Source: Rhabdothermincola salaria (GTDB taxonomy: Bacteria; Actinomycetota; Acidimicrobiia; Acidimicrobiales; Acidimicrobilacustridaceae). From it: a stretch of DNA of 64,000 bases. The stretch covers positions 1 to 64,000 of the forward strand of contig NZ_JAJQXW010000005.1 in the NCBI RefSeq assembly GCF_021246445.1, read 5' to 3'. Made by a program: the position numbers and the translations under genes. Position 1 is the first letter of the stretch; every line of letters begins with the position of its first letter. Below the pieces are notes generated by a model. It saw only the letters and a program-made list of their open reading frames with translations. It was not told where the DNA came from and did not search any database. Positions 1-64,000 of this stretch are shown here, piece by piece.

Positions 1-99
1 TTGATCGCGCCGATCGCCATGGAAGAGGGTCTGCGTTTCGCCATTCGTGAGGGTGGTCGTACCGTGGGCGCCGGCCGCGTCACCAAGATCATCAAGTAA
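1..99 (+). CDS. tuf: Elongation factor Tu, C-terminal fragment (begins upstream of window)
   Basis: Frame 1 reads [32 protein letters not shown], the EF-Tu C-terminus; directly precedes rpsJ. Confidence 0.97.
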
Positions 100-110
100 C
101 GGAAGCGACC

Positions 111-431
111 ATGGCTGACAAGCAGAAGATCCGTATCCGGCTCAAGGCGTACGACCACGAGATCGTCGACCAGTCGACGAAGAAGATCGTGGAGACGGTG
201 GTGCGCACGAGTGCCTCCGTGCGAGGCCCGGTGCCGCTGCCCACGGAGAAGCACCGCTTCACCGTGATCCGCTCGCCGCACAAGGACAAGGACTCCCGCG
301 AGCACTTCGAGATGCGGATCCACAAACGCCTGCTCGACATCGTCGACCCCACCCCGAAGACCGTCGATTCGCTGCAGCGCCTCGACCTCCCGGCCGGTGT
401 CGACATCGAGATCAAGATCCAGCAGGTCTGA
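111..431 (+). CDS. rpsJ: 30S ribosomal protein S10
   Basis: [11 protein letters not shown]...GPVPLPT...[20 protein letters not shown]. Confidence 0.99.
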
Positions 432-462
432 CGCCCGGCGTCGCCCCCGCAACCGACGCGAG

Positions 463-490
463 AGAGCCCGGGTCCGAGGACCCGGGCTCT
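463..490 (+). terminator. Strong hairpin after rpsJ, probable intrinsic terminator
   Basis: AGAGCCCGGGTCC-GA-GGACCCGGGCTCT perfect inverted repeat, short U tail. Confidence 0.7.
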
Positions 491-579
491 TCCGCGTTCG
501 GGGAAGGCGTGCACCTCCCGCCTACGATGCCATCTCGGCTCGACGACACCCGTCGAGCGACTGATCGGGGGAGTGGTTC

Positions 580-1362
580 ATGGGCCGCATGCAGGACAAG
601 GTCGCGCTCGTCACGGGAGGCTCGTCGGGGATCGGTGCCGCCTGTGTGGGCCGCTTCCGCGACGAGGGGGCCTACGTGGTGGCCGCCGACCTGAAGCCGG
701 CGGGGGAGGGGTTCGCCGAGCCCGACCTGTTCGTGGAGTGCGACGTCACCGACGAAGCAGCCGTGCAGGCCGCCGTCGCCGCGGCGACGGAGCACGCCGG
801 ACGGCTCGACACGGTGGTCACCTCGGCCGGGGTCGCCGGCGGCGGTCCGGTGCACTGGGTCGACAGCGCAGCGTGGGACCACGTGCTCGGCGTCAACCTC
901 AAGGGGACCTTCCTCACCGCCAAGCACGCCATCGCCCAGATGCTCACCCAGGAGCCGGTCGACGACGAGCGGGGCTCGGTCATCACCGTGGCCAGCGTCG
1001 AGGGCCTCGAGGGCACCGCCGGCGGGAGCGCCTACAACGCCTCGAAGGGCGGCGTGGTGCTACTCACCAAGAACATGGCCATCGACTACGGCCGCCAGGG
1101 CATCCGGGTCAACGCCATCTGCCCGGGCTTCATCGACACTCCCATGTTCCGCTCCCTCGGGGACCCCGAGAGCGACGAGATGCTCCTGGAGGTCCGCGAG
1201 GAGCACAAGCTGCGCCGCTTCGGCCGCCCCTCCGAACTCGCCGCCGTGGCCCTCTTCCTGGCCTCCCCCGACGCCTCGTTCGTCACCGGCCAGGCCATCG
1301 CCGTCGACGGCGGCTACACCGCCGGCCGCGACCACGGCGTCACCCAGCGCATGGGGCTCTGA
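580..1362 (+). CDS. Short-chain dehydrogenase/reductase (classical SDR)
   Basis: TGGSSGIG, YNASK catalytic motif, IRVNAICPG, VDGG; start could be 589. Confidence 0.93.
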   Translation: MGRMQDKVALVTGGSSGIGAACVGRFRDEGAYVVAADLKPAGEGFAEPDLFVECDVTDEAAVQAAVAAATEHAGRLDTVVTSAGVAGGGPVHWVDSAAWDHVLGVNLKGTFLTAKHAIAQMLTQEPVDDERGSVITVASVEGLEGTAGGSAYNASKGGVVLLTKNMAIDYGRQGIRVNAICPGFIDTPMFRSLGDPESDEMLLEVREEHKLRRFGRPSELAAVALFLASPDASFVTGQAIAVDGGYTAGRDHGVTQRMGL

Positions 1363-1560
1363 CATCTTGCTCCGGTCGGCAAGCCTCCCTGCGCCGGCTT
1401 CGCCGAAACGCGGGGCCGGTCTGAGCCTTCGTCGCTGCGCTCCTGCGGATGTCACGAGTCGTGACATCTTGCTCCGGTCGGCAAGCCTCCCTGCGCCGCC
1501 TTCGGCGAAACGCGAACGCTGACTGAGGCTCCGTCGCTGCGCTCCTCCGCCTGTTGTGAG
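1360..1560. repeat. Two tandem ~102-bp REP/MITE-like units
   Basis: TGACATCTTGCTCCGGTCGGCAAGCCTCCCTGCGCCG at 1360 and 1462; both contain CGTCGCTGCGCTCCT. Confidence 0.9.
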
Positions 1561-1741
1561 TTGACGACCCGCTCCATGGACTCGGGTCTGAGTGGGTTCC
1601 GGGGGGTGGCCCGCACCACTGGTTCTGACGCGCGCACGGGAGCGAGTGCGGCTCGGCGGCCGCACCTTGCGATCGATGAAGGGTTCGTCGGCCCATGCCG
1701 GAGCTCGACGAAGCTGCCGCTCTGAGCGACCGAGCACGTCA

Positions 1742-2059
1742 GGTTCTGGTGCGGGACAGGACCCGCCGGGACCCCGATGACCCGACCAGCGGTGAGTCGG
1801 AGGCGCCAGCGACCCGCCCACGCCGCGTCCCGAGGAGCGCAGCGAGGAGGGCGCCATGGACACGGTTCTGGTGCGGGGACAGGACCCGCCGGGACCCCGA
1901 GGACCCGACCAGCGGTGAGTCGGAGGCGCCAGCGACCCGCCCACGCCGCGTCCCGACGAGCGCAGCGAGGAGGGCGCCATGGACACGGTTCTGGTGCGGG
2001 ACAGGACCCGCCGGGACCCCGATGACCCGACCAGGGGTGAGTCGGAGGCGCCAGCGACC
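1742..2059. repeat. About 2.6 tandem copies of a 122-123-bp unit
   Basis: Near-identical units beginning GGTTCTGGTGCGGG at 1742, 1864 and 1987; third copy truncated. Confidence 0.95.
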
Positions 2060-2065
2060 GCCGGT

Positions 2066-2095
2066 TTGGATTTGTGGGGCGGGGACCGCTATCGT
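2066..2095 (+). promoter_or_regulatory. Putative housekeeping-sigma promoter for the rplC operon
   Basis: TTGGAT-N18-TATCGT about 210 bp upstream of rplC. Confidence 0.45.
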
Positions 2096-2308
2096 GCTCC
2101 CTTCGTGCGTCGGGCTCCCCCCGGAACACCGGCCGCACCTCTTCGTCGTTGTCAACCGACGTCTGCGACGGCCCGCCCCGGTGGGTACCCCGCAGCACAA
2201 CCGAATGGCGCTCCGCCGGGTCCTTCCCGAGCGGAGCGCTCGCGTGAATGCCCCACGTCCGAGTGGGGGAAGACGAACGCTGCATCCCACAGAAAGAACG
2301 TTGCCGGT

Positions 2309-2962
2309 ATGGCGAACAAGGCAGTAGTCGGCGAGAAGGTCGGCATGACCCAGGTCTGGGACGACGACAACCGTGTCGTCCCCGTGACCGTTGTCAGGGT
2401 CGAGCCGATGCGCGTCGTTCAGATCAAGACCAACGAGTCCGACGGGTACAACGCTCTGCAGGTCACCTTCGGCGACCGCGACGCCCGCAAGCTCAACAGC
2501 CCCGATCGGGGTCACTTCGAGACTGCCGGCGTGCAGCCCGGGAAGCGTCTGCTCGAGCTGCGGCTCGACGACGTCTCGGACTACGAGGTCGGCCAGGAGA
2601 TCACGGTCGACACCCTCGTCGCCGGTGAGCTCATCGACGTGACCGCCATCAGCAAGGGCAAGGGCTTCGCCGGCGTCATGAAGCGGCACAACTTCGCCGG
2701 TCAGCGGGCCAGCCACGGTGCCCACCGCGTGCACCGGGCCCCGGGCGCCATCGGCGCCTGCGCCACACCGGCTCGGGTGTTCAAGGGCACCCGCATGGCC
2801 GGTCGCATGGGCGCCGAGAAGGTCACCACGCTGAACCTGAAGGTGGTCTCGGCCGACGCCGAGAAGAACCTCCTGCTGGTGCGGGGCGCCGTACCCGGAC
2901 CGAAGGGCGGCCTCGTGGTCATCCGTGATGCCGTGAAGGCTGCGACCAAGGGTGGTGCGTGA
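2309..2962 (+). CDS. rplC: 50S ribosomal protein L3
   Basis: [10 protein letters not shown]...[15 protein letters not shown]...[10 protein letters not shown] 2309 chosen over the ORF-track start inside the repeat. Confidence 0.98.
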
Positions 2963-3600
2963 TGGCGTCGGTGACCGTCAAGACCTCGTCCGGCGCCGAT
3001 GCCGGCACGGTCGACCTCGATGAGGCGATCTTCGGCATCGAGCCGAACGTCCCGGTCATGCACCAGGTCGTGACCGCCCAGCTCGCCGCCCGACGGGCCG
3101 GCACCCAGAGCACCAAGACCCGCGCCGAGGTTCGTGGCGGCGGGGCCAAGCCCTGGAAGCAGAAGGGCACCGGCCGGGCCCGGGCGGGCTCCACCCGCAG
3201 CCCCATCTGGATCGGTGGCGGCGTGGCCCATGCGCCCAAGCCCCGCTCCTACGCCCAGCGCACCCCCAAGAAGATGATCCGCCTGGCGCTGCGCTCGGCC
3301 CTGTCCGACCGTGCCGCCGAGGGCAACGTCCACGTCGTCGCCGAGTGGGGCTTCGACACCCCGAGCACCAAGGGCGCCATCGCCGCCCTGGCCGCTCTCG
3401 GCGCCGAGGGCCGCGTGCTCGTGGTGCTCTCCCGTGACGACGTCGTCGCCTACAAGAGCTTCCGCAACCTCCAGAACGTCCACGTCCTCGAGGTCGGCGA
3501 GCTCAACACCTACGACGTGCTCGTGAACGACTGCGTCGTGTTCACCAGCCAGACCCTGCCGACGGCCACGCCGACGGCCGATGCCGAGGCAGCCTCGTGA
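2962..3600 (+). CDS. rplD: 50S ribosomal protein L4
   Basis: [31 protein letters not shown]. Confidence 0.98.
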
Positions 3601-3887
3601 AGAACCCACGCGACGTCATCATCCGACCGGTGGTGAGCGAGAAGAGCTACGGCCTGCTCGACGCCAACGTCTACACCTTCATCGTGCATCCCGAGGCCTC
3701 CAAGCCCGAGATCCACGACGCCATCGAGTCGATCTTCGATGTGCGCGTCCTGAAGGTGAACACCCTCAACCGCAACGGCAAGCGCAAGCGCAACCGTCGC
3801 ACCGGTACCTGGGGGTCCCGACCCGACACCAAGCGCGCCTTCGTCACCCTCGCCGACGGCGACCGCATCGATCTGTTCGAGGGGTAG
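3597..3887 (+). CDS. rplW: 50S ribosomal protein L23
   Basis: [10 protein letters not shown]...KVNTLN..GKRKR; operon position. Confidence 0.97.
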
Positions 3888-3893
3888 GACACG

Positions 3894-4730
3894 ATGGCTC
3901 TCCGCAAGCGCAAGCCCACCAGCGCCGGCCGCCGGTTCCAGACGGTCTCGGACTTCTCCGAGATCACCTCGACCGAGCCCGAGCGCTCCCTGCTGGCCCC
4001 CAAGTCCAAGACCGGCGGCCGCAACAGCTACGGCCGCAAGACCGCCCGCCACAAGGGTGGCGGCCACAAGCAGCGCTACCGCGTGGTCGACTTCCGTCGC
4101 ACCAAGGACGGCGTGCCCGCCTCGGTGGCCACGATCGAGTACGACCCCAACCGCACCTGTCGCATCGCCCTGCTGCACTACCACGACGGCGAGAAGCGCT
4201 ACATCCTGGCGCCACGCGACGTGAAGGTCGGCGACGTGCTCCAGAGCGGCCAGGGCGCCGACATCCGCCCCGGCAATGCCCTGCCGCTGCGCTACATCCC
4301 GGTCGGTACCGTGATCCACAACGTCGAGCTCAAGCCCGGCGGCGGCGGCAAGATGGCCCGCAGCGCCGGTGCGAGCGTCCAGCTCGTGGCCAAGGAAGGC
4401 GACTTCGCCACCCTGCGCCTCCCGTCCACCGAGATGCGCCGCGTGCCGATCGACTGCCGGGGCACGGTGGGTGAGGTCGGCAACGCCGAGCACGAGCTCA
4501 TCAAGATCGGAAAGGCCGGCCGCAACCGCTGGAAGGGCGTCCGCCCCCAGACCCGTGGTGTGGCCATGAACCCGGTCGACCATCCCCACGGCGGTGGCGA
4601 GGGCAAGACCTCGGGTGGTCGTCACCCGGTGTCCCCCTGGGGCCAGCCAGAGGGCCGAACCCGCGACAAGAACAAGCCGTCGCAGAAGCTCATCGTCCGC
4701 CGACGCCGCACCCGCGGCTCGCGCCGATAG
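3894..4730 (+). CDS. rplB: 50S ribosomal protein L2
   Basis: [24 protein letters not shown]. Confidence 0.99.
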
Positions 4731-4745
4731 GGAGAGACGCCGAAC

Positions 4746-5024
4746 ATGCCTCGCAGCCTCAAGAAGGGCCCGTTCGTCGACGACCACCTGCTCAAGAAGG
4801 TCGACGATCTGAACGACAAGAACGAAAAGCGCGTGATCAAGACCTGGTCGCGTCGCTCCACGGTCATCCCCGAGATGGTCGGTCACACCATCGCCGTCCA
4901 CGACGGCCGCAAGCACGTGCCGGTGTACATCACCGAGTCGATGGTCGGGCACAAGCTCGGCGAGTTCGCCCCGACGCGCACGTTCAAGTTCCATGCCGGC
5001 CAAGAGAAGAAGGGACGCCGCTGA
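4746..5024 (+). CDS. rpsS: 30S ribosomal protein S19
   Basis: [12 protein letters not shown]...[11 protein letters not shown]. Confidence 0.99.
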
Positions 5025-5766
5025 TGGCCTTCGGCGTCAAGACGAACGAGCGCCCCGGCGTGCGCTCCCAGGTGCGCCACGTGCGCACCTCGGCCTACAA
5101 GGCCCGCGAGGTGCTCGACCTGATCCGCGGCCTTCCCGCGGCCCGGGCCCTCGAGGTGCTCGAGTTCTCCGAGCGCGACATCGCCCGCACCATCCTCAAG
5201 TGCCTCGAGTCGGCCATCGCCAACGCCGAGCACAACAACTCGATCCCCGCCGACGAGCTCTTCGTCTCTGCGTGCTACGCCGACGAGGGTCCGACGATGA
5301 AGCGCTGGCGCCCCCGGGCCCGCGGCCGGGCCACCCGGATCCGCAAGCGCACCACCCACATCACCATCATCGTGAGCCGTCTCGAGCCGGAGGCCCTCGC
5401 CGCCCTGCGCGAGCGGGAGGCGTCCACCGGGGCCGGCCGCACCGGTCGGGCCGCCGCCGACGCTCGCCGTGAGCGGGTGGCGCGCAGCCGCCAGGCCAAG
5501 GCCGAGCGCAAGACCGACGACCACGACCACGACCACGATCACGACCACGATCACGATCACGATCACGACGAGGCCAACGAGGCCGATGTGGCCGAGCAGG
5601 CGCAGCCGGCCACGGCCGAGCCGACGCCCGACGTGGTCGACGACGTGGCGACCGACGAGGCCAACGAGGCCGACGTCGCCGAACAGGCCGAGCCGGCCAC
5701 GGCCGAGCCGACCCCTGCCGACGAGCAGGCGGATGCGGCCGCCGAGGCCGAAGGGAAGGACAGCTG

Positions 5767-5767
<1 letters not shown>
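5024..5767 (+). CDS. rplV: 50S ribosomal protein L22 with long acidic/His-rich C-terminal extension
   Basis: L22 core ([32 protein letters not shown]) plus ~125 extra residues. Confidence 0.97.
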
Positions 5768-6693
<926 letters not shown>

Positions 6694-6696
6694 ATC

Positions 6697-7113
6697 ATGT
6701 TGATGCCCAGGAAGGTCAAGCACCGCAAGCAGCAGCGCGGTCGTCTCAAGGGGAAGGCCAAGGGTGGCACCGATGTCACCTTCGGCGACTACGGCATCCA
6801 GGCCCTCGAGCCCGGGTGGATCACCGCCCGCCAGATCGAGGCCGCCCGTATCGCCATGACCCGCCACATCAAGCGTGGCGGCAAGGTCTGGATCAACGTG
6901 TTCCCGGACAAGCCGGTCACCCAGAAGCCGGCCGAGACCCGCATGGGGTCGGGCAAGGGCAACCCCGAGAAGTGGGTCGCCGTCGTCAAGCCCGGCCGCA
7001 TCCTGTTCGAGCTGTCCTACAACGACCCCGAGATCGCCCGTGCGGCCATCGAGCGGGCCATCCAGAAGCTGCCGATCAAGGCCCGCTTCGTCGTCCGGGA
7101 GGAGGGGTTCTGA
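6697..7113 (+). CDS. rplP: 50S ribosomal protein L16
   Basis: [21 protein letters not shown]. Confidence 0.99.
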
Positions 7114-7346
7114 TGGCCAAGACCAAGGAATCACTTCGCGACGTCAGTGACACCGAGCTCTTCACCAAGCTCGCCGAGGCCAAGGAAGAGCTGTTCAACC
7201 TGCGCTTCCAGAACGTCACCGGCCAGCTGGAGAACTCGTCACGGCTCGGCATCGTGCGCAAGCAGATCGCCCGGCTCAACACTGAGCTCCGGGAACGTGA
7301 GATCGCCGCCGCCGAGGCGCTGGCGGCCCAAGAGGAGACCGACTGA
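7113..7346 (+). CDS. rpmC: 50S ribosomal protein L29
   Basis: [16 protein letters not shown]...[16 protein letters not shown] overlaps rplP stop. Confidence 0.97.
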
Positions 7347-7630
7347 TGGCTGACGAGACCGCGGCCACCGCTGAGACCCGCCCGAACCCCCGCAAGACCC
7401 GCGAGGGACTCGTCGTTTCGGCGGCCATGGACAAGACGGCGGTCGTCGCCGTCACCGACCGGGTGCGTCACCCCCGGTACAACAAGACCGTCCAGCGCAC
7501 CGCCCGGCTGTACGTGCACGACGAGGCCAACGACCTCAACGTGGGCGACCGGGTGCGCATCCAGGAGACCCGGCCGCTGTCGAAGCTCAAGCGCTGGCGC
7601 CTCCTCGACGTGGTGGAGCGTGCCCGATGA
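7346..7630 (+). CDS. rpsQ: 30S ribosomal protein S17
   Basis: [11 protein letters not shown]...[13 protein letters not shown]. Confidence 0.98.
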
Positions 7631-7995
7631 TCCAACAGGAGAGCCGACTTCGCGTCGCCGACAACAGCGGCGCCAAGGAGGTGCTGTGCATCAAGGTGCT
7701 CGGCGGCTCCCGTCGTCGCTACGCCTCCATCGGTGACGTCTTCGTGGCCACCGTCAAGGACGCCATGCCCGGTGCCGCCGTCAAGAAGGGCGACGTCGTC
7801 AAGTGCGTCGTGGTGCGGGTGAAGAAGGAGAAGCGTCGTCCGGACGGCTCCTACATCCGCTTCGACGAGAACGCCGCCGTGCTCATCAACGACAACATGC
7901 AGCCACGGGGCACCCGCATCTTCGGGCCCGTGGGGCGCGAGCTGCGCGACAAGAAGTTCATGCGCATCGTGTCGCTGGCACCGGAGGTGCTGTGA
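7627..7995 (+). CDS. rplN: 50S ribosomal protein L14
   Basis: VADNSGAK...[13 protein letters not shown]. Confidence 0.99.
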
Positions 7996-8306
7996 TGAAG
8001 ATCCGCAAGGGTGACCGTGTCCAGGTCCTGACCGGCAAGGACCGGGGCAAGACCGGCGTCGTCAGCCGATCCATCCCCGACCGGGGCAAGGTGATCGTCG
8101 ACGGCGTGAACATCGCCAAGAAGCACCAGAAGCCCACCAGCGCCACGACCCAGGGCGGCATCATCGACAAGGAGATGCCGATCCCGGTGGCCAACGTGGC
8201 CATCATCTGCAACTCGTGCGGCAAGCCGACCCGCATCGGCTACCGCATCGAGGGCGACGGGTCGAAGGTGCGCATCTGCCGCAAGTGTGAGGGTGATCTG
8301 TCGTGA
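7995..8306 (+). CDS. rplX: 50S ribosomal protein L24
   Basis: [21 protein letters not shown]; carries CxxC..CxxC. Confidence 0.98.
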
Positions 8307-8875
8307 CCGCCGCAACCGCCACCGTGCCGCGCCTCAAGCAGCGCTACAACGACGAGGTCCGGGCGTCGCTCAAGGAGCAGCTCGGCCTCGAGAACATCAT
8401 GCAGGTCCCGCGCTTCGAGAAGATCGTCCTCAACTCGGGCGTGGGTCAGGCCCTGCAACAGCAGTCCCTGATCGAAGGGGCCGTGCGAGACCTCGAGGCC
8501 ATCACCGGCCAGAAGGTCGTGGTCACCAAGGCCAAGAACTCCATCGCCGGCTTCAAGCTCCGCGAGGGCAACGCCATCGGCGTGAAGGTCACCCTCCGGG
8601 GCGATCGCATGTGGGAGTTCCTCGACCGGCTGATCAGCCTGGCCATCCCCCGCATCCGCGACTTCCGAGGCCTTCCGGCCACGTCGTTCGACGGCCGGGG
8701 CAACTACACGTTCGGTGTCTCCGAGCAGCTCATGTTCCCGGAGATCGAGTACGACAAGATCGACGTCCCTCGCGGCTTCGACATCACGATCGTCACCACC
8801 GCCCGTTCCAACGCCGAGGGCAAGGCCCTGCTCGATGCCTTCGGCTTCCCGTTCAAGCGTGAGGGGCAGCAGTAA
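8303..8875 (+). CDS. rplE: 50S ribosomal protein L5
   Basis: [16 protein letters not shown]. Confidence 0.99.
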
Positions 8876-9060
8876 TGGCCAAGAAGGCGCTCATCAACAA
8901 GCAGCAGCGCACACCCAAGTTCAAGGTGCGTGGCTACACCCGCTGCCAGCGCTGCGGTCGTCCGCACGCCGTCTACCGCAAGTTCCTGCTGTGCCGCGTG
9001 TGCCTACGCGAGCTCGGCCACGCCGGGGAGATCCCCGGCCTCAAGAAGGCCAGCTGGTGA
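8875..9060 (+). CDS. rpsN: 30S ribosomal protein S14, type Z (zinc-binding, 61 aa)
   Basis: RCQRCGR...[18 protein letters not shown]. Confidence 0.98.
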
Positions 9061-9073
9061 AGGAGGCCGTTCG

Positions 9074-9478
9074 ATGACCATGACCGACCCCATCGCCGAC
9101 ATGCTGACCCGCATCCGCAACGCCAACACGGCGATGCACGATGACGTTCGCATGCCCTCTTCCAAGGTGAAGGAAGCTCTCGCCACCCTCCTGTTGAAGG
9201 AGGGCTACATCGAGGACTTCACCGTCGCCGACGACCCCGGTCGTCCGGGACGGGTCCTCACCGTCACCATGAAGTACTCCCCCGAGCGCAAGCGCGTGAT
9301 CTCCGGGGTGAAGCGCGTGTCCAAGCCGGGCCTGCGCGTCTACATCAAGGCCGACAAGATCCCTCGGGTTCTCGGCGGCCTCGGTGTGGCAGTCCTGTCC
9401 ACCAGCCAGGGGCTCATGACCGACCGTGAGGCGCGCAAGCGCCGCATGGGCGGCGAGATCCTCTGCTACGTCTGGTAG
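9074..9478 (+). CDS. rpsH: 30S ribosomal protein S8
   Basis: [17 protein letters not shown]...SKPGLRVY. Confidence 0.99.
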
Positions 9479-9488
9479 AGGAGCCACC

Positions 9489-10028
9489 ATGTCCCGAATC
9501 GGACGCGCTCCGATCCCCGTGCCCGCCGGTGTCGACGTCACCGTCGCCGGTCGCCACATCACCGTCAAGGGCCCCAAGGGCACCCTCGAACGCGACATCC
9601 CCGAGCTGATCACGGTGCGCCAGGACGAGGGCCAGCTCCTCGTCGAGCGCCCCAACGACGAGCGCGAGAGCCGGGCCCTGCACGGGCTGGTCCGCTCGCT
9701 GGTCAACAACATGGTCGTCGGTGTGAGCGAGGGCTTCCGCAAGGACCTCGACATCGTGGGTGTCGGCTACCGCGCCACCGCCAAGGGCAACGACGCGCTC
9801 GAGCTGGCGCTCGGCTTCAGCCACCCGGTCAGCGTCAAGGCCCCCGAGGGCATCACCTTCGAGGTGGCCAGCCCCACCACCATCGGCGTCGTCGGCGTCG
9901 ACAAGGAAGCCGTGGGCCAGGTCGCCGCCAACATTCGAGCCATCCGCAAGCCCGAGCCCTACAAGGGCAAGGGCGTCCGGTACCGCGACGAGCACGTGGT
10001 CCGCAAGGCGGGCAAGGCCGGGAAGTAG
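9489..10028 (+). CDS. rplF: 50S ribosomal protein L6
   Basis: MSRIGRAPI...[11 protein letters not shown]. Confidence 0.99.
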
Positions 10029-10033
10029 GAACC

Positions 10034-10399
10034 ATGAGTGACAGTGCCAAGCAGAAGCGTGACGCCCGGCTCCGCCGCCATCGCCGCGTGCGCAAGCACG
10101 TCCGGGGCACGACCGAACGGCCGCGCCTCGCGGTGTTCCGGTCCAACCGTCACATCACCGCCCAGGTGATCGACGACACCAGCGGGCGCACCCTCGCCTC
10201 CGCCTCCACCATCGAGGCCACCGTCGGTGCCGAGGGCACCGGCAACATCGCCGCCGCCACCGAGGTGGGCCGACTCGTCGCCGAGCGGGCCAAGACCGCC
10301 GGTGTCGACAAGGTCGTCTTCGACCGAGGCGGCTTCCTCTACCACGGCCGCGTGGCCGCAGTGGCCGACGCCGCCCGAGACGCGGGACTGGAGTTCTGA
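10034..10399 (+). CDS. rplR: 50S ribosomal protein L18
   Basis: [23 protein letters not shown]. Confidence 0.99.
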
Positions 10400-10965
10400 T
10401 GGCCCCCAACGACTTCGACGCCCTCCCCCTGCGGGAGTCACGCGTCATCAACATCAACCGAGTGGCCAAGGTCGTGAAGGGTGGCCGTCGCTTCTCCTTC
10501 ACCGCCCTCGTGGTGATCGGCGACGGTGCCGGCCACGTCGGCCTCGGCTACGGCAAGGCCAAGGAGGTGCCCCTCGCCATCCAGAAGGGCACCGAGGAGG
10601 CGCGCAAGAACCTCTTCGCCGTCCCGCTGGCCGGTTCCACCATCACCCACCCCATCCTCGGCCGCATGGGTGCCGGACGCGTGCTGCTCAAGCCGGCGGC
10701 GCCCGGTACCGGCGTCATCGCCGGTGGCGCGGCTCGCGCCATCCTCGAAGAAGCCGGCATCCACGACGTGCTCTGCAAGTCCCTGGGCTCGTCGAACCAC
10801 ATCAACGTGGCCCGGGCCACCATCGCCGGTCTCCAGGAGCTCAAGCGCCCCGACGAGATCGCCAAGCTCCGGGGGCTGTCGCCCGAGGAGTTCGTGCCCA
10901 AGGGCCTGCTCGAGGCCTACAAGGAATCCGAGCGGGGCCCGCACGTGCCGAACGAGGTCGCGTGA
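10399..10965 (+). CDS. rpsE: 30S ribosomal protein S5
   Basis: [21 protein letters not shown]. Confidence 0.99.
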
Positions 10966-11159
10966 TGTCCGCCCTCAAGGTGACCCAGGTGAAGTCCTCC
11001 ATCGGCACCAAGCCGAAGCACCGAGGCACCCTGCGGGCTCTCGGGCTGCGCGGGATCGGCAAGACCAACACCCTGCCCGACCGCCCCGAGATCCGCGGCA
11101 TGATCGCCCGGGTGCCCCACCTCGTGACCGTCGAAGAGATCAAGGACGATGCGTCGTGA
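10965..11159 (+). CDS. rpmD: 50S ribosomal protein L30
   Basis: LKVTQVKSSIG...TLRALGLR...IRGMIARVPHLV. Confidence 0.97.
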   Translation: MSALKVTQVKSSIGTKPKHRGTLRALGLRGIGKTNTLPDRPEIRGMIARVPHLVTVEEIKDDAS

Positions 11160-11644
11160 AGATCCATGACCTCAAGCCCGCTGAAGGGTCCAACCGGGCG
11201 CGCAAGCGCGTCGGACGCGGCATCGGTGGCAAGGGCGGCAAGACCGCAGGCCGAGGCACCAAGGGCCAGCGGGCTCGCGGCAGCGTGCCCGCCGGATTCG
11301 AGGGCGGGCAGATGCCGCTGCACATGCGGGTGCCCAAGCTGCGAGGCTTCAACAACCCGTTCCGGGTCGAGTACCAGGCTCTCAACCTCGACGTCATCGA
11401 CGAGTCGGGCCTCGACGTGGTCGATCCCGAGGCGCTGCTGGCCAAGAGCCTCGTCGGCAAGGGCTCGCTGGTGAAGGTGCTCGGTCGCGGGGAGATCACC
11501 CGTGCGGTCACGGTGAAGGCCCACGCCTTCTCCAAGTCGGCCGAGGCGGCCATCCGCGCTGCGGGGGGTACTGTCGAGATCCTTCCGCTGCCCTGGGGCG
11601 ACCGTCGGCCGCCCGCCCAGGGCAACCACCTGACCAACCGCTGA
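11156..11644 (+). CDS. rplO: 50S ribosomal protein L15
   Basis: KRVGRGIGGKGGKTAGRGTKGQ, GFEGGQMPL; GTG start. Confidence 0.98.
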   Translation: MKIHDLKPAEGSNRARKRVGRGIGGKGGKTAGRGTKGQRARGSVPAGFEGGQMPLHMRVPKLRGFNNPFRVEYQALNLDVIDESGLDVVDPEALLAKSLVGKGSLVKVLGRGEITRAVTVKAHAFSKSAEAAIRAAGGTVEILPLPWGDRRPPAQGNHLTNR

Positions 11645-11675
11645 GCCGCGCGACGGCCCGGCAGGAGCCACAACG

Positions 11676-12989
11676 GTGCTCACCAACCTGAAGAACATCT
11701 TCAAGGTCCACGATCTTCGCAACAAGATCCTGTTCACCCTCGCGATGATCGGGCTCTACCGCCTGGGTGCCCACATCCCCGTACCCGGCATCGACACGGG
11801 CGCGCTGGCCTCGTTGCAGCAAGAGGCCGAGCGGGGCGGCATCTTGTCGTTCCTGAGCCTGTTCTCGGGCGGCGCGCTCACGCAGTTCGCCGTGTTCGCC
11901 CTCGGGATCATGCCCTACATCACCTCGTCGATCATCATGCAGATCCTCGGCGTGGTGATCCCCAAGCTCGAGGAGTGGCAGAACCAGGGGGCGGTGGGGC
12001 AGCGCAAGATCACGCAGTGGACGCGCTACGTCACCATCGGCATCGCCATCCTGCAGTCCACCGGCCTCGCCTACCTGTTCAACAGCGGCGGCGGCGGCCT
12101 CACCGGTTCGTCGGTGAACCTGATCCCGAACTTCGACGTGCCCCACGTGCTGTTGATCGTGCTCACGCTCACCACCGGCACCGCCCTGCTGATGTGGCTC
12201 GGCGAGCTCATGACCCAGCGGGGGATCGGCAACGGCATGTCGCTGTTGATCTTCGCCTCGGTCGTCAGCACCCTCCCCGGCCAGCTGGCCCAGATCAAGG
12301 CGGCGGGCGGCTGGACGGCGGTGACCCTGTTCGTCGCCGGCTTCACGATGATCCTGGTGGCCATCGTGTTCGTCGAGCAGGGCCAGCGCCGGATCCCGGT
12401 GCAGTTCGCCAAGCGGGTGGTGGGCCGCCGCATGTACGGCGGCCAGAGCACCTACATCCCGCTGAAGGTGAACCAGTCCGGTGTCATCCCGATCATCTTC
12501 GCCAGTTCGGTGCTCTACCTGCCCCAGCTGCTTACCTTCGTGCTCCCCTCAGACGGCTGGGGCGCCAGCGTGCAGACCTTCGTCGACGACAACATCGTGC
12601 GGCCCAACGCCCCGCTGCACCTGTTGGTCTTCGGCCTGTTGATCATCGGCTTCGCCTACTTCTACACGGCCATCACCTTCGATCCCGTGAAGCAGGCCGA
12701 CACGCTGCGCAAGCAGGGCGGGTTCATCCCCGGCATCCGTCCCGGGCCCCAGACCGAGCGGTACCTGGCCAAGATCCTCTCCCGGATCACCCTTCCCGGC
12801 GCCCTCTTCATCGCGTCGGTGGCCCTCATCCCGTCGTTCGTCCTCACGACCTACCTGCCGGGCTCGTCGGGCCAGAACGTCAGCTTCTCCGGCATCACCA
12901 TCCTCATCGCCGTCGGTGTGGCCCTCGAGACCATGAAGCAGGTCGACAGCCAGCTGATGATGCGGAACTACGAAGGGTTCCTGAAGTAG
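11676..12989 (+). CDS. secY: Preprotein translocase subunit SecY
   Basis: FALGIMPYIT, GIGNGMSLLIF, IPGIRPG; many TM segments. Confidence 0.99.
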   Translation: MLTNLKNIFKVHDLRNKILFTLAMIGLYRLGAHIPVPGIDTGALASLQQEAERGGILSFLSLFSGGALTQFAVFALGIMPYITSSIIMQILGVVIPKLEEWQNQGAVGQRKITQWTRYVTIGIAILQSTGLAYLFNSGGGGLTGSSVNLIPNFDVPHVLLIVLTLTTGTALLMWLGELMTQRGIGNGMSLLIFASVVSTLPGQLAQIKAAGGWTAVTLFVAGFTMILVAIVFVEQGQRRIPVQFAKRVVGRRMYGGQSTYIPLKVNQSGVIPIIFASSVLYLPQLLTFVLPSDGWGASVQTFVDDNIVRPNAPLHLLVFGLLIIGFAYFYTAITFDPVKQADTLRKQGGFIPGIRPGPQTERYLAKILSRITLPGALFIASVALIPSFVLTTYLPGSSGQNVSFSGITILIAVGVALETMKQVDSQLMMRNYEGFLK

Positions 12990-13636
12990 TGGCCATCCGA
13001 CTCCTGATCTTCGGTCGCCAGGGCGCGGGGAAGGGCACACAGTCGGCCCTCCTCGCCGAGCACTACGGGGCCGTGCACATCTCCACCGGCGACGTGCTGC
13101 GCGCTGCCGTCGCCAACGCCACCCCGGTGGGGCTCGAGGCCAAGTCGTACATGGACTCCGGTCAGCTGGTCCCCGACGAGGTCATGCTGGGCGTCGTCGA
13201 GGAGCGCCTGGCGCAACCCGACATCGTCGAGCACGGCTTCCTCCTCGACGGCTTCCCCCGCACGGTGCCCCAGGCCGAGGCCCTCCTCGGCATCACCGAC
13301 GTCGACGTGGCGGTCGATCTCGTGGTCCCCGAGGACGTCGTCCTCGAGCGCATCTCGTCGCGACGGGTGTGCTCGTCATGCGGTCGGATCTACTCGGTGG
13401 GCATGCCGCCCGCCGAGGGCTGGACCTGCGACACCTGCGGTGGCGAGGTCGTCCAGCGCGCCGACGACACCCCCGAGGCCGTCGCCAAGCGCCTCGCGGC
13501 CTACAGCAGCGAGACCGAGCCGACCATCCGGTGCTTCGAGGACAAGGGGCTCCTGGCGACCGTCGACGGCCTCGGCACCCCCACCGAGGTGCAGGATCGC
13601 CTGGTGGCGGCCATCGACGCCGCTGTCGCGTCCTGA
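12989..13636 (+). CDS. adk: Adenylate kinase (zinc LID type)
   Basis: GRQGAGKGTQ, HISTGD, LDGFPRT, CxxC..CxxC LID. Confidence 0.97.
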   Translation: MAIRLLIFGRQGAGKGTQSALLAEHYGAVHISTGDVLRAAVANATPVGLEAKSYMDSGQLVPDEVMLGVVEERLAQPDIVEHGFLLDGFPRTVPQAEALLGITDVDVAVDLVVPEDVVLERISSRRVCSSCGRIYSVGMPPAEGWTCDTCGGEVVQRADDTPEAVAKRLAAYSSETEPTIRCFEDKGLLATVDGLGTPTEVQDRLVAAIDAAVAS

Positions 13637-13643
13637 CCCCACG

Positions 13644-14384
13644 GTGAAGCGCACCCCCGAACAGATCCGCCTCATGCGGGCGGCGGGACGGGTGGTGGCC
13701 GAGATGCACGACGAGATCCGCCGGGCGGTCCGGCCCGGGGTCACGACCCTGCAGCTCGATGCCATCGGTCGGACCGTCCTCGAGCGCCGGGGGGCCACCT
13801 CGAACTTCCTCGGCTACCACGGCTACCCGGCTGTGATCTGCGCCTCGCCCAACGACACCATCGTCCACGGCATCCCCTCGGATCGGGCCCTCGTCGACGG
13901 CGACATCCTCTCCATCGACTGCGGAGCCGTCGTGGACGGCTGGCACGGCGACGCCGCCTTCACCATGGCGGTGGGCGAGGTCTCGCCCGAGGCCGAGCGC
14001 CTCATCGAGGTCACCCGAGCATCGTTGTTCGCCGGCATCGCCGCCATGCGCGACGGCAAGCGGCTGGGCGACGTGGGCGCGGCCGTCCAGCGCACGGTCG
14101 AGGCCGCCGGTTTCTCGGTGGTCCGCGAGTACGTGGGCCATGGGATCGGCACGGCGATGCACGAGAAGCCCGAGGTGCCCAACGTGGGCGTCCCGGGCAA
14201 GGGCGGTCGCTTGAAGCCGGGCATGACCCTCGCCCTCGAGCCGATGGTCAACGTCGGGGCCCCCGAGACCTTCCTCACCGACGACGGCTGGACGGTGGTC
14301 ACCGCCGACCGCTCCCTCTCCGCCCACTGGGAGCACACGGTGCTGGTGACCGAGGGCGAACCCGAGATCCTCACCGCCGCGTAG
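13644..14384 (+). CDS. map: Methionine aminopeptidase type I
   Basis: [29 protein letters not shown]. Confidence 0.97.
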
Positions 14385-14513
14385 CGGGCGCCGCCCCGCC
14401 GTGGACCGACCACGATGCCGGATGCGCCTCGCCGAGGTGCTCGCCGCGGGCGGTGGGGGCGACTACGGTGCTGGGCGAGGCTCGTGAGCTCGCCGGCACC
14501 CGATCTCGCCGAA

Positions 14514-14543
14514 TTGGAATCCGACGGCGAGCACCGCTAGCAT
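14514..14543 (+). promoter_or_regulatory. Putative promoter upstream of infA
   Basis: TTGGAA-N18-TAGCAT, same layout as the putative rplC promoter. Confidence 0.4.
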
Positions 14544-14614
14544 CGTCCTTCGGCCATCCGCGCCCCCGCGTCTCTGCGCGCCGGGGTGCGATCCGTGCGA
14601 GCAGGAGGACCACG

Positions 14615-14839
14615 CTGCCGAAGCCCAAGGAAGACGCGATCGTTCTCGAGGGAACGGTCATCGAGCCGTTGCCCAACGCCATGTTCCGAGTCGAGCTCGA
14701 GAACGGGCACAAGGTGCTGGCCCACATCTCGGGGAAGATGCGCATGCACTACATCCGCATCCTGCCCGGTGATCGCGTCCAGGTTGAGCTGACGCCGTAC
14801 GACCTCACCCGCGGCCGAATCACCTATCGGTACAAGTAG
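14615..14839 (+). CDS. infA: Translation initiation factor IF-1 (probable CTG start)
   Basis: [47 protein letters not shown] 5 nt before CTG. Confidence 0.96.
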
Positions 14840-14931
14840 GACACCACCAGGCAAGTGAGCGTCCGGCCGCCCTGGCCGGACCCGCCGGGGGGATCATGCC
14901 CCGGTGACCCTGAACGAAGGATTCAGGCGAT

Positions 14932-15045
14932 TTGAAAGTACGTCCGAGCGTCAAGAAGATCTGTGAGAAGTGCAAGGTGATCCGCCGCCACGGGCGGGTT
15001 CGGGTCATCTGCACCAATCCCCGACACAAGCAGCGGCAGGGCTGA
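14932..15045 (+). CDS. rpmJ: 50S ribosomal protein L36 (absent from ORF track)
   Basis: TTG start; [37 protein letters not shown]. Confidence 0.98.
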
Positions 15046-15046
15046 C

Positions 15047-15426
15047 ATGGCCCGCATCGCAGGGGTCGACGTCCCCCGAGAAAAGCGTCTCGAGATCAGC
15101 CTCACCTACATCTTCGGCGTGGGTCGCACCACCGCCAAGCAGATCTGTGAGTTCACCGACATCGACTCCAGCACGCGGGTCCGCGACCTCACCGACGAAG
15201 AGGTGAACCGCATCCGCGCCTGGATCGACCAGAACCTCAAGGTCGAGGGTGACCTGCGGCGCGAGGTCGACCAGGACATCCGTCGCAAGATGGAGATCGG
15301 TTCCTACCAGGGCCTGCGCCACCGCAAGGGCCTGCCCGTCCGCGGCCAGCGCACGCACACCAACGCTCGCACCCGCAAGGGCCCGAAGAAGACCGTGGCC
15401 GGCAAGAAGAAGGTGGGTCGCAAGTA

Positions 15427-15427
<1 letters not shown>
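15047..15427 (+). CDS. rpsM: 30S ribosomal protein S13
   Basis: MARIAGVD...[18 protein letters not shown]. Confidence 0.99.
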
Positions 15428-15825
<398 letters not shown>

Positions 15826-15827
15826 CC

Positions 15828-16445
15828 ATGGCTCGTTACACCGGACCCAAGGCGCGCGTCTCGCGTCGCCTGGGCACCAACATCTTCGGCACCAAGGGCG
15901 AGACCGTCGCCCTCGACAAGCGGCCGTATCCCCCGGGCGAGCACGGTCGCACCCGCCGACGGGGCAATCCCTCGGAGTACCTGCTCCAGATGCAGGAGAA
16001 GCAGAAGGCCCGCTTCACCTACGGTCTCTCCGAGCGGCAGTTCCGCAACCTCTACGAGGAGGCGAACCGCAAGGCGGGGGTGACCGGCGAGAACATGCTC
16101 CGGTTCCTCGAGATGCGGCTCGACAACGTCGTCTACCGCTCCGGCTGGGCGGCCACTCGTCCCCAGGCCCGCCAGTTCGTGGGCCACGGCCACGTGAACG
16201 TCAACGGCAAGCGGGTCGACATCCCCAGCTTCCGCGTCCGTCCGGGCGATGTCGTCACCCTGCGCGACAAGGCCCGCGAGATGGTCGTCGTGCAGTGGAA
16301 CCGCGACGTGCTCGACCGCACGCCTCCGGCGTGGCTCGAGTCCGGTGAGGGCGGCTTCACCATCACGGTGCTGCAGGCCCCGGTCCGCGACCAGATCGAC
16401 GTGCCGGTGCGCGAGCAGCTCATCGTCGAGCTCTATTCGAAGTAG
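15828..16445 (+). CDS. rpsD: 30S ribosomal protein S4
   Basis: [26 protein letters not shown]. Confidence 0.99.
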
Positions 16446-16518
16446 GCGCCCACCGGGCGGGGGACGAGCCCCCGCCCGTGCGCCGATCCCCATCCGTACG
16501 GAACCGAGGTAGACACAC

Positions 16519-17457
16519 ATGCTGGTCATGCAGCGCCCGAAGGTGGAAGCGCTCGGAGAGGTCGACGACGCCCGTCAGCTCTTCGCCCTGGGCCCGCTGG
16601 AGCCGGGATTCGGGCACACGCTCGGAAACTCGCTCCGCCGCACCCTTCTCTCGTCGATCCCGGGAGCGGCCGTCACCCAGGTCCGCTTCGACGAGGCCCT
16701 CCACGAGTTCGACACCATCAAGGGCGTCACCGAGGACGTCACCGACATCTTGTTGAACCTCAAGGACCTCGTCCTGCGGGTGCACACCGATGAGCCGGTG
16801 ACCCTTCGTCTCGACGCCCGCGGTCCGGCCGAGGTCACCGCGGCCGACATCGCCCTCACCTCCGATGTGGAGGTCCTCAACCCGGACCTGCACATCGCCA
16901 CACTCAACGGCAACGGCCGTCTGGCCATCGACATCACCGTCGAGACGGGTCGGGGCTACGTCTCGGCCGATCGCAACAAGACCTCGAGCACCATCGGTGT
17001 GATCCCGGTCGACTCGATCTTCTCGCCGGTGCGTCGGGTCACGTTCTCCGTCGAGCCCACGCGCGTCGAGCACTCCACGGAGTTCGATCGCCTGGTCCTC
17101 GACATCGAGACCGACGGCTCCATCTCCGCCCGAGAGGCGCTGGCGTCGGCAGGGGCCACCCTGCAGTCGCTGGTCCAGCTCGTCGCCGAGATGAGCGACG
17201 AGCCCCAGGGCCTCGAGCTGGGTGAGGTGGCCGTGGCCGCCACCGGCTCGCCCGACCTCGACCTCCCCATCGAGGACCTCGATCTCTCCGAGCGTCCTCG
17301 CAACTGCCTCAAGCGGGCCCAGGTCAACTCCGTCGGGGAGCTCCTCGACAAGACCGAGGACGACCTGCTCGCCATCACCAACTTCGGCCAGAAGTCGCTC
17401 GACGAGGTCATCGCCAAGCTCGACGAGCGCGGTCTGTCGCTCAAGCACCGGGACTGA
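16519..17457 (+). CDS. rpoA: RNA polymerase alpha subunit
   Basis: [33 protein letters not shown]. Confidence 0.99.
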
Positions 17458-17464
17458 AACCGCC

Positions 17465-17818
17465 ATGCCTGCTACTCCCCGCAAATCCCGCCGCTTCGGC
17501 GGCAGCGCCTCTCACCAGCGTCTGATGATGGCCAACCTGGCCGCGTCGCTCTTCGCGGCCGAAGGCATCGTCACCACCGAGGCCAAGGCCAAGGCCCTGC
17601 GCCCGGTGGCCGAGAAGCTCATCACCAAGGCCAAGAAGGGCGGCCTGCACCGCCACCGCCAGGTCGTCGCCTACCTCGGCGACAAGGAGATGGCGTCGAA
17701 GCTCTTCGACGACATCGGCCCCCGCTACGTCGAGCGGCCCGGTGGCTACACCCGCATCCTCAAGCTCGGTCCCCGTCAGGGTGACAACGCGCCGATGGCG
17801 CGCATCGAGCTGGTCTGA
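17465..17818 (+). CDS. rplQ: 50S ribosomal protein L17
   Basis: [27 protein letters not shown]...GDNAPMA. Confidence 0.98.
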
Positions 17819-17837
17819 CAGCCGGCGGGTCGCCCCC

Positions 17838-18692
17838 GTGACGACCACCGACCCGACCGCAGCCGACCCCTCGGGGTCGGCTGCGGCGCGTCCGGGCCCG
17901 GTGCGCGTCCGGCTCACCGTGGCCTACGACGGCTCGGCCTTCCACGGCATGGCGGCCAACGAGGGCGTGGCCACGGTGGCCGGCACCCTGGCCGAGGCCC
18001 TGGGGCGCGTCCTGCGCCACCCGGTCACCCTCAGCGTGGCCGGTCGCACCGACAAGGGCGTGCACGCGCACGGCCAGGTGGTGAGCCTCGACGTCGCCGA
18101 TCCCCTCGTCGACCTCGGCGCCCTGGCCCGGGCCGTGAACGGCATCTGCGGGCCGGAGATCTCCGTGCGGGCGGCGACCATCGTGGCCGACGACTTCGAC
18201 GCCCGGTTCTCGGCCACCTGGCGGGCGTACCGCTACACGGTCCTCAACCGGCCCGATCCCGATCCCTTCCTGGCCCGGACGGCCTGGTGGGTGCCCGAGC
18301 CCCTCGACCTCAACGCCCTGCGCCTCGGTTGCGACCCGCTCATCGGCAGCCACGACTTCTCGTCGTTCTGCCGCCGACCCAAGGGTGCCGGTCCCGAGGT
18401 CACCCTGGTCCGCCGGGTGCTCGACGCTCGCTGGCACGACCTGGGCGACGGGGTCCTGCGCTTCGACATCCGGGCCAATGCCTTCTGCCACCAGATGGTG
18501 CGCAGCATCGTCGGGCTGCTGGTCGACGTCGGACGGGGCCGTCGCCGCGCCGGTCAGGTGGCGGGCATCCGCCGGGCGGGCGACCGGGCCGGGGTGCCCA
18601 CCGTGGCCCCGCCGCACGGCCTGTGCCTGTGGGAGGTGGGGTACCCGGCGCTCGGCGCGCCGACCTCCGACCCCCGAGGGCCCCGGCCCTGA
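17838..18692 (+). CDS. truA: tRNA pseudouridine(38-40) synthase
   Basis: [35 protein letters not shown]; start approximate. Confidence 0.96.
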
Positions 18693-18832
18693 CCGCCCCG
18701 ACCGGCCACCGGAGTTGCCCGGTGACGAGGAGCCCCGGTACGATTGCCCGCTGCTCTGGCGCGCGCCGAAGGGTCATCCGTGCGCTGCGTCAGACCCGTC
18801 TCGAAGCACTCCACGAAAGCAAGGGCTTGCGC

Positions 18833-19282
18833 GTGCGCACCTACACCCCCAAGGCCAGCGAGATCCAGCGCGACTGGCACGTCATCGACGCCGAGGGCAT
18901 GGTCCTCGGTCGCCTCGCCACCGAGGTGGCCAGCCTCCTGCGCGGCAAGCACAAGCCGACCTACACCCCCCACCTCGACACCGGCGACCACGTCATCGTG
19001 GTCAACGCCGACAAGATCGTCCTCACCTCCAACAAGGGCGAGCGCCAGATGGTGCACCGCCACTCGGGGTACCCGGGCGGTCTGCGCACGCAGACCTACG
19101 GCAACCTCATGGCCAACAAGCCCGAGGAAGCCGTCCGCCGGGCCGTGCGCGGCATGCTCCCGAAGAACCGCCTCGGTCGTCAGATGATCCGCAAGCTCAA
19201 GGTCTACGCGGGGCCGAACCATCCCCACGCCGCCCAGTCGCCCCAGTCGCTCGAGCTCGCCCGCGCCAAGGCCCGCTCGTAA
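18833..19282 (+). CDS. rplM: 50S ribosomal protein L13
   Basis: [26 protein letters not shown]. Confidence 0.99.
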
Positions 19283-19305
19283 CCGCTCGCTGCAAGGAAC
19301 CCCCG

Positions 19306-19698
19306 ATGTCGACTCCTCTCGTCCAGTCCACCGGTCGCCGCAAGCGTGCGGTCGCCCGTGTCAACCTCCGTCCCGGCTCCGGGACCATCACGGTCAACAA
19401 GCGCTCGGTCGACGAGTACTTCCCGACCCCGACCCACCGGATGATCCTCACCGAGCCGTTGCGCCTCACCGAGCTCTCCGAGACCTACGACGTCGACTGC
19501 CGCATCGACGGCGGCGGGGCCTCCGGGCAGGCGGGCGCGCTGCGTCACGCCATCGCCCGGGCGCTCATCGAGGTCGACCCCGAGCTGCGCCCGGAGCTCA
19601 AGAAGGCCGGCTTCCTCACCCGCGACGATCGCAAGAAGGAATCCAAGAAGTACGGCCTCAAGAAGGCCCGCAAGGCTCCGCAGTACTCCAAGCGCTGA
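19306..19698 (+). CDS. rpsI: 30S ribosomal protein S9
   Basis: [32 protein letters not shown]. Confidence 0.99.
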
Positions 19699-19833
19699 GC
19701 CGGCCGGTCGCTCCGGCCTCGAGGCCGCGACCGACCCTGCCGTCACCACCGACGTGCGCCTCCCTGTCGGGACGGCGCACGTCGGCGTTTTGGTCCCCTG
19801 GGTGCGCCACGATCGAGCAAGGAGAAGTCGTCG

Positions 19834-21159
19834 ATGACGTTGCGGTTCGGGACCGACGGGGTGCGCGGCCGCGCCGATGAGCTCACCGACGAGCTGGTGG
19901 TCGCACTCGGCCAGGCCGCCGCCGAGGTGCTCGGCGCCGACGCCATGGTGGTGGGTCGCGACACCCGGGCCTCGGGTCCTCGGCTCGAGGCGGCCCTGGC
20001 GGAGGGGGCGCGCGCCGCAGGGGTCGAGCCGATCGGCCTCGGGGTCGTGCCCACGCCGACGGTGGCCTGGGAGAGCGCCCGCTCGGGTCGCACCGGTGCG
20101 GTGATCTCCGCATCGCACAACCCCTGGACCGACAACGGCATCAAGTTCTTCGCACCCGGCGGGCGCAAGCTCTCCGACGAGCTGGAGGAGCGCCTGGAGG
20201 CCCGCCTCGACGAGCTCGTGGCCATCGCCGCGCCACTTCCGACAGGGATGGTCGAACCGGCGGGTGATCCCTCGGTGGGCACGGCCTGGGCCGAGGCCCT
20301 CCGGGCGACCGTGCCGGCCGACGCCCTGCGCGGCATGAAGGTCGTCGTCGACTGTGCCAACGGGGCGTCGTCGGCGCTGGCGCCCGGCGTCCTGCGGGAC
20401 CTGGGCTGCGATCTGGTGGTGCTGCACGACTCGCCGGATGGCACCAACATCAACGACGGATGCGGCTCCACCCACCCGGGGGACCTGCAGGCCGCGGTGG
20501 TGGAGCACGGGGCGGATGTCGGGCTGGCCTTCGACGGCGACGCCGACCGGGTGCTGGCCGTGGACGAGCGGGGCGCCCTGGTCGACGGCGACCACCTCAT
20601 CGCCCTGTTCGCCCTCGATCTCCAGGACCGGGGCCGACTGGCCCAGGACCACGTCGTCGTGACGGTGATGACCAACCTCGGCTTCCGCCACGCCATGTCG
20701 AGCGCGGGCATCGAGGTGGTCGAAACGCCGGTGGGCGACCGCCACGTGTTGGAGGCCCTGCAACGCGGCGGCTGGTCGCTGGGCGGCGAGCAGTCCGGCC
20801 ACATCGTCTTCGCCGACCTGGCCACCACGGGCGACGGCCTGCTCTCGGGGCTCCAGCTGCTCGATCTCCTCCGTCGCTCCGGACGGCCTCTCTCCGAGCT
20901 GGCGGCGCAGGTGATGACCCGGCTGCCGCAGGTGCTGGTCAACGTGGCGGTCGACCAGCGTCGCCCCGACATCGCCGACCTGGTCGCCGACGCGGTGGCG
21001 GCCGAGGAGGCGGTGCTCGACGGCGCCGGCCGCATCCTGATCCGCCCCAGCGGCACCGAACCGCTCGTGCGGGTCATGGTCGAGGCCCCCTCGGCCGAGC
21101 AGGCCGAAGGCGTGGCCCAGCGCCTGGCCGCCGCCGTGGGCGCAGCCTGCGCCACGTAG
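19834..21159 (+). CDS. glmM: Phosphoglucosamine mutase
   Basis: FGTDGVRG, ISASHNP, DGDADR, RPSGTEP. Confidence 0.96.
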   Translation: MTLRFGTDGVRGRADELTDELVVALGQAAAEVLGADAMVVGRDTRASGPRLEAALAEGARAAGVEPIGLGVVPTPTVAWESARSGRTGAVISASHNPWTDNGIKFFAPGGRKLSDELEERLEARLDELVAIAAPLPTGMVEPAGDPSVGTAWAEALRATVPADALRGMKVVVDCANGASSALAPGVLRDLGCDLVVLHDSPDGTNINDGCGSTHPGDLQAAVVEHGADVGLAFDGDADRVLAVDERGALVDGDHLIALFALDLQDRGRLAQDHVVVTVMTNLGFRHAMSSAGIEVVETPVGDRHVLEALQRGGWSLGGEQSGHIVFADLATTGDGLLSGLQLLDLLRRSGRPLSELAAQVMTRLPQVLVNVAVDQRRPDIADLVADAVAAEEAVLDGAGRILIRPSGTEPLVRVMVEAPSAEQAEGVAQRLAAAVGAACAT

Positions 21160-21235
21160 ACTCCACGGGTTCGCTTCGCCGTCCGGCAGCCGGGTGCATC
21201 CGTCGCCGGGACAACCCCAGGAGTCCGTCGGCCAC

Positions 21236-24200
21236 ATGTGCGGGATCATCGCCGTCGTCCGCCAACGATCCGATCGGACGCCGCCTGCGCCGGCGGAGGT
21301 CACCGACGCCCTCGACGCCGCCTCCCGCCACCTGGCCACCGCGCTCGAGCTCCCGGTCGATCGGGCCCTGATCGAGACGGTGGCGTCGGCCGGCCGGGCC
21401 GCCCACGATGCCGACCGCATCCTGCGAGGGGTTCCCGGCGTGGTCGCCCTGCTGGGCTCGGCCGACCTGGCGGCGACGGTGGAGAACCTCGCCGACGGCC
21501 TCGATCGCCAGGTGGTCGAGCTCGAAGCGCGTCTCGACGCCGCGGGCGCGGGCGCGGTCGCCGGTTCCGAGCTCGAGGCGCTCAACGCAGCCGTGGTGGC
21601 GGTCAAGGACGCCGTGTGGGCCTTGCGCCGCGATCGCCTGCGGGCGGCGCGGAGCGTGGCCGAGCTGGCCGGTCCCGGTGCGGGGCCGAGCGCGGTCGCC
21701 GCCCACCTGTCCGTGCACCAGGCCCTCTCGGCCATCGACCGCCTCGAGGTCCGAGGTCGCGACTCGGCCGGCCTGCACCTGTTGGTGCGCGACCACGGCC
21801 TCGACCTCGACTCCCCGGCGATCCAGGCCGCCCTGGCCGACCGGGCCGGCGACCCCCTGTTCGGCCACCGGGCGGTGCGCACCCCCGAGGGCCACCTGAG
21901 CTTCGTCTACAAGGCGGCGGCCGAGATCGGTGAGCTCGGCGACAACACCCGCCACCTCCGCGACGCCATTCGGGCCGACGCCCTCCTGCGCCAGGCCCTG
22001 GGCGCCGACGACGCCCAGGTGGTGGTGCTGGGGCACACCCGGTGGGCCAGCGTCGGCATCATCTCGGCGCCCAACGCCCACCCGTTGAACTCCGAGGAAC
22101 TCGACGACACGGCGGGCTCCTACGTCACCGCGGTGCTCAACGGCGACGTCGACAACTTCGCCGACCTCAAGGCCACCGAGGGCCTGCGCATCGCCCCGGA
22201 GATCACCACCGACGCCAAGGTGATCCCCACGCTCACCAGCCGGGCCATGGCCGACGGCTCGGACCTCGACGAGGCGTTCCGGCGTACCGTCAACCTCCTC
22301 GAGGGGTCGGTGGCCATCGCCGCCAGCGCCGCGGGCGATCCCGACGACCTGTTGCTGGCGCTGCGGGGCAGCGGCCAGGCCCTCTACGTGGGGCTGGCCG
22401 AGGACGCCTTCATCGTGGCCAGCGAGCCCTACGGGGTGGTCGAGGAGACCGACACCTACCTCCGCCTCGACGGGGAGGTGCCGGCCAGCCCCGACAACCC
22501 GGCCAGCAGCGGCCAGGTGGTGCGCCTCCACGGCGACGCCGCCGGCACGGTGGCGGGCATGCAGCGCTGGGCCTACGACGGCACGCTGGTGCCGGTCACC
22601 GACTCGGACCTCGCTGTGGCCCAGATCACCACCCGCGACATCGACCGCGGCGACTCCCCCCACTACCTGTTGAAGGAGATCGGCGAGGCTCCGGCCTCGT
22701 TCCGCAAGACGCTTCGGGGGAAGCTGGTCGACGGGCCCGACGGCCTGTCGGTCCACCTCGGCGACGACGTCCTGGCGCCCGACGTGCGCACCGCCCTCGC
22801 CGACGGCTCCATCAGCCGGGTGCTGGTGATCGGCCAGGGCACCGCCGCCGTGGCCGGCCGGTCGCTGGTCGAGGCCGTGGCCACCCTCGCGCCGACCTCC
22901 CGCCTGCGGGTCGAGGCCGTGCTGGCCACCGAGCTGTCGGGCTTCGACCTGCGCGCCTCCATGGAGGACACGTTGGTCGTGGCCGTCAGCCAGAGCGGCA
23001 CGACCACCGACACCAACCGCACCGTCGACCTGGTGCGGGGGCGGGGCGCCCGCGTGGTGGCGGTGGTGAACCGGCGCAACAGCGATCTCACCGACCGGGC
23101 CGACGGCGTGCTCTACACCTCCGACGGGCGCGACGTGGAGATGAGCGTCGCGTCGACCAAGGCCTTCTACGCCCAGATCGCGGCGTGCTATCTGCTCGCC
23201 GTGGCCATCGTCGACGCCCGCGGCGACGTCGCCGCCCCTCGGGGTGAGCTGCTCGCCGCGTTGCGCTCCATGCCCGAGGCCATGGAGCGGGTGATGGCCC
23301 TTCGTCCCGCCATCGCGGATGCCGCCCGTCGCCTGGCCCCGTCGCGCCGGTACTGGGCCATCGTCGGCAACGGAGCCAACCGCATCGCCGCCGAGGAGAT
23401 CCGGATCAAGCTCTCCGAGCTCTGCTACAAGGCCATCGCCTGCGACGGCACCGAGGACAAGAAGCACATCGACCTGTCGTCGGAGCCGATGATCCTGGTG
23501 TGCGCCGCCGGCCTGCAGGGTTCCACGGCCGACGACGTGGCCAAGGAGGTGGCGATCTACCGGGCCCACAAGGCGGCACCGGTCGTGGTGGCCACCGAGG
23601 GCGAGGAGCGCTTCTCCGCCGCCCTGCACGTCATCTCGGTGCCTGTGACCCATCCCCGGCTGGCCTTCGTCCTCTCGGCCATGGTCGGGCACCTCTTCGG
23701 CTACGAGGCCGCCCTCGCCATCGATGCCCAGGCGACACCCCTCCGCGAGGCCCGGGCCGCCATCGACGAGGCTGCCGCCGACGGCCTCGACGGCGAGGAG
23801 GCCCTGCGTTCTCTCCAACCGGCGCTGACCGCCACCGCCACGCGCTTCTACGACGGCTTGCGCACCGGCGACTACGACGGCCACCTGGAGGCGTCCACCG
23901 CCGTGCGCCTCTCGTCGACGTGGCGCTTCGCGCTGGGCGTCATCGGGCTCGACGCCTACCAGCTCGAGCATGGCAAGGTCGGCACGCCGGGGGTGGTCCT
24001 CGAGGACCTCTCCATCGCCCTGAGCCGTGCCATCGACGAGCTGACCCGACCCATCGACGCCATCAAGCACCAGGCCAAGACCGTGACGGTGGGCATCTCG
24101 CGCAGCGACGAGACCCTGCTGCAGGTGCCGTTGGTGAAAGAGGTGCTCGTCGCCGGCGCCGCCCGTGACCATCTCACCTACGCCACGCTGCGCACCCTGG

Positions 24201-24688
24201 CCGCCCTCGAGCCCCTCGTCGCCGATGTCCTCGGCTACACGCGGTATGCCATCGACGGCCACGTCGACGCAGTCGACGGGCGCGACGACGCCACCGTGGT
24301 GGTGGTCGACCGGGGCGGCATCGGCACCGAGCTGCGTAGCCGCACCGAGGAGGACCCCCAGCTGCGGGGCACCAAGCGCTGGGTCGCCGTCGAGCGCACG
24401 GTGCTGGTGGCCAAGGGCCGCAGCGACGGCCGCACCGTCGTGATCGTGCCGGAGATGACCGACGGCGCACCCACCGGGCTGGTGCTGTTGCACGTGCGCC
24501 TCGAGGACGACCTGCCCCTGCCCGTGCTGCGGTCGGTGCTGCAGGGCTACCGGAACCGCTACGCCGCCATCAAGCACGCCGTCACCGAGACCGAGCCCGT
24601 CTTCCGCGACGACCTGCTCGTCACCGTGCCCGTGGTCGACCTCATGACCGAACCGGTGAACGACCTCGCCGACCGCTGGCGGCCATGA
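21236..24688 (+). CDS. glmS: Glutamine--fructose-6-phosphate aminotransferase-like protein, long form (~1150 aa)
   Basis: MCGII Ntn Cys, RLEVRGRDSAG, GHTRWA, NAHP, SQSGTT, VASTKAF; follows glmM. Confidence 0.85.
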   Translation: MCGIIAVVRQRSDRTPPAPAEVTDALDAASRHLATALELPVDRALIETVASAGRAAHDADRILRGVPGVVALLGSADLAATVENLADGLDRQVVELEARLDAAGAGAVAGSELEALNAAVVAVKDAVWALRRDRLRAARSVAELAGPGAGPSAVAAHLSVHQALSAIDRLEVRGRDSAGLHLLVRDHGLDLDSPAIQAALADRAGDPLFGHRAVRTPEGHLSFVYKAAAEIGELGDNTRHLRDAIRADALLRQALGADDAQVVVLGHTRWASVGIISAPNAHPLNSEELDDTAGSYVTAVLNGDVDNFADLKATEGLRIAPEITTDAKVIPTLTSRAMADGSDLDEAFRRTVNLLEGSVAIAASAAGDPDDLLLALRGSGQALYVGLAEDAFIVASEPYGVVEETDTYLRLDGEVPASPDNPASSGQVVRLHGDAAGTVAGMQRWAYDGTLVPVTDSDLAVAQITTRDIDRGDSPHYLLKEIGEAPASFRKTLRGKLVDGPDGLSVHLGDDVLAPDVRTALADGSISRVLVIGQGTAAVAGRSLVEAVATLAPTSRLRVEAVLATELSGFDLRASMEDTLVVAVSQSGTTTDTNRTVDLVRGRGARVVAVVNRRNSDLTDRADGVLYTSDGRDVEMSVASTKAFYAQIAACYLLAVAIVDARGDVAAPRGELLAALRSMPEAMERVMALRPAIADAARRLAPSRRYWAIVGNGANRIAAEEIRIKLSELCYKAIACDGTEDKKHIDLSSEPMILVCAAGLQGSTADDVAKEVAIYRAHKAAPVVVATEGEERFSAALHVISVPVTHPRLAFVLSAMVGHLFGYEAALAIDAQATPLREARAAIDEAAADGLDGEEALRSLQPALTATATRFYDGLRTGDYDGHLEASTAVRLSSTWRFALGVIGLDAYQLEHGKVGTPGVVLEDLSIALSRAIDELTRPIDAIKHQAKTVTVGISRSDETLLQVPLVKEVLVAGAARDHLTYATLRTLAALEPLVADVLGYTRYAIDGHVDAVDGRDDATVVVVDRGGIGTELRSRTEEDPQLRGTKRWVAVERTVLVAKGRSDGRTVVIVPEMTDGAPTGLVLLHVRLEDDLPLPVLRSVLQGYRNRYAAIKHAVTETEPVFRDDLLVTVPVVDLMTEPVNDLADRWRP

Positions 24689-24737
24689 CCGTCGCCGATC
24701 GGACCCCGGTTCCTGGTGAGGTCGGGGGAGCGCGGCG

Positions 24738-26639
24738 GTGATCGTGGGCATCGGGGTCGACGTCGTCGACCTCGAGCGCTTCGGGGTGGTCCTGGCCCGC
24801 CGGCCCGCCATGGTCGAGCGGCTGTTCACGCCGGCCGAGCGTGAGTACGCGGAGCGCCGCCGCGACCCGGTCGAGCGCTACGCCGTGCGCTTCGCCGCCA
24901 AGGAGGCCGTCCTCAAAGCCCTGGGCGTGGGCATCGGATCGGTGGGCTGGCACGACATCGAGGTGCGCCGCGACGACGACGGTCGGCCGTCGGTCGTGCT
25001 GTCGGGAGCCGCCGCCGACAAAGCCGCCGAGGCCGGGGTCACCCGCTGGCAGGTGTCGTTGACCCACACCGACCTGGTGGCCCAGGCGACGGTGCTGGCC
25101 CAGGGCGCGCCGGCGGCGGACGTCGCATCCGGGCCGGAGGCCCCCACGGCCCCGAGGGGCGCCGCCCACGAGGCCCGCTCGCCCGGGCCCACCGTCGGGT
25201 CGTCCGGCGCCGGAGCCGATGGCGGGCAGGACGGCGCGTCGTTCGCCGTCGACGGCCTCCCCGTCGACGGTGGGTTGGTCCCCATCGTCACGCCCGAGGA
25301 GATGGGGGCCATCGACCGGTCCGCCCCCGAGCCGGTGAAGGTGCTCATCGGCCGGGCGGGTGGGGCGGTCGCTGGTGCTGCGCGCCGGCTGCTCGGTGGC
25401 ACCTACGGACGGCGGGTCGTGGTCCTCGAGGGCAAGGGCAACAACGGCAATGACGGTCGCGAGGCCGCCCGGCGCCTGCGCAGTTGGGGGGTGCGGGTCC
25501 TCGAGCTCGACGTGGCCAGCGCGCCCGGGCGCCTGCCCGACGCCGACCTCGTCATCGATGCCGCGTTCGGCACCGGGTTCCGTGGCGGCTTCCGGGCCCC
25601 GGTCGCGGCCGCGGGAGCGGCCGTCCTCGCCGTCGACATCCCGTCGGGAGTCGACGGTCTCACCGGCGCGCCCAGCGAGCGGGTGCTGGCGGCCGATGCC
25701 ACCCTCACCTTCGCCGCCCTCAAGCCCGGCCTGGTGCTGCCCCCCGGCTCGGAGCTGGCCGGTCGGGTGGAGGTGGCCGACATCGGCCTCGACGTGTCGG
25801 GGGCCCGGGCCCACCTCGTCGGGGCCGCGGCCGTGGCCGGATGGCTCCCCGACGTGCCCGCCACCGGCCACAAGTGGCAGCGGGCCGTGTGGATCGTGGC
25901 CGGCAGCCCGGGGATGGCGGGTGCCGCCGCCCTCTGCGCCGGGGGCGCGGCCCGCGCCGGCGCCGGCTACGTGCGCCTCTCCACCCCCGGGGGTCACCCG
26001 GCCGGCGCGCCGGTGGAGGCCGTGCTCGGCGACCTGCCGGCCTCGGGGTGGGGTGGCGAGGTGCTCGGCGACCTCGACCGCTTCGCCGCCGTGGTCGTCG
26101 GCAACGGGCTGGGGACCTCGCCCGAGATGCGAGCCGAGATCCGATCGGTCGTGGCGGGGGCTGCGGCGCAGGGTGTCCCCACCGTGGTCGACGCCGACGG
26201 GCTGACCGCCCTCGGATCCGACGCCGGGGAGCTGGTGGGCCCGGCCACGGTCCTCACCCCTCACGACGGCGAGTTCGCCCGACTGGCAGGGGAGGCCCCC
26301 GGCGCCGACCGGCTGGCGTCGGCCCGAGCGCTGGCCGAACGAACCGGTGCCGTGGTGCTGCTCAAGGGGCCCTCCACCGTCGTGGCCCACCCCGACGGGC
26401 GGGTCCTGGTCACCACCACCGGTGACCAGCGACTGGCCACCGCCGGCACCGGCGACGTGCTCGCCGGGGTCGTCGGCGCACTCATGGCCCAGGGCCTCGA
26501 TCCGTGGCGGGCCGCGGCGGCCGGCTCGTTCCTCCACGGGCTCGCCGGCGCCCTAGGCTGGCCTCGCGGCCTGGTCGCCGGGGATCTCCCCGCCGCCCTG
26601 CCGGCCGCCATCGCCGAGGTCGCGGCGCTGCGCCCCTAG
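24738..26639 (+). CDS. Fusion: holo-ACP synthase (AcpS) + NAD(P)HX epimerase/dehydratase (NnrE-NnrD)
   Basis: GIGVDVV, RFAAKEAVLKALG, SLTH; then GKGNNGNDG, DIPSG, VDADGL, TPHDGEF, LATAGTGDVL in one ORF. Confidence 0.88.
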   Translation: MIVGIGVDVVDLERFGVVLARRPAMVERLFTPAEREYAERRRDPVERYAVRFAAKEAVLKALGVGIGSVGWHDIEVRRDDDGRPSVVLSGAAADKAAEAGVTRWQVSLTHTDLVAQATVLAQGAPAADVASGPEAPTAPRGAAHEARSPGPTVGSSGAGADGGQDGASFAVDGLPVDGGLVPIVTPEEMGAIDRSAPEPVKVLIGRAGGAVAGAARRLLGGTYGRRVVVLEGKGNNGNDGREAARRLRSWGVRVLELDVASAPGRLPDADLVIDAAFGTGFRGGFRAPVAAAGAAVLAVDIPSGVDGLTGAPSERVLAADATLTFAALKPGLVLPPGSELAGRVEVADIGLDVSGARAHLVGAAAVAGWLPDVPATGHKWQRAVWIVAGSPGMAGAAALCAGGAARAGAGYVRLSTPGGHPAGAPVEAVLGDLPASGWGGEVLGDLDRFAAVVVGNGLGTSPEMRAEIRSVVAGAAAQGVPTVVDADGLTALGSDAGELVGPATVLTPHDGEFARLAGEAPGADRLASARALAERTGAVVLLKGPSTVVAHPDGRVLVTTTGDQRLATAGTGDVLAGVVGALMAQGLDPWRAAAAGSFLHGLAGALGWPRGLVAGDLPAALPAAIAEVAALRP

Positions 26640-26669
26640 ACCTGGACGACCGTCGTCACCGGAGGACCG

Positions 26670-27179
26670 ATGCTGCTGCGAGACACGCCCGTGCGCGACC
26701 TGATGGTCACCGAGGTGCTCACCTTCCGCCCGGCGGACAACGTCCAGGACGCCATGCGGGCGCTCGTCCTGCGCGACATCGACGGGGCTCCCGTGCTCGA
26801 CGACGACGGCCGGGTGGTGGGGGTGCTCTCCACCGCCGACCTGATCGTGGAGGAGTCCCGGATCCCGCTCCCCGCGGTCATCACGCTGCTCGGCGCGGTG
26901 TTGGAGCTCCCGTCGTCCAGGCGACGCTACGAGGAGACGCTCGAGAAGGCCCTCGGGGCCACGGTGGGCGAGGTGATGGCCGACGACGACGTGGTGACCA
27001 TCGGCCCCGACGAGACCCTCGAGACGGCCGCCACGGTCATGCACGATCGCGATGTGTCGCGTCTGCCCGTCGTCGACCACGACGGGGTCCTCGTCGGCTT
27101 GCTGGCGCGAGGCGACATCGTGCGGGCCATCGTCCGCGACGCCGACGCCAGGGGGACGACCAGCCCGACCGAGGGCTGA
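26670..27179 (+). CDS. CBS domain protein
   Basis: Two CBS repeats (GAPVLDDDGRVVGVLSTADL; RLPVVDHDGVLVGLLARGDI). Confidence 0.9.
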   Translation: MLLRDTPVRDLMVTEVLTFRPADNVQDAMRALVLRDIDGAPVLDDDGRVVGVLSTADLIVEESRIPLPAVITLLGAVLELPSSRRRYEETLEKALGATVGEVMADDDVVTIGPDETLETAATVMHDRDVSRLPVVDHDGVLVGLLARGDIVRAIVRDADARGTTSPTEG

Positions 27180-27184
27180 GAGCG

Positions 27185-28291
27185 GTGCGCGCCACGCGGG
27201 CCGACGTCGACCTCGGTGCCATCGCCCACAACGTGGGGGTGCTCAAGGGGCTGGTCGCCCCGGCCGCGGTGTGCGCGGTGGTCAAAGCCGACGGCTACGG
27301 GCACGGGGCCATCGCCGTCAGCCGGGCGGCGCTGGCCGCCGGGGCGGACTGGTTGGCGGTCGCCCTGGTGGAGGAGGGCGTCGTTCTGCGCCGCTCCGAG
27401 ATCGACGCCCCGGTGCTGTTGCTCTCCCAGCCCCGCCTCGACGACATCGCCGCCGCCGTGCGCTTCGATCTGCGGGTGTGCGTCTACACGCCGGAGGCGG
27501 TCGAGGCGGTGGCCGAGGCGGCCAAGCGCGAGCGCCGGTTGGCCCGGGTGCACCTCAAGGTCGACACGGGCATGAACCGGGTCGGCGTGGCCCCACAGGA
27601 CGCGCTCGCCCTCGCCCGCCGCATCGCCGGGCACGGCAGCCTCGAGCTCGAGGGGGTGTTCACGCACCTGGCGGTGGCCGACGAGCCCGGTCACCCCTTC
27701 ACCGACACCCAGCTCGACCGCTTCGACGCGGTTGTGGCCGAGCTCGACGCCGACGGCCTGCGTCCCACGCTGTTGCACGCCGCCAACTCGGCCACCGCCA
27801 TCGAGCATCCCCGGGGCCGCTACGACCTGGTCCGGGCCGGCATCTCCGTCTACGGCATCCCGCCGGCCCCCGTGCTGGCCGACCGGGTCGACCTGCGTCC
27901 GGCCATGACGCTGCGTAGCGAGGTCTCCATGGTCAAGCGGGTGGGGGCGGGGGAGGGCATCTCCTACGGGCTGCGCCACGTCTTCGACCGGGAGACCACC
28001 GTGGCCACCGTGCCGGTGGGCTACGCCGACGGGGTGTCGAGGCGTCTCAGCGCGCTCGGCACCGACGTCCTCGTGGGTGGGCGGCGCTGCCCCATCGTGG
28101 GGACCATCACCATGGACCAGCTGATGGTCGACTGCGGCGACGACGACGTGGCGGTGGGCGACGAGGTGGTGCTCATCGGCCGTCAGGGCGACGAGTGCGT
28201 CACCGCCGAGGAATGGGCCGAGCGGCTCGACACCATCGCCTACGAGGTCGTCTGCGGCATCGGTCCCCGGGTGCCCCGCCGCTACCGCTGA
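27185..28291 (+). CDS. alr: Alanine racemase
   Basis: AVVKADGYGHG, KVDTGMNRVG, GISYG, ITMDQ. Confidence 0.97.
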   Translation: MRATRADVDLGAIAHNVGVLKGLVAPAAVCAVVKADGYGHGAIAVSRAALAAGADWLAVALVEEGVVLRRSEIDAPVLLLSQPRLDDIAAAVRFDLRVCVYTPEAVEAVAEAAKRERRLARVHLKVDTGMNRVGVAPQDALALARRIAGHGSLELEGVFTHLAVADEPGHPFTDTQLDRFDAVVAELDADGLRPTLLHAANSATAIEHPRGRYDLVRAGISVYGIPPAPVLADRVDLRPAMTLRSEVSMVKRVGAGEGISYGLRHVFDRETTVATVPVGYADGVSRRLSALGTDVLVGGRRCPIVGTITMDQLMVDCGDDDVAVGDEVVLIGRQGDECVTAEEWAERLDTIAYEVVCGIGPRVPRRYR

Positions 28292-28369
28292 GCGCCGCCG
28301 GCGACGTCCTGTCCACCGGGGCCGCCAGAGAGCGGTCGTCGCCGAGGCCGGGGAGCGTAGGGTCGGGCC

Positions 28370-29344
28370 ATGCTGACCGACGTCGAGGGAGTCAGGGTCG
28401 GGCACTGGACCGACGAGGTCGCCCGCACCGGGTGCACGGTCGTGGTCCTGCCCGAGGGCACGGTCGCCTCGGGCGAGGTGCGCGGCGGCGCCCCCGCCAC
28501 CCGCGAGTTCGCCCTGCTCGACCCGGCTCGCATCGTCGACCGCCTCGACGCCGTGGTGCTGTCGGGAGGGTCGGCCTTCGGGCTGGCTGCCGCCGACGGC
28601 GTGATGGCCGCCCTGGCCGAGGCCGGCCGGGGCTTTGCGACCGGTGCCGGGCCGGTGCCCATCGTGGTGGGCCTGTCGCTGTTCGACCTGCTCGAGGGCG
28701 ACGGTTCGGTGCGCCCGGGCGCGGGACACGGTGCCGAGGCGCTGGCCTCGGCCCTGGCCGAGCAGCCGCCGTCGCCCGTGCTCGCCGACACGGGCCTGTC
28801 CGTCGCCGCGCTGGGCCGGCTCGGTGCGGGAACGGGGGCCACCGTCGGCAAGTGGCGGGGCCGTGACCACGTTCGCCCCGGAGGGATCGGCGCCGCGACC
28901 GTCCGCCTCCACGACCTCGTGGTCTCGGCCATGGTCGCGGTGAACGCCTTCGGTGACGTCGAGCCCGAACCGGGGCCGTCGGACCACGTGCCCGTCGCGC
29001 TCGAGGACCTGCCCGTCGACGTCGCCACCGGTGCCTTCGGGCCCGCCGCCGGGGCCGGCCTCGCCGAGGAAGCCGCCGGGTTCGGCGGCCCCGGTCCCTC
29101 CTCGGGCCAGAACACCACCATCGGCGTCGTGGTCACCAACGCCACCCTCGACAAGGCCGGGTGCCACCTCGTGGCCCAGGGCGCCCACGACGGCTACGCC
29201 CGGGCCCTGTTCCCACCCCACACCCGGGTCGACGGCGACGCCGTGGTGGCCGCCGCCACCGGGGTCGTGCCCGCCGACGTCGACCTCGTCCGCCTCCTCG
29301 CCGTACGAGCGGTCGACGCCGCCATCCGCGCCGTCGGGCGCTAG
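28370..29344 (+). CDS. P1/DmpA-family (S58) peptidase
   Basis: LTDVEGVRVGH, RGGAPATRE, LSGGSAFGL, NTTIGVV, HTRVDGD. Confidence 0.88.
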   Translation: MLTDVEGVRVGHWTDEVARTGCTVVVLPEGTVASGEVRGGAPATREFALLDPARIVDRLDAVVLSGGSAFGLAAADGVMAALAEAGRGFATGAGPVPIVVGLSLFDLLEGDGSVRPGAGHGAEALASALAEQPPSPVLADTGLSVAALGRLGAGTGATVGKWRGRDHVRPGGIGAATVRLHDLVVSAMVAVNAFGDVEPEPGPSDHVPVALEDLPVDVATGAFGPAAGAGLAEEAAGFGGPGPSSGQNTTIGVVVTNATLDKAGCHLVAQGAHDGYARALFPPHTRVDGDAVVAAATGVVPADVDLVRLLAVRAVDAAIRAVGR

Positions 29345-29397
29345 CACCGGGCTCTCCGGCCGTCGCCGGTCGCGGCCCAGGGCACTAACCTTTCCGG

Positions 29398-29991
29398 GTG
29401 CCTCTCACCCTCGCCGCGCTCGCCGACGACGCGGCCGGTTGCACCCGCTGCCCCCTCGCCGAGACCCGCACCAACGTCGTCTTCGGCACCGGCGACCCCG
29501 TCACCGACCTCATGTTCATCGGAGAGGGGCCCGGCGCCCAGGAGGACGAGCAGGGCCTCCCGTTCGTCGGCCGCTCCGGCCAGCTCCTCGACCGTCTCGT
29601 GCTCGAGGAGCTCGGCCTGACCCGCGACCGCGTCTACATCGCCAACGTCGTCAAGTGCCGCCCCCCGAACAACCGCGATCCCGTGCCCGACGAGATCGCC
29701 GCCTGCCGGCCCTACCTCGAGTCCCAGCTCGAGCTCATCGCCCCGAAGGTCGTGGTCACCCTGGGCAAGTTCGCCGGCCAACTGCTCCTGGCCTCCAAGG
29801 AGGGGATCACCCGCCTCCGGGGCCGCAGCTACCCCTACGGAGGTGCCGTGCTGGTCCCCACCGTCCATCCCGCCTACGTGCTGCGGGGCGGGGCCGAGCC
29901 CATGGCCCAGATGCGCGCCGACCTGGTCCGGGCCCGGCTGGCCCTGCGCGACGCCGGCTCCCCGTTGGCCGAGGCGGTGCCGGCCTCGTGA
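29398..29991 (+). CDS. Uracil-DNA glycosylase, family 4 (Fe-S)
   Basis: [35 protein letters not shown]. Confidence 0.93.
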
Positions 29992-30524
29992 TCTGGGCTC
30001 GTACGACCGGCGTCGAGGACACCCGCGAGTTGGCCGCCGCCCTGGCCGAGCTGGCCCGACCGGGCGACCTGCTCCTGCTGGCGGGCGACCTCGGGGCGGG
30101 CAAGACGGCCTTCACCCAGGGCTTCGGCGCCGCGCTCGGGGTGGACGAGCGCATCACCAGTCCCACCTTCACCCTCGTCAACAGCTACGAGGGGCGCCTC
30201 GAGCTGAACCACCTCGATGCCTACCGGCTCGACTCGGTCAACGAGGTGATCGATCTCGGCGTGCCCGAGATGCTCGACGACGGCGGGGTCACCGTCATCG
30301 AGTGGGGCGACGTGGTGGCCCCCGCCCTCCCGGCCGACTACCTCGAGGTCCGCTTCACCTTCACCGACGGCTCCGACGACGAGCGCCTCCTGGAGCTGGC
30401 GCCCGTGGGGGCCAGGTGGATGGCCCGCACCCGGGCCGTCGCCGCTGCCCTCGCCCCCTGGATCCACGAGGCCGATGCACCCGCTCCCGTGACCGACACC
30501 CCGAGCCCCGAGGACCCCGCCTGA
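29988..30524 (+). CDS. tsaE: t6A biosynthesis ATPase TsaE
   Basis: GDLGAGKTAF, TSPTFTL, HLDAYRL, IEWG. Confidence 0.96.
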   Translation: MIWARTTGVEDTRELAAALAELARPGDLLLLAGDLGAGKTAFTQGFGAALGVDERITSPTFTLVNSYEGRLELNHLDAYRLDSVNEVIDLGVPEMLDDGGVTVIEWGDVVAPALPADYLEVRFTFTDGSDDERLLELAPVGARWMARTRAVAAALAPWIHEADAPAPVTDTPSPEDPA

Positions 30525-31219
30525 TGTTGATCGCCGGCATCGACACCGCCACCATCCAGGTGAGCGTGGCCATCGGCGGCCACGAGGGGGTGCTCGCCTC
30601 CACCCAGTCGTGCCGCGCCCGCCAGCACGCCGAGGTCCTCACCCCGGCCATCGACTTCACCTGTCGCCAGGCCCGCATCGAGCTGTCCGAGATCAGCGTC
30701 GTGGCCGTCGACCTCGGCCCGGGGCTGTTCACCGGCCTGCGGGTCGGCGTGGCCGCGGCCAAGGCCATGGCCCACGCCCTGAAGGTGCCCATGATCGGGG
30801 TGCCCAGCCTCGACCTGCTGGCCTTCCCCGTGCGCTTCACCCCCCGCCTCATCGTCGCCGCCATCGACGCCCGTCGGGGCGAGCTCTTCTACGCCTTCTA
30901 CCGTCAGGTGCCCGGCGGCATCCAGCGCCTCTCACCCCACCAGGTGGGCTCGCCCGACGACCTCGCCTCGGAGCTCCTCGCCGCGGGGGAGGACTGCCTG
31001 CTGGTCGGCGACGGCGCCATCCGCTACCGAGAGGTCTTCGACGGCCTGAAGCGCATCGAGATCGTCGAGGAAGGCCTGGCCTACCCGTCGGCGTCGTCGC
31101 TGGTGATGCTGGCCCACGCCCGGGCCCTGCGGGAGGAGTGGGTGAAGCCCTGGGACCTGCAACCGCTCTACCTCCGCAAACCCGACGCCGAGATCAACTG
31201 GACCACCCGACCCTCGTGA
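30524..31219 (+). CDS. tsaB: t6A biosynthesis protein TsaB
   Basis: IDTAT, GPGLFTGLRVG, DARRGELF, PLYLR. Confidence 0.96.
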   Translation: MLIAGIDTATIQVSVAIGGHEGVLASTQSCRARQHAEVLTPAIDFTCRQARIELSEISVVAVDLGPGLFTGLRVGVAAAKAMAHALKVPMIGVPSLDLLAFPVRFTPRLIVAAIDARRGELFYAFYRQVPGGIQRLSPHQVGSPDDLASELLAAGEDCLLVGDGAIRYREVFDGLKRIEIVEEGLAYPSASSLVMLAHARALREEWVKPWDLQPLYLRKPDAEINWTTRPS

Positions 31220-31851
31220 CCTCGTCCTCGTCCCCTCCGCCGCCCTCGGAGCCCCGCCCGCCCCGATCGGCGCCGCTCGTCGACCTGGTGGTCGAGCCCA
31301 TGCGGCGGCGCCACCTCCGAGGGGTGATGCGCATCGACGCGGCGACGTCCTCGACCCCGTGGTCGCTGGGGCTCTTCGTGGCCGAGCTGGGTCGCGGCGA
31401 CGAGCGCGTCTACCTGGTGGCCCGCGCTGCCGGTCGGGTGGTCGGCTACGCCGGCGCCCTGCTGGTGGCCGGCGAGGCCCACATCACCACCATCGCCGTC
31501 GACCCCGACCACCAGGGCGGGGCCGTGGGCCGCCGCCTGCTGGCGGTGCTCATCCGCCGGGTGCTCGAGCTCGGCACCGTGGCCGTCACGCTCGAGGTGC
31601 GCACCTCCAACGAGGCGGCCAAGGCGTTGTACCGCCGGTTCGGGTTCGTGCCCGCCGGCGTGCGCAAGGGCTACTACTCCAAGCCCACCGAGGACGCGCT
31701 CGTCCTGTGGGCCCACGACGTCGACACCCCCGAGTACGCGGCGCGCCTCGCCGCCATCGAAGCGGCCCTGCCGACCCCGCTCGTCACCGTCGGGCTCCCC
31801 GGCCCCTCGTCGCCCGCCGCCGTCCCCACCCCGGAAGGACCCCCCTCGTGA
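31216..31851 (+). CDS. rimI: Ribosomal-protein-alanine N-acetyltransferase
   Basis: HITTIAV, TLEVRTSN, LYRRFGF, RKGYY; between tsaB and tsaD. Confidence 0.92.
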   Translation: MTSSSSPPPPSEPRPPRSAPLVDLVVEPMRRRHLRGVMRIDAATSSTPWSLGLFVAELGRGDERVYLVARAAGRVVGYAGALLVAGEAHITTIAVDPDHQGGAVGRRLLAVLIRRVLELGTVAVTLEVRTSNEAAKALYRRFGFVPAGVRKGYYSKPTEDALVLWAHDVDTPEYAARLAAIEAALPTPLVTVGLPGPSSPAAVPTPEGPPS

Positions 31852-32855
31852 CCGGTCAACGCATCCTCGGCATCGAGACCAGCTGCGACGAGACCGCCGC
31901 GGCCGTCGTCGTCGACGGCCGAGACGTGCTCTCGTCGGTGGTGTCGAGCCAGGTCGACCTGCACGCCCGCTTCGGCGGGGTCGTGCCCGAGATCGCCAGC
32001 CGGGCCCACGTGGAGCTGCTCACGCCCGTCGTGGCCCGGGCGCTGGTGGAGGCCGGCATCGACGACGACCACGTCGACGCGGTGGCCGCCACCGTCGGGC
32101 CGGGGCTCATCGGGGCGCTGCTGGTGGGCGTGAGCGCGGCCAAGACCCTGGCCCTGGTCTGGGGGGTGCCCTTCGTGGCCGTGAACCACCTGGAGGCCCA
32201 CCTCTACGCCGCCCTGCTCGAGGAGCCGGACCTGGATCTGCCGGTGGTGGTGCTGCTCGTCTCGGGCGGCCACACCCTGGTGGTGCTGATGGAGGGCCGC
32301 GGCCGCTACCGCATCCTCGGCTCGACCATCGACGACGCCGCCGGCGAGGCCTTCGACAAGGTCGCCCGCTACCTGGGCCTCGGGTACCCCGGCGGTCCCG
32401 CCATCGACCGCATCGCCATGGAGGGTGACCCGCAGGCCATCGCCTTCCCCCGGGCCATCCTCGACGAGGGCTACGACTTCTCGTTCTCGGGCCTCAAGAC
32501 GGCCGTGGTGAACCACGTCCGCAAGCACCCGGACGTCGACACCGCCGACGTGGCCGCCTCGTTCCAGGAGGCGGTGGTCGACGTGCTGGTCACCAAGGCC
32601 CGTCGGGCCGCCCGGGACCACGGGGCCAAGGGGCTGTGCCTGGCGGGTGGGGTGGCGGCCAACTCCCAGCTGCGCGAGCGCATCCTCGACGCCTGCATGG
32701 CCGACGGCCTGCAGGCCTTCCTGCCCAGCCGGTCGATGTGCACCGACAACGCCGCCATGGTGGCCGCCGCCGGCTGGTACCGGCTCCGCTCCGACGGGCC
32801 CAGCCCGCTCGACACGGGCGCCTCACCGAACCTGCGGCTCACCTCCACGGTCTGA
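31848..32855 (+). CDS. tsaD: t6A biosynthesis protein TsaD
   Basis: LGIETSCDET, GGVVPEIASRAH, NHLEAH, DDAAGEAFDK, CTDNAAM. Confidence 0.98.
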   Translation: MTGQRILGIETSCDETAAAVVVDGRDVLSSVVSSQVDLHARFGGVVPEIASRAHVELLTPVVARALVEAGIDDDHVDAVAATVGPGLIGALLVGVSAAKTLALVWGVPFVAVNHLEAHLYAALLEEPDLDLPVVVLLVSGGHTLVVLMEGRGRYRILGSTIDDAAGEAFDKVARYLGLGYPGGPAIDRIAMEGDPQAIAFPRAILDEGYDFSFSGLKTAVVNHVRKHPDVDTADVAASFQEAVVDVLVTKARRAARDHGAKGLCLAGGVAANSQLRERILDACMADGLQAFLPSRSMCTDNAAMVAAAGWYRLRSDGPSPLDTGASPNLRLTSTV

Positions 32856-32895
32856 CGGCGAGTGGGGTTGCCCCCTGCTCGCACCGCGCCTATCG

Positions 32896-32922
32896 TTAGC
32901 ACTCGGTCAGCGAGAGTGCTAA
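32896..32922 (+). promoter_or_regulatory. CIRCE element (HrcA operator), perfect
   Basis: TTAGCACTC-N9-GAGTGCTAA upstream of groES. Confidence 0.97.
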
Positions 32923-32946
32923 GCGCTCTCGGCCCGAGAGTGCTAG
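32920..32946 (+). promoter_or_regulatory. Second, degenerate CIRCE overlapping the first
   Basis: TAAGCGCTC-N9-GAGTGCTAG. Confidence 0.75.
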
Positions 32947-32972
32947 ATACCCCGCCAACGGAGGCGCCGTAC

Positions 32973-34933
<1,961 letters not shown>

Positions 34934-34979
34934 CCCAGGCTCCGGCCTGAGCACACCCGCTCGAACCCGAAGAACCCGA

Positions 34980-35011
34980 ACGGAGGGGCCGGCTCAGCCC
35001 GGCCCCTCCGT
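34980..35011 (+). terminator. Hairpin after groEL
   Basis: ACGGAGGGGCCGG-N6-CCGGCCCCTCCGT, 13-bp stem. Confidence 0.7.
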
Positions 35012-35085
35012 CGCGTCCGGGCCCGGGTTCGCTCGCCGACACGATGCGGGGTCCGGGACGGGGCCGGGCTCGGTAACCTCCGATC

Positions 35086-35247
35086 ATGGAGATCCCGCCC
35101 CCTGACCCCGAGAAGCTGCTGGCCGCCTGGATGGAGTGGGAGCGCGGTGAGGTGAACCCCGGTCGGGCCATGGCCAACCTCAAGACCGCGGGGATGCCCG
35201 ATCTGTTGCGCCAGCTCGTCGAGGCCTTGGCCGAGACGTCCGACTGA
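35086..35247 (+). CDS. Small hypothetical protein, 53 aa (absent from ORF track)
   Basis: MEIPPPDPEKLLAAWMEWERGEVNPGRAMANLKTAGMPDLLRQLVEALAETSD; strong GC3 bias; TAACCT 6 nt before ATG. Confidence 0.75.
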   Translation: MEIPPPDPEKLLAAWMEWERGEVNPGRAMANLKTAGMPDLLRQLVEALAETSD

Positions 35248-35267
35248 CCGGCGGCGCGGTCTCGGCC

Positions 35268-36002
35268 ATGCCCGCGCGGGGCGGACGCCAGGTCATCCCC
35301 CGGCCGAACTCGGTTCGGCCCGGTCGGCCCGCGCCCTGGGCCGGGCTCCCCGCCGGACGGTTGCAGCCCAGCCTCGACGACGTGGTGGCGGCCATGGCCT
35401 CCGCCCCCCCGCCTCGACCCTCCGATCGCGAGGGCCCGGGGGTCCGCGCCTCGGCCGTGCTGGCCGCCCTGTACGAGTTCGACGGCGAGGCGGTGGTGGT
35501 GCTCACCCGCCGGGCGCAGCACATGCGCAGCCACCGGGGCGAGGTGGCCTTCCCCGGAGGACGCCAGGAGCCGGGCGAGGACCTGTGGGACACAGCGCTC
35601 CGCGAAGCCAACGAGGAGGTCGACCTCGATCCGGCCGACGTCGAGCTGCTCGGCGAGCTCGACCACCTCCGCACCGTCACGAGCCACTCGTTCATCGCCC
35701 CCTACGTGGCCCGCCTGGCGGGTCGCCCCCAGCTGACCCCGTCCCCGGACGAGGTCGAGCACGTCCTGCACGTCCCCCTCGCCGTGCTGCTGGCGCCGGA
35801 CGTGTTCCGCGAGGAGCGCTGGGGCATCCCGCCGATGGACCGGCCCATCTACTTCTTCGAGGTGGTGGGCGACACCATCTGGGGGGCCACCGGAGCCATG
35901 TTGCGCAACCTGCTGGGCGTGGTCACGGGCACCTACGACCCCGACGACCATCCGCCCCCATGGGGCGCCCTGCCCGGCGAAGACCGCCACGACCACGCCT
36001 GA
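35268..36002 (+). CDS. Nudix hydrolase, CoA pyrophosphatase-like
   Basis: LTRR...MRSHRGEVAFPGG followed by Nudix box TALREANEEV; IWGATG. Confidence 0.9.
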   Translation: MPARGGRQVIPRPNSVRPGRPAPWAGLPAGRLQPSLDDVVAAMASAPPPRPSDREGPGVRASAVLAALYEFDGEAVVVLTRRAQHMRSHRGEVAFPGGRQEPGEDLWDTALREANEEVDLDPADVELLGELDHLRTVTSHSFIAPYVARLAGRPQLTPSPDEVEHVLHVPLAVLLAPDVFREERWGIPPMDRPIYFFEVVGDTIWGATGAMLRNLLGVVTGTYDPDDHPPPWGALPGEDRHDHA

Positions 36003-36048
36003 GCGCGAGCCCCGAGCGTGACCGGCGGGTGGGGGCTACCGTGCGGCC

Positions 36049-36438
36049 ATGGCCCGGTTGACCTTCGAAGCCGACACCCACGGAGAGCTCGTCGCCCAGG
36101 TGCGGGCGTGGCTGGCCTCGGTCGAGAACACCGACGGCCCCATCTCGGTGGCCGACGCCATCTCCCAGGGGGCCGGGCTGACCAAGGACGCCCTGCGCAT
36201 CATCGCCGCCGCGGCGCCTGCGCCGGTGGCCCAGAGCGATGTCGTGAAGTCGCTCACGGGCATGGGCTACAAGGTCACCGACTCCACCTCGAAGGCCCTC
36301 GTCGACGGCCTCCAGAGCGTGGAAGCCCTGACGGGCGGCAGCGTCATCGAGCAGGTCTCCGACCGGGGCCGGGCCACCCTGTGGAGCATGAACCAGAAGG
36401 TGGCCAAGCAGGTCCTGCGGACCCTCGCCGGGAGCTGA
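36049..36438 (+). CDS. Hypothetical protein (possible winged-helix C-terminal part)
   Basis: High GC3 ORF; TACCGT 6 nt before ATG; no recognised motif. Confidence 0.7.
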   Translation: MARLTFEADTHGELVAQVRAWLASVENTDGPISVADAISQGAGLTKDALRIIAAAAPAPVAQSDVVKSLTGMGYKVTDSTSKALVDGLQSVEALTGGSVIEQVSDRGRATLWSMNQKVAKQVLRTLAGS

Positions 36439-36585
36439 TCGGCGGCGGCGGGACGGGCCCCGCAGCGGGCTCGGGCCTCGTCGGCGGACGGGGTAGACTC
36501 CCACCCTTCCAGCGGAGTGGGGCCCCTCACGGGCTCGGCCTCTGCTGTTCTCTCGCAGCGACACACCCAGTGAAGGGACTCTGAC

Positions 36586-37749
36586 ATGGCCGAGGTCGAG
36601 ATCGGGATGGGCAAGTCGGGGCGTCGCGCCTACGGCTTCGACGACATCGCCATCGTTCCCAGTCGCCGCACCCGCGATCCCGAGGACGTCGACATCTCCT
36701 GGGAGATCGACGCCTTCCGCTTCGAGCTCCCCCTCATGGGCTCGGCCATGGACGGGGTCATCAGCCCCGCCACCGCCATCGAGATGGGCCGCCTCGGCGG
36801 CGTCGGCGTGCTCAACCTCGAGGGCCTCTGGACCCGTTACGAGGATCCCGAGCCGCTGTTCGAGGAGATCGCCGAGCTGCCCACCGACAAGGCCACCGCC
36901 CGGATGCAGCAGATGTACAGCGAGCCCATCAAGCTCGAGCTGGTGGGTCAGCGCATCCGTGAGATCAAGGACGCCGGCGTGGTCAGCTGCGCCTCGGTCA
37001 CCCCGCAGCGCACGGCGGCGCTGGCCTCCGAGATCGTCGACGCCGAGCTCGACCTGCTCGTCATCCAGGGCACCGTGGTCTCGGCCGAGCACGTGTCCAA
37101 GACGGTCGAGCCGCTCAACCTCAAGAAGTTCGTCCGCGAGATCGACATCCCGGTCATCGTCGGCGGGTGCGCCAGCTACCAGGCCGCCCTGCACCTCATG
37201 CGCACCGGTGCCGCCGGTGTGCTCGTCGGCGTCGGCCCCGGCCACGCCTGCACCACCCGGGGCGTGCTCGGCATCGGTGTCCCCCAGGCCACCGCCATCG
37301 CCGACGCCAAGTCGGCCCGCATGCGCCACCTCGACGAGACCGGCGTCTACTGCCAGGTCATCGCGGACGGCGGCATGGGCACGGGCGGCGACATCGCCAA
37401 GGCCATCGTCTGCGGCGCCGACGCCGTCATGATCGGCTCCCCGCTGGCCACGGCCGCCGAGGCGCCGGGCCGGGGGTACCACTGGGGCATGGCCACCTTC
37501 CACCCCACGCTGCCCCGCGGCGCTCGGGTCAAGACCACCACCCGGGGCACCCTCGAGGAGATCTTGGTGGGCCCGGCCCACGAGAACGACGGTCGCATGA
37601 ACCTGTTCGGCGCCTTGCGCACCTCCATGGCCACCTGCGGCTACGAGACGGTCAAGGAGTTCCAGAAGGCCGAGGTCATGGTCGCCCCGGCGCTCATGAC
37701 CGAGGGCAAGAACCTCCAGAAGTCCCAGGGTGTGGGGATGGGCCACTGA
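36586..37749 (+). CDS. GuaB3-family IMP dehydrogenase-related protein
   Basis: [51 protein letters not shown]; upstream of guaA. Confidence 0.93.
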
Positions 37750-37804
37750 GCGGCGCGGTGCCGGTTCCGCCCTCCACTCCTCCAGCCGACCTCACGGACC
37801 TCGA

Positions 37805-39355
37805 ATGACCGAACCAGTGCGGCCCGCCGACCCCGTCCTGGTGGTCGACTTCGGGGCCCAGTACGCCCAGCTCATCGCCCGCCGGGTGCGTGAGGCCCAC
37901 GTCTACTCCGAGATCGTCCCGCACTCCCTGAGCGCGGCCGAGATCGCCGAGCGGTCGCCACGGGGCATCGTGCTCTCGGGCGGCCCGGCGTCGGTGCACG
38001 TCGAGGGCGCACCCTCCATCGACCCGGGGGTCTACGAGCTCGGCGTGCCCATCCTGGGCATCTGCTACGGAGCCCAGCTCCTCGCCCGCGACCTCGGTGG
38101 CGAGGTGGCTCGCACCGGCCGGGGCGAGTACGGCCGCACCGATCTCGACGTCGTCGACCAGCAGGTGCTGTTCGGGCCGGCGCAACCGTCGCACCAGCCG
38201 GTGTGGATGAGCCACTTCGACACCATCACTGCGCCCCCTGCTGGGGCCACGGTCACGGCCTCCACCCCGGACACCCCGGCGGCCGCCTTCGAGGACGTCG
38301 ACGCCAAGGTCTACGGGGTGCAGTTCCACCCCGAGGTCGTCCACACGCCGCACGGCCAGGAGGTGCTCGAGCACTTCTTGTACGACGCCTGCGGGCTGGC
38401 CCCGGGCTGGACGATGACGTCGATCATCGAGACCCAGGTGGCCGCCATCCGAGCCCAGGTCGGCGATGGTCGCGCCATCTGCGGGTTGTCCGGCGGCGTC
38501 GACTCCGCCGTGGCCGCGGCGTTGGTGCACAAGGCCATCGGCGGCCAGCTCACCTGCGTGTTCGTCGACACCGGGCTCATGCGCCAGGGCGAGGGCGAGC
38601 AGGTGGTGGAGACGTTTCGGCGCCACCAGGGCATCGAGCTCATCCACGTGCGGGCCGGCGACCGCTTCTTCGAGAAGCTGGCCGGCGTCACCGATCCGGA
38701 GGACAAGCGCAAGGCCATCGGCGAGCTGTTCATCCGGGTCTTCGAGGACGCGGCCGGTGGGCTCTCCGACGCCAAGTACCTCGTGCAGGGCACGCTCTAC
38801 CCCGACGTCATCGAATCGGGCACCAAGGACGCAGCCAAGATCAAGAGCCACCACAACGTGGGTGGTCTGCCCGACGACATGGACTTCGAGCTCGTCGAGC
38901 CGTTGCGGGCGCTGTTCAAGGACGAGGTGCGCAAGGTCGGCACCGAGCTCGGCCTCCCCGACGAGATCGTGTGGCGCCAGCCCTTCCCGGGCCCGGGCCT
39001 GGGGGTGCGCATCATCGGCGAGGTCACCCCCGAGAAGGTGGCCATGCTGCAGCGGGCCGACGCCATCGTGCGCGAGGAGGTGAAGTCTGCCGGCCTCGAG
39101 CGCGAGATCTGGCAGGCCTTCGCCGTGCTGCCCGACATTCGATCGGTCGGCGTGATGGGCGACGAGCGCACCTACGGCCACCCGATCATCATCCGGGCGG
39201 TCACCAGCGAAGACGCCATGACGGCGGACTGGGCCCGGCTCCCCTACGAGCTGCTCGAGACCATGTCGGGCCGCATCATCAACGAGGTGGCGGGCATCAA
39301 CCGGGTGGCCTACGACGTCACCTCCAAGCCCCCCGGCACCATCGAGTGGGAGTGA
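37805..39355 (+). CDS. guaA: GMP synthase (glutamine-hydrolysing)
   Basis: [41 protein letters not shown]. Confidence 0.99.
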
Positions 39356-39402
39356 ACGCCCCCGTCTGAGGGCGGTCCCCCGTCGCTGGTACGTTCGCTG
39401 CG

Positions 39403-40644
39403 ATGGACCTGGGGGCGAGCGAGGCGATCTCGGCGAAGTACTCGACGCGGGCGCGCCTCTTCGCTCCTCCGCTCGGGAGCGCACCGGCCGACGGGGTGCG
39501 GATCAACTTCGACCAGGGCCTGCCCGACCCGTCGCTGTTCCCGATCGACGAGCTGCGGCGCTGCCTCGACGCCACCCTCGCGGAGGACGGGGACGAGGCG
39601 CTGCGCTACTTCGGCGCCGGTGGTCCCGAGGAGATGCAGTACGGGCACCTGGGTCTGCGCGCCGAGCTGGCCCGCCGGTTGGCCGAGCGCGACGAGCGGG
39701 CGCTCGACCCCGCAGGCGTCACCTTGGTCAACGGCTCCACCGACGGGTTGGCCCTGGTGGCCAACGCCTTCCTCGGCCCCGGCGACGGCGCGGTGATCGA
39801 GGCGCTGACGTACCCGCACACGCGGCGCTTCATCGCCGCCACCGGAGCGACGGTCCGCACCGTGCCGGTCGACGACGACGGCATGGTCGTCGACGCCCTG
39901 CCCCAGGTCCTCGACGAGCTCCGGGCCGAGGGGTGCACCCCGAAGCTGGTCGCCACCATCCCGACCTTCCACGCTCCCACCGGCACGGTGCTCCCCGTCC
40001 ACCGCCGTCGGGCGCTGGTCGACATGGCCGTCGAGCACGACGTGATGGTGCTCGAGGACAACTGCTACTACCACTTCGGCTACGACACGGCCCCACCCCC
40101 GACGCTGCGGTCCTTCGACGAGCAGGGTGTCGTGATCCAGTCGGACAGCTTCTCGAAGTACGTGGCCCCCGGGCTCCGCCTGGCCTGGGTGGCCGGCCAC
40201 CCGGCGGCCGTCGAAGGGGTGGTGCGGGCCCGTCAGGATTTCTCGGTCAGCGCCCTGCTGGCCCGCGCGATCGAGCGCTTCTGCCGCAGCGGCGACTTCG
40301 ATCGCCACATCGAGCTGCTCCGCGCGCGCTATCGCCACAAGCGCGACGTCACCACCGCCGCCCTCCGGGAGCACTGCGAACCGCTCGTGGCATTCCGCGA
40401 GCCGGCGGGTGGCTTCTACTTCTGGCTGCGGGTCGCCGACGACGTCGACTGGCTGCACGCTCGTGAGCTGGCCGCCGCCGACGGCGTGGCGGTCCGCCCC
40501 GGGGATCAGTTCGTCGACGGCGACGCTGGCCCCCGCTTCGTGCGGCTCTCGCCGATCCAGGTCCCCGACGCCGAGATCGAGCCCGGCATCGCGCTGCTGG
40601 GCCGGGCGCTGCGGGCGGCTCGGCGAGACCACGCCCGGTCGTAG
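39403..40644 (+). CDS. PLP-dependent aminotransferase, class I/II
   Basis: PTFHAPTG, LEDNCY, SFSKYVAPGLRLAW. Confidence 0.9.
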   Translation: MDLGASEAISAKYSTRARLFAPPLGSAPADGVRINFDQGLPDPSLFPIDELRRCLDATLAEDGDEALRYFGAGGPEEMQYGHLGLRAELARRLAERDERALDPAGVTLVNGSTDGLALVANAFLGPGDGAVIEALTYPHTRRFIAATGATVRTVPVDDDGMVVDALPQVLDELRAEGCTPKLVATIPTFHAPTGTVLPVHRRRALVDMAVEHDVMVLEDNCYYHFGYDTAPPPTLRSFDEQGVVIQSDSFSKYVAPGLRLAWVAGHPAAVEGVVRARQDFSVSALLARAIERFCRSGDFDRHIELLRARYRHKRDVTTAALREHCEPLVAFREPAGGFYFWLRVADDVDWLHARELAAADGVAVRPGDQFVDGDAGPRFVRLSPIQVPDAEIEPGIALLGRALRAARRDHARS

Positions 40645-40653
40645 GCTCGGCCC

Positions 40654-41022
40654 ATGGCTGCTGGCGCTCCCCTCCCATCCGATGCCGACCCCCTCGCCGT
40701 GGCCGAGGCCTTCGTGGCGGCGTGGGACGCCCACGACCTGGAGGCCACCCTGGCGCTCGTCACCGACGACTGCGTGTTCGAGTCGGCGCGGCCGGCCAGC
40801 AACGGGGCCCGGGTCCAGGGTCGCGACGAGCTCCGACGGGTGTGGGGGCCGAGCTTCGGCGCCGGTGGGGGGTCGATGGAGACCGAGGCCACCTTCGCGG
40901 CGGGCGAGCGGGTGGTGCAGCAGTGGCGCTTCGTCGACGGCGACCGCGTGGTGCGGGGGGTCGACCTGCTCCGCGTCCGCGACGGGCGCATCTGCGAGAA
41001 GCTGGGCTACGTGAAGGCCTGA
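40654..41022 (+). CDS. NTF2/SnoaL-like protein
   Basis: AFVAAWDAHDL...TDDCVF...GVDLLRVRDGRI.EK. Confidence 0.85.
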   Translation: MAAGAPLPSDADPLAVAEAFVAAWDAHDLEATLALVTDDCVFESARPASNGARVQGRDELRRVWGPSFGAGGGSMETEATFAAGERVVQQWRFVDGDRVVRGVDLLRVRDGRICEKLGYVKA

Positions 41023-41098
41023 TCGTCGGCCTGGCCGCCCGGCAGGGCCTGGCGCCGAGTTACTGGACATAGTCAGACAAGCTTCCTAGGGTGGCGCC

Positions 41099-41632
41099 AT
41101 GGGCCGGACGAGCAGCGATGTGGTCGGGGCCGAGCAGGCCCTCGAGCGGCTCTTCCGCCTCACCGTGAGCCGCCGCATGTACAGCCGCCAGTCCGCGGCC
41201 GTGGGCGCGGTCGTCACCCGCGCCGGCTACGCCGTGCTGCGCAGCGTCGACCAGGCGGGCGAGCTCACCATGACCGAGCTGGCCCGCGAGTGCTCCATGG
41301 ACCCGGCGGCGGCCGGCCGTCAGGTCCGTTCCCTCACCGAGGACGGCCTCGTCGAGCGCCGCTCGGGGGCCGACGACGCCCGGGTGACCGTGGTGCGCCT
41401 CACCCCCGAGGGCCGCGACGTCTACCGCCGCATCGTGGCCGTGCGCACCGCCCACCTCGACGAGGTGCTGTCGGGCTGGAGCGCCGAGGACCGCACTGCG
41501 CTCACCACCCTCGTCGATCGCCTCGTCGACGACCTCAAGGCGGTGCCGTTCCGGCCCGCCCCCACCGCCACCCGAGCCACGCCAGCCACCCCAGCCACCC
41601 CAGCCACCCCAGCCACCGAGGAGCGCCCATGA
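41099..41632 (+). CDS. MarR-family transcriptional regulator
   Basis: TMTELAR...GLVERR...DARV..VRLTPEGR; TGGACA-N17-TAGGGT promoter just upstream. Confidence 0.92.
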   Translation: MGRTSSDVVGAEQALERLFRLTVSRRMYSRQSAAVGAVVTRAGYAVLRSVDQAGELTMTELARECSMDPAAAGRQVRSLTEDGLVERRSGADDARVTVVRLTPEGRDVYRRIVAVRTAHLDEVLSGWSAEDRTALTTLVDRLVDDLKAVPFRPAPTATRATPATPATPATPATEERP

Positions 41633-42864
41633 GCCGCATCCAGTCCGACCGCCGCATCGACTACGCCGGGTCGGTGCACGACGAGCGCGAGATCGACGCG
41701 GTCGTCGCGGTCCTGCGCGGGGGCCCCACCGCCATGCGCATCGGCCGCAACGTCAAGGCCATGGAGCAACGCGTCGCCGAGCTGTTCGGCAAGCGCCGGG
41801 GGGTCATGTGCAACTCGGGGAGCTCGGCGCTCTACCTCGCCGTCGAGGTCCTCGGTCTCGAACCGGGCGACGAGATCCTCACCTCGGCCGTCACCTTCTC
41901 CACCGACATCGCGCCCATGATCAGGGCCGGCCTGGTGCCGGTGTTCGTCGACGTCACCCCCGACACCTTCCAGATCGACGTCGACGCCATCGAGGCGATG
42001 ATCGGGCCGCGCACCAAGGCCATCCTCGCCCCCAACCTCATCGGCAACGCCCCCGACTGGGATCGCATCCGCGAGATCGCCGACCGTCACGGGCTCAAGG
42101 TGATCGAGGACTCCTGCGACGCCCTGGGCCTCACCCTCCGGGGCACCCCCACCGGCACCCGGGCCGACATCAGCCTCACCAGCTTCGCCCTCAGCCACAT
42201 CATCACCGCGGCCGGCACCGGAGGCATGGTCTGCTTCGACGACGACGACATGGCCGACAAGGCGCTGCTGCTGCGGCGTTGGGGCCGGCGCAGCGAGGTC
42301 CAGCTGTTCGGGTCCACGAAGGGGGTCGAGCGCAGCTTCTTCAGCACCATCGACGACGGCCTCGAGTACGACAACCTCTTCATCTTCGACGAGGTCGGTT
42401 GGAACTTCGAGCCCTCCGAGCTGTCGGCCGCCTTCGGTCTCGTCCAGCTCGACAAGCTCGCCGACAACCTGGTCCGTCGCCAGCAGAACTTCGAGATCAC
42501 CGGGTCGTACTTCGCGCGGTACCCGCACCTGTTCACCATGCCTCGCCTCACCGAGGGCGTGGAGACGGGCTGGCACATGTTCCCGGCGCTGATCGAGCCC
42601 GACTCCGGCATCCGCCGCAGCGAGCTGCAGCAGTGGATGGAGCGCAACGGGGTGGACACCCGCATGGTCTGGACGGGCAACGCCACCCGCCAGCCTGCGT
42701 TCCGGGACAAGCCGCACCGGGCCCCCGAAGGGGGCCTGCCCAACGCCGATCGGGTCATGGAGTGGGGGATCATCCTGCCCAACAACCACTCCATGGACGA
42801 CGACGACTGCCACTACATGGGCCAGACCCTCGAGGGCTTCCTGGCCGAGAAGGGACTCATCTGA
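41629..42864 (+). CDS. DegT/DnrJ-family PLP/PMP enzyme, RfbH/ColD-like
   Basis: CNSGSSAL, GLVPVFVD, VIEDSCDALG, SFALSHIIT, GNATRQPAF. Confidence 0.88.
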   Translation: MSRIQSDRRIDYAGSVHDEREIDAVVAVLRGGPTAMRIGRNVKAMEQRVAELFGKRRGVMCNSGSSALYLAVEVLGLEPGDEILTSAVTFSTDIAPMIRAGLVPVFVDVTPDTFQIDVDAIEAMIGPRTKAILAPNLIGNAPDWDRIREIADRHGLKVIEDSCDALGLTLRGTPTGTRADISLTSFALSHIITAAGTGGMVCFDDDDMADKALLLRRWGRRSEVQLFGSTKGVERSFFSTIDDGLEYDNLFIFDEVGWNFEPSELSAAFGLVQLDKLADNLVRRQQNFEITGSYFARYPHLFTMPRLTEGVETGWHMFPALIEPDSGIRRSELQQWMERNGVDTRMVWTGNATRQPAFRDKPHRAPEGGLPNADRVMEWGIILPNNHSMDDDDCHYMGQTLEGFLAEKGLI

Positions 42865-43685
42865 TGGCTGGACGATTCGCAGGACGGCGCGCCGTGGTCA
42901 CCGGCTCGAGCCGGGGCATCGGCGCCGGCATCGCCGAGCGCCTGGCCGCCGAAGGAGCGGACCTGGTGCTCACCGCCCGCACGCTCGACAAGCACGACCA
43001 CCTGCCCGGCAGCCTCAACGACACGCGCGCTCGCCTCGAGAAGTACGGCACCGCGGTCTCGGTGGTCGTCGCCGACCTCACCGACCCCCAGGACCGCCTC
43101 CGGGTGATCCCCGAGGCGGTCGAGGCCCTGGGCGGCCCGGTCGAGATCCTCGTCAACAACGCGGCGGCGTCGATCCAGGCGCCCTTGGCCGAGGTGTCGG
43201 TCAAGCGGCGCAACATCATGTTCGAGGTGAACGTCAACGCCCCGGTCGACCTGTCGCTGGCCGTCGTGCCCGACATGGTCGCCGCCGGTGAGGGCTGGAT
43301 CGTCAACCTGTCGAGCGGCAGCGCCCAGCTGTGGCCCGGTCCCGGCCACGAGCTCAGCGACTCGGCCGAGCGCATCATCGCCTACGGCGCCTCCAAGGCG
43401 GCTCTCAACCGGGTGAGCAACGGCATGGCGGCCACGCTCCACGGCACCGGGGTGCGGGTGAACACCGTGGAGCCGCGAGCTGCGGTGCTGAGCGAGGGCG
43501 CCGCCCAGCTGGTGGGCGACATCTTGACCCCCGACCAGATCGAGTCGATGGAGGAGATGGTGGAGGGGACCGTGGCCCTGTGCGACTGCCCGGCCGACGT
43601 GACCGGCCGGATCACGGTCAGCCTCGACCTGATCGAGGAGTGGGGTCTCACCGTCCACGGCCTCGACGGCAACGCGCTGTCCTGA
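42864..43685 (+). CDS. SDR family oxidoreductase
   Basis: TGSSRGIG, LVNNAA, YGASK. Confidence 0.92.
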   Translation: MAGRFAGRRAVVTGSSRGIGAGIAERLAAEGADLVLTARTLDKHDHLPGSLNDTRARLEKYGTAVSVVVADLTDPQDRLRVIPEAVEALGGPVEILVNNAAASIQAPLAEVSVKRRNIMFEVNVNAPVDLSLAVVPDMVAAGEGWIVNLSSGSAQLWPGPGHELSDSAERIIAYGASKAALNRVSNGMAATLHGTGVRVNTVEPRAAVLSEGAAQLVGDILTPDQIESMEEMVEGTVALCDCPADVTGRITVSLDLIEEWGLTVHGLDGNALS

Positions 43686-43763
43686 CCCGGTCCCGGTCGT
43701 CGGGGTCGGGCGGCAGCAGCCGTCGCCCGGCTCCGGGGTCGCCGGGCCGGCGGGCAGTCCGGC

Positions 43764-44744
43764 TCAGCGGGGTACGCGAGGAGCGCGGCGGCTGTACGTG
43801 GTGCTGATGGCCTCCACCCAGGCGTCCTCGTGGTGGGGGTCGTCGGGGGGCTCGACGTCGACGCCCCGCGCTCGCAGATCGGCCACGAACGTGTCGACGA
43901 CGCGCTCGAGGGTGAGGTCGTCGACGTGCTCCTCGCACCGGGCCAGCTCGTCGGCGTCGGCGTAGATCTCGCCCTTCCACGACACGGTGATGCGGACATC
44001 GGCATCGGTGGCGGTGTGGACGACCTCGTCGCCGTTGCGCATCTGCCAGCCACCCGCCACGCGGTGCAACGACGAGTCACGGGTGAGGCCCTCGATGAGG
44101 GCGTCGCCCTCGTCGCCCACCGGGGCCACCCCGTGGTAGGTGCGCTCGTTGTCGGACAGGACGGCCACGTTGCCGTACGGGGGCTCCACGACGGCCGACG
44201 GGGCGTCGGGACCGTCGGGCCAGTAGTGGAAGGCGCCGCCGGGCCCGTCGTAGAACCAGCTCACAGCGGTGGCCAGCCGCACCCGCCAGTGCTCGAACAA
44301 CCCGGAGCTCATCATCTGGTTGAGGAGCCAGACGGGGTGGTCGTCGCGGGTGAACCCCCGGAAGGCGGGGACGTCGGTGTGGGGGATGAACGGCACCGGG
44401 CCCGGCACCATCACGTTCACGTAGACGGTCTGGGGGCGAACGATGGCCTCCGCCCCGAACACGGCGTGGGCGCCCTCGACGAAGCGGGGGTTGCCCAGGA
44501 CGACGTCGGCGCCCGGGATCAGGGCCCGGCGACCGAGGGCGAAGTCGCGCCGGAACCACGGCGGCACGAACATGGTGGCCCCCTGGTTGCCGCCGGTGGC
44601 CCGCACCTCCTTCTCGGTGCCGGCGTAGCGGGCGATCGGCCACCACTCCTCGACCGCCCGGATGGTGTCGACCACCAGCGCCGGGTCGTCGTAGGCGGGC
44701 TCGAGGCGCACGGCGCTCGGCGTCGTGGTGGACGTGGCGGTCAT
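43764..44744 (-). CDS. Hypothetical protein, possible Fe(II)/2OG-oxygenase fold
   Basis: High GC3; PHTDVP (HxD) and distal YHGV. Confidence 0.7.
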   Translation of the reverse strand: MTATSTTTPSAVRLEPAYDDPALVVDTIRAVEEWWPIARYAGTEKEVRATGGNQGATMFVPPWFRRDFALGRRALIPGADVVLGNPRFVEGAHAVFGAEAIVRPQTVYVNVMVPGPVPFIPHTDVPAFRGFTRDDHPVWLLNQMMSSGLFEHWRVRLATAVSWFYDGPGGAFHYWPDGPDAPSAVVEPPYGNVAVLSDNERTYHGVAPVGDEGDALIEGLTRDSSLHRVAGGWQMRNGDEVVHTATDADVRITVSWKGEIYADADELARCEEHVDDLTLERVVDTFVADLRARGVDVEPPDDPHHEDAWVEAISTTYSRRAPRVPR

Positions 44745-44841
44745 GTGGAGTCCCCCTGTGGGCCGAAGCGTCCCGGGACGCCGAGGGTAGCGGTTGACGA
44801 GACGCGCATCCGCGCCCGGCGGCGCGCCGCCGGGGCGGGGC

Positions 44842-45819
44842 TCAGGTGCCGGCCAGGCGAGCCACCACCGGGGCCATGCCCTCCATGGCGTCGGCCCCGA
44901 TCCCGATGTAGGAGATCCCGAAGCGGTCGCGGCGCTCCTGGATCTGCTCGACGAGCTGCTCGACGGTGCCGGCCAGGGCGTGCGGCGACTCCAGGGCGTC
45001 GGCCGGCGAGATGCCGAGTGCCGGCCCGAGCAACTCGGCCATGGCGTCGCGGTCGTCGGTGACAGCCGCGACGTGCACCCTGACCTGCAGCTCGAGGTCG
45101 TCGTAGCGGTCTCCGGCGGCGTCGTGGATCCACCGGAGCTTCTCGGTGGTGGCGTCGGTGGTGGCGTTGGGACCGGCATCGGCATCGATGACGCCCTTGC
45201 GCAGGTCGATGTTGATGCCCACGATGTCGGCCTCGCGGGCCGCCAACGAGAGCATCCTGCGTCCGCCTCCGCCGAGCAGCAGGGGCGGCCCGGGCCGTTG
45301 GAGGGGCTTGGGGAGGCCCTCCAGAGCGTGGACCCGGTAGTGGTCGCCGTCGAAGGACACCGGGCCGTCGGCGAACAGGCCCTTGATGATCCCGACCGCC
45401 TCGGCGAGGCGCTCGATGCGGACCCCGGGCCGGTCGAGGGCGATGCCGGACTGCTCGTAGTCGGTGGTCATCCAGCCGGCGCCGAGGCCCAGCTCGAAGC
45501 GCCCCTCGCACAGCACGTCGATCGTGGCTGCCTCCTTGGCCATGACCACGGGATGGCGGTAGTCGTTGCACCAGACGAGGCCGCCGACGCGGAGGCGGGT
45601 GGTGGCGTCGGCGGCGGCCATCACGGCCGGGGTGATGGCGAACTGGTCGTCGAAGTGGTCGGCCACGGTGAGGGTGGCGTAGCCCAGGTCCTCGACCCGG
45701 CGGGCCAGGTCCCGCCAGGCCCGGGCGTCGGCCGGGGTGCCGGTGAGGCCACCGGCCGGGGCGCTGGCCTGGACGCCGAAGCGGAAGGGCTTGGGGCGGG
45801 GCAGGGGCACGGCGCTCAT
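44842..45819 (-). CDS. LLM-class (probably F420-dependent) oxidoreductase
   Basis: FRFGVQ, VADHF, NDYRHP, GRFELGLGAGW, AAREADIV. Confidence 0.92.
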   Translation of the reverse strand: MSAVPLPRPKPFRFGVQASAPAGGLTGTPADARAWRDLARRVEDLGYATLTVADHFDDQFAITPAVMAAADATTRLRVGGLVWCNDYRHPVVMAKEAATIDVLCEGRFELGLGAGWMTTDYEQSGIALDRPGVRIERLAEAVGIIKGLFADGPVSFDGDHYRVHALEGLPKPLQRPGPPLLLGGGGRRMLSLAAREADIVGINIDLRKGVIDADAGPNATTDATTEKLRWIHDAAGDRYDDLELQVRVHVAAVTDDRDAMAELLGPALGISPADALESPHALAGTVEQLVEQIQERRDRFGISYIGIGADAMEGMAPVVARLAGT

Positions 45820-45880
45820 GGCCGCACCGTACCGGCGTCCGGCCCCGCGCTCGGGCGCCGGATCGGCGTACCGTGACCCC

Positions 45881-46675
45881 ATGCCGGACGACCTCTCCGA
45901 CTTCACCTGCACGCCGTTCCGTCACGAGGGCACCACCCGAGACGTCTACCGCAGCGGTACCGGCCCGGCCGTGATCGTGATGGCCGAGATCCCCGGCATC
46001 ACCCCGGCGGTGGCCGCCTTCTCCCGTCGGGTGCGCGACCTGGGCTGCACGGTGGTGCTGCCGGTGCTCTTCGGTGAGCCCGGCAAGGACCCGAGCGGCG
46101 TGTACATGGCCCGGTCACTCGTCCCAGCGTGCGTGTCGAAGGAGTTCGCCGCCTTCGCCACCGGCCGCACGGCGCCGGTCACCGACTGGCTGCGCGCGCT
46201 CGCCCGCGATGCCCACGCCGCCTGCGGGGGGCCGGGCGTCGGGGCGGTTGGCATGTGCTTCACCGGCGGGTTCGCGCTCGGGATGATGGCCGGGCCCGAG
46301 ATGATCGCCCCGGTGCTCTCGCAACCTTCGCTCCCCATCGGCTTCACCGGGTCGGCCAAGTCGTCGGTGCACCTCTCCGACGACGACCTGGCCCGGGTTC
46401 GCGAGCGGGTCGACGAAGGGGTGTGCGTGCTGGGGTTGCGCTTCACCAACGACCCGGTGGTGCCGGCCGAGCGCTTCGAACGGCTTCGTCGCGAGCTGGG
46501 TGACGGCTTCGTCGGGGTCGAGATCGACTCCTCCAAGGACAACCCGTGGGGCATCTCGACGCGGGCCCACTCGGTGCTCACCGAGCACCTCGTCGACCAG
46601 CCCGGGCACCCCACCCGCGAGGCGCTGGACCAGGTCCTGGACTTCTTCCGCGACCGCCTCCTGGCGTCGCAGTAG
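45881..46675 (+). CDS. Dienelactone hydrolase family protein
   Basis: EIPGITP, GMCFTGG nucleophile elbow, DP, AHSVLT. Confidence 0.88.
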   Translation: MPDDLSDFTCTPFRHEGTTRDVYRSGTGPAVIVMAEIPGITPAVAAFSRRVRDLGCTVVLPVLFGEPGKDPSGVYMARSLVPACVSKEFAAFATGRTAPVTDWLRALARDAHAACGGPGVGAVGMCFTGGFALGMMAGPEMIAPVLSQPSLPIGFTGSAKSSVHLSDDDLARVRERVDEGVCVLGLRFTNDPVVPAERFERLRRELGDGFVGVEIDSSKDNPWGISTRAHSVLTEHLVDQPGHPTREALDQVLDFFRDRLLASQ

Positions 46676-46685
46676 CGTCGCGGCC

Positions 46686-47093
46686 ATGCGGCTGATCCGT
46701 CGAGTGGTGCTCCTCCCCGCCGTGCTCGCCCTGGGCCTGGCACTGGGCGCCTGCGGTGGCGATGGTGACGGCGACGACAACGGCAACGACGAGGCCACGA
46801 CGACGACGGCGGAGCCCTCGGCCTCGAGCACCACGGCGGCGCCCTCGACGACCGCGGCACCGAGCTCCACCGCTGCGCCCTCAAGCACGGCGCCCCCCAC
46901 CTCCGAGGCGGGGTTGTCGCCGGGCGACCCCTGCGCGCTGGGCTCCGATCCCGACTGCATCGATCCGCTGGGCACCGGTGAGGGCACCTACCTCATCGGG
47001 GGCGCCGACTGCCTCGCCGCCTTCGCCGACTCGCCCACCCTCTGCGAGGACCTCGACGGCGACGGCTACGCCGGCTACCCCGACTCCGGCTGA
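46686..47093 (+). CDS. Putative lipoprotein
   Basis: Signal peptide with lipobox LGAC, Ser/Thr/Ala/Pro linker, small 4-Cys C-terminal domain with DLDGDG. Confidence 0.8.
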   Translation: MRLIRRVVLLPAVLALGLALGACGGDGDGDDNGNDEATTTTAEPSASSTTAAPSTTAAPSSTAAPSSTAPPTSEAGLSPGDPCALGSDPDCIDPLGTGEGTYLIGGADCLAAFADSPTLCEDLDGDGYAGYPDSG

Positions 47094-47122
47094 GGGCCGT
47101 CGTTCCGGTCGGTCGCCGTCGG

Positions 47123-47635
47123 TCAGTCCTCGATGACGTCGAGGCCCTTGGCTCGGAGGTCGGCGAGGTTGTCGAGCATGGCTTGCAGGACTTCGGGCGG
47201 GTGGCCTTCCCACCGCTCGAGCTCACCGACGATCCGCACCGGGTGGGGGCTGCGGTAGGACCGGGTGACGTTGCCCGGGAAGCGCTTGTTCGTGACGTTG
47301 GGGTCGTCCTCGAACGGGCCCGTCGGCTCGACGACGTAGATGCGCTCGCGTCCCTCGCCGTCGCCGAACGCCACCGCCAGCTCGGCGCCCCAGATGGCCG
47401 GCTCGAGCAACGCTGCGAAGTAGACGTGGTTGGCCACGCGGCCCTCGTGGTAGTTGGACGATCGCCCGGGCACCAGCTCGTCACCGACCGCGAACTCGGC
47501 CCTGGTGCCGTGGAAGAACGGCCCCTCCACGTGCTCGTGGCTGTCGAAGGTGACCGGCACGTGCTCGGTGCCGGCCGATGCCTCGATCGCTTCGGCGATG
47601 GACATCAGGTGTGCTGGCCGCTGGTCGTCCGCCAC
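47123..47635 (-). CDS. arr: NAD+--rifampin ADP-ribosyltransferase
   Basis: PFFHGT, PG..SNY, HVYF, WGAELA, YVVEPTGPFEDDPNVTNKRFPGN.TRSYRS; start uncertain (47635 or 47605). Confidence 0.93.
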   Translation of the reverse strand: MADDQRPAHLMSIAEAIEASAGTEHVPVTFDSHEHVEGPFFHGTRAEFAVGDELVPGRSSNYHEGRVANHVYFAALLEPAIWGAELAVAFGDGEGRERIYVVEPTGPFEDDPNVTNKRFPGNVTRSYRSPHPVRIVGELERWEGHPPEVLQAMLDNLADLRAKGLDVIED

Positions 47636-47717
47636 GGTCCCTCCAGTTGTGATCCGCCGGTGCTCGCCGCTCGTCCGGTCGAGGGCGACCGGACCGGGAG
47701 GCGGGTCTCAGATCATC

Positions 47718-48506
47718 TCAGAGGTCGGGGATGCCCATCTCGAGGTTGGAGCCCTCGATGCCGCCGTCGACGCGGATGTCGCGGCCGGTGACGTAGGAGC
47801 CGGCCTCCGAGGAGAGGAAGACGGCAGCGGCGGCGATGTCGTCGACCGTGCCGAGGCGCCCCAGGGGCGTGCCGTCGATCATGGCCTGTTCGAGCTCGGG
47901 CATCTGCAGCACCATGTCGAGCGCCGAGGTGGCGATCGATCCGGGCGACACCGAGTTGACCCGGATCTTGGGGGCCAGGTCTTGGGCCATGTGGCGGGTG
48001 AGCTTCATGAGGGCGCCCTTGGCCGTGCCGTAGGCGGTGAAGCCACGGTCGGCGAACGACCCCGCCACCGAGGTGATGTTCAGGATGGAGCCGCCGCCCT
48101 GCTCGAGCAGGTGGGGCACCGCCAGCTGCGAGAGGTTGAAGGCGGTGGTGACGTTCCAGCGCAGGGCGTGGTCGAAGGCCTTCTCGGTGGTGTCCATGAA
48201 CGGCTGGGGCATGGAGCCGCCGGCGTTGTTCACCACGATGTCGATGCGGCCGAGCTCGCTGATGGCGGTGTCGACGAGGGTGCCCATCGCCTCTCGGGTG
48301 CTCAGGTCGCCCGGAACGACCACCGCCCGGCGGCCGAGGGCCTCGACCTGGTCGGCGACCTCGCGGAGCTGCTCCTCGGTGCGCGCGCCGATCACCACGT
48401 CGGCGCCGACCTCGGCGAAGGCGGTGGCGATGCGGGCGCCGATGCCGCGGCCGGCCGCGGTGACGATCGCGACCTTGCCATCGAGACGGAACAGATCGAG
48501 GATCAC
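47718..48506 (-). CDS. SDR family oxidoreductase
   Basis: TAAGRGIG, VNNAGG, YGTAK, TPLGRLG. Confidence 0.92.
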   Translation of the reverse strand: MILDLFRLDGKVAIVTAAGRGIGARIATAFAEVGADVVIGARTEEQLREVADQVEALGRRAVVVPGDLSTREAMGTLVDTAISELGRIDIVVNNAGGSMPQPFMDTTEKAFDHALRWNVTTAFNLSQLAVPHLLEQGGGSILNITSVAGSFADRGFTAYGTAKGALMKLTRHMAQDLAPKIRVNSVSPGSIATSALDMVLQMPELEQAMIDGTPLGRLGTVDDIAAAAVFLSSEAGSYVTGRDIRVDGGIEGSNLEMGIPDL

Positions 48507-48671
48507 TGGTTCTTCCCCCTTGTCGGCCCGCCGGGTGCGGGCCTGCGAACCCCGGCGACGCTAGCTGCCTGGGAGCGGGTCCCGAGGGGCTGGAGGGCCC
48601 GGTCGAGCCTGCCGCGAGCGGCCCCGGTGCCGGGCGAGGCCGTCACAGGCCACCGGTAGGGTGGGCGCGCC

Positions 48672-51600
48672 ATGTCGGACGACCTGCTCTCCGGGCTGAA
48701 CCCGGTCCAACACGAGGCGGTGACCCACACCGAGGGCCCGCTGCTCATCGTGGCCGGGGCCGGCTCGGGCAAGACGCGCGTCCTCACCCACCGCATCGCC
48801 CATCTCATCCGCGACCTCGGTGTGTCCCCGTTCGAGATCCTGGCCATCACCTTCACCAACAAGGCCGCCGACGAGATGAAGCACCGGGTGGCCGAGCTGG
48901 TCGGGCCGGTCGCCGAGAAGATGTGGGTCTCCACATTCCACTCGGCGTGCGTGCGCATCCTGCGGCGCGACGGCCACCTGCTGGGCTTCCCGTCGTCATT
49001 CACCATCTACGACCAGGCCGACGCCGTGCGCCTCGCCGGCTACGTCATCCGTGACCTGGGCCTCGACTCGAAGCGCTTCCCTCCCCGGTCGGTGCAGGCG
49101 ATCATCTCGGCGGCCAAGAACGACGGGGTGGGGCCCGTCGAGTACGCCGAGCGGGCCAAGGTGATCTTCGAGCGCAAGATCGCCGACGTCTTCACCGAGT
49201 ACCAGGCCCGCCTGCTCAAGGCCGGCGCCATGGACTTCGACGACCTGTTGGCCAACGCGGTGCGCCTGCTGCGCGAGCACCCCGAGGTGCTGGAGCACTA
49301 CCGGCGCCGCTTCCAGCACGTGCTGGTCGACGAGTACCAGGACACCAACCGGGTGCAGAACGACCTGGTGCTGCTGCTCACCCAGGAGTCCGGTCGGGTC
49401 TGCGTGGTGGGCGATGCCGACCAGTGCCTCCCCGCCGGCACCATGGTGCGCACGCCGACCGGCGAGGTCCCCGTAGAGCAGGTGAGGGTCGGCGACGAGG
49501 TGCTCGGCGCAGACGGTGGCCTCGAACCCGCTGTCGGGCGGGTGCGTGAGGTCGTGCCGGGCCGCTACAAGGGCACCATCGTGACCGTCCACGCGGGCGG
49601 TCGCACCCTCACGGGTACGCCCCACCACATCGTCCCCGCTCGGATGACGCTGAATCCGGGGCAGTGGGTCGTCTACCTCATGCACCGCGCCGACCGCGGC
49701 TGGCGTATCGGCCAGTGCAAGAGCGTCCGCTCCGATGATCGCGGCAACGCGGCCATCGGCGTGCGGGTCCGCGCCAACCAGGAAGGTGCCGACGCCGTCT
49801 GGGTGCTCCAGGTCTGCGACAGTCCCGCGGAGGCGTCGTACTGGGAGGCTCGCTTCGCCGCCGACTACGGGCTGCCGACGGCATGCTTCCACGGGATCGG
49901 GCGGCGGCTCTCCATGGACGAGGAGTGGCTCGAGCGGCTCTACGCCACGCTCGACACCGAGTCCCGAGCAAAGCAGTTGATGAGCGAGCTGCACCTCCAT
50001 CCGGAGTTCCCTCACCACCGCCCCCAGAACGGCGCCCGGCGGGCCACCGTGAACCTCACCATGTTCTCGGACCGACGTCGCTCGCGTGCCGGTCATCGGG
50101 TGCAGTGGTCATCCAACCGGGAGGCGGTCGCCGACCTCCTCCGCGCCGGCGGCCTCGCGGTGCGGCCGGGTCGGCTCCCTGGCACCGCTCGCTTCGAGAC
50201 CAGCCGCACCGACTATGTGGAGGCGGTCGAGCTTGCCCGCCGCGTCGCCGATGCGGGAGGTCTCGCCGTGCGTCGTCGGATGCTCATCGACGGCGAGGTG
50301 TACGACTTCACCCCGCTGGCCCACCTCCGACCCGGCATGGTCCTGCTGGCCGAGGGTGCCAACGGCTGGGAGGAGGTCGCCGTCGACGAGGTGGTCTTCG
50401 ATCACCACGACGGCCCGGTCTACGACCTCGAAGTGGCTGCGACGTACTCGTACGCAGCCAACGGGATCCTCAACAAGAACTCCATCTACAAGTTCCGCGG
50501 GGCGGACATGCGCAACATCGTGGACTTCGAGGATGCCTTCCCCGAGGTCACGGTGGTGCTGCTCGAGCAGAACTACCGGTCGAGCCAGACCATCCTCGAC
50601 GCCGCCAACGCGGTCATCGCCAACAACCTGGGGCGCAAGCCCAAGGAGCTGTGGACGGAGGCCGGGGCGGGCGAGGCGATCGTGCGCTACCACGCCGACG
50701 ACGAGGGCGACGAGGCCCAGTGGGTGGCCCACCAGCTCATGCACCTCCACGACGGCGGCCAGCACCGCTGGGGCGACTGTGCGGTCTTCTACCGCACCAA
50801 CGCCCAGAGCCGGGTCGTCGAGGAGTACCTCATGCGGGTGGGCATCCCCTACAAGGTGGTGGGGGGCACCCGCTTCTACGACCGGCGTGAGGTCAAGGAC
50901 GCCATCGCCTACCTGCGCGCCGCCAACAACCCGGCCGACGAGGTCAGCGTCAAGCGGGTGCTCAACGTGCCCAAGCGGGGCGTGGGCGACTCCACCGTCG
51001 GCCGCCTCGACGTGTATGCCCGGGCCCACGGGCTCACGTTCCTCGACACGCTCCGCGAAGCACCGGCCGCCGGCGTCACCGGGCGCGCCGTGAAGGGCAT
51101 CGAGCAGTTCCTCGCCCTGCACGAAGAGCTCATCGGGCTCATCCCCGAGGGCCCGGCGGCGGTGCTGGAAGCCGCCCTCCAGCGCTCGGGCTACGTGGCC
51201 GAGCTCGAGGCCGAGCACTCCATCGAGGCCGAGGGGCGCATCGAGAACCTGGCCGAGTTGGTGGGCGCGGCGCGCGACTTCGGCTCGGTCGACGAGTTCC
51301 TCGAGCAGATCTCGCTGGTGGCCGACACCGACGACCTCGACGGCGACGAGTCGTCGGTCGTGCTCATGACCCTGCACTCGGCCAAGGGCCTCGAGTTCCC
51401 CGTGGTGTTCCTGGTCGGCCTCGAGGACGGCGTGTTCCCCCACCTGCGCTCCATCGGCGAGCCCGACGAGCTCGAGGAGGAGCGCCGCCTCGCCTACGTG
51501 GGCATCACCCGGGCCCGCGAGCGGCTGTACCTGTCCCACGCCTGGGCCCGCAACATCTACGGCGGCACCCAGTACAACCCGCCCAGCCGCTTCCTCGACG

Positions 51601-52025
51601 AGATCCCCGAGGGCCTGGTGCAACAGATCGAGGGCAACCGGCGGGCGTCGCGGCGACCGGCCAGCGGCAGCTGGGGGGGCTCCGGTTCGTCGGGCAGCAG
51701 GGGCTTCGGCGGCGGCGGGGGCGGCGGATACGGCCGTGGTCGCCGCTCAGAGGACGACGAGTGGACGGGGTCGGTGATCGGCGGCCGCAGCCGTCACCGC
51801 GACGACGTGGTCGAGGCCGCCCTCAAGCCGACCGCGCCCGAGCCCAGCGGTGCCGACAAGCTGGGCCTGGCCGTCGGCGACGACGTGCACCACCAGAGCT
51901 TCGGCGACGGTGTGATCACCGCCATCGAGGGCACGGGCGACAAGACCGTCGCCCACGTGCACTTCGCCGGCGGCGTCGGGTCCAAGCAGCTCCTGCTGTC
52001 GTGGGCGCCGCTCGAGAAGCGCTGA
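48672..52025 (+). CDS. pcrA: ATP-dependent DNA helicase PcrA/UvrD containing an intein
   Basis: AGAGSGKT, TFTNKAA, VDEYQDTN, LEQNYRS, YRTNAQSR, HSAKGLEF, EERRLAYVGITRA, C-terminal Tudor-like domain. Confidence 0.96.
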   Translation: MSDDLLSGLNPVQHEAVTHTEGPLLIVAGAGSGKTRVLTHRIAHLIRDLGVSPFEILAITFTNKAADEMKHRVAELVGPVAEKMWVSTFHSACVRILRRDGHLLGFPSSFTIYDQADAVRLAGYVIRDLGLDSKRFPPRSVQAIISAAKNDGVGPVEYAERAKVIFERKIADVFTEYQARLLKAGAMDFDDLLANAVRLLREHPEVLEHYRRRFQHVLVDEYQDTNRVQNDLVLLLTQESGRVCVVGDADQCLPAGTMVRTPTGEVPVEQVRVGDEVLGADGGLEPAVGRVREVVPGRYKGTIVTVHAGGRTLTGTPHHIVPARMTLNPGQWVVYLMHRADRGWRIGQCKSVRSDDRGNAAIGVRVRANQEGADAVWVLQVCDSPAEASYWEARFAADYGLPTACFHGIGRRLSMDEEWLERLYATLDTESRAKQLMSELHLHPEFPHHRPQNGARRATVNLTMFSDRRRSRAGHRVQWSSNREAVADLLRAGGLAVRPGRLPGTARFETSRTDYVEAVELARRVADAGGLAVRRRMLIDGEVYDFTPLAHLRPGMVLLAEGANGWEEVAVDEVVFDHHDGPVYDLEVAATYSYAANGILNKNSIYKFRGADMRNIVDFEDAFPEVTVVLLEQNYRSSQTILDAANAVIANNLGRKPKELWTEAGAGEAIVRYHADDEGDEAQWVAHQLMHLHDGGQHRWGDCAVFYRTNAQSRVVEEYLMRVGIPYKVVGGTRFYDRREVKDAIAYLRAANNPADEVSVKRVLNVPKRGVGDSTVGRLDVYARAHGLTFLDTLREAPAAGVTGRAVKGIEQFLALHEELIGLIPEGPAAVLEAALQRSGYVAELEAEHSIEAEGRIENLAELVGAARDFGSVDEFLEQISLVADTDDLDGDESSVVLMTLHSAKGLEFPVVFLVGLEDGVFPHLRSIGEPDELEEERRLAYVGITRARERLYLSHAWARNIYGGTQYNPPSRFLDEIPEGLVQQIEGNRRASRRPASGSWGGSGSSGSRGFGGGGGGGYGRGRRSEDDEWTGSVIGGRSRHRDDVVEAALKPTAPEPSGADKLGLAVGDDVHHQSFGDGVITAIEGTGDKTVAHVHFAGGVGSKQLLLSWAPLEKR
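49425..50480 (+). mobile_element. Intein (352 aa) in PcrA helicase motif III
   Basis: VGDADQ|CLPAGTMV...VGDEV...TPHH...VYDLEV...ANGILNKN|SIYKFRGA; removal restores the conserved DQSIY.FRGA. Confidence 0.95.
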
Positions 52026-52051
52026 GCGGCCTCTGACCTCGGACTCGGACC

Positions 52052-52498
52052 TCAGGCGTCGGACGGGGGACCGGTGAGGTCGGGCACGGTGAGGTTCCCG
52101 TCGCCGTCGAGCGGGAAGCCCGGGTTGTGGGCGATCTCCCACACGTGCCCGTCGAGGTCGCGGAAGCAGCCGGCGTAGCCGCCGTAGAACGTGGTCCTGG
52201 GGGCGCGGGTGACCGTGGCGCCCGCGGATGCTGCGCTGGTCACGACGTCGTCGACCTCCTCGGCCGAGCGCACGTTGTGGGCCAGGGCCACGCCGGAGAA
52301 GCTGGCGCCGGTGTCGCCGTCGATCCCGGCATCCTCGGCGAGCCGCTGCCTGTCCCAGAGCACGATCGCCTGGCCGTTGGCCTGGAAGAAGACGGTCTCG
52401 TCGACCTCCTGCCCCTGCCACCCGAGCTGCTCGTAGAAGCGTCGGGCCCGTGCCACGTCCCGCACGCCGAGGGTGATGAGGCTCACACGCTGCTCCAT
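52052..52498 (-). CDS. VOC/glyoxalase family protein
   Basis: SLITLGV.D...RRFYE.LGW, LAHNV, FRDLDGHVWEIAHNP. Confidence 0.92.
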   Translation of the reverse strand: MEQRVSLITLGVRDVARARRFYEQLGWQGQEVDETVFFQANGQAIVLWDRQRLAEDAGIDGDTGASFSGVALAHNVRSAEEVDDVVTSAASAGATVTRAPRTTFYGGYAGCFRDLDGHVWEIAHNPGFPLDGDGNLTVPDLTGPPSDA

Positions 52499-52848
52499 GT
52501 CCCGAGGCTAGGAGGTCGTGGGCTCCACACCGGGAGGGTGGGGTGCCGGTGCTCAGGCCGCGGCGGGGGCCAGGGGCCGGCCGATCGTCCACCGGATGGA
52601 GTCGGGTGGTCTGCGGCACGGCCCGTCCGAAACGCGTGTGGCCGTCTCCGCAGGACTGTCGGTCGCTGCGCAGCGACGCTCCCGGTGCGGGGGGGGGTCA
52701 GGACACGACGCGTGCGCGCATCTGCGCAGGCGCCGGTGGCGTCGGCCGATGTGACGGGTTCCAGGCCGGGCAGATGTGGGCCGGCGGGCCACGCATCGCC
52801 GGTCTGAACTCGAACGCGAATATCCATATGAAACGTGTTGATTCTGGG

Positions 52849-52876
52849 TGGACATCGAACACCTGTCCTGTAGACT
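52849..52876 (+). promoter_or_regulatory. Putative promoter of the DUF222-HNH gene with partial SOS-box-like site in the spacer
   Basis: TGGACA-TCGAACACCTGTCCTG-TAGACT, 7 nt before ATG 52884. Confidence 0.5.
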
Positions 52877-52883
52877 TCGACGC

Positions 52884-54863
52884 ATGGTCACCACGACGCT
52901 GGGGGAACTGGAGGAGGCGGTCGGCGAGCTGACCGTGGCCCCGGTGTCGGCCGACGTGGTCGAACTGTTCGCCCTGCGCGAACGGGTCGAGGTGACCGTG
53001 CTCGAGACCCTGACCGGGTTCTTCGCCACTGGTGGTCACGACGTCGACGGGTACCGCTCCGCGGTGGGTTGGCTGAAGGCCCACGTGGCGCTCACCGACG
53101 GTGAGGCCAAAGCATTGGCGGCCCGGGCCCAGCGGTTGGCGGTGTGGCCGGTGCTGGCCAAGTTGCTGTTCGACGGGTCGCTTGCCGCCGCGCAGGTGGC
53201 GGTCATCGTGTCCGCCGTGCCCCGCGATCTGGTCGACGTGTTCGCCGCGCATGACGAGGAGCTCTCGCCGGTGCTGGTCGGGTTGTGCGTGGGTGACACC
53301 CGCACCGCCATCGACACCTGGGTGAACCTCGCCCGCGACACCAAAGCCACCAGTGACGAGCCGGTCGATCCGCACGACACGACCGTCGATGGGTTCGTGC
53401 ACCTGTCTCGCTACGGGTCCGATGATCGGGGGCGGCTCGACGGCGACCTCGGCCCGGACGCCACCGCCGTCATCGACGCCGCGCTGACCGCCGCCGACGC
53501 CGCCCTCACCGCAGCTCGCGCCGCGGATGGCCATGGTCGCGTTGCCCACCGAGTGAGGTCCGAACGGCTCGGCGATGCGCTGGTCGAGGTGTGCCGCTTC
53601 TACACCGCCCACGTCGACTGCGAGGGGCCCCGCCGGGCCCGCACCCCCCAGCTCACGGCCCTCATGGAGCTCGGTGACCTGTACCGCGCCGCCCTCTACG
53701 GGCTGGGTATCGGTGACCGGGCCGGTCTCGACCGGTTCTTGACCGCCCGCCGCCACGCCGGGCAGCCGGTCTCGACGGTCGAGGAAGGGTTCCTGCGTCA
53801 CGCCCTCGATCACGCCACCGGGCAGGCCACCACCATCGACGGCCACCGCCTGTCCCCCGAGGCGGTCACCACCATCTTCGGGGCCGGCACCACCCTCGAG
53901 CGGGTCATGCTCGCGGAGAGCCAGGTGTTGGACCACGGCCGACAAGTGCGCCTCGCCGCCGGACCGCTGCGTGATGCGATGCTCGCCCGCGACGGCGGCT
54001 GCCGGTTCCCCACCCCCACCGGAGAACGATGCGACGCACCCGTCGCCTGGATCAACGGCCACCACATCACCCACTGGAAACGCGGTGGTGCCACCTCACT
54101 GGTGAACCTCCTCTGCCTGTGCTCCACCCACCACGGGGTCGTGCACCGCGACGGCTGGGACATCACCATCGACGACCACGGGACGGTCACCGTCACCCGA
54201 CCCGACGGCACCACCCTCACCAGCCCACCACCCCACACCCGCCGCCCACCCCGCCTCCCCCTCCACCGCAACGACGACCACCCCGGCACCCTCGATCACG
54301 CCGGGACCCTCGACGCCGCCCTCGCGAACAACGGCGCCACCGGCGCCGAACAGGACAGGCCCGACGACCGAGTCGCCGGACCGAGCCCCACCGACGAGCA
54401 GGCCACGACGAGCCGAGGCGAGAGCGCCGACGACCAGGGCGAGCCCGGGCCGGGAGCTTGCCGCTCAGACGACGGCGACGCAGACCCGGGCGTCTGCGGC
54501 TACGACCAGGCCCGGCTCACGCTCACCCTCCGGCTCCCGGAACCGGAGAGGAGCGGCCATGGTGCTCCGTCGGGTGGGCACGTCAGGTGCGGCAGGACGA
54601 ATCGCGCCGGGAGCACGCCGCTGTGTCGGTCGGGCCGGAGCTACTCCCCGGTGTCGGTGCTGCTGTCGCCGGATTCGTCACCTTCAGCGTCGGTCGTCTC
54701 GGTGTCGTCGGGGTTGAGGTCGACGACCACCTCGCCGTTCTCGGTGACCTCCACCGGGTACGAGATCAACCCCTCGCCGTCGGCGGGCACCACCGTGCCG
54801 TCGCAGGGATCGACGAACTCGGCCTCGGCGTCCTGCCACTCGAGGGTGCAGTCCCGGGACTGA
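52884..54863 (+). CDS. DUF222 / 13E12-like protein with HNH endonuclease domain
   Basis: DGYRS..GWL, GRLDG.L, RLGDALVE, RDGGCRFP..C...HHITHW..GG.T...NL..LC..HH..VH; 3' tail doubtful. Confidence 0.85.
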   Translation: MVTTTLGELEEAVGELTVAPVSADVVELFALRERVEVTVLETLTGFFATGGHDVDGYRSAVGWLKAHVALTDGEAKALAARAQRLAVWPVLAKLLFDGSLAAAQVAVIVSAVPRDLVDVFAAHDEELSPVLVGLCVGDTRTAIDTWVNLARDTKATSDEPVDPHDTTVDGFVHLSRYGSDDRGRLDGDLGPDATAVIDAALTAADAALTAARAADGHGRVAHRVRSERLGDALVEVCRFYTAHVDCEGPRRARTPQLTALMELGDLYRAALYGLGIGDRAGLDRFLTARRHAGQPVSTVEEGFLRHALDHATGQATTIDGHRLSPEAVTTIFGAGTTLERVMLAESQVLDHGRQVRLAAGPLRDAMLARDGGCRFPTPTGERCDAPVAWINGHHITHWKRGGATSLVNLLCLCSTHHGVVHRDGWDITIDDHGTVTVTRPDGTTLTSPPPHTRRPPRLPLHRNDDHPGTLDHAGTLDAALANNGATGAEQDRPDDRVAGPSPTDEQATTSRGESADDQGEPGPGACRSDDGDADPGVCGYDQARLTLTLRLPEPERSGHGAPSGGHVRCGRTNRAGSTPLCRSGRSYSPVSVLLSPDSSPSASVVSVSSGLRSTTTSPFSVTSTGYEINPSPSAGTTVPSQGSTNSASASCHSRVQSRD

Positions 54864-55183
54864 CCCGGTCGGCGGGCGTCGAAGGCCAGCCAGTCCTCGT
54901 CCTCCTCCGCGCCCAGGTGCTGCAGGTAGATGTCGCGCTGGCCGTTGGCCACGTCGGGGAGCAGCAGTGGCCCACCTTCGTCGACCGCCGGGGCCAGGCG
55001 GGACACGTTGCCGGCGGTGAAGCGGTCGTCACCCAGGTTCACCTGCACCGAGTCGGACTCGGTGAGCGAGGGGATGGCCAGGACGAACACCACGATGACC
55101 AGGGCGATCCCGAGCACGATGCCGCCGACGGCGATGACCATCGAGCGCGGGTTGCGCGCCGGGCGCTGCTGGACGGGGCTCAT
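54641..55183 (-). CDS. Membrane-anchored hypothetical protein with degenerate Rieske-like domain
   Basis: One N-terminal TM helix; AFDA....C.LEW....FVDPCDG...ADG..L.SYPV.V..GEVVVD. Confidence 0.75.
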   Translation of the reverse strand: MSPVQQRPARNPRSMVIAVGGIVLGIALVIVVFVLAIPSLTESDSVQVNLGDDRFTAGNVSRLAPAVDEGGPLLLPDVANGQRDIYLQHLGAEEDEDWLAFDARRPGQSRDCTLEWQDAEAEFVDPCDGTVVPADGEGLISYPVEVTENGEVVVDLNPDDTETTDAEGDESGDSSTDTGE

Positions 55184-55297
55184 GGGGTGCCAGTATCCCC
55201 GCGTCGACCGATGGGCCACACATCGGGCCCGGTCGGGCGCACGACCTGTCGACGACGTTTGGGCCGCTCACCGGCCCGGTGACTACGTTGTCCCCTC

Positions 55298-56440
55298 GTG
55301 GATCTTCTCGAATATCAAGGCAAACAGTTCTTCGCCCAGTACGGCATCCCGATCTCCGAGGGGCGGGCCGTCGAGTCCGTCGAGGATGCGCTGGCTGCGG
55401 CCGAAGCGGTCGGCTACCCCGTGATGGTCAAGGCCCAGGTGCACGCGGGCGGCCGCGGCAAGGCCGGCGGCGTGAAGTTCGCCCCCGATGCCGACGCCGT
55501 GCGCGAGCACGCCGGCAACATCCTCGGCCTCGACATCAAGGGCCACGTGACCCGCATCCTCTGGATCGAGCACGCCTCCGACATCGCCGAGGAGTACTAC
55601 GCCAGCTTCACGCTCGACCGCTCGGCCAAGAAGCACCTCGGCATGCTGTCGGCCGAGGGTGGTGTCGAGATCGAGCAGGTGGCGGTCGACAACCCCGACG
55701 CCATCGCCAAGATCTGGATCGACCCGGTCGACGGCCTCAGCGAGGACGCCGCCCGCGAGTGGGTGCTCGCCGCCAAGCTCAACCCCGACGTCACCGACGG
55801 CGCCGTGGAGATGCTGCGCAAGCTCTACACCGCCTACACCGAGGGCGACGCCGACCTGGCCGAGATCAACCCCCTCATCGTGAAGACCGACGGCAACGTG
55901 CACGCCCTCGACGCCAAGGTCACCCTCGACGCCAACGCGGCCTACCGCCACGAGCTCGACGAGTACGAGAAGACCCAGGTCCGCGACGCCCGCGAGCAGG
56001 CCGCCCACGAGAAGGGCCTGCAGTACGTGGGCCTCGACGGCTACGTCGGCATCATCGCCAACGGCGCCGGGCTGGCCATGAGCACCCTCGACGTCGTCAA
56101 CCAGGTCGGCGGCGAGCCGGCCAACTTCCTCGACATCGGCGGCGGCGCCAACGCCGACGTGATGGCCGGGGCCCTCCAGGTCATCAACGACGACCCCAAG
56201 GTCAAGAGCATCTTCATCAACATCTTCGGTGGCATCACCCGGGGTGAAGAGGTGGCCAAGGGCATCATCGAGGCGCTCGACCGGGTCGACATCGAGGCCC
56301 CCATCGTGATCCGCCTCGACGGCACCAACGCCGACGAGGGCCGGGCCCTGCTCGAGCCCCACCTGTCCGACAAGCTGCAGAGCCGGCCCACCATGCTCGA
56401 GGCGGCCCGTACGGCCGTCGAGCTGGCCGGGAAGAACTGA
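55298..56440 (+). CDS. sucC: Succinyl-CoA synthetase beta subunit
   Basis: MDLLEYQGK, KAQVHAGGRGKAGGV, NGAGLAM, PANFLDIGGG. Confidence 0.98.
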   Translation: MDLLEYQGKQFFAQYGIPISEGRAVESVEDALAAAEAVGYPVMVKAQVHAGGRGKAGGVKFAPDADAVREHAGNILGLDIKGHVTRILWIEHASDIAEEYYASFTLDRSAKKHLGMLSAEGGVEIEQVAVDNPDAIAKIWIDPVDGLSEDAAREWVLAAKLNPDVTDGAVEMLRKLYTAYTEGDADLAEINPLIVKTDGNVHALDAKVTLDANAAYRHELDEYEKTQVRDAREQAAHEKGLQYVGLDGYVGIIANGAGLAMSTLDVVNQVGGEPANFLDIGGGANADVMAGALQVINDDPKVKSIFINIFGGITRGEEVAKGIIEALDRVDIEAPIVIRLDGTNADEGRALLEPHLSDKLQSRPTMLEAARTAVELAGKN

Positions 56441-56450
56441 GGACCCCGAC

Positions 56451-57344
56451 ATGAGCATCTTCGTCGACGAGACCACCAAGGTCGTCTACCAGGGCCTCAC
56501 CGGCTCCCAGGGCCGCTTCTACGGTCTGCGCAACCGTGACTACGGCACCAACGTCGTGGCCGGCACCAACCCCAAGAAGGCGGGCGAGGACGTCGATGGC
56601 ATCCCCATCTTCGCCAGCGTCGCCGACGCCGTGGCCGAGACCGGCGCCAACGCCAGCTGCATCTTCATCCCGGCTCCCGGCGTGCGCAGCGCCGTGATGG
56701 AGGCCGCCGAAGGCGGTGTCGAGTTCATCGTCTGCATCACCGAGGGCGTCCCCGCCCACGACGAGGCCTGGTTCTACAACAAGCTCAAGCGCGACTTCCC
56801 GAACGTGCGCCTGCTCGGCCCCAACTGCCCCGGCATCATCAGCCCCGGCAAGGCCAATATCGGCATCACCGCCGGCGAGATCGCCAAGGAGGGCGGCCCG
56901 GTCGGCATCGTGAGCCGCTCCGGCACGCTCACCTACCAGGCCCTCTACGAGCTCAAGCTCCAGGACATCGGCGTCACCACGTGCGTCGGCATCGGTGGCG
57001 ACCCCGTGCCCGGCACCTCGTTCATCGACTGCCTCGAGGCCTTCGAGGCCGACCCCGACACCAAGGCCGTCATGATGATCGGTGAGATCGGCGGCTCGGC
57101 CGAGGAAGAGGCGGCCGAGTTCATCAAGCACAAGATGAGCAAGCCGGTCGTGTCCTACGTCGCCGGCGTCACCGCCCCGGCCGGCAAGAAGATGGGCCAC
57201 GCCGGTGCCATCGTCTCCGGGGGCAAGGGCACGGCGGCCGCCAAGATGGAAGCCCTCGCCGACGCCGGCGTGAAGGTGGGCCAGAACCCCACCGAGGCCG
57301 GCGAGCTCATGGTCCAGGTCGTCCGCGAGAACGGCTGGGCCTGA
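56451..57344 (+). CDS. sucD: Succinyl-CoA synthetase alpha subunit
   Basis: GPNCPG, SRSGTLTY, GIGGDP, KMGHAGA. Confidence 0.98.
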   Translation: MSIFVDETTKVVYQGLTGSQGRFYGLRNRDYGTNVVAGTNPKKAGEDVDGIPIFASVADAVAETGANASCIFIPAPGVRSAVMEAAEGGVEFIVCITEGVPAHDEAWFYNKLKRDFPNVRLLGPNCPGIISPGKANIGITAGEIAKEGGPVGIVSRSGTLTYQALYELKLQDIGVTTCVGIGGDPVPGTSFIDCLEAFEADPDTKAVMMIGEIGGSAEEEAAEFIKHKMSKPVVSYVAGVTAPAGKKMGHAGAIVSGGKGTAAAKMEALADAGVKVGQNPTEAGELMVQVVRENGWA

Positions 57345-57387
57345 CCCCGGGCGGACCGCGGTCCGTCACCGAAGCAGATCCACACCG

Positions 57388-57417
57388 ACGGAGCCCGGCC
57401 CCACGGCCGGGCTCCGT
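57388..57417. terminator. Hairpin between convergent sucD and the SARP-type gene
   Basis: ACGGAGCCCGGCC-CCAC-GGCCGGGCTCCGT. Confidence 0.75.
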
Positions 57418-57491
57418 GCGCGTCTGGCCCGTGGTGGGGTCGTGCACCAGCGCCGCCGGGGGGGGGTGACGCCACCTGCTCGAGCAGTGGC

Positions 57492-60479
57492 TCAGCGGGC
57501 GTCGGCGATGGCGGCGAGGGCGTGGGCGACCACGGCGTCGTCGCGCATCCGCGCCCCGTGGGAGTGGAGCTGGGCGGCCCGGTCCCCGCCGAGGCGGGCG
57601 AGGAGCGAGTCCCGTTCGAGCTCGACGGCGTCGGCGTCGGTCGGGGCGAACGGGAGCGCGGAGGCGGCCCCGGCGGCGTCGACCGCCCCGAAGAGGATCG
57701 CCGCCTGCTCGTCGTGGCGGCACGACGCGAGGATGGCGGCGAGCTGGCGGAGGGTCAGCCACTGGTTCGCCCAGTCCCCGCCGCGGAACCACGTCTCGAC
57801 CACCTCGCGGTAACCCTCGAGCGCGGACCCGAGCTCGCCCCGCTGGGCGCGCAACCACATGGCCTCGGTCATGGCGAAGGCCACCATCCAACGGTTGCCG
57901 GCCTCGGCGGCGGCGTCGATGGCGGCCTCCAGCATCGTGAGGGCGGCGTCGCTCTCGCCGGTGGCGGCCGCAGCCAGACCGGAGGCGTACGCCGCCTGGG
58001 ATCGCGACGTCGCGCTCCCGCTGCGCTCGGCCGCCTCATGGGCCAGCTCGGCGAGGCGGCGTCCGCCGTCGAGATCGCCGACGCTGGTCGCCGCGACCGA
58101 GCTCATGTACCGGGCGTGGGCGACGTTCCCGTCGACGCCGGTGGCCTCAGCTGCCGCCCGCATCCGTCGCATCCACTCCAGCGCCACGATGCGGTCTCCC
58201 ACGTAGAACCAGGCGTTGCCGAGTGCCCGTTCGGCGAGGCCCTCGGTGGTGTGGCCCGAACGGTCCGCGGTCTCGACCGCCTGCTCGGCCCAACGGATCG
58301 ACGCGCGCAGCTCGCCCCTCACGAAGCAGCCGTAGGCCACCATGGCCAGTGCCGTGGCGAAGAGCGGGTGGGTCTGCGCCGCCGGCTTGGTCACCAGTAC
58401 CTCGGCCCACCCGACCACCTCGTCTCGCAGGCGCCGGAACCCGAACTCGCGCGTCGCGGTGGCGAGGCGCAGCGCCAGGTCGACGTCTCCGGCGTCGGTG
58501 GCGGTGCGGACCGCGGCGCGCAGGTTCCCCAGCTCGGTCTCGAGGCGCGCCATCGTGGCGGCCTCGTCCGGCGACTCGAGTTCCGTGGCCGCGAGCTCGG
58601 CCAGGCCGGTGAAGGTCTCGGCATGGGCCCTCGCCACCCACCCGGATCCGGGACGCTCGGCGAGGAGGCGAGCCCCGTACTGCCGCAGGGTCTCCAGCTG
58701 GCGGAAGCGAACCCCGTCGCCTTCGTGCTCGGCCACGACCAGCGACTTGTCGGCGAGCGCGGCCAGCCGACCGGCGATGTCGTGGGCCGGGAGCTCCTCG
58801 TCGGCGCAGGTGGCTTCGGCCACCTCCAGCCCGAAGCCCCCGGCGAAGACCGAGATGCGCTCGAAGAGCGTGCGTTCGGCGTTGTCGAGCAGCTCGTAGG
58901 ACCACTGGACGACGTCGAGGAGGCTCCGGTGGCGACGATCGAGCGCTCGTGGCGCATCGAGCAGGCCGAAGCGTTCGTCGAGGCGCTCGACGAGCTGGCG
59001 GGGGGACATCGAGTTCATGCGGGCTGCCGCCAGCTCGAGGGCGAGGGGGACGCCGTCGAGACGGATGCAGAGCTCGGCCACGTCGGTGGCCGTGGCGGTG
59101 TCGTAGTGGAAGCCGGGTGAGGCCGCCGCAGCTCGCTCCCGGAAGACCTGCACGGCAGGAGAGCTCGCCAGCTCCGCGGCCGGGGCGGTCGGGTCGGTCG
59201 GGACCGGCAGCGGTGCCACCGGCCACACGACCTCGCCGGGGAGTCGCATCGGCTCTCGACTGGTGGCCAGGATCCGCACGTGGGGACACCAGCGCACCAC
59301 GTGGTCGACGAGGGACGTCACGCCCTCGATGACGTGCTCGCAGTTGTCGAGCACGAGGAGCAGCTCGAGCGGTCCCAGCACCTCGGCGATGGCATCGGTG
59401 AGGGTGCGACCGGACCGTTGCTGCACGTCGAGCACGGCGGCGACCGACGGCGTGACCTCCTCGGGCCTCACGATGGGGGCCAGCTCGACGACCCGCACGC
59501 CGTCGCCGTGGTGCTCGGCCTGGCGTCCGGCCAGCTCGTAGGCGAGGCGGGACTTGCCCACCCCACCCGGTCCGGTGAGGGTCAGGACCCGGGCCGCGCC
59601 GAGCTGCGCTTCCAAGCGGGCCAGGTCGTCGGCCCGACCCAGGAGCTCGGTGGCCGCCCTGGGCAGGGTCGCACGGGTCGAGGGCGGGGCCGATGTCGGC
59701 ACCGGCGGCTCGGCCCCCTCGGCGGGCCCGCCGGACGGCGGACGCAGCGCCGGGTCCTCCGCGGCGATGGCCTGCTCGAGCGACCGGAGCTCGGGGGAGG
59801 GTTCGAGCCCGAGCTCGTCCGCGAGGGTCCGGCGCAGCCGGTGTGCGGTGCGCAGCGCCTCGGCCTGGCGACCGCTGCGGTGCAGGGCGAGCATCAGCAG
59901 CCCCCAGGGACGTTCCCGAAGGGGGTGTTCGAAGGTGAACGCCTCGAGGTCGCCGATCACCTCGGCCGCGTCGCCGGCGTCGAGCCGGCTTGCTGCTCGT
60001 TCCTCACGGACGACGAGGTGGAGCTCGTCGAGCCGCACCGCCTCGGGTCGGGCCCAGTCGTGCTCCGCCATCCCGGCGAAGGCGGGGCCGTGCCACTCCT
60101 CGAGGGCCGCATCGAGCTCGGCCGCGGTGCGCCGGGGGTCGACCCGCTGGGAGAGCGAGGCTTCGACCGCGTCCGCGAAGCGATCGGCGTCGACCTGGTC
60201 CCGAGGCACTTCCAGCACGTAGCCGGGGGCCTGTGCCACGAGCCGGGTGCCGGGAAGTCGTTGCACCAGCGTCCGGAGCCTGGACACATGGGTCTGGAGC
60301 GTGGCTCGCGCCGTCGCCGGGGGTTCTGCCCCCCAGAGGGCGTCGGCGAGGGCGTCGACGGAGACGACCCGTCGTCGGTGGGCCAACAGCACGGCGAGGA
60401 GGAGGCGTGGGGTGGGTCCGAGCGACACCTGTTCGGTGCCGTCGCGGAGCTTGACCCCACCGAGCACCTGAAGTCCCAT
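57492..60479 (-). CDS. AfsR/SARP-type regulator (wHTH + BTAD + P-loop NTPase + TPR-like)
   Basis: VLGGV, DALW, HPLRERPW.LLMLAL..SGRQAEAL, GPGGVGKS, LVLDNCEH, LDGVPLALELAAAR. Confidence 0.93.
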   Translation of the reverse strand: MGLQVLGGVKLRDGTEQVSLGPTPRLLLAVLLAHRRRVVSVDALADALWGAEPPATARATLQTHVSRLRTLVQRLPGTRLVAQAPGYVLEVPRDQVDADRFADAVEASLSQRVDPRRTAAELDAALEEWHGPAFAGMAEHDWARPEAVRLDELHLVVREERAASRLDAGDAAEVIGDLEAFTFEHPLRERPWGLLMLALHRSGRQAEALRTAHRLRRTLADELGLEPSPELRSLEQAIAAEDPALRPPSGGPAEGAEPPVPTSAPPSTRATLPRAATELLGRADDLARLEAQLGAARVLTLTGPGGVGKSRLAYELAGRQAEHHGDGVRVVELAPIVRPEEVTPSVAAVLDVQQRSGRTLTDAIAEVLGPLELLLVLDNCEHVIEGVTSLVDHVVRWCPHVRILATSREPMRLPGEVVWPVAPLPVPTDPTAPAAELASSPAVQVFRERAAAASPGFHYDTATATDVAELCIRLDGVPLALELAAARMNSMSPRQLVERLDERFGLLDAPRALDRRHRSLLDVVQWSYELLDNAERTLFERISVFAGGFGLEVAEATCADEELPAHDIAGRLAALADKSLVVAEHEGDGVRFRQLETLRQYGARLLAERPGSGWVARAHAETFTGLAELAATELESPDEAATMARLETELGNLRAAVRTATDAGDVDLALRLATATREFGFRRLRDEVVGWAEVLVTKPAAQTHPLFATALAMVAYGCFVRGELRASIRWAEQAVETADRSGHTTEGLAERALGNAWFYVGDRIVALEWMRRMRAAAEATGVDGNVAHARYMSSVAATSVGDLDGGRRLAELAHEAAERSGSATSRSQAAYASGLAAAATGESDAALTMLEAAIDAAAEAGNRWMVAFAMTEAMWLRAQRGELGSALEGYREVVETWFRGGDWANQWLTLRQLAAILASCRHDEQAAILFGAVDAAGAASALPFAPTDADAVELERDSLLARLGGDRAAQLHSHGARMRDDAVVAHALAAIADAR

Positions 60480-60536
60480 CTCTCACAGTCTGGCCCCATC
60501 TCGTCGCCGACGGTGGCGGTGACGCACCACGCCGCG

Positions 60537-60569
60537 CCACCGAGCGACCACCGACGGACCACCGACAGC
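60537..60569. promoter_or_regulatory. Three 11-bp-period direct repeats, candidate SARP binding site
   Basis: CCACCGAGCGA CCACCGACGGA CCACCGACAGC in the divergent intergenic region. Confidence 0.65.
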
Positions 60570-60631
60570 CCACAAGGGCCGGGCCTCATCGTGCTCCTCG
60601 AACCAGATGGACCACGACGAACGGAGACACC

Positions 60632-61027
60632 ATGCACATCCGCAGAGACGACGTGCCGGTCAAGATCGATGCGCCGGGAGCGGTGGCTCGCCAACTCCCC
60701 GACTTCGGCGACGCGACCGGGTACGGGACCATCGGCGGGGAGTTCTTCTCCCTGGCCGCCGGCACCGACATCGCTCCGTTGCTCGCCGGGCTCGAGGGCG
60801 ACAGCTGCCAGGCCCCCCACTGGGGGTACATGCTCTCGGGCGTTCTCGTCGTGTCCTACCGCGACGGCACCGACGAGCAGTGTGAGGGCGGTGAGCTCTT
60901 CTACTGGCCGCCGGGTCACACCGTGCGGGTGACCGAGGACGCCGACGTCATCTTGTTCAGCCCGGCGGTGGAGCACACGGCGGCGCTGGACCACATGCTC
61001 GATCAGATGGCGGGGGCGGGCTCGTGA
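60632..61027 (+). CDS. Cupin-like protein
   Basis: CQAPHWGYMLSG...GELFYWPPGH; SD GGAG. Confidence 0.82.
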   Translation: MHIRRDDVPVKIDAPGAVARQLPDFGDATGYGTIGGEFFSLAAGTDIAPLLAGLEGDSCQAPHWGYMLSGVLVVSYRDGTDEQCEGGELFYWPPGHTVRVTEDADVILFSPAVEHTAALDHMLDQMAGAGS

Positions 61028-61638
61028 GCGTCACCGAGGTGCAGACGCTGCCTCGCGACGCCGAGGAGGGCGCCGCCCAGCTCGAGGTCATCGTGCCGAG
61101 GCTCGGCGCGCTGGTCGCGGAGGTGGGCCCGACGGAGCTCGGCCTGTCGACGCCCTGTGACGGCTGGGCGGTGCGGGACCTGCTCAACCACGTGGTCGGC
61201 GGGGCCGAGATGTTCGCCGGTGCCCTCCAGGGCGGCCCGGTCCACGACATCTCGGGCCGCCTGCCCGACGCCCTCGGTGACGACCCGCTCGGGGCCTTCG
61301 AGCGCGCCGCGGAGCACTTCGGCGCTGCTGCGCAGTCGCCGGGGGCGACGGAGCGGGTGCTCGATCTCCCCTTCGGGTCCATGCAGGGCGCCACCTTCCT
61401 CCGGTTCGTCGCCTTCGACCTGCTGGTCCACAGCTGGGACCTGGCGACGACCCTCGGGTCCGAGCTCGACGTGCCCGACGACGTCGTCGTCGGCGCCGGG
61501 CGGATCGCCCACCGCACCCTCGACGGACGAGAGCGCGACGGTCGCACCTTCGCCGAGTCCACGGTGGCGCCGGGCGGGGCGACGCCGCTGGAGCGACTCG
61601 TCGCCTTCACCGGGCGCTCGGTGCCCGGGCGCCCTTGA
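61024..61638 (+). CDS. Mycothiol-dependent maleylpyruvate isomerase / DinB-like metal-binding protein
   Basis: TPCDGWAVRDLLNHV, DLLVHSWDLA, RLVAFTGR. Confidence 0.88.
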   Translation: MSVTEVQTLPRDAEEGAAQLEVIVPRLGALVAEVGPTELGLSTPCDGWAVRDLLNHVVGGAEMFAGALQGGPVHDISGRLPDALGDDPLGAFERAAEHFGAAAQSPGATERVLDLPFGSMQGATFLRFVAFDLLVHSWDLATTLGSELDVPDDVVVGAGRIAHRTLDGRERDGRTFAESTVAPGGATPLERLVAFTGRSVPGRP

Positions 61639-61706
61639 GTCGAGCCGAGTCGAGCCGAGCCGAGCCGAGCCGAGCCGAGCCGAGCCGAGCCGAGCCGAGC
61701 CGAGCC
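61637..61706. repeat. Pentanucleotide microsatellite (GAGYC)14
   Basis: GAGTC GAGCC GAGTC then (GAGCC)11. Confidence 0.95.
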
Positions 61707-61843
61707 CGGGGCCGCCGGCCCCGGGCTCGTCGGCATCGCGCCGCTCGCCTTCGGCCTCCCCACCGGGCACACCCCCACCGTGCGCAGCGTCGACCCTCGT
61801 CGCTGGGTGACGCCGTCGTTCGGTGGGCCTACGGTGGCCGTCC

Positions 61844-63535
61844 ATGCACGACCTGGTGATCCGTGGGGGCATGGTGGTCGACGGCACGGGAGCGGGCCCG
61901 GTGGCCGCCGACGTGGCCGTCGAGGGCGACACGATCGTCGCCGTCGGTCCTGACGTCGGGCGGGGTCGACGCACGCTCGACGCCGACGGCCGGCTGGTGA
62001 CCCCGGGGTTCGTCGATCTGCACACCCACCTCGACGCCCAGCTGGGGTGGGACCCATTGGCCACCTCGTCGTGCTGGCACGGCGTGACCTCCCTGGTGAT
62101 CGGCAACTGCGGCGTCACCTTCGCCCCCGTCCGCGCCGGCGACGCCGGCTACCTGGCCCGGATGATGGAGTCGGTCGAGGACATCCCGGCCGACTCGATC
62201 CTCGCCGGGCTGCCGTTCAGCTGGGAGAGCTACGGGCAGTACCTCGACTGGCTGGGCTCGACGCCGAAGGGGGTCAACGTCGGGGGCATGGTCGGGCACT
62301 GCGCGGTGCGCTACCACGCCATGGGGGAGCGTTCCCTCGATCCCGACGCCGTCCCCACCGACGCGGAGCTGGCCGTCATGGTGGGTGCCGTCGACGAGGC
62401 CATGGCCGCCGGCGCCCTGGGCTTCTCCACCTCGCGGACCCGCCGGCACGTGGCCCCCGACGGTCGCAACGTGCCCGGCACCTGGGCCACCGAGACCGAG
62501 CTGGTGGCCCTGGCCGACGCCGTCGGTGCCCACGGACGCGGCTTCTTCGGCGCCGCCCCCCGCTTCGACGGCGACGGACCCGGCGTCGAACGGGCCCGCT
62601 CGGAGGTGGCGCTCATGGCCGCGATGAGCCGGACCGCGGGGCGCCCGTTCACCTTCAACCTGACCAACACCTTCTCCGACCCCGACCTGTGGCGCCAGAC
62701 CCTCGGGTTCGTGGCCGGTGCCAACGCCGCCGGGGCTCGCCTGCGGCCCCAGACCACCTCTCGGGGCATCGGCGTGGTGTTCAGCCTCGACCACGCCACG
62801 CCGTTCGACAGCCGACCTGGTTGGGAAGCCCTCTCCGGGCTCGACGCCCGGACCAAGGCGGCGGCGATGACCGATCCCGACGTGCACGCCGCCCTCGTCG
62901 CCGAGGGCGACGGCCCCGCCGGCGTCGATGCCTGGCGCGACTTCTACGTGCTCACCCCCGAGCGGGGGGCTCGCTACGACTGCGATCCCGCCAGCAGCCT
63001 GGCGGCGCATGCCGAGCGGGCCGGCACCAGCGCGGTGGAGGCCTACGTCGACCTCTGCGTGGCCCACGACGGGCAGGTCGTCCTCAACTGGCCGGTGCTC
63101 AACCAGGACTTCGGGGTGATCGCCGAGATGCTCACCGACCCCCTGGTGATGATGGGGTTGGCCGACGCCGGCGCCCACGTCGGCCAGATCCTCGACGCCA
63201 GCCAGCCCACCTTCTTCCTCTCCTACTGGGTGCGCGAGCGAGGCCTGGTCGACATCGGCGAAGGGGTGCGGCGCATCACCTCCGACACCGCCGCCTTCGC
63301 CGGGCTGACCGGCCGGGGGGTGGTGCGCCCCGGGGCCCGGGCCGACCTCAACGTGGTCGACCTCGATGCCCTGCACCTGCCGCTACCGCAGTACGTGCGC
63401 GACTTCCCCGGCGACGCCGGTCGCTTCGTGCAGCGAGCCGAGGGCTACGGCTGGACCCTGGTGAACGGCCAGGTGTTCATGGAGGACGGCAGGCACACCG
63501 GGGTGCTGGCCGGGCGGCCCCTGCGCGCCGCCTGA
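61844..63535 (+). CDS. Amidohydrolase, N-acyl-D-amino-acid deacylase family
   Basis: DLVIRGG.VVDGTG, PGFVDLHTHLD, GNCG, ADAGAH, ADLNVVD. Confidence 0.92.
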   Translation: MHDLVIRGGMVVDGTGAGPVAADVAVEGDTIVAVGPDVGRGRRTLDADGRLVTPGFVDLHTHLDAQLGWDPLATSSCWHGVTSLVIGNCGVTFAPVRAGDAGYLARMMESVEDIPADSILAGLPFSWESYGQYLDWLGSTPKGVNVGGMVGHCAVRYHAMGERSLDPDAVPTDAELAVMVGAVDEAMAAGALGFSTSRTRRHVAPDGRNVPGTWATETELVALADAVGAHGRGFFGAAPRFDGDGPGVERARSEVALMAAMSRTAGRPFTFNLTNTFSDPDLWRQTLGFVAGANAAGARLRPQTTSRGIGVVFSLDHATPFDSRPGWEALSGLDARTKAAAMTDPDVHAALVAEGDGPAGVDAWRDFYVLTPERGARYDCDPASSLAAHAERAGTSAVEAYVDLCVAHDGQVVLNWPVLNQDFGVIAEMLTDPLVMMGLADAGAHVGQILDASQPTFFLSYWVRERGLVDIGEGVRRITSDTAAFAGLTGRGVVRPGARADLNVVDLDALHLPLPQYVRDFPGDAGRFVQRAEGYGWTLVNGQVFMEDGRHTGVLAGRPLRAA

Positions 63536-63576
63536 GCACGCCGGGGCGGCGTCGAGCACCCGGCTGGCAGGCGGGT

Positions 63577-63966
63577 TCAGCCCGGGGGGAGGGCGCGGGT
63601 CGGTCCCTGCCGCCACGCCACGCTCGATGCGAACCCGGCCGCCGCGACCATGGCGATGGCCACGCCGAAGATCACGCGGAGCGGCCACAGGAGCCCGCCT
63701 CCGGCGGCGATGACGGCCCACACCATGGCGCCACCGAGGAAGGCCAGCCCGGCGCTGCGGGGGGTGACGCGGACGGAGCGGCCGATCACGGCGCCCACCA
63801 CCACGCCGGTCACGGGGAGCAGCACGAGCCCGAGCCACCCCAGCGGCAGTACCCACGCCACGATGCGCACGCCGATGCCGCAGGCCAGGCCGATCACCAG
63901 GCACTGGGCCACCCCGCGGGTGGTGGGCTGGGCCGGTGGGGGGTTGGTGGCCGGGGTGCGGTCCAT
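63577..63966 (-). CDS. Small hypothetical membrane protein
   Basis: About four hydrophobic segments. Confidence 0.65.
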   Translation of the reverse strand: MDRTPATNPPPAQPTTRGVAQCLVIGLACGIGVRIVAWVLPLGWLGLVLLPVTGVVVGAVIGRSVRVTPRSAGLAFLGGAMVWAVIAAGGGLLWPLRVIFGVAIAMVAAAGFASSVAWRQGPTRALPPG

Positions 63967-64000
63967 CGTCCCAGTGTGCCTGCTGGGGCCCTCGGCCGGG

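Follow-up and report, generated by a model that had tools for sequence, protein, structure and literature searches.

Bifunctional class-1 inteins such as PI-SceI, PI-PfuI and the Mtu RecA intein carry a LAGLIDADG or HNH homing endonuclease in frame. The GIY-YIG homing endonucleases I-TevI, I-BmoI and T4 Seg belong to group I introns and free-standing genes. According to the accessible text of two papers, GIY-YIG nucleases were not known in inteins in 2006 (PMC1564403) or in 2009 (PMC2677866). The accessible text of the latter describes fractured genes with split inteins, in which a GIY-YIG nuclease is associated with the intein as a separate ORF, and suggests that an in-frame fusion could arise as the end state. 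A preprint (bioRxiv 10.1101/2025.01.02.630785) counts GIY-YIG among the intein-associated endonucleases, citing the fractured-gene paper among others, and the part available to us has none in its 784 phage inteins. We found no in-frame GIY-YIG intein in the literature searched, with subscription journals and InBase outside its scope, and none in the accessible parts of PMC7765530, PMC5784728, PMC5871332, PMC8772380 and PMC7824862. Inteins of UvrD/Rep helicases are on record: the available portion of a table in PMC4760082 has 16 UvrD inteins, and the BASEL phages Bas60 and Bas62 carry inteins homologous over the centre to the one described here, at the same site of the same host family. Their annotations, like the BASEL records of Justusliebigvirus coliphages, name the intein and no endonuclease type.

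We analysed a 64,000-nucleotide window of the Rhabdothermincola salaria genome (contig NZ_JAJQXW010000005.1). It contains a 1117-aa pcrA ORF (48672..52025, plus strand) that encodes an SF1A helicase with a C-terminal Tudor domain, as assigned by Pfam and NCBIfam. The initial annotation described a 352-aa in-frame insert in helicase motif III, and translation of 49425-50480 (+) confirmed it. The insertion point lies between VGDADQ, which ends the 251-aa N-extein (48672..49424, +, by Pfam), and SIYKFRG, which opens the C-extein (50481..52025, +) with a +1 Ser. The exteins are PcrA by TIGR01073 (E 5e-269, 894.6 bits; with the insert left in, the score falls just short of the 911.2 cut-off). The insert has the hallmarks of a class-1 intein: C1, T65, H68, D334, N352 and S+1. 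The sequence blocks first read there (C1, T65-P-H-H68, V332-Y-D334-L-E-V, K351-N352 and the +1 Ser) are all present, and the CTHDN set occurs in 328 of 339 relatives. The N-terminal Hint part (aa 1-77; 49425..49655, +) holds C1 (49425-49427), block-B T65 (49617-49619) and H68 (49626-49628). The C-terminal part (aa 291-352; 50295..50480, +) holds F4 D334 (50424), F13 Y341 (50445), G6 K351 (50475-50477) and N352 (50478-50480). A Hint fold is predicted for the two ends, Pfam finds Hint_2 and a weak Intein_splicing match within the intein, and empty alleles of relatives join DQ directly to SIY, so that the insertion is precise and in frame. Public runs were uninformative: at most 22% of the words were matched, short, near-identical contig pieces span both junctions, and none of the matches listed at that coverage contains a joint skipping the intein.

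Codons of the intein have more A/T at third positions than those of the exteins, as had been remarked (GC3 0.875 vs about 0.965, Fisher p 5e-8). A lower GC3 in the intein was seen in 105 of 109 intein-bearing loci, which makes it a family trait that does not date the R. salaria copy, and we rejected it as a sign of recent arrival. The lateral arrival originally read from it applies to the family as a whole, although GC3 supports it only weakly. Named close homologues come from Acidimicrobiales, Microthrixaceae and Ilumatobacteraceae.

Within the centre, aa 78-158 (49656..49898, +) form a predicted nuclease domain. A two-helix linker with a conserved PH motif follows (aa 159-205; 49899..50039, +), and then a basic domain (C-domain, aa 206-290; 50040..50294, +). 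As first stated, the centre has no LAGLIDADG or HNH motif and contains V82-V-Y-L-M-x6-W93-R-I-G, whose resemblance to GIY-YIG nucleases is now backed by a fold search, motif register, conservation and evolutionary footprints. The predicted structure of aa 78-158 has the three-stranded sheet with flanking helices of the GIY-YIG superfamily, and its best structural matches, Slx1 and HIGLE, were tied. Aligned with T. maritima UvrC, aa 78-153 correspond to 13-88, and, if the ends are free of gaps, the UvrC chain sequence aligns Y84 with Y19 and E141 with E76. In GIY-YIG enzymes the GIY Tyr is the general base and the YIG Tyr (Lys in Hpy188I) contacts the phosphate; the YIG Gly, a helix Arg, a second Tyr or His and a metal-binding Glu complete the site (PMC3045582, accessible text). 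Of the candidate residues Y84 (49674), R94 (49704), G96 (49710), R116 (49770), E120 (49782) and E141 (49845), each is kept in 423-435 of 436 rows, and all six occur together in 319 of 339 full inteins; P151 lies at 49875. The GIY Tyr, YIG Gly and metal Glu are in register as Y84 (428/436), G96 (435/436) and E141 (433/436), and R94 follows Y84 by ten residues, as Lys73 follows Tyr63 in Hpy188I. R116, kept in 423 of 436 rows, lies on helix 112-120, where the residue at +4 is Glu and not Tyr or His. Since the same lengths also fit an alternative register, in which this helix is the second helix of UvrC and a hairpin replaces the arginine helix, its equivalence to the catalytic Arg is ambiguous. 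The pair R116-T152 was among the top 60 coupled pairs, ranked with no shuffle control, and this coupling suggests that R116 faces the active site.

In 13 close pairs the dN/dS of the GIY-YIG-like domain was 0.064 (95% 0.042-0.088), and 0.073 when the columns that had served to locate the loci were removed; Hint gave 0.158 and the C-domain 0.129. Some bias remains as the loci were found through this domain. No sequence profile matched significantly. Pfam and NCBIfam found no known family in the centre, Pfam and PHROGs found none in 19 members, a PDB sequence search with the centre returned nothing, and hhalign against GIY-YIG gave 7.6%, which is not significant. Foldseek with the N-domain gave no match at E <= 0.001. 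The Atlas returned clusters without names and a single weak lead, T5orf172, which scored 0.77 on 12% of members. Pfam detected no HNH motif in the R. salaria intein, where the conserved set is Y/R/G/R/E/E. GIY-YIG ancestry of the centre is very likely, and the intein probably carries a divergent GIY-YIG endonuclease. It differs from PI-SceI-type inteins in having a predicted GIY-YIG-like nuclease with an optional binding domain in place of LAGLIDADG or HNH. Unlike in I-TevI, I-BmoI and T4 Seg, the domain lies in frame in a contiguous intein, has VYLM/RIG for GIY/YIG and an inserted hairpin, and is accompanied by no NUMOD, zinc finger or HTH detectable by Pfam. The arrangement is the in-frame end state envisaged for fractured genes.

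Related inteins are widespread in bacteria, phages and viral loci, and the unusual architecture noted at the outset is not peculiar to this genome. Searches with the centre (aa 78-289) found 358 long proteins (by words), 1,039 sequence clusters (50% identity), 428 stretches of GTDB genomes and 54 phage records. An exact-word viral scan returned nothing, while a profile scan found 11 viral loci; locus L076 (G393) was excluded from all analyses, and none of our conclusions draws on G393, G349 or G431. Among 147 new proteins listed with the centre, those long enough to show the host were SF1-type helicases, nearly all interrupted at DQ|S or DQ|C, and several had extra intein copies at other motifs. 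Hosts named in the sources include Crassaminicella, Calothrix, Deinococcus and Justusliebigvirus coliphages. Long members occur almost only in SF1A helicases. Short members of about 276-297 aa keep the N-terminal domain and lack the C-domain; some interrupt helicases, either in motif III or elsewhere, and others a helicase of a second type or a phage-encoded DNA methylase (placements from hand-read rows; viral ORF host types read from motifs and not from a family scan). The methylase member sits at HEP|C of a phage gene for a ParB-like protein plus DNA methylase (L091/L092, 2489-3100), which takes the nuclease domain beyond helicases. Forty-three short matches considered as free-standing forms correspond to sections of the intein profile and were taken for fragments. 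Giant UvrD-like proteins of 1200-2500 aa (P0172, P0236, P0242, P0254, P0255, P0337-P0341) contain two to four inteins, of which several, at different motifs, belong to this family; an ordinary LAGLIDADG intein at Walker A is present in P0242 and P0254 as well. One phage helicase (L089) has two inteins. Genome G175 (L010, L021) has two intein-bearing pcrA copies, the second without equivalents of Y84 and R116.

The distribution of the family is patchy. The centre was carried by 18 of 301 same-class genomes (L020, a possible 19th carrier, was an opposite-strand false match) and the N-domain by 15 of 301 same-phylum genomes. A check for intein-less pcrA in relatives, proposed at the outset, gave 5 full, 2 short and 23 empty alleles among the best 30 loci selected by C-extein from 61 related genomes. 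Genome G301 bears the intein and G303 of the same genus is free of it. Among 292 distinct intein-bearing helicases, 141 pairs had exteins at least 95% identical; their inteins were 83-100% identical in 121 pairs and only 60-75% in 20, of which 13 compare one protein with one cluster. AU tests rejected shared histories, with the groups defined once a fast tree had been inspected. Of 56 coliphage records at >=95% identity, 36-37 carry the intein, as derived from tallies. Two phages of E. coli K-12, Bas62 with the intein and Bas61 with an empty allele, have exteins that are about 98% identical. When four intein-bearing and four empty Justusliebigvirus UvrD genes (L052, L219-L225) were compared, all 21 fixed differences, out of 93 variable extein sites, fell at -27 to +51 nt from the insertion site. 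Fifteen were downstream, including the +1 codon (Ser-to-Cys). This tract is the pattern that would be expected from gene conversion by a divergent donor. We dropped an SVYGW flank common to two actinobacterial clades as a case of co-conversion; their inteins are not sisters. Decayed copies (L013, L018, L019, L047, L048) have lost nuclease residues and kept the splicing ones, and L011 and L012 have each lost one nuclease residue. The intein has left footprints of spread into empty alleles; it is real and probably still mobile.

The C-terminus is unusual in another respect. Both F13 His and G6 His assist Asn cyclisation, G6 is a different residue in about 5% of functional inteins, and neither of the two His is needed in every intein (PMC4031507, accessible part). 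The Lys at the penultimate position, pointed out initially, is real, but Lys is already reported there and 199 of 207 relatives keep His; Lys-Asn ends 7 of the 207. Mycobacteriophage inteins may have Gly, Lys or Ser instead of the penultimate His, and a block-F His can take over its role (PMC5050341, accessible part). In the pcrA intein, in contrast, the block-F His is also replaced (Tyr341), and the block-B Arg substitute is absent (I69). These two His residues are usual and not obligatory, and loss of the block-F His on top of Lys at G6 is a stranger point than Lys alone. We describe this double loss as unusual and claim no uniqueness for it, given the Lys reports and the dispensable His in the accessible parts of these two papers. 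Among 339 inteins the F13/G6 pair was His/His in 273, Arg/His in 34, Tyr/Lys in 15, Phe/Lys in 1, His/Lys in 2, His/Arg in 1 and other in 13; an aromatic F13 occurred only with Lys at G6. The 16 Tyr/Phe-plus-Lys inteins represent five 90% clusters, spread over about three branches, and are therefore not independent. AU tests rejected both a single origin of Lys-Asn (p 0.007) and the grouping of the double-His losses in one clade (p 0.012). Recombination between alleles may explain this multi-branch pattern, since domain identities are mosaic. P0004, compared with P0023 and P0006, is 86% identical to one allele group in the N-terminal Hint and closer to another in the remainder, which suggests recombination inside the intein. 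Short members L089, L090, L093, P0337 and P0338, without the C-domain, end in Gly-Asn. The Lys/Tyr lineage offers a natural test of Asn cyclisation without either assisting His.

We consider it likely that this class-1 intein carries at its centre a divergent GIY-YIG homing endonuclease that cuts empty pcrA near motif III. The intein would splice itself out of PcrA, with Lys351 replacing the penultimate His in Asn352 cyclisation without block-F His help. The centre would cut intein-free pcrA near the motif III site, slightly off the insertion point and perhaps downstream, and repair would then copy the intein across. In the putative active site Y84 would be the general base, R94 would take the YIG-Tyr position (Lys in Hpy188I), G96 would be the YIG Gly, E141 would bind the metal, R116 would be the catalytic Arg and E120 would replace the usual second Tyr or His. 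The C-domain, predicted to fold as an alpha/beta domain and likely to bind DNA (17 K/R vs 9 D/E), would use its beta-sheet to recognise the target and would serve as an appended binding module, in the manner of I-TevI.

The C-domain had been taken for a single LAGLIDADG-like half. Its topology fits: the elements run beta-beta-alpha-beta-beta-alpha(-beta), as predicted, and the coupled pairs 223-262, 225/227-258, 247-256/258 and 216-223 give the sheet order 1-2-4-3, which is the LAGLIDADG order. A local profile alignment in the expected register (HRVQWSS to RISYAST, AGGL to RFGI) and the conserved R225, R247, R256 and E258 on strands point the same way. However, the profile comparison was not significant, the LAGLIDADG helix with its catalytic acid is absent from the R. 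salaria intein, and PF14528 does not match it, while the same scan finds PF14528 in other inteins of multi-intein helicases. No LAGLIDADG-only chain appeared in the best 50 matches listed for aa 206-290, lists that were filled by Hint and so say nothing against such a half, and the Atlas had no match for the C-domain. That this domain is a catalytically dead LAGLIDADG half left by an older intein endonuclease, making the centre a chimera of GIY-YIG and LAGLIDADG-type binding, is possible, though less likely than not; it refines the homing explanation and overlaps with it. A different course is open to a centre of GIY-YIG descent, which could nick one strand or cut branched DNA like its tied matches Slx1 and HIGLE, so that homing would start at a nick or a helicase-stalled fork and not at a site-specific double-strand break. 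The non-canonical active-site set (E120, no terminal Asn) and the occurrence of members of about 280 aa without a C-domain at several sites are in its favour. Insertion is site-specific, though, the C-domain of long members is under purifying selection, and the short tract of fixed differences fits a local cut, with nick and break indistinguishable there. We regard this course as unlikely, and site-specific homing activity of the centre as likely.

The weak structural scores, the loss of both C-terminal His, which could slow or condition splicing, and the near-confinement of the long form to SF1A helicases would also suit a structural or regulatory domain that is no nuclease, for example in control of PcrA splicing, in an intein moved by recombination or phage transfer. 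We think this has little chance of being right, since the domain is lost or decayed while splicing residues persist, it turns up in a DNA methylase and in another type of helicase, most alleles of close relatives are empty, and allele replacement and the fixed differences centre on the insertion site. For the conditional splicing control of PcrA suggested at first, no evidence emerged from the analysis. It is very improbable that the R. salaria copy is impaired in splicing, with much PcrA unspliced and a paralogue covering its function. The two missing His and the missing block-B Arg would fit, and other genes of the UvrD family are present in the genome (8 matches), but only one close PcrA. 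The exteins of the recurrent Tyr/Phe-plus-Lys inteins are intact and 90-99% identical to those of His-bearing relatives.

The homing-endonuclease reading could be extended to a third in-frame intein homing-endonuclease class: a large GIY-YIG branch, unannotated and active in homing, with a rewired Y-R-R-E-E site, alone in inteins of about 280 aa at several sites, joined in SF1A helicases by a captured dead LAGLIDADG half, and spliced without either C-terminal His in the R. salaria lineage. As a whole this is doubtful. If the GIY-YIG assignment holds, a third nuclease class is present in more than 1,000 clusters of helicase inteins that appear endonuclease-less in Pfam, in keeping with separate invasion of inteins by different nucleases. 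A compact modular nuclease of about 215 aa with many natural target variants could also serve engineering.

About 1 kb upstream of pcrA lies an Arr-type rifampin ADP-ribosyltransferase gene (47123-47635, minus strand; PF12120, E 5.5e-44). Downstream, a long ORF (52848-54863, +) has an HNH domain (E 1e-4) and resembles the actinobacterial DUF222/HNH repeat genes. Elsewhere in the same genome there are two LAGLIDADG_3 matches (C2:474159-474413 and C1:1223788-1224015), which are likely ordinary inteins.
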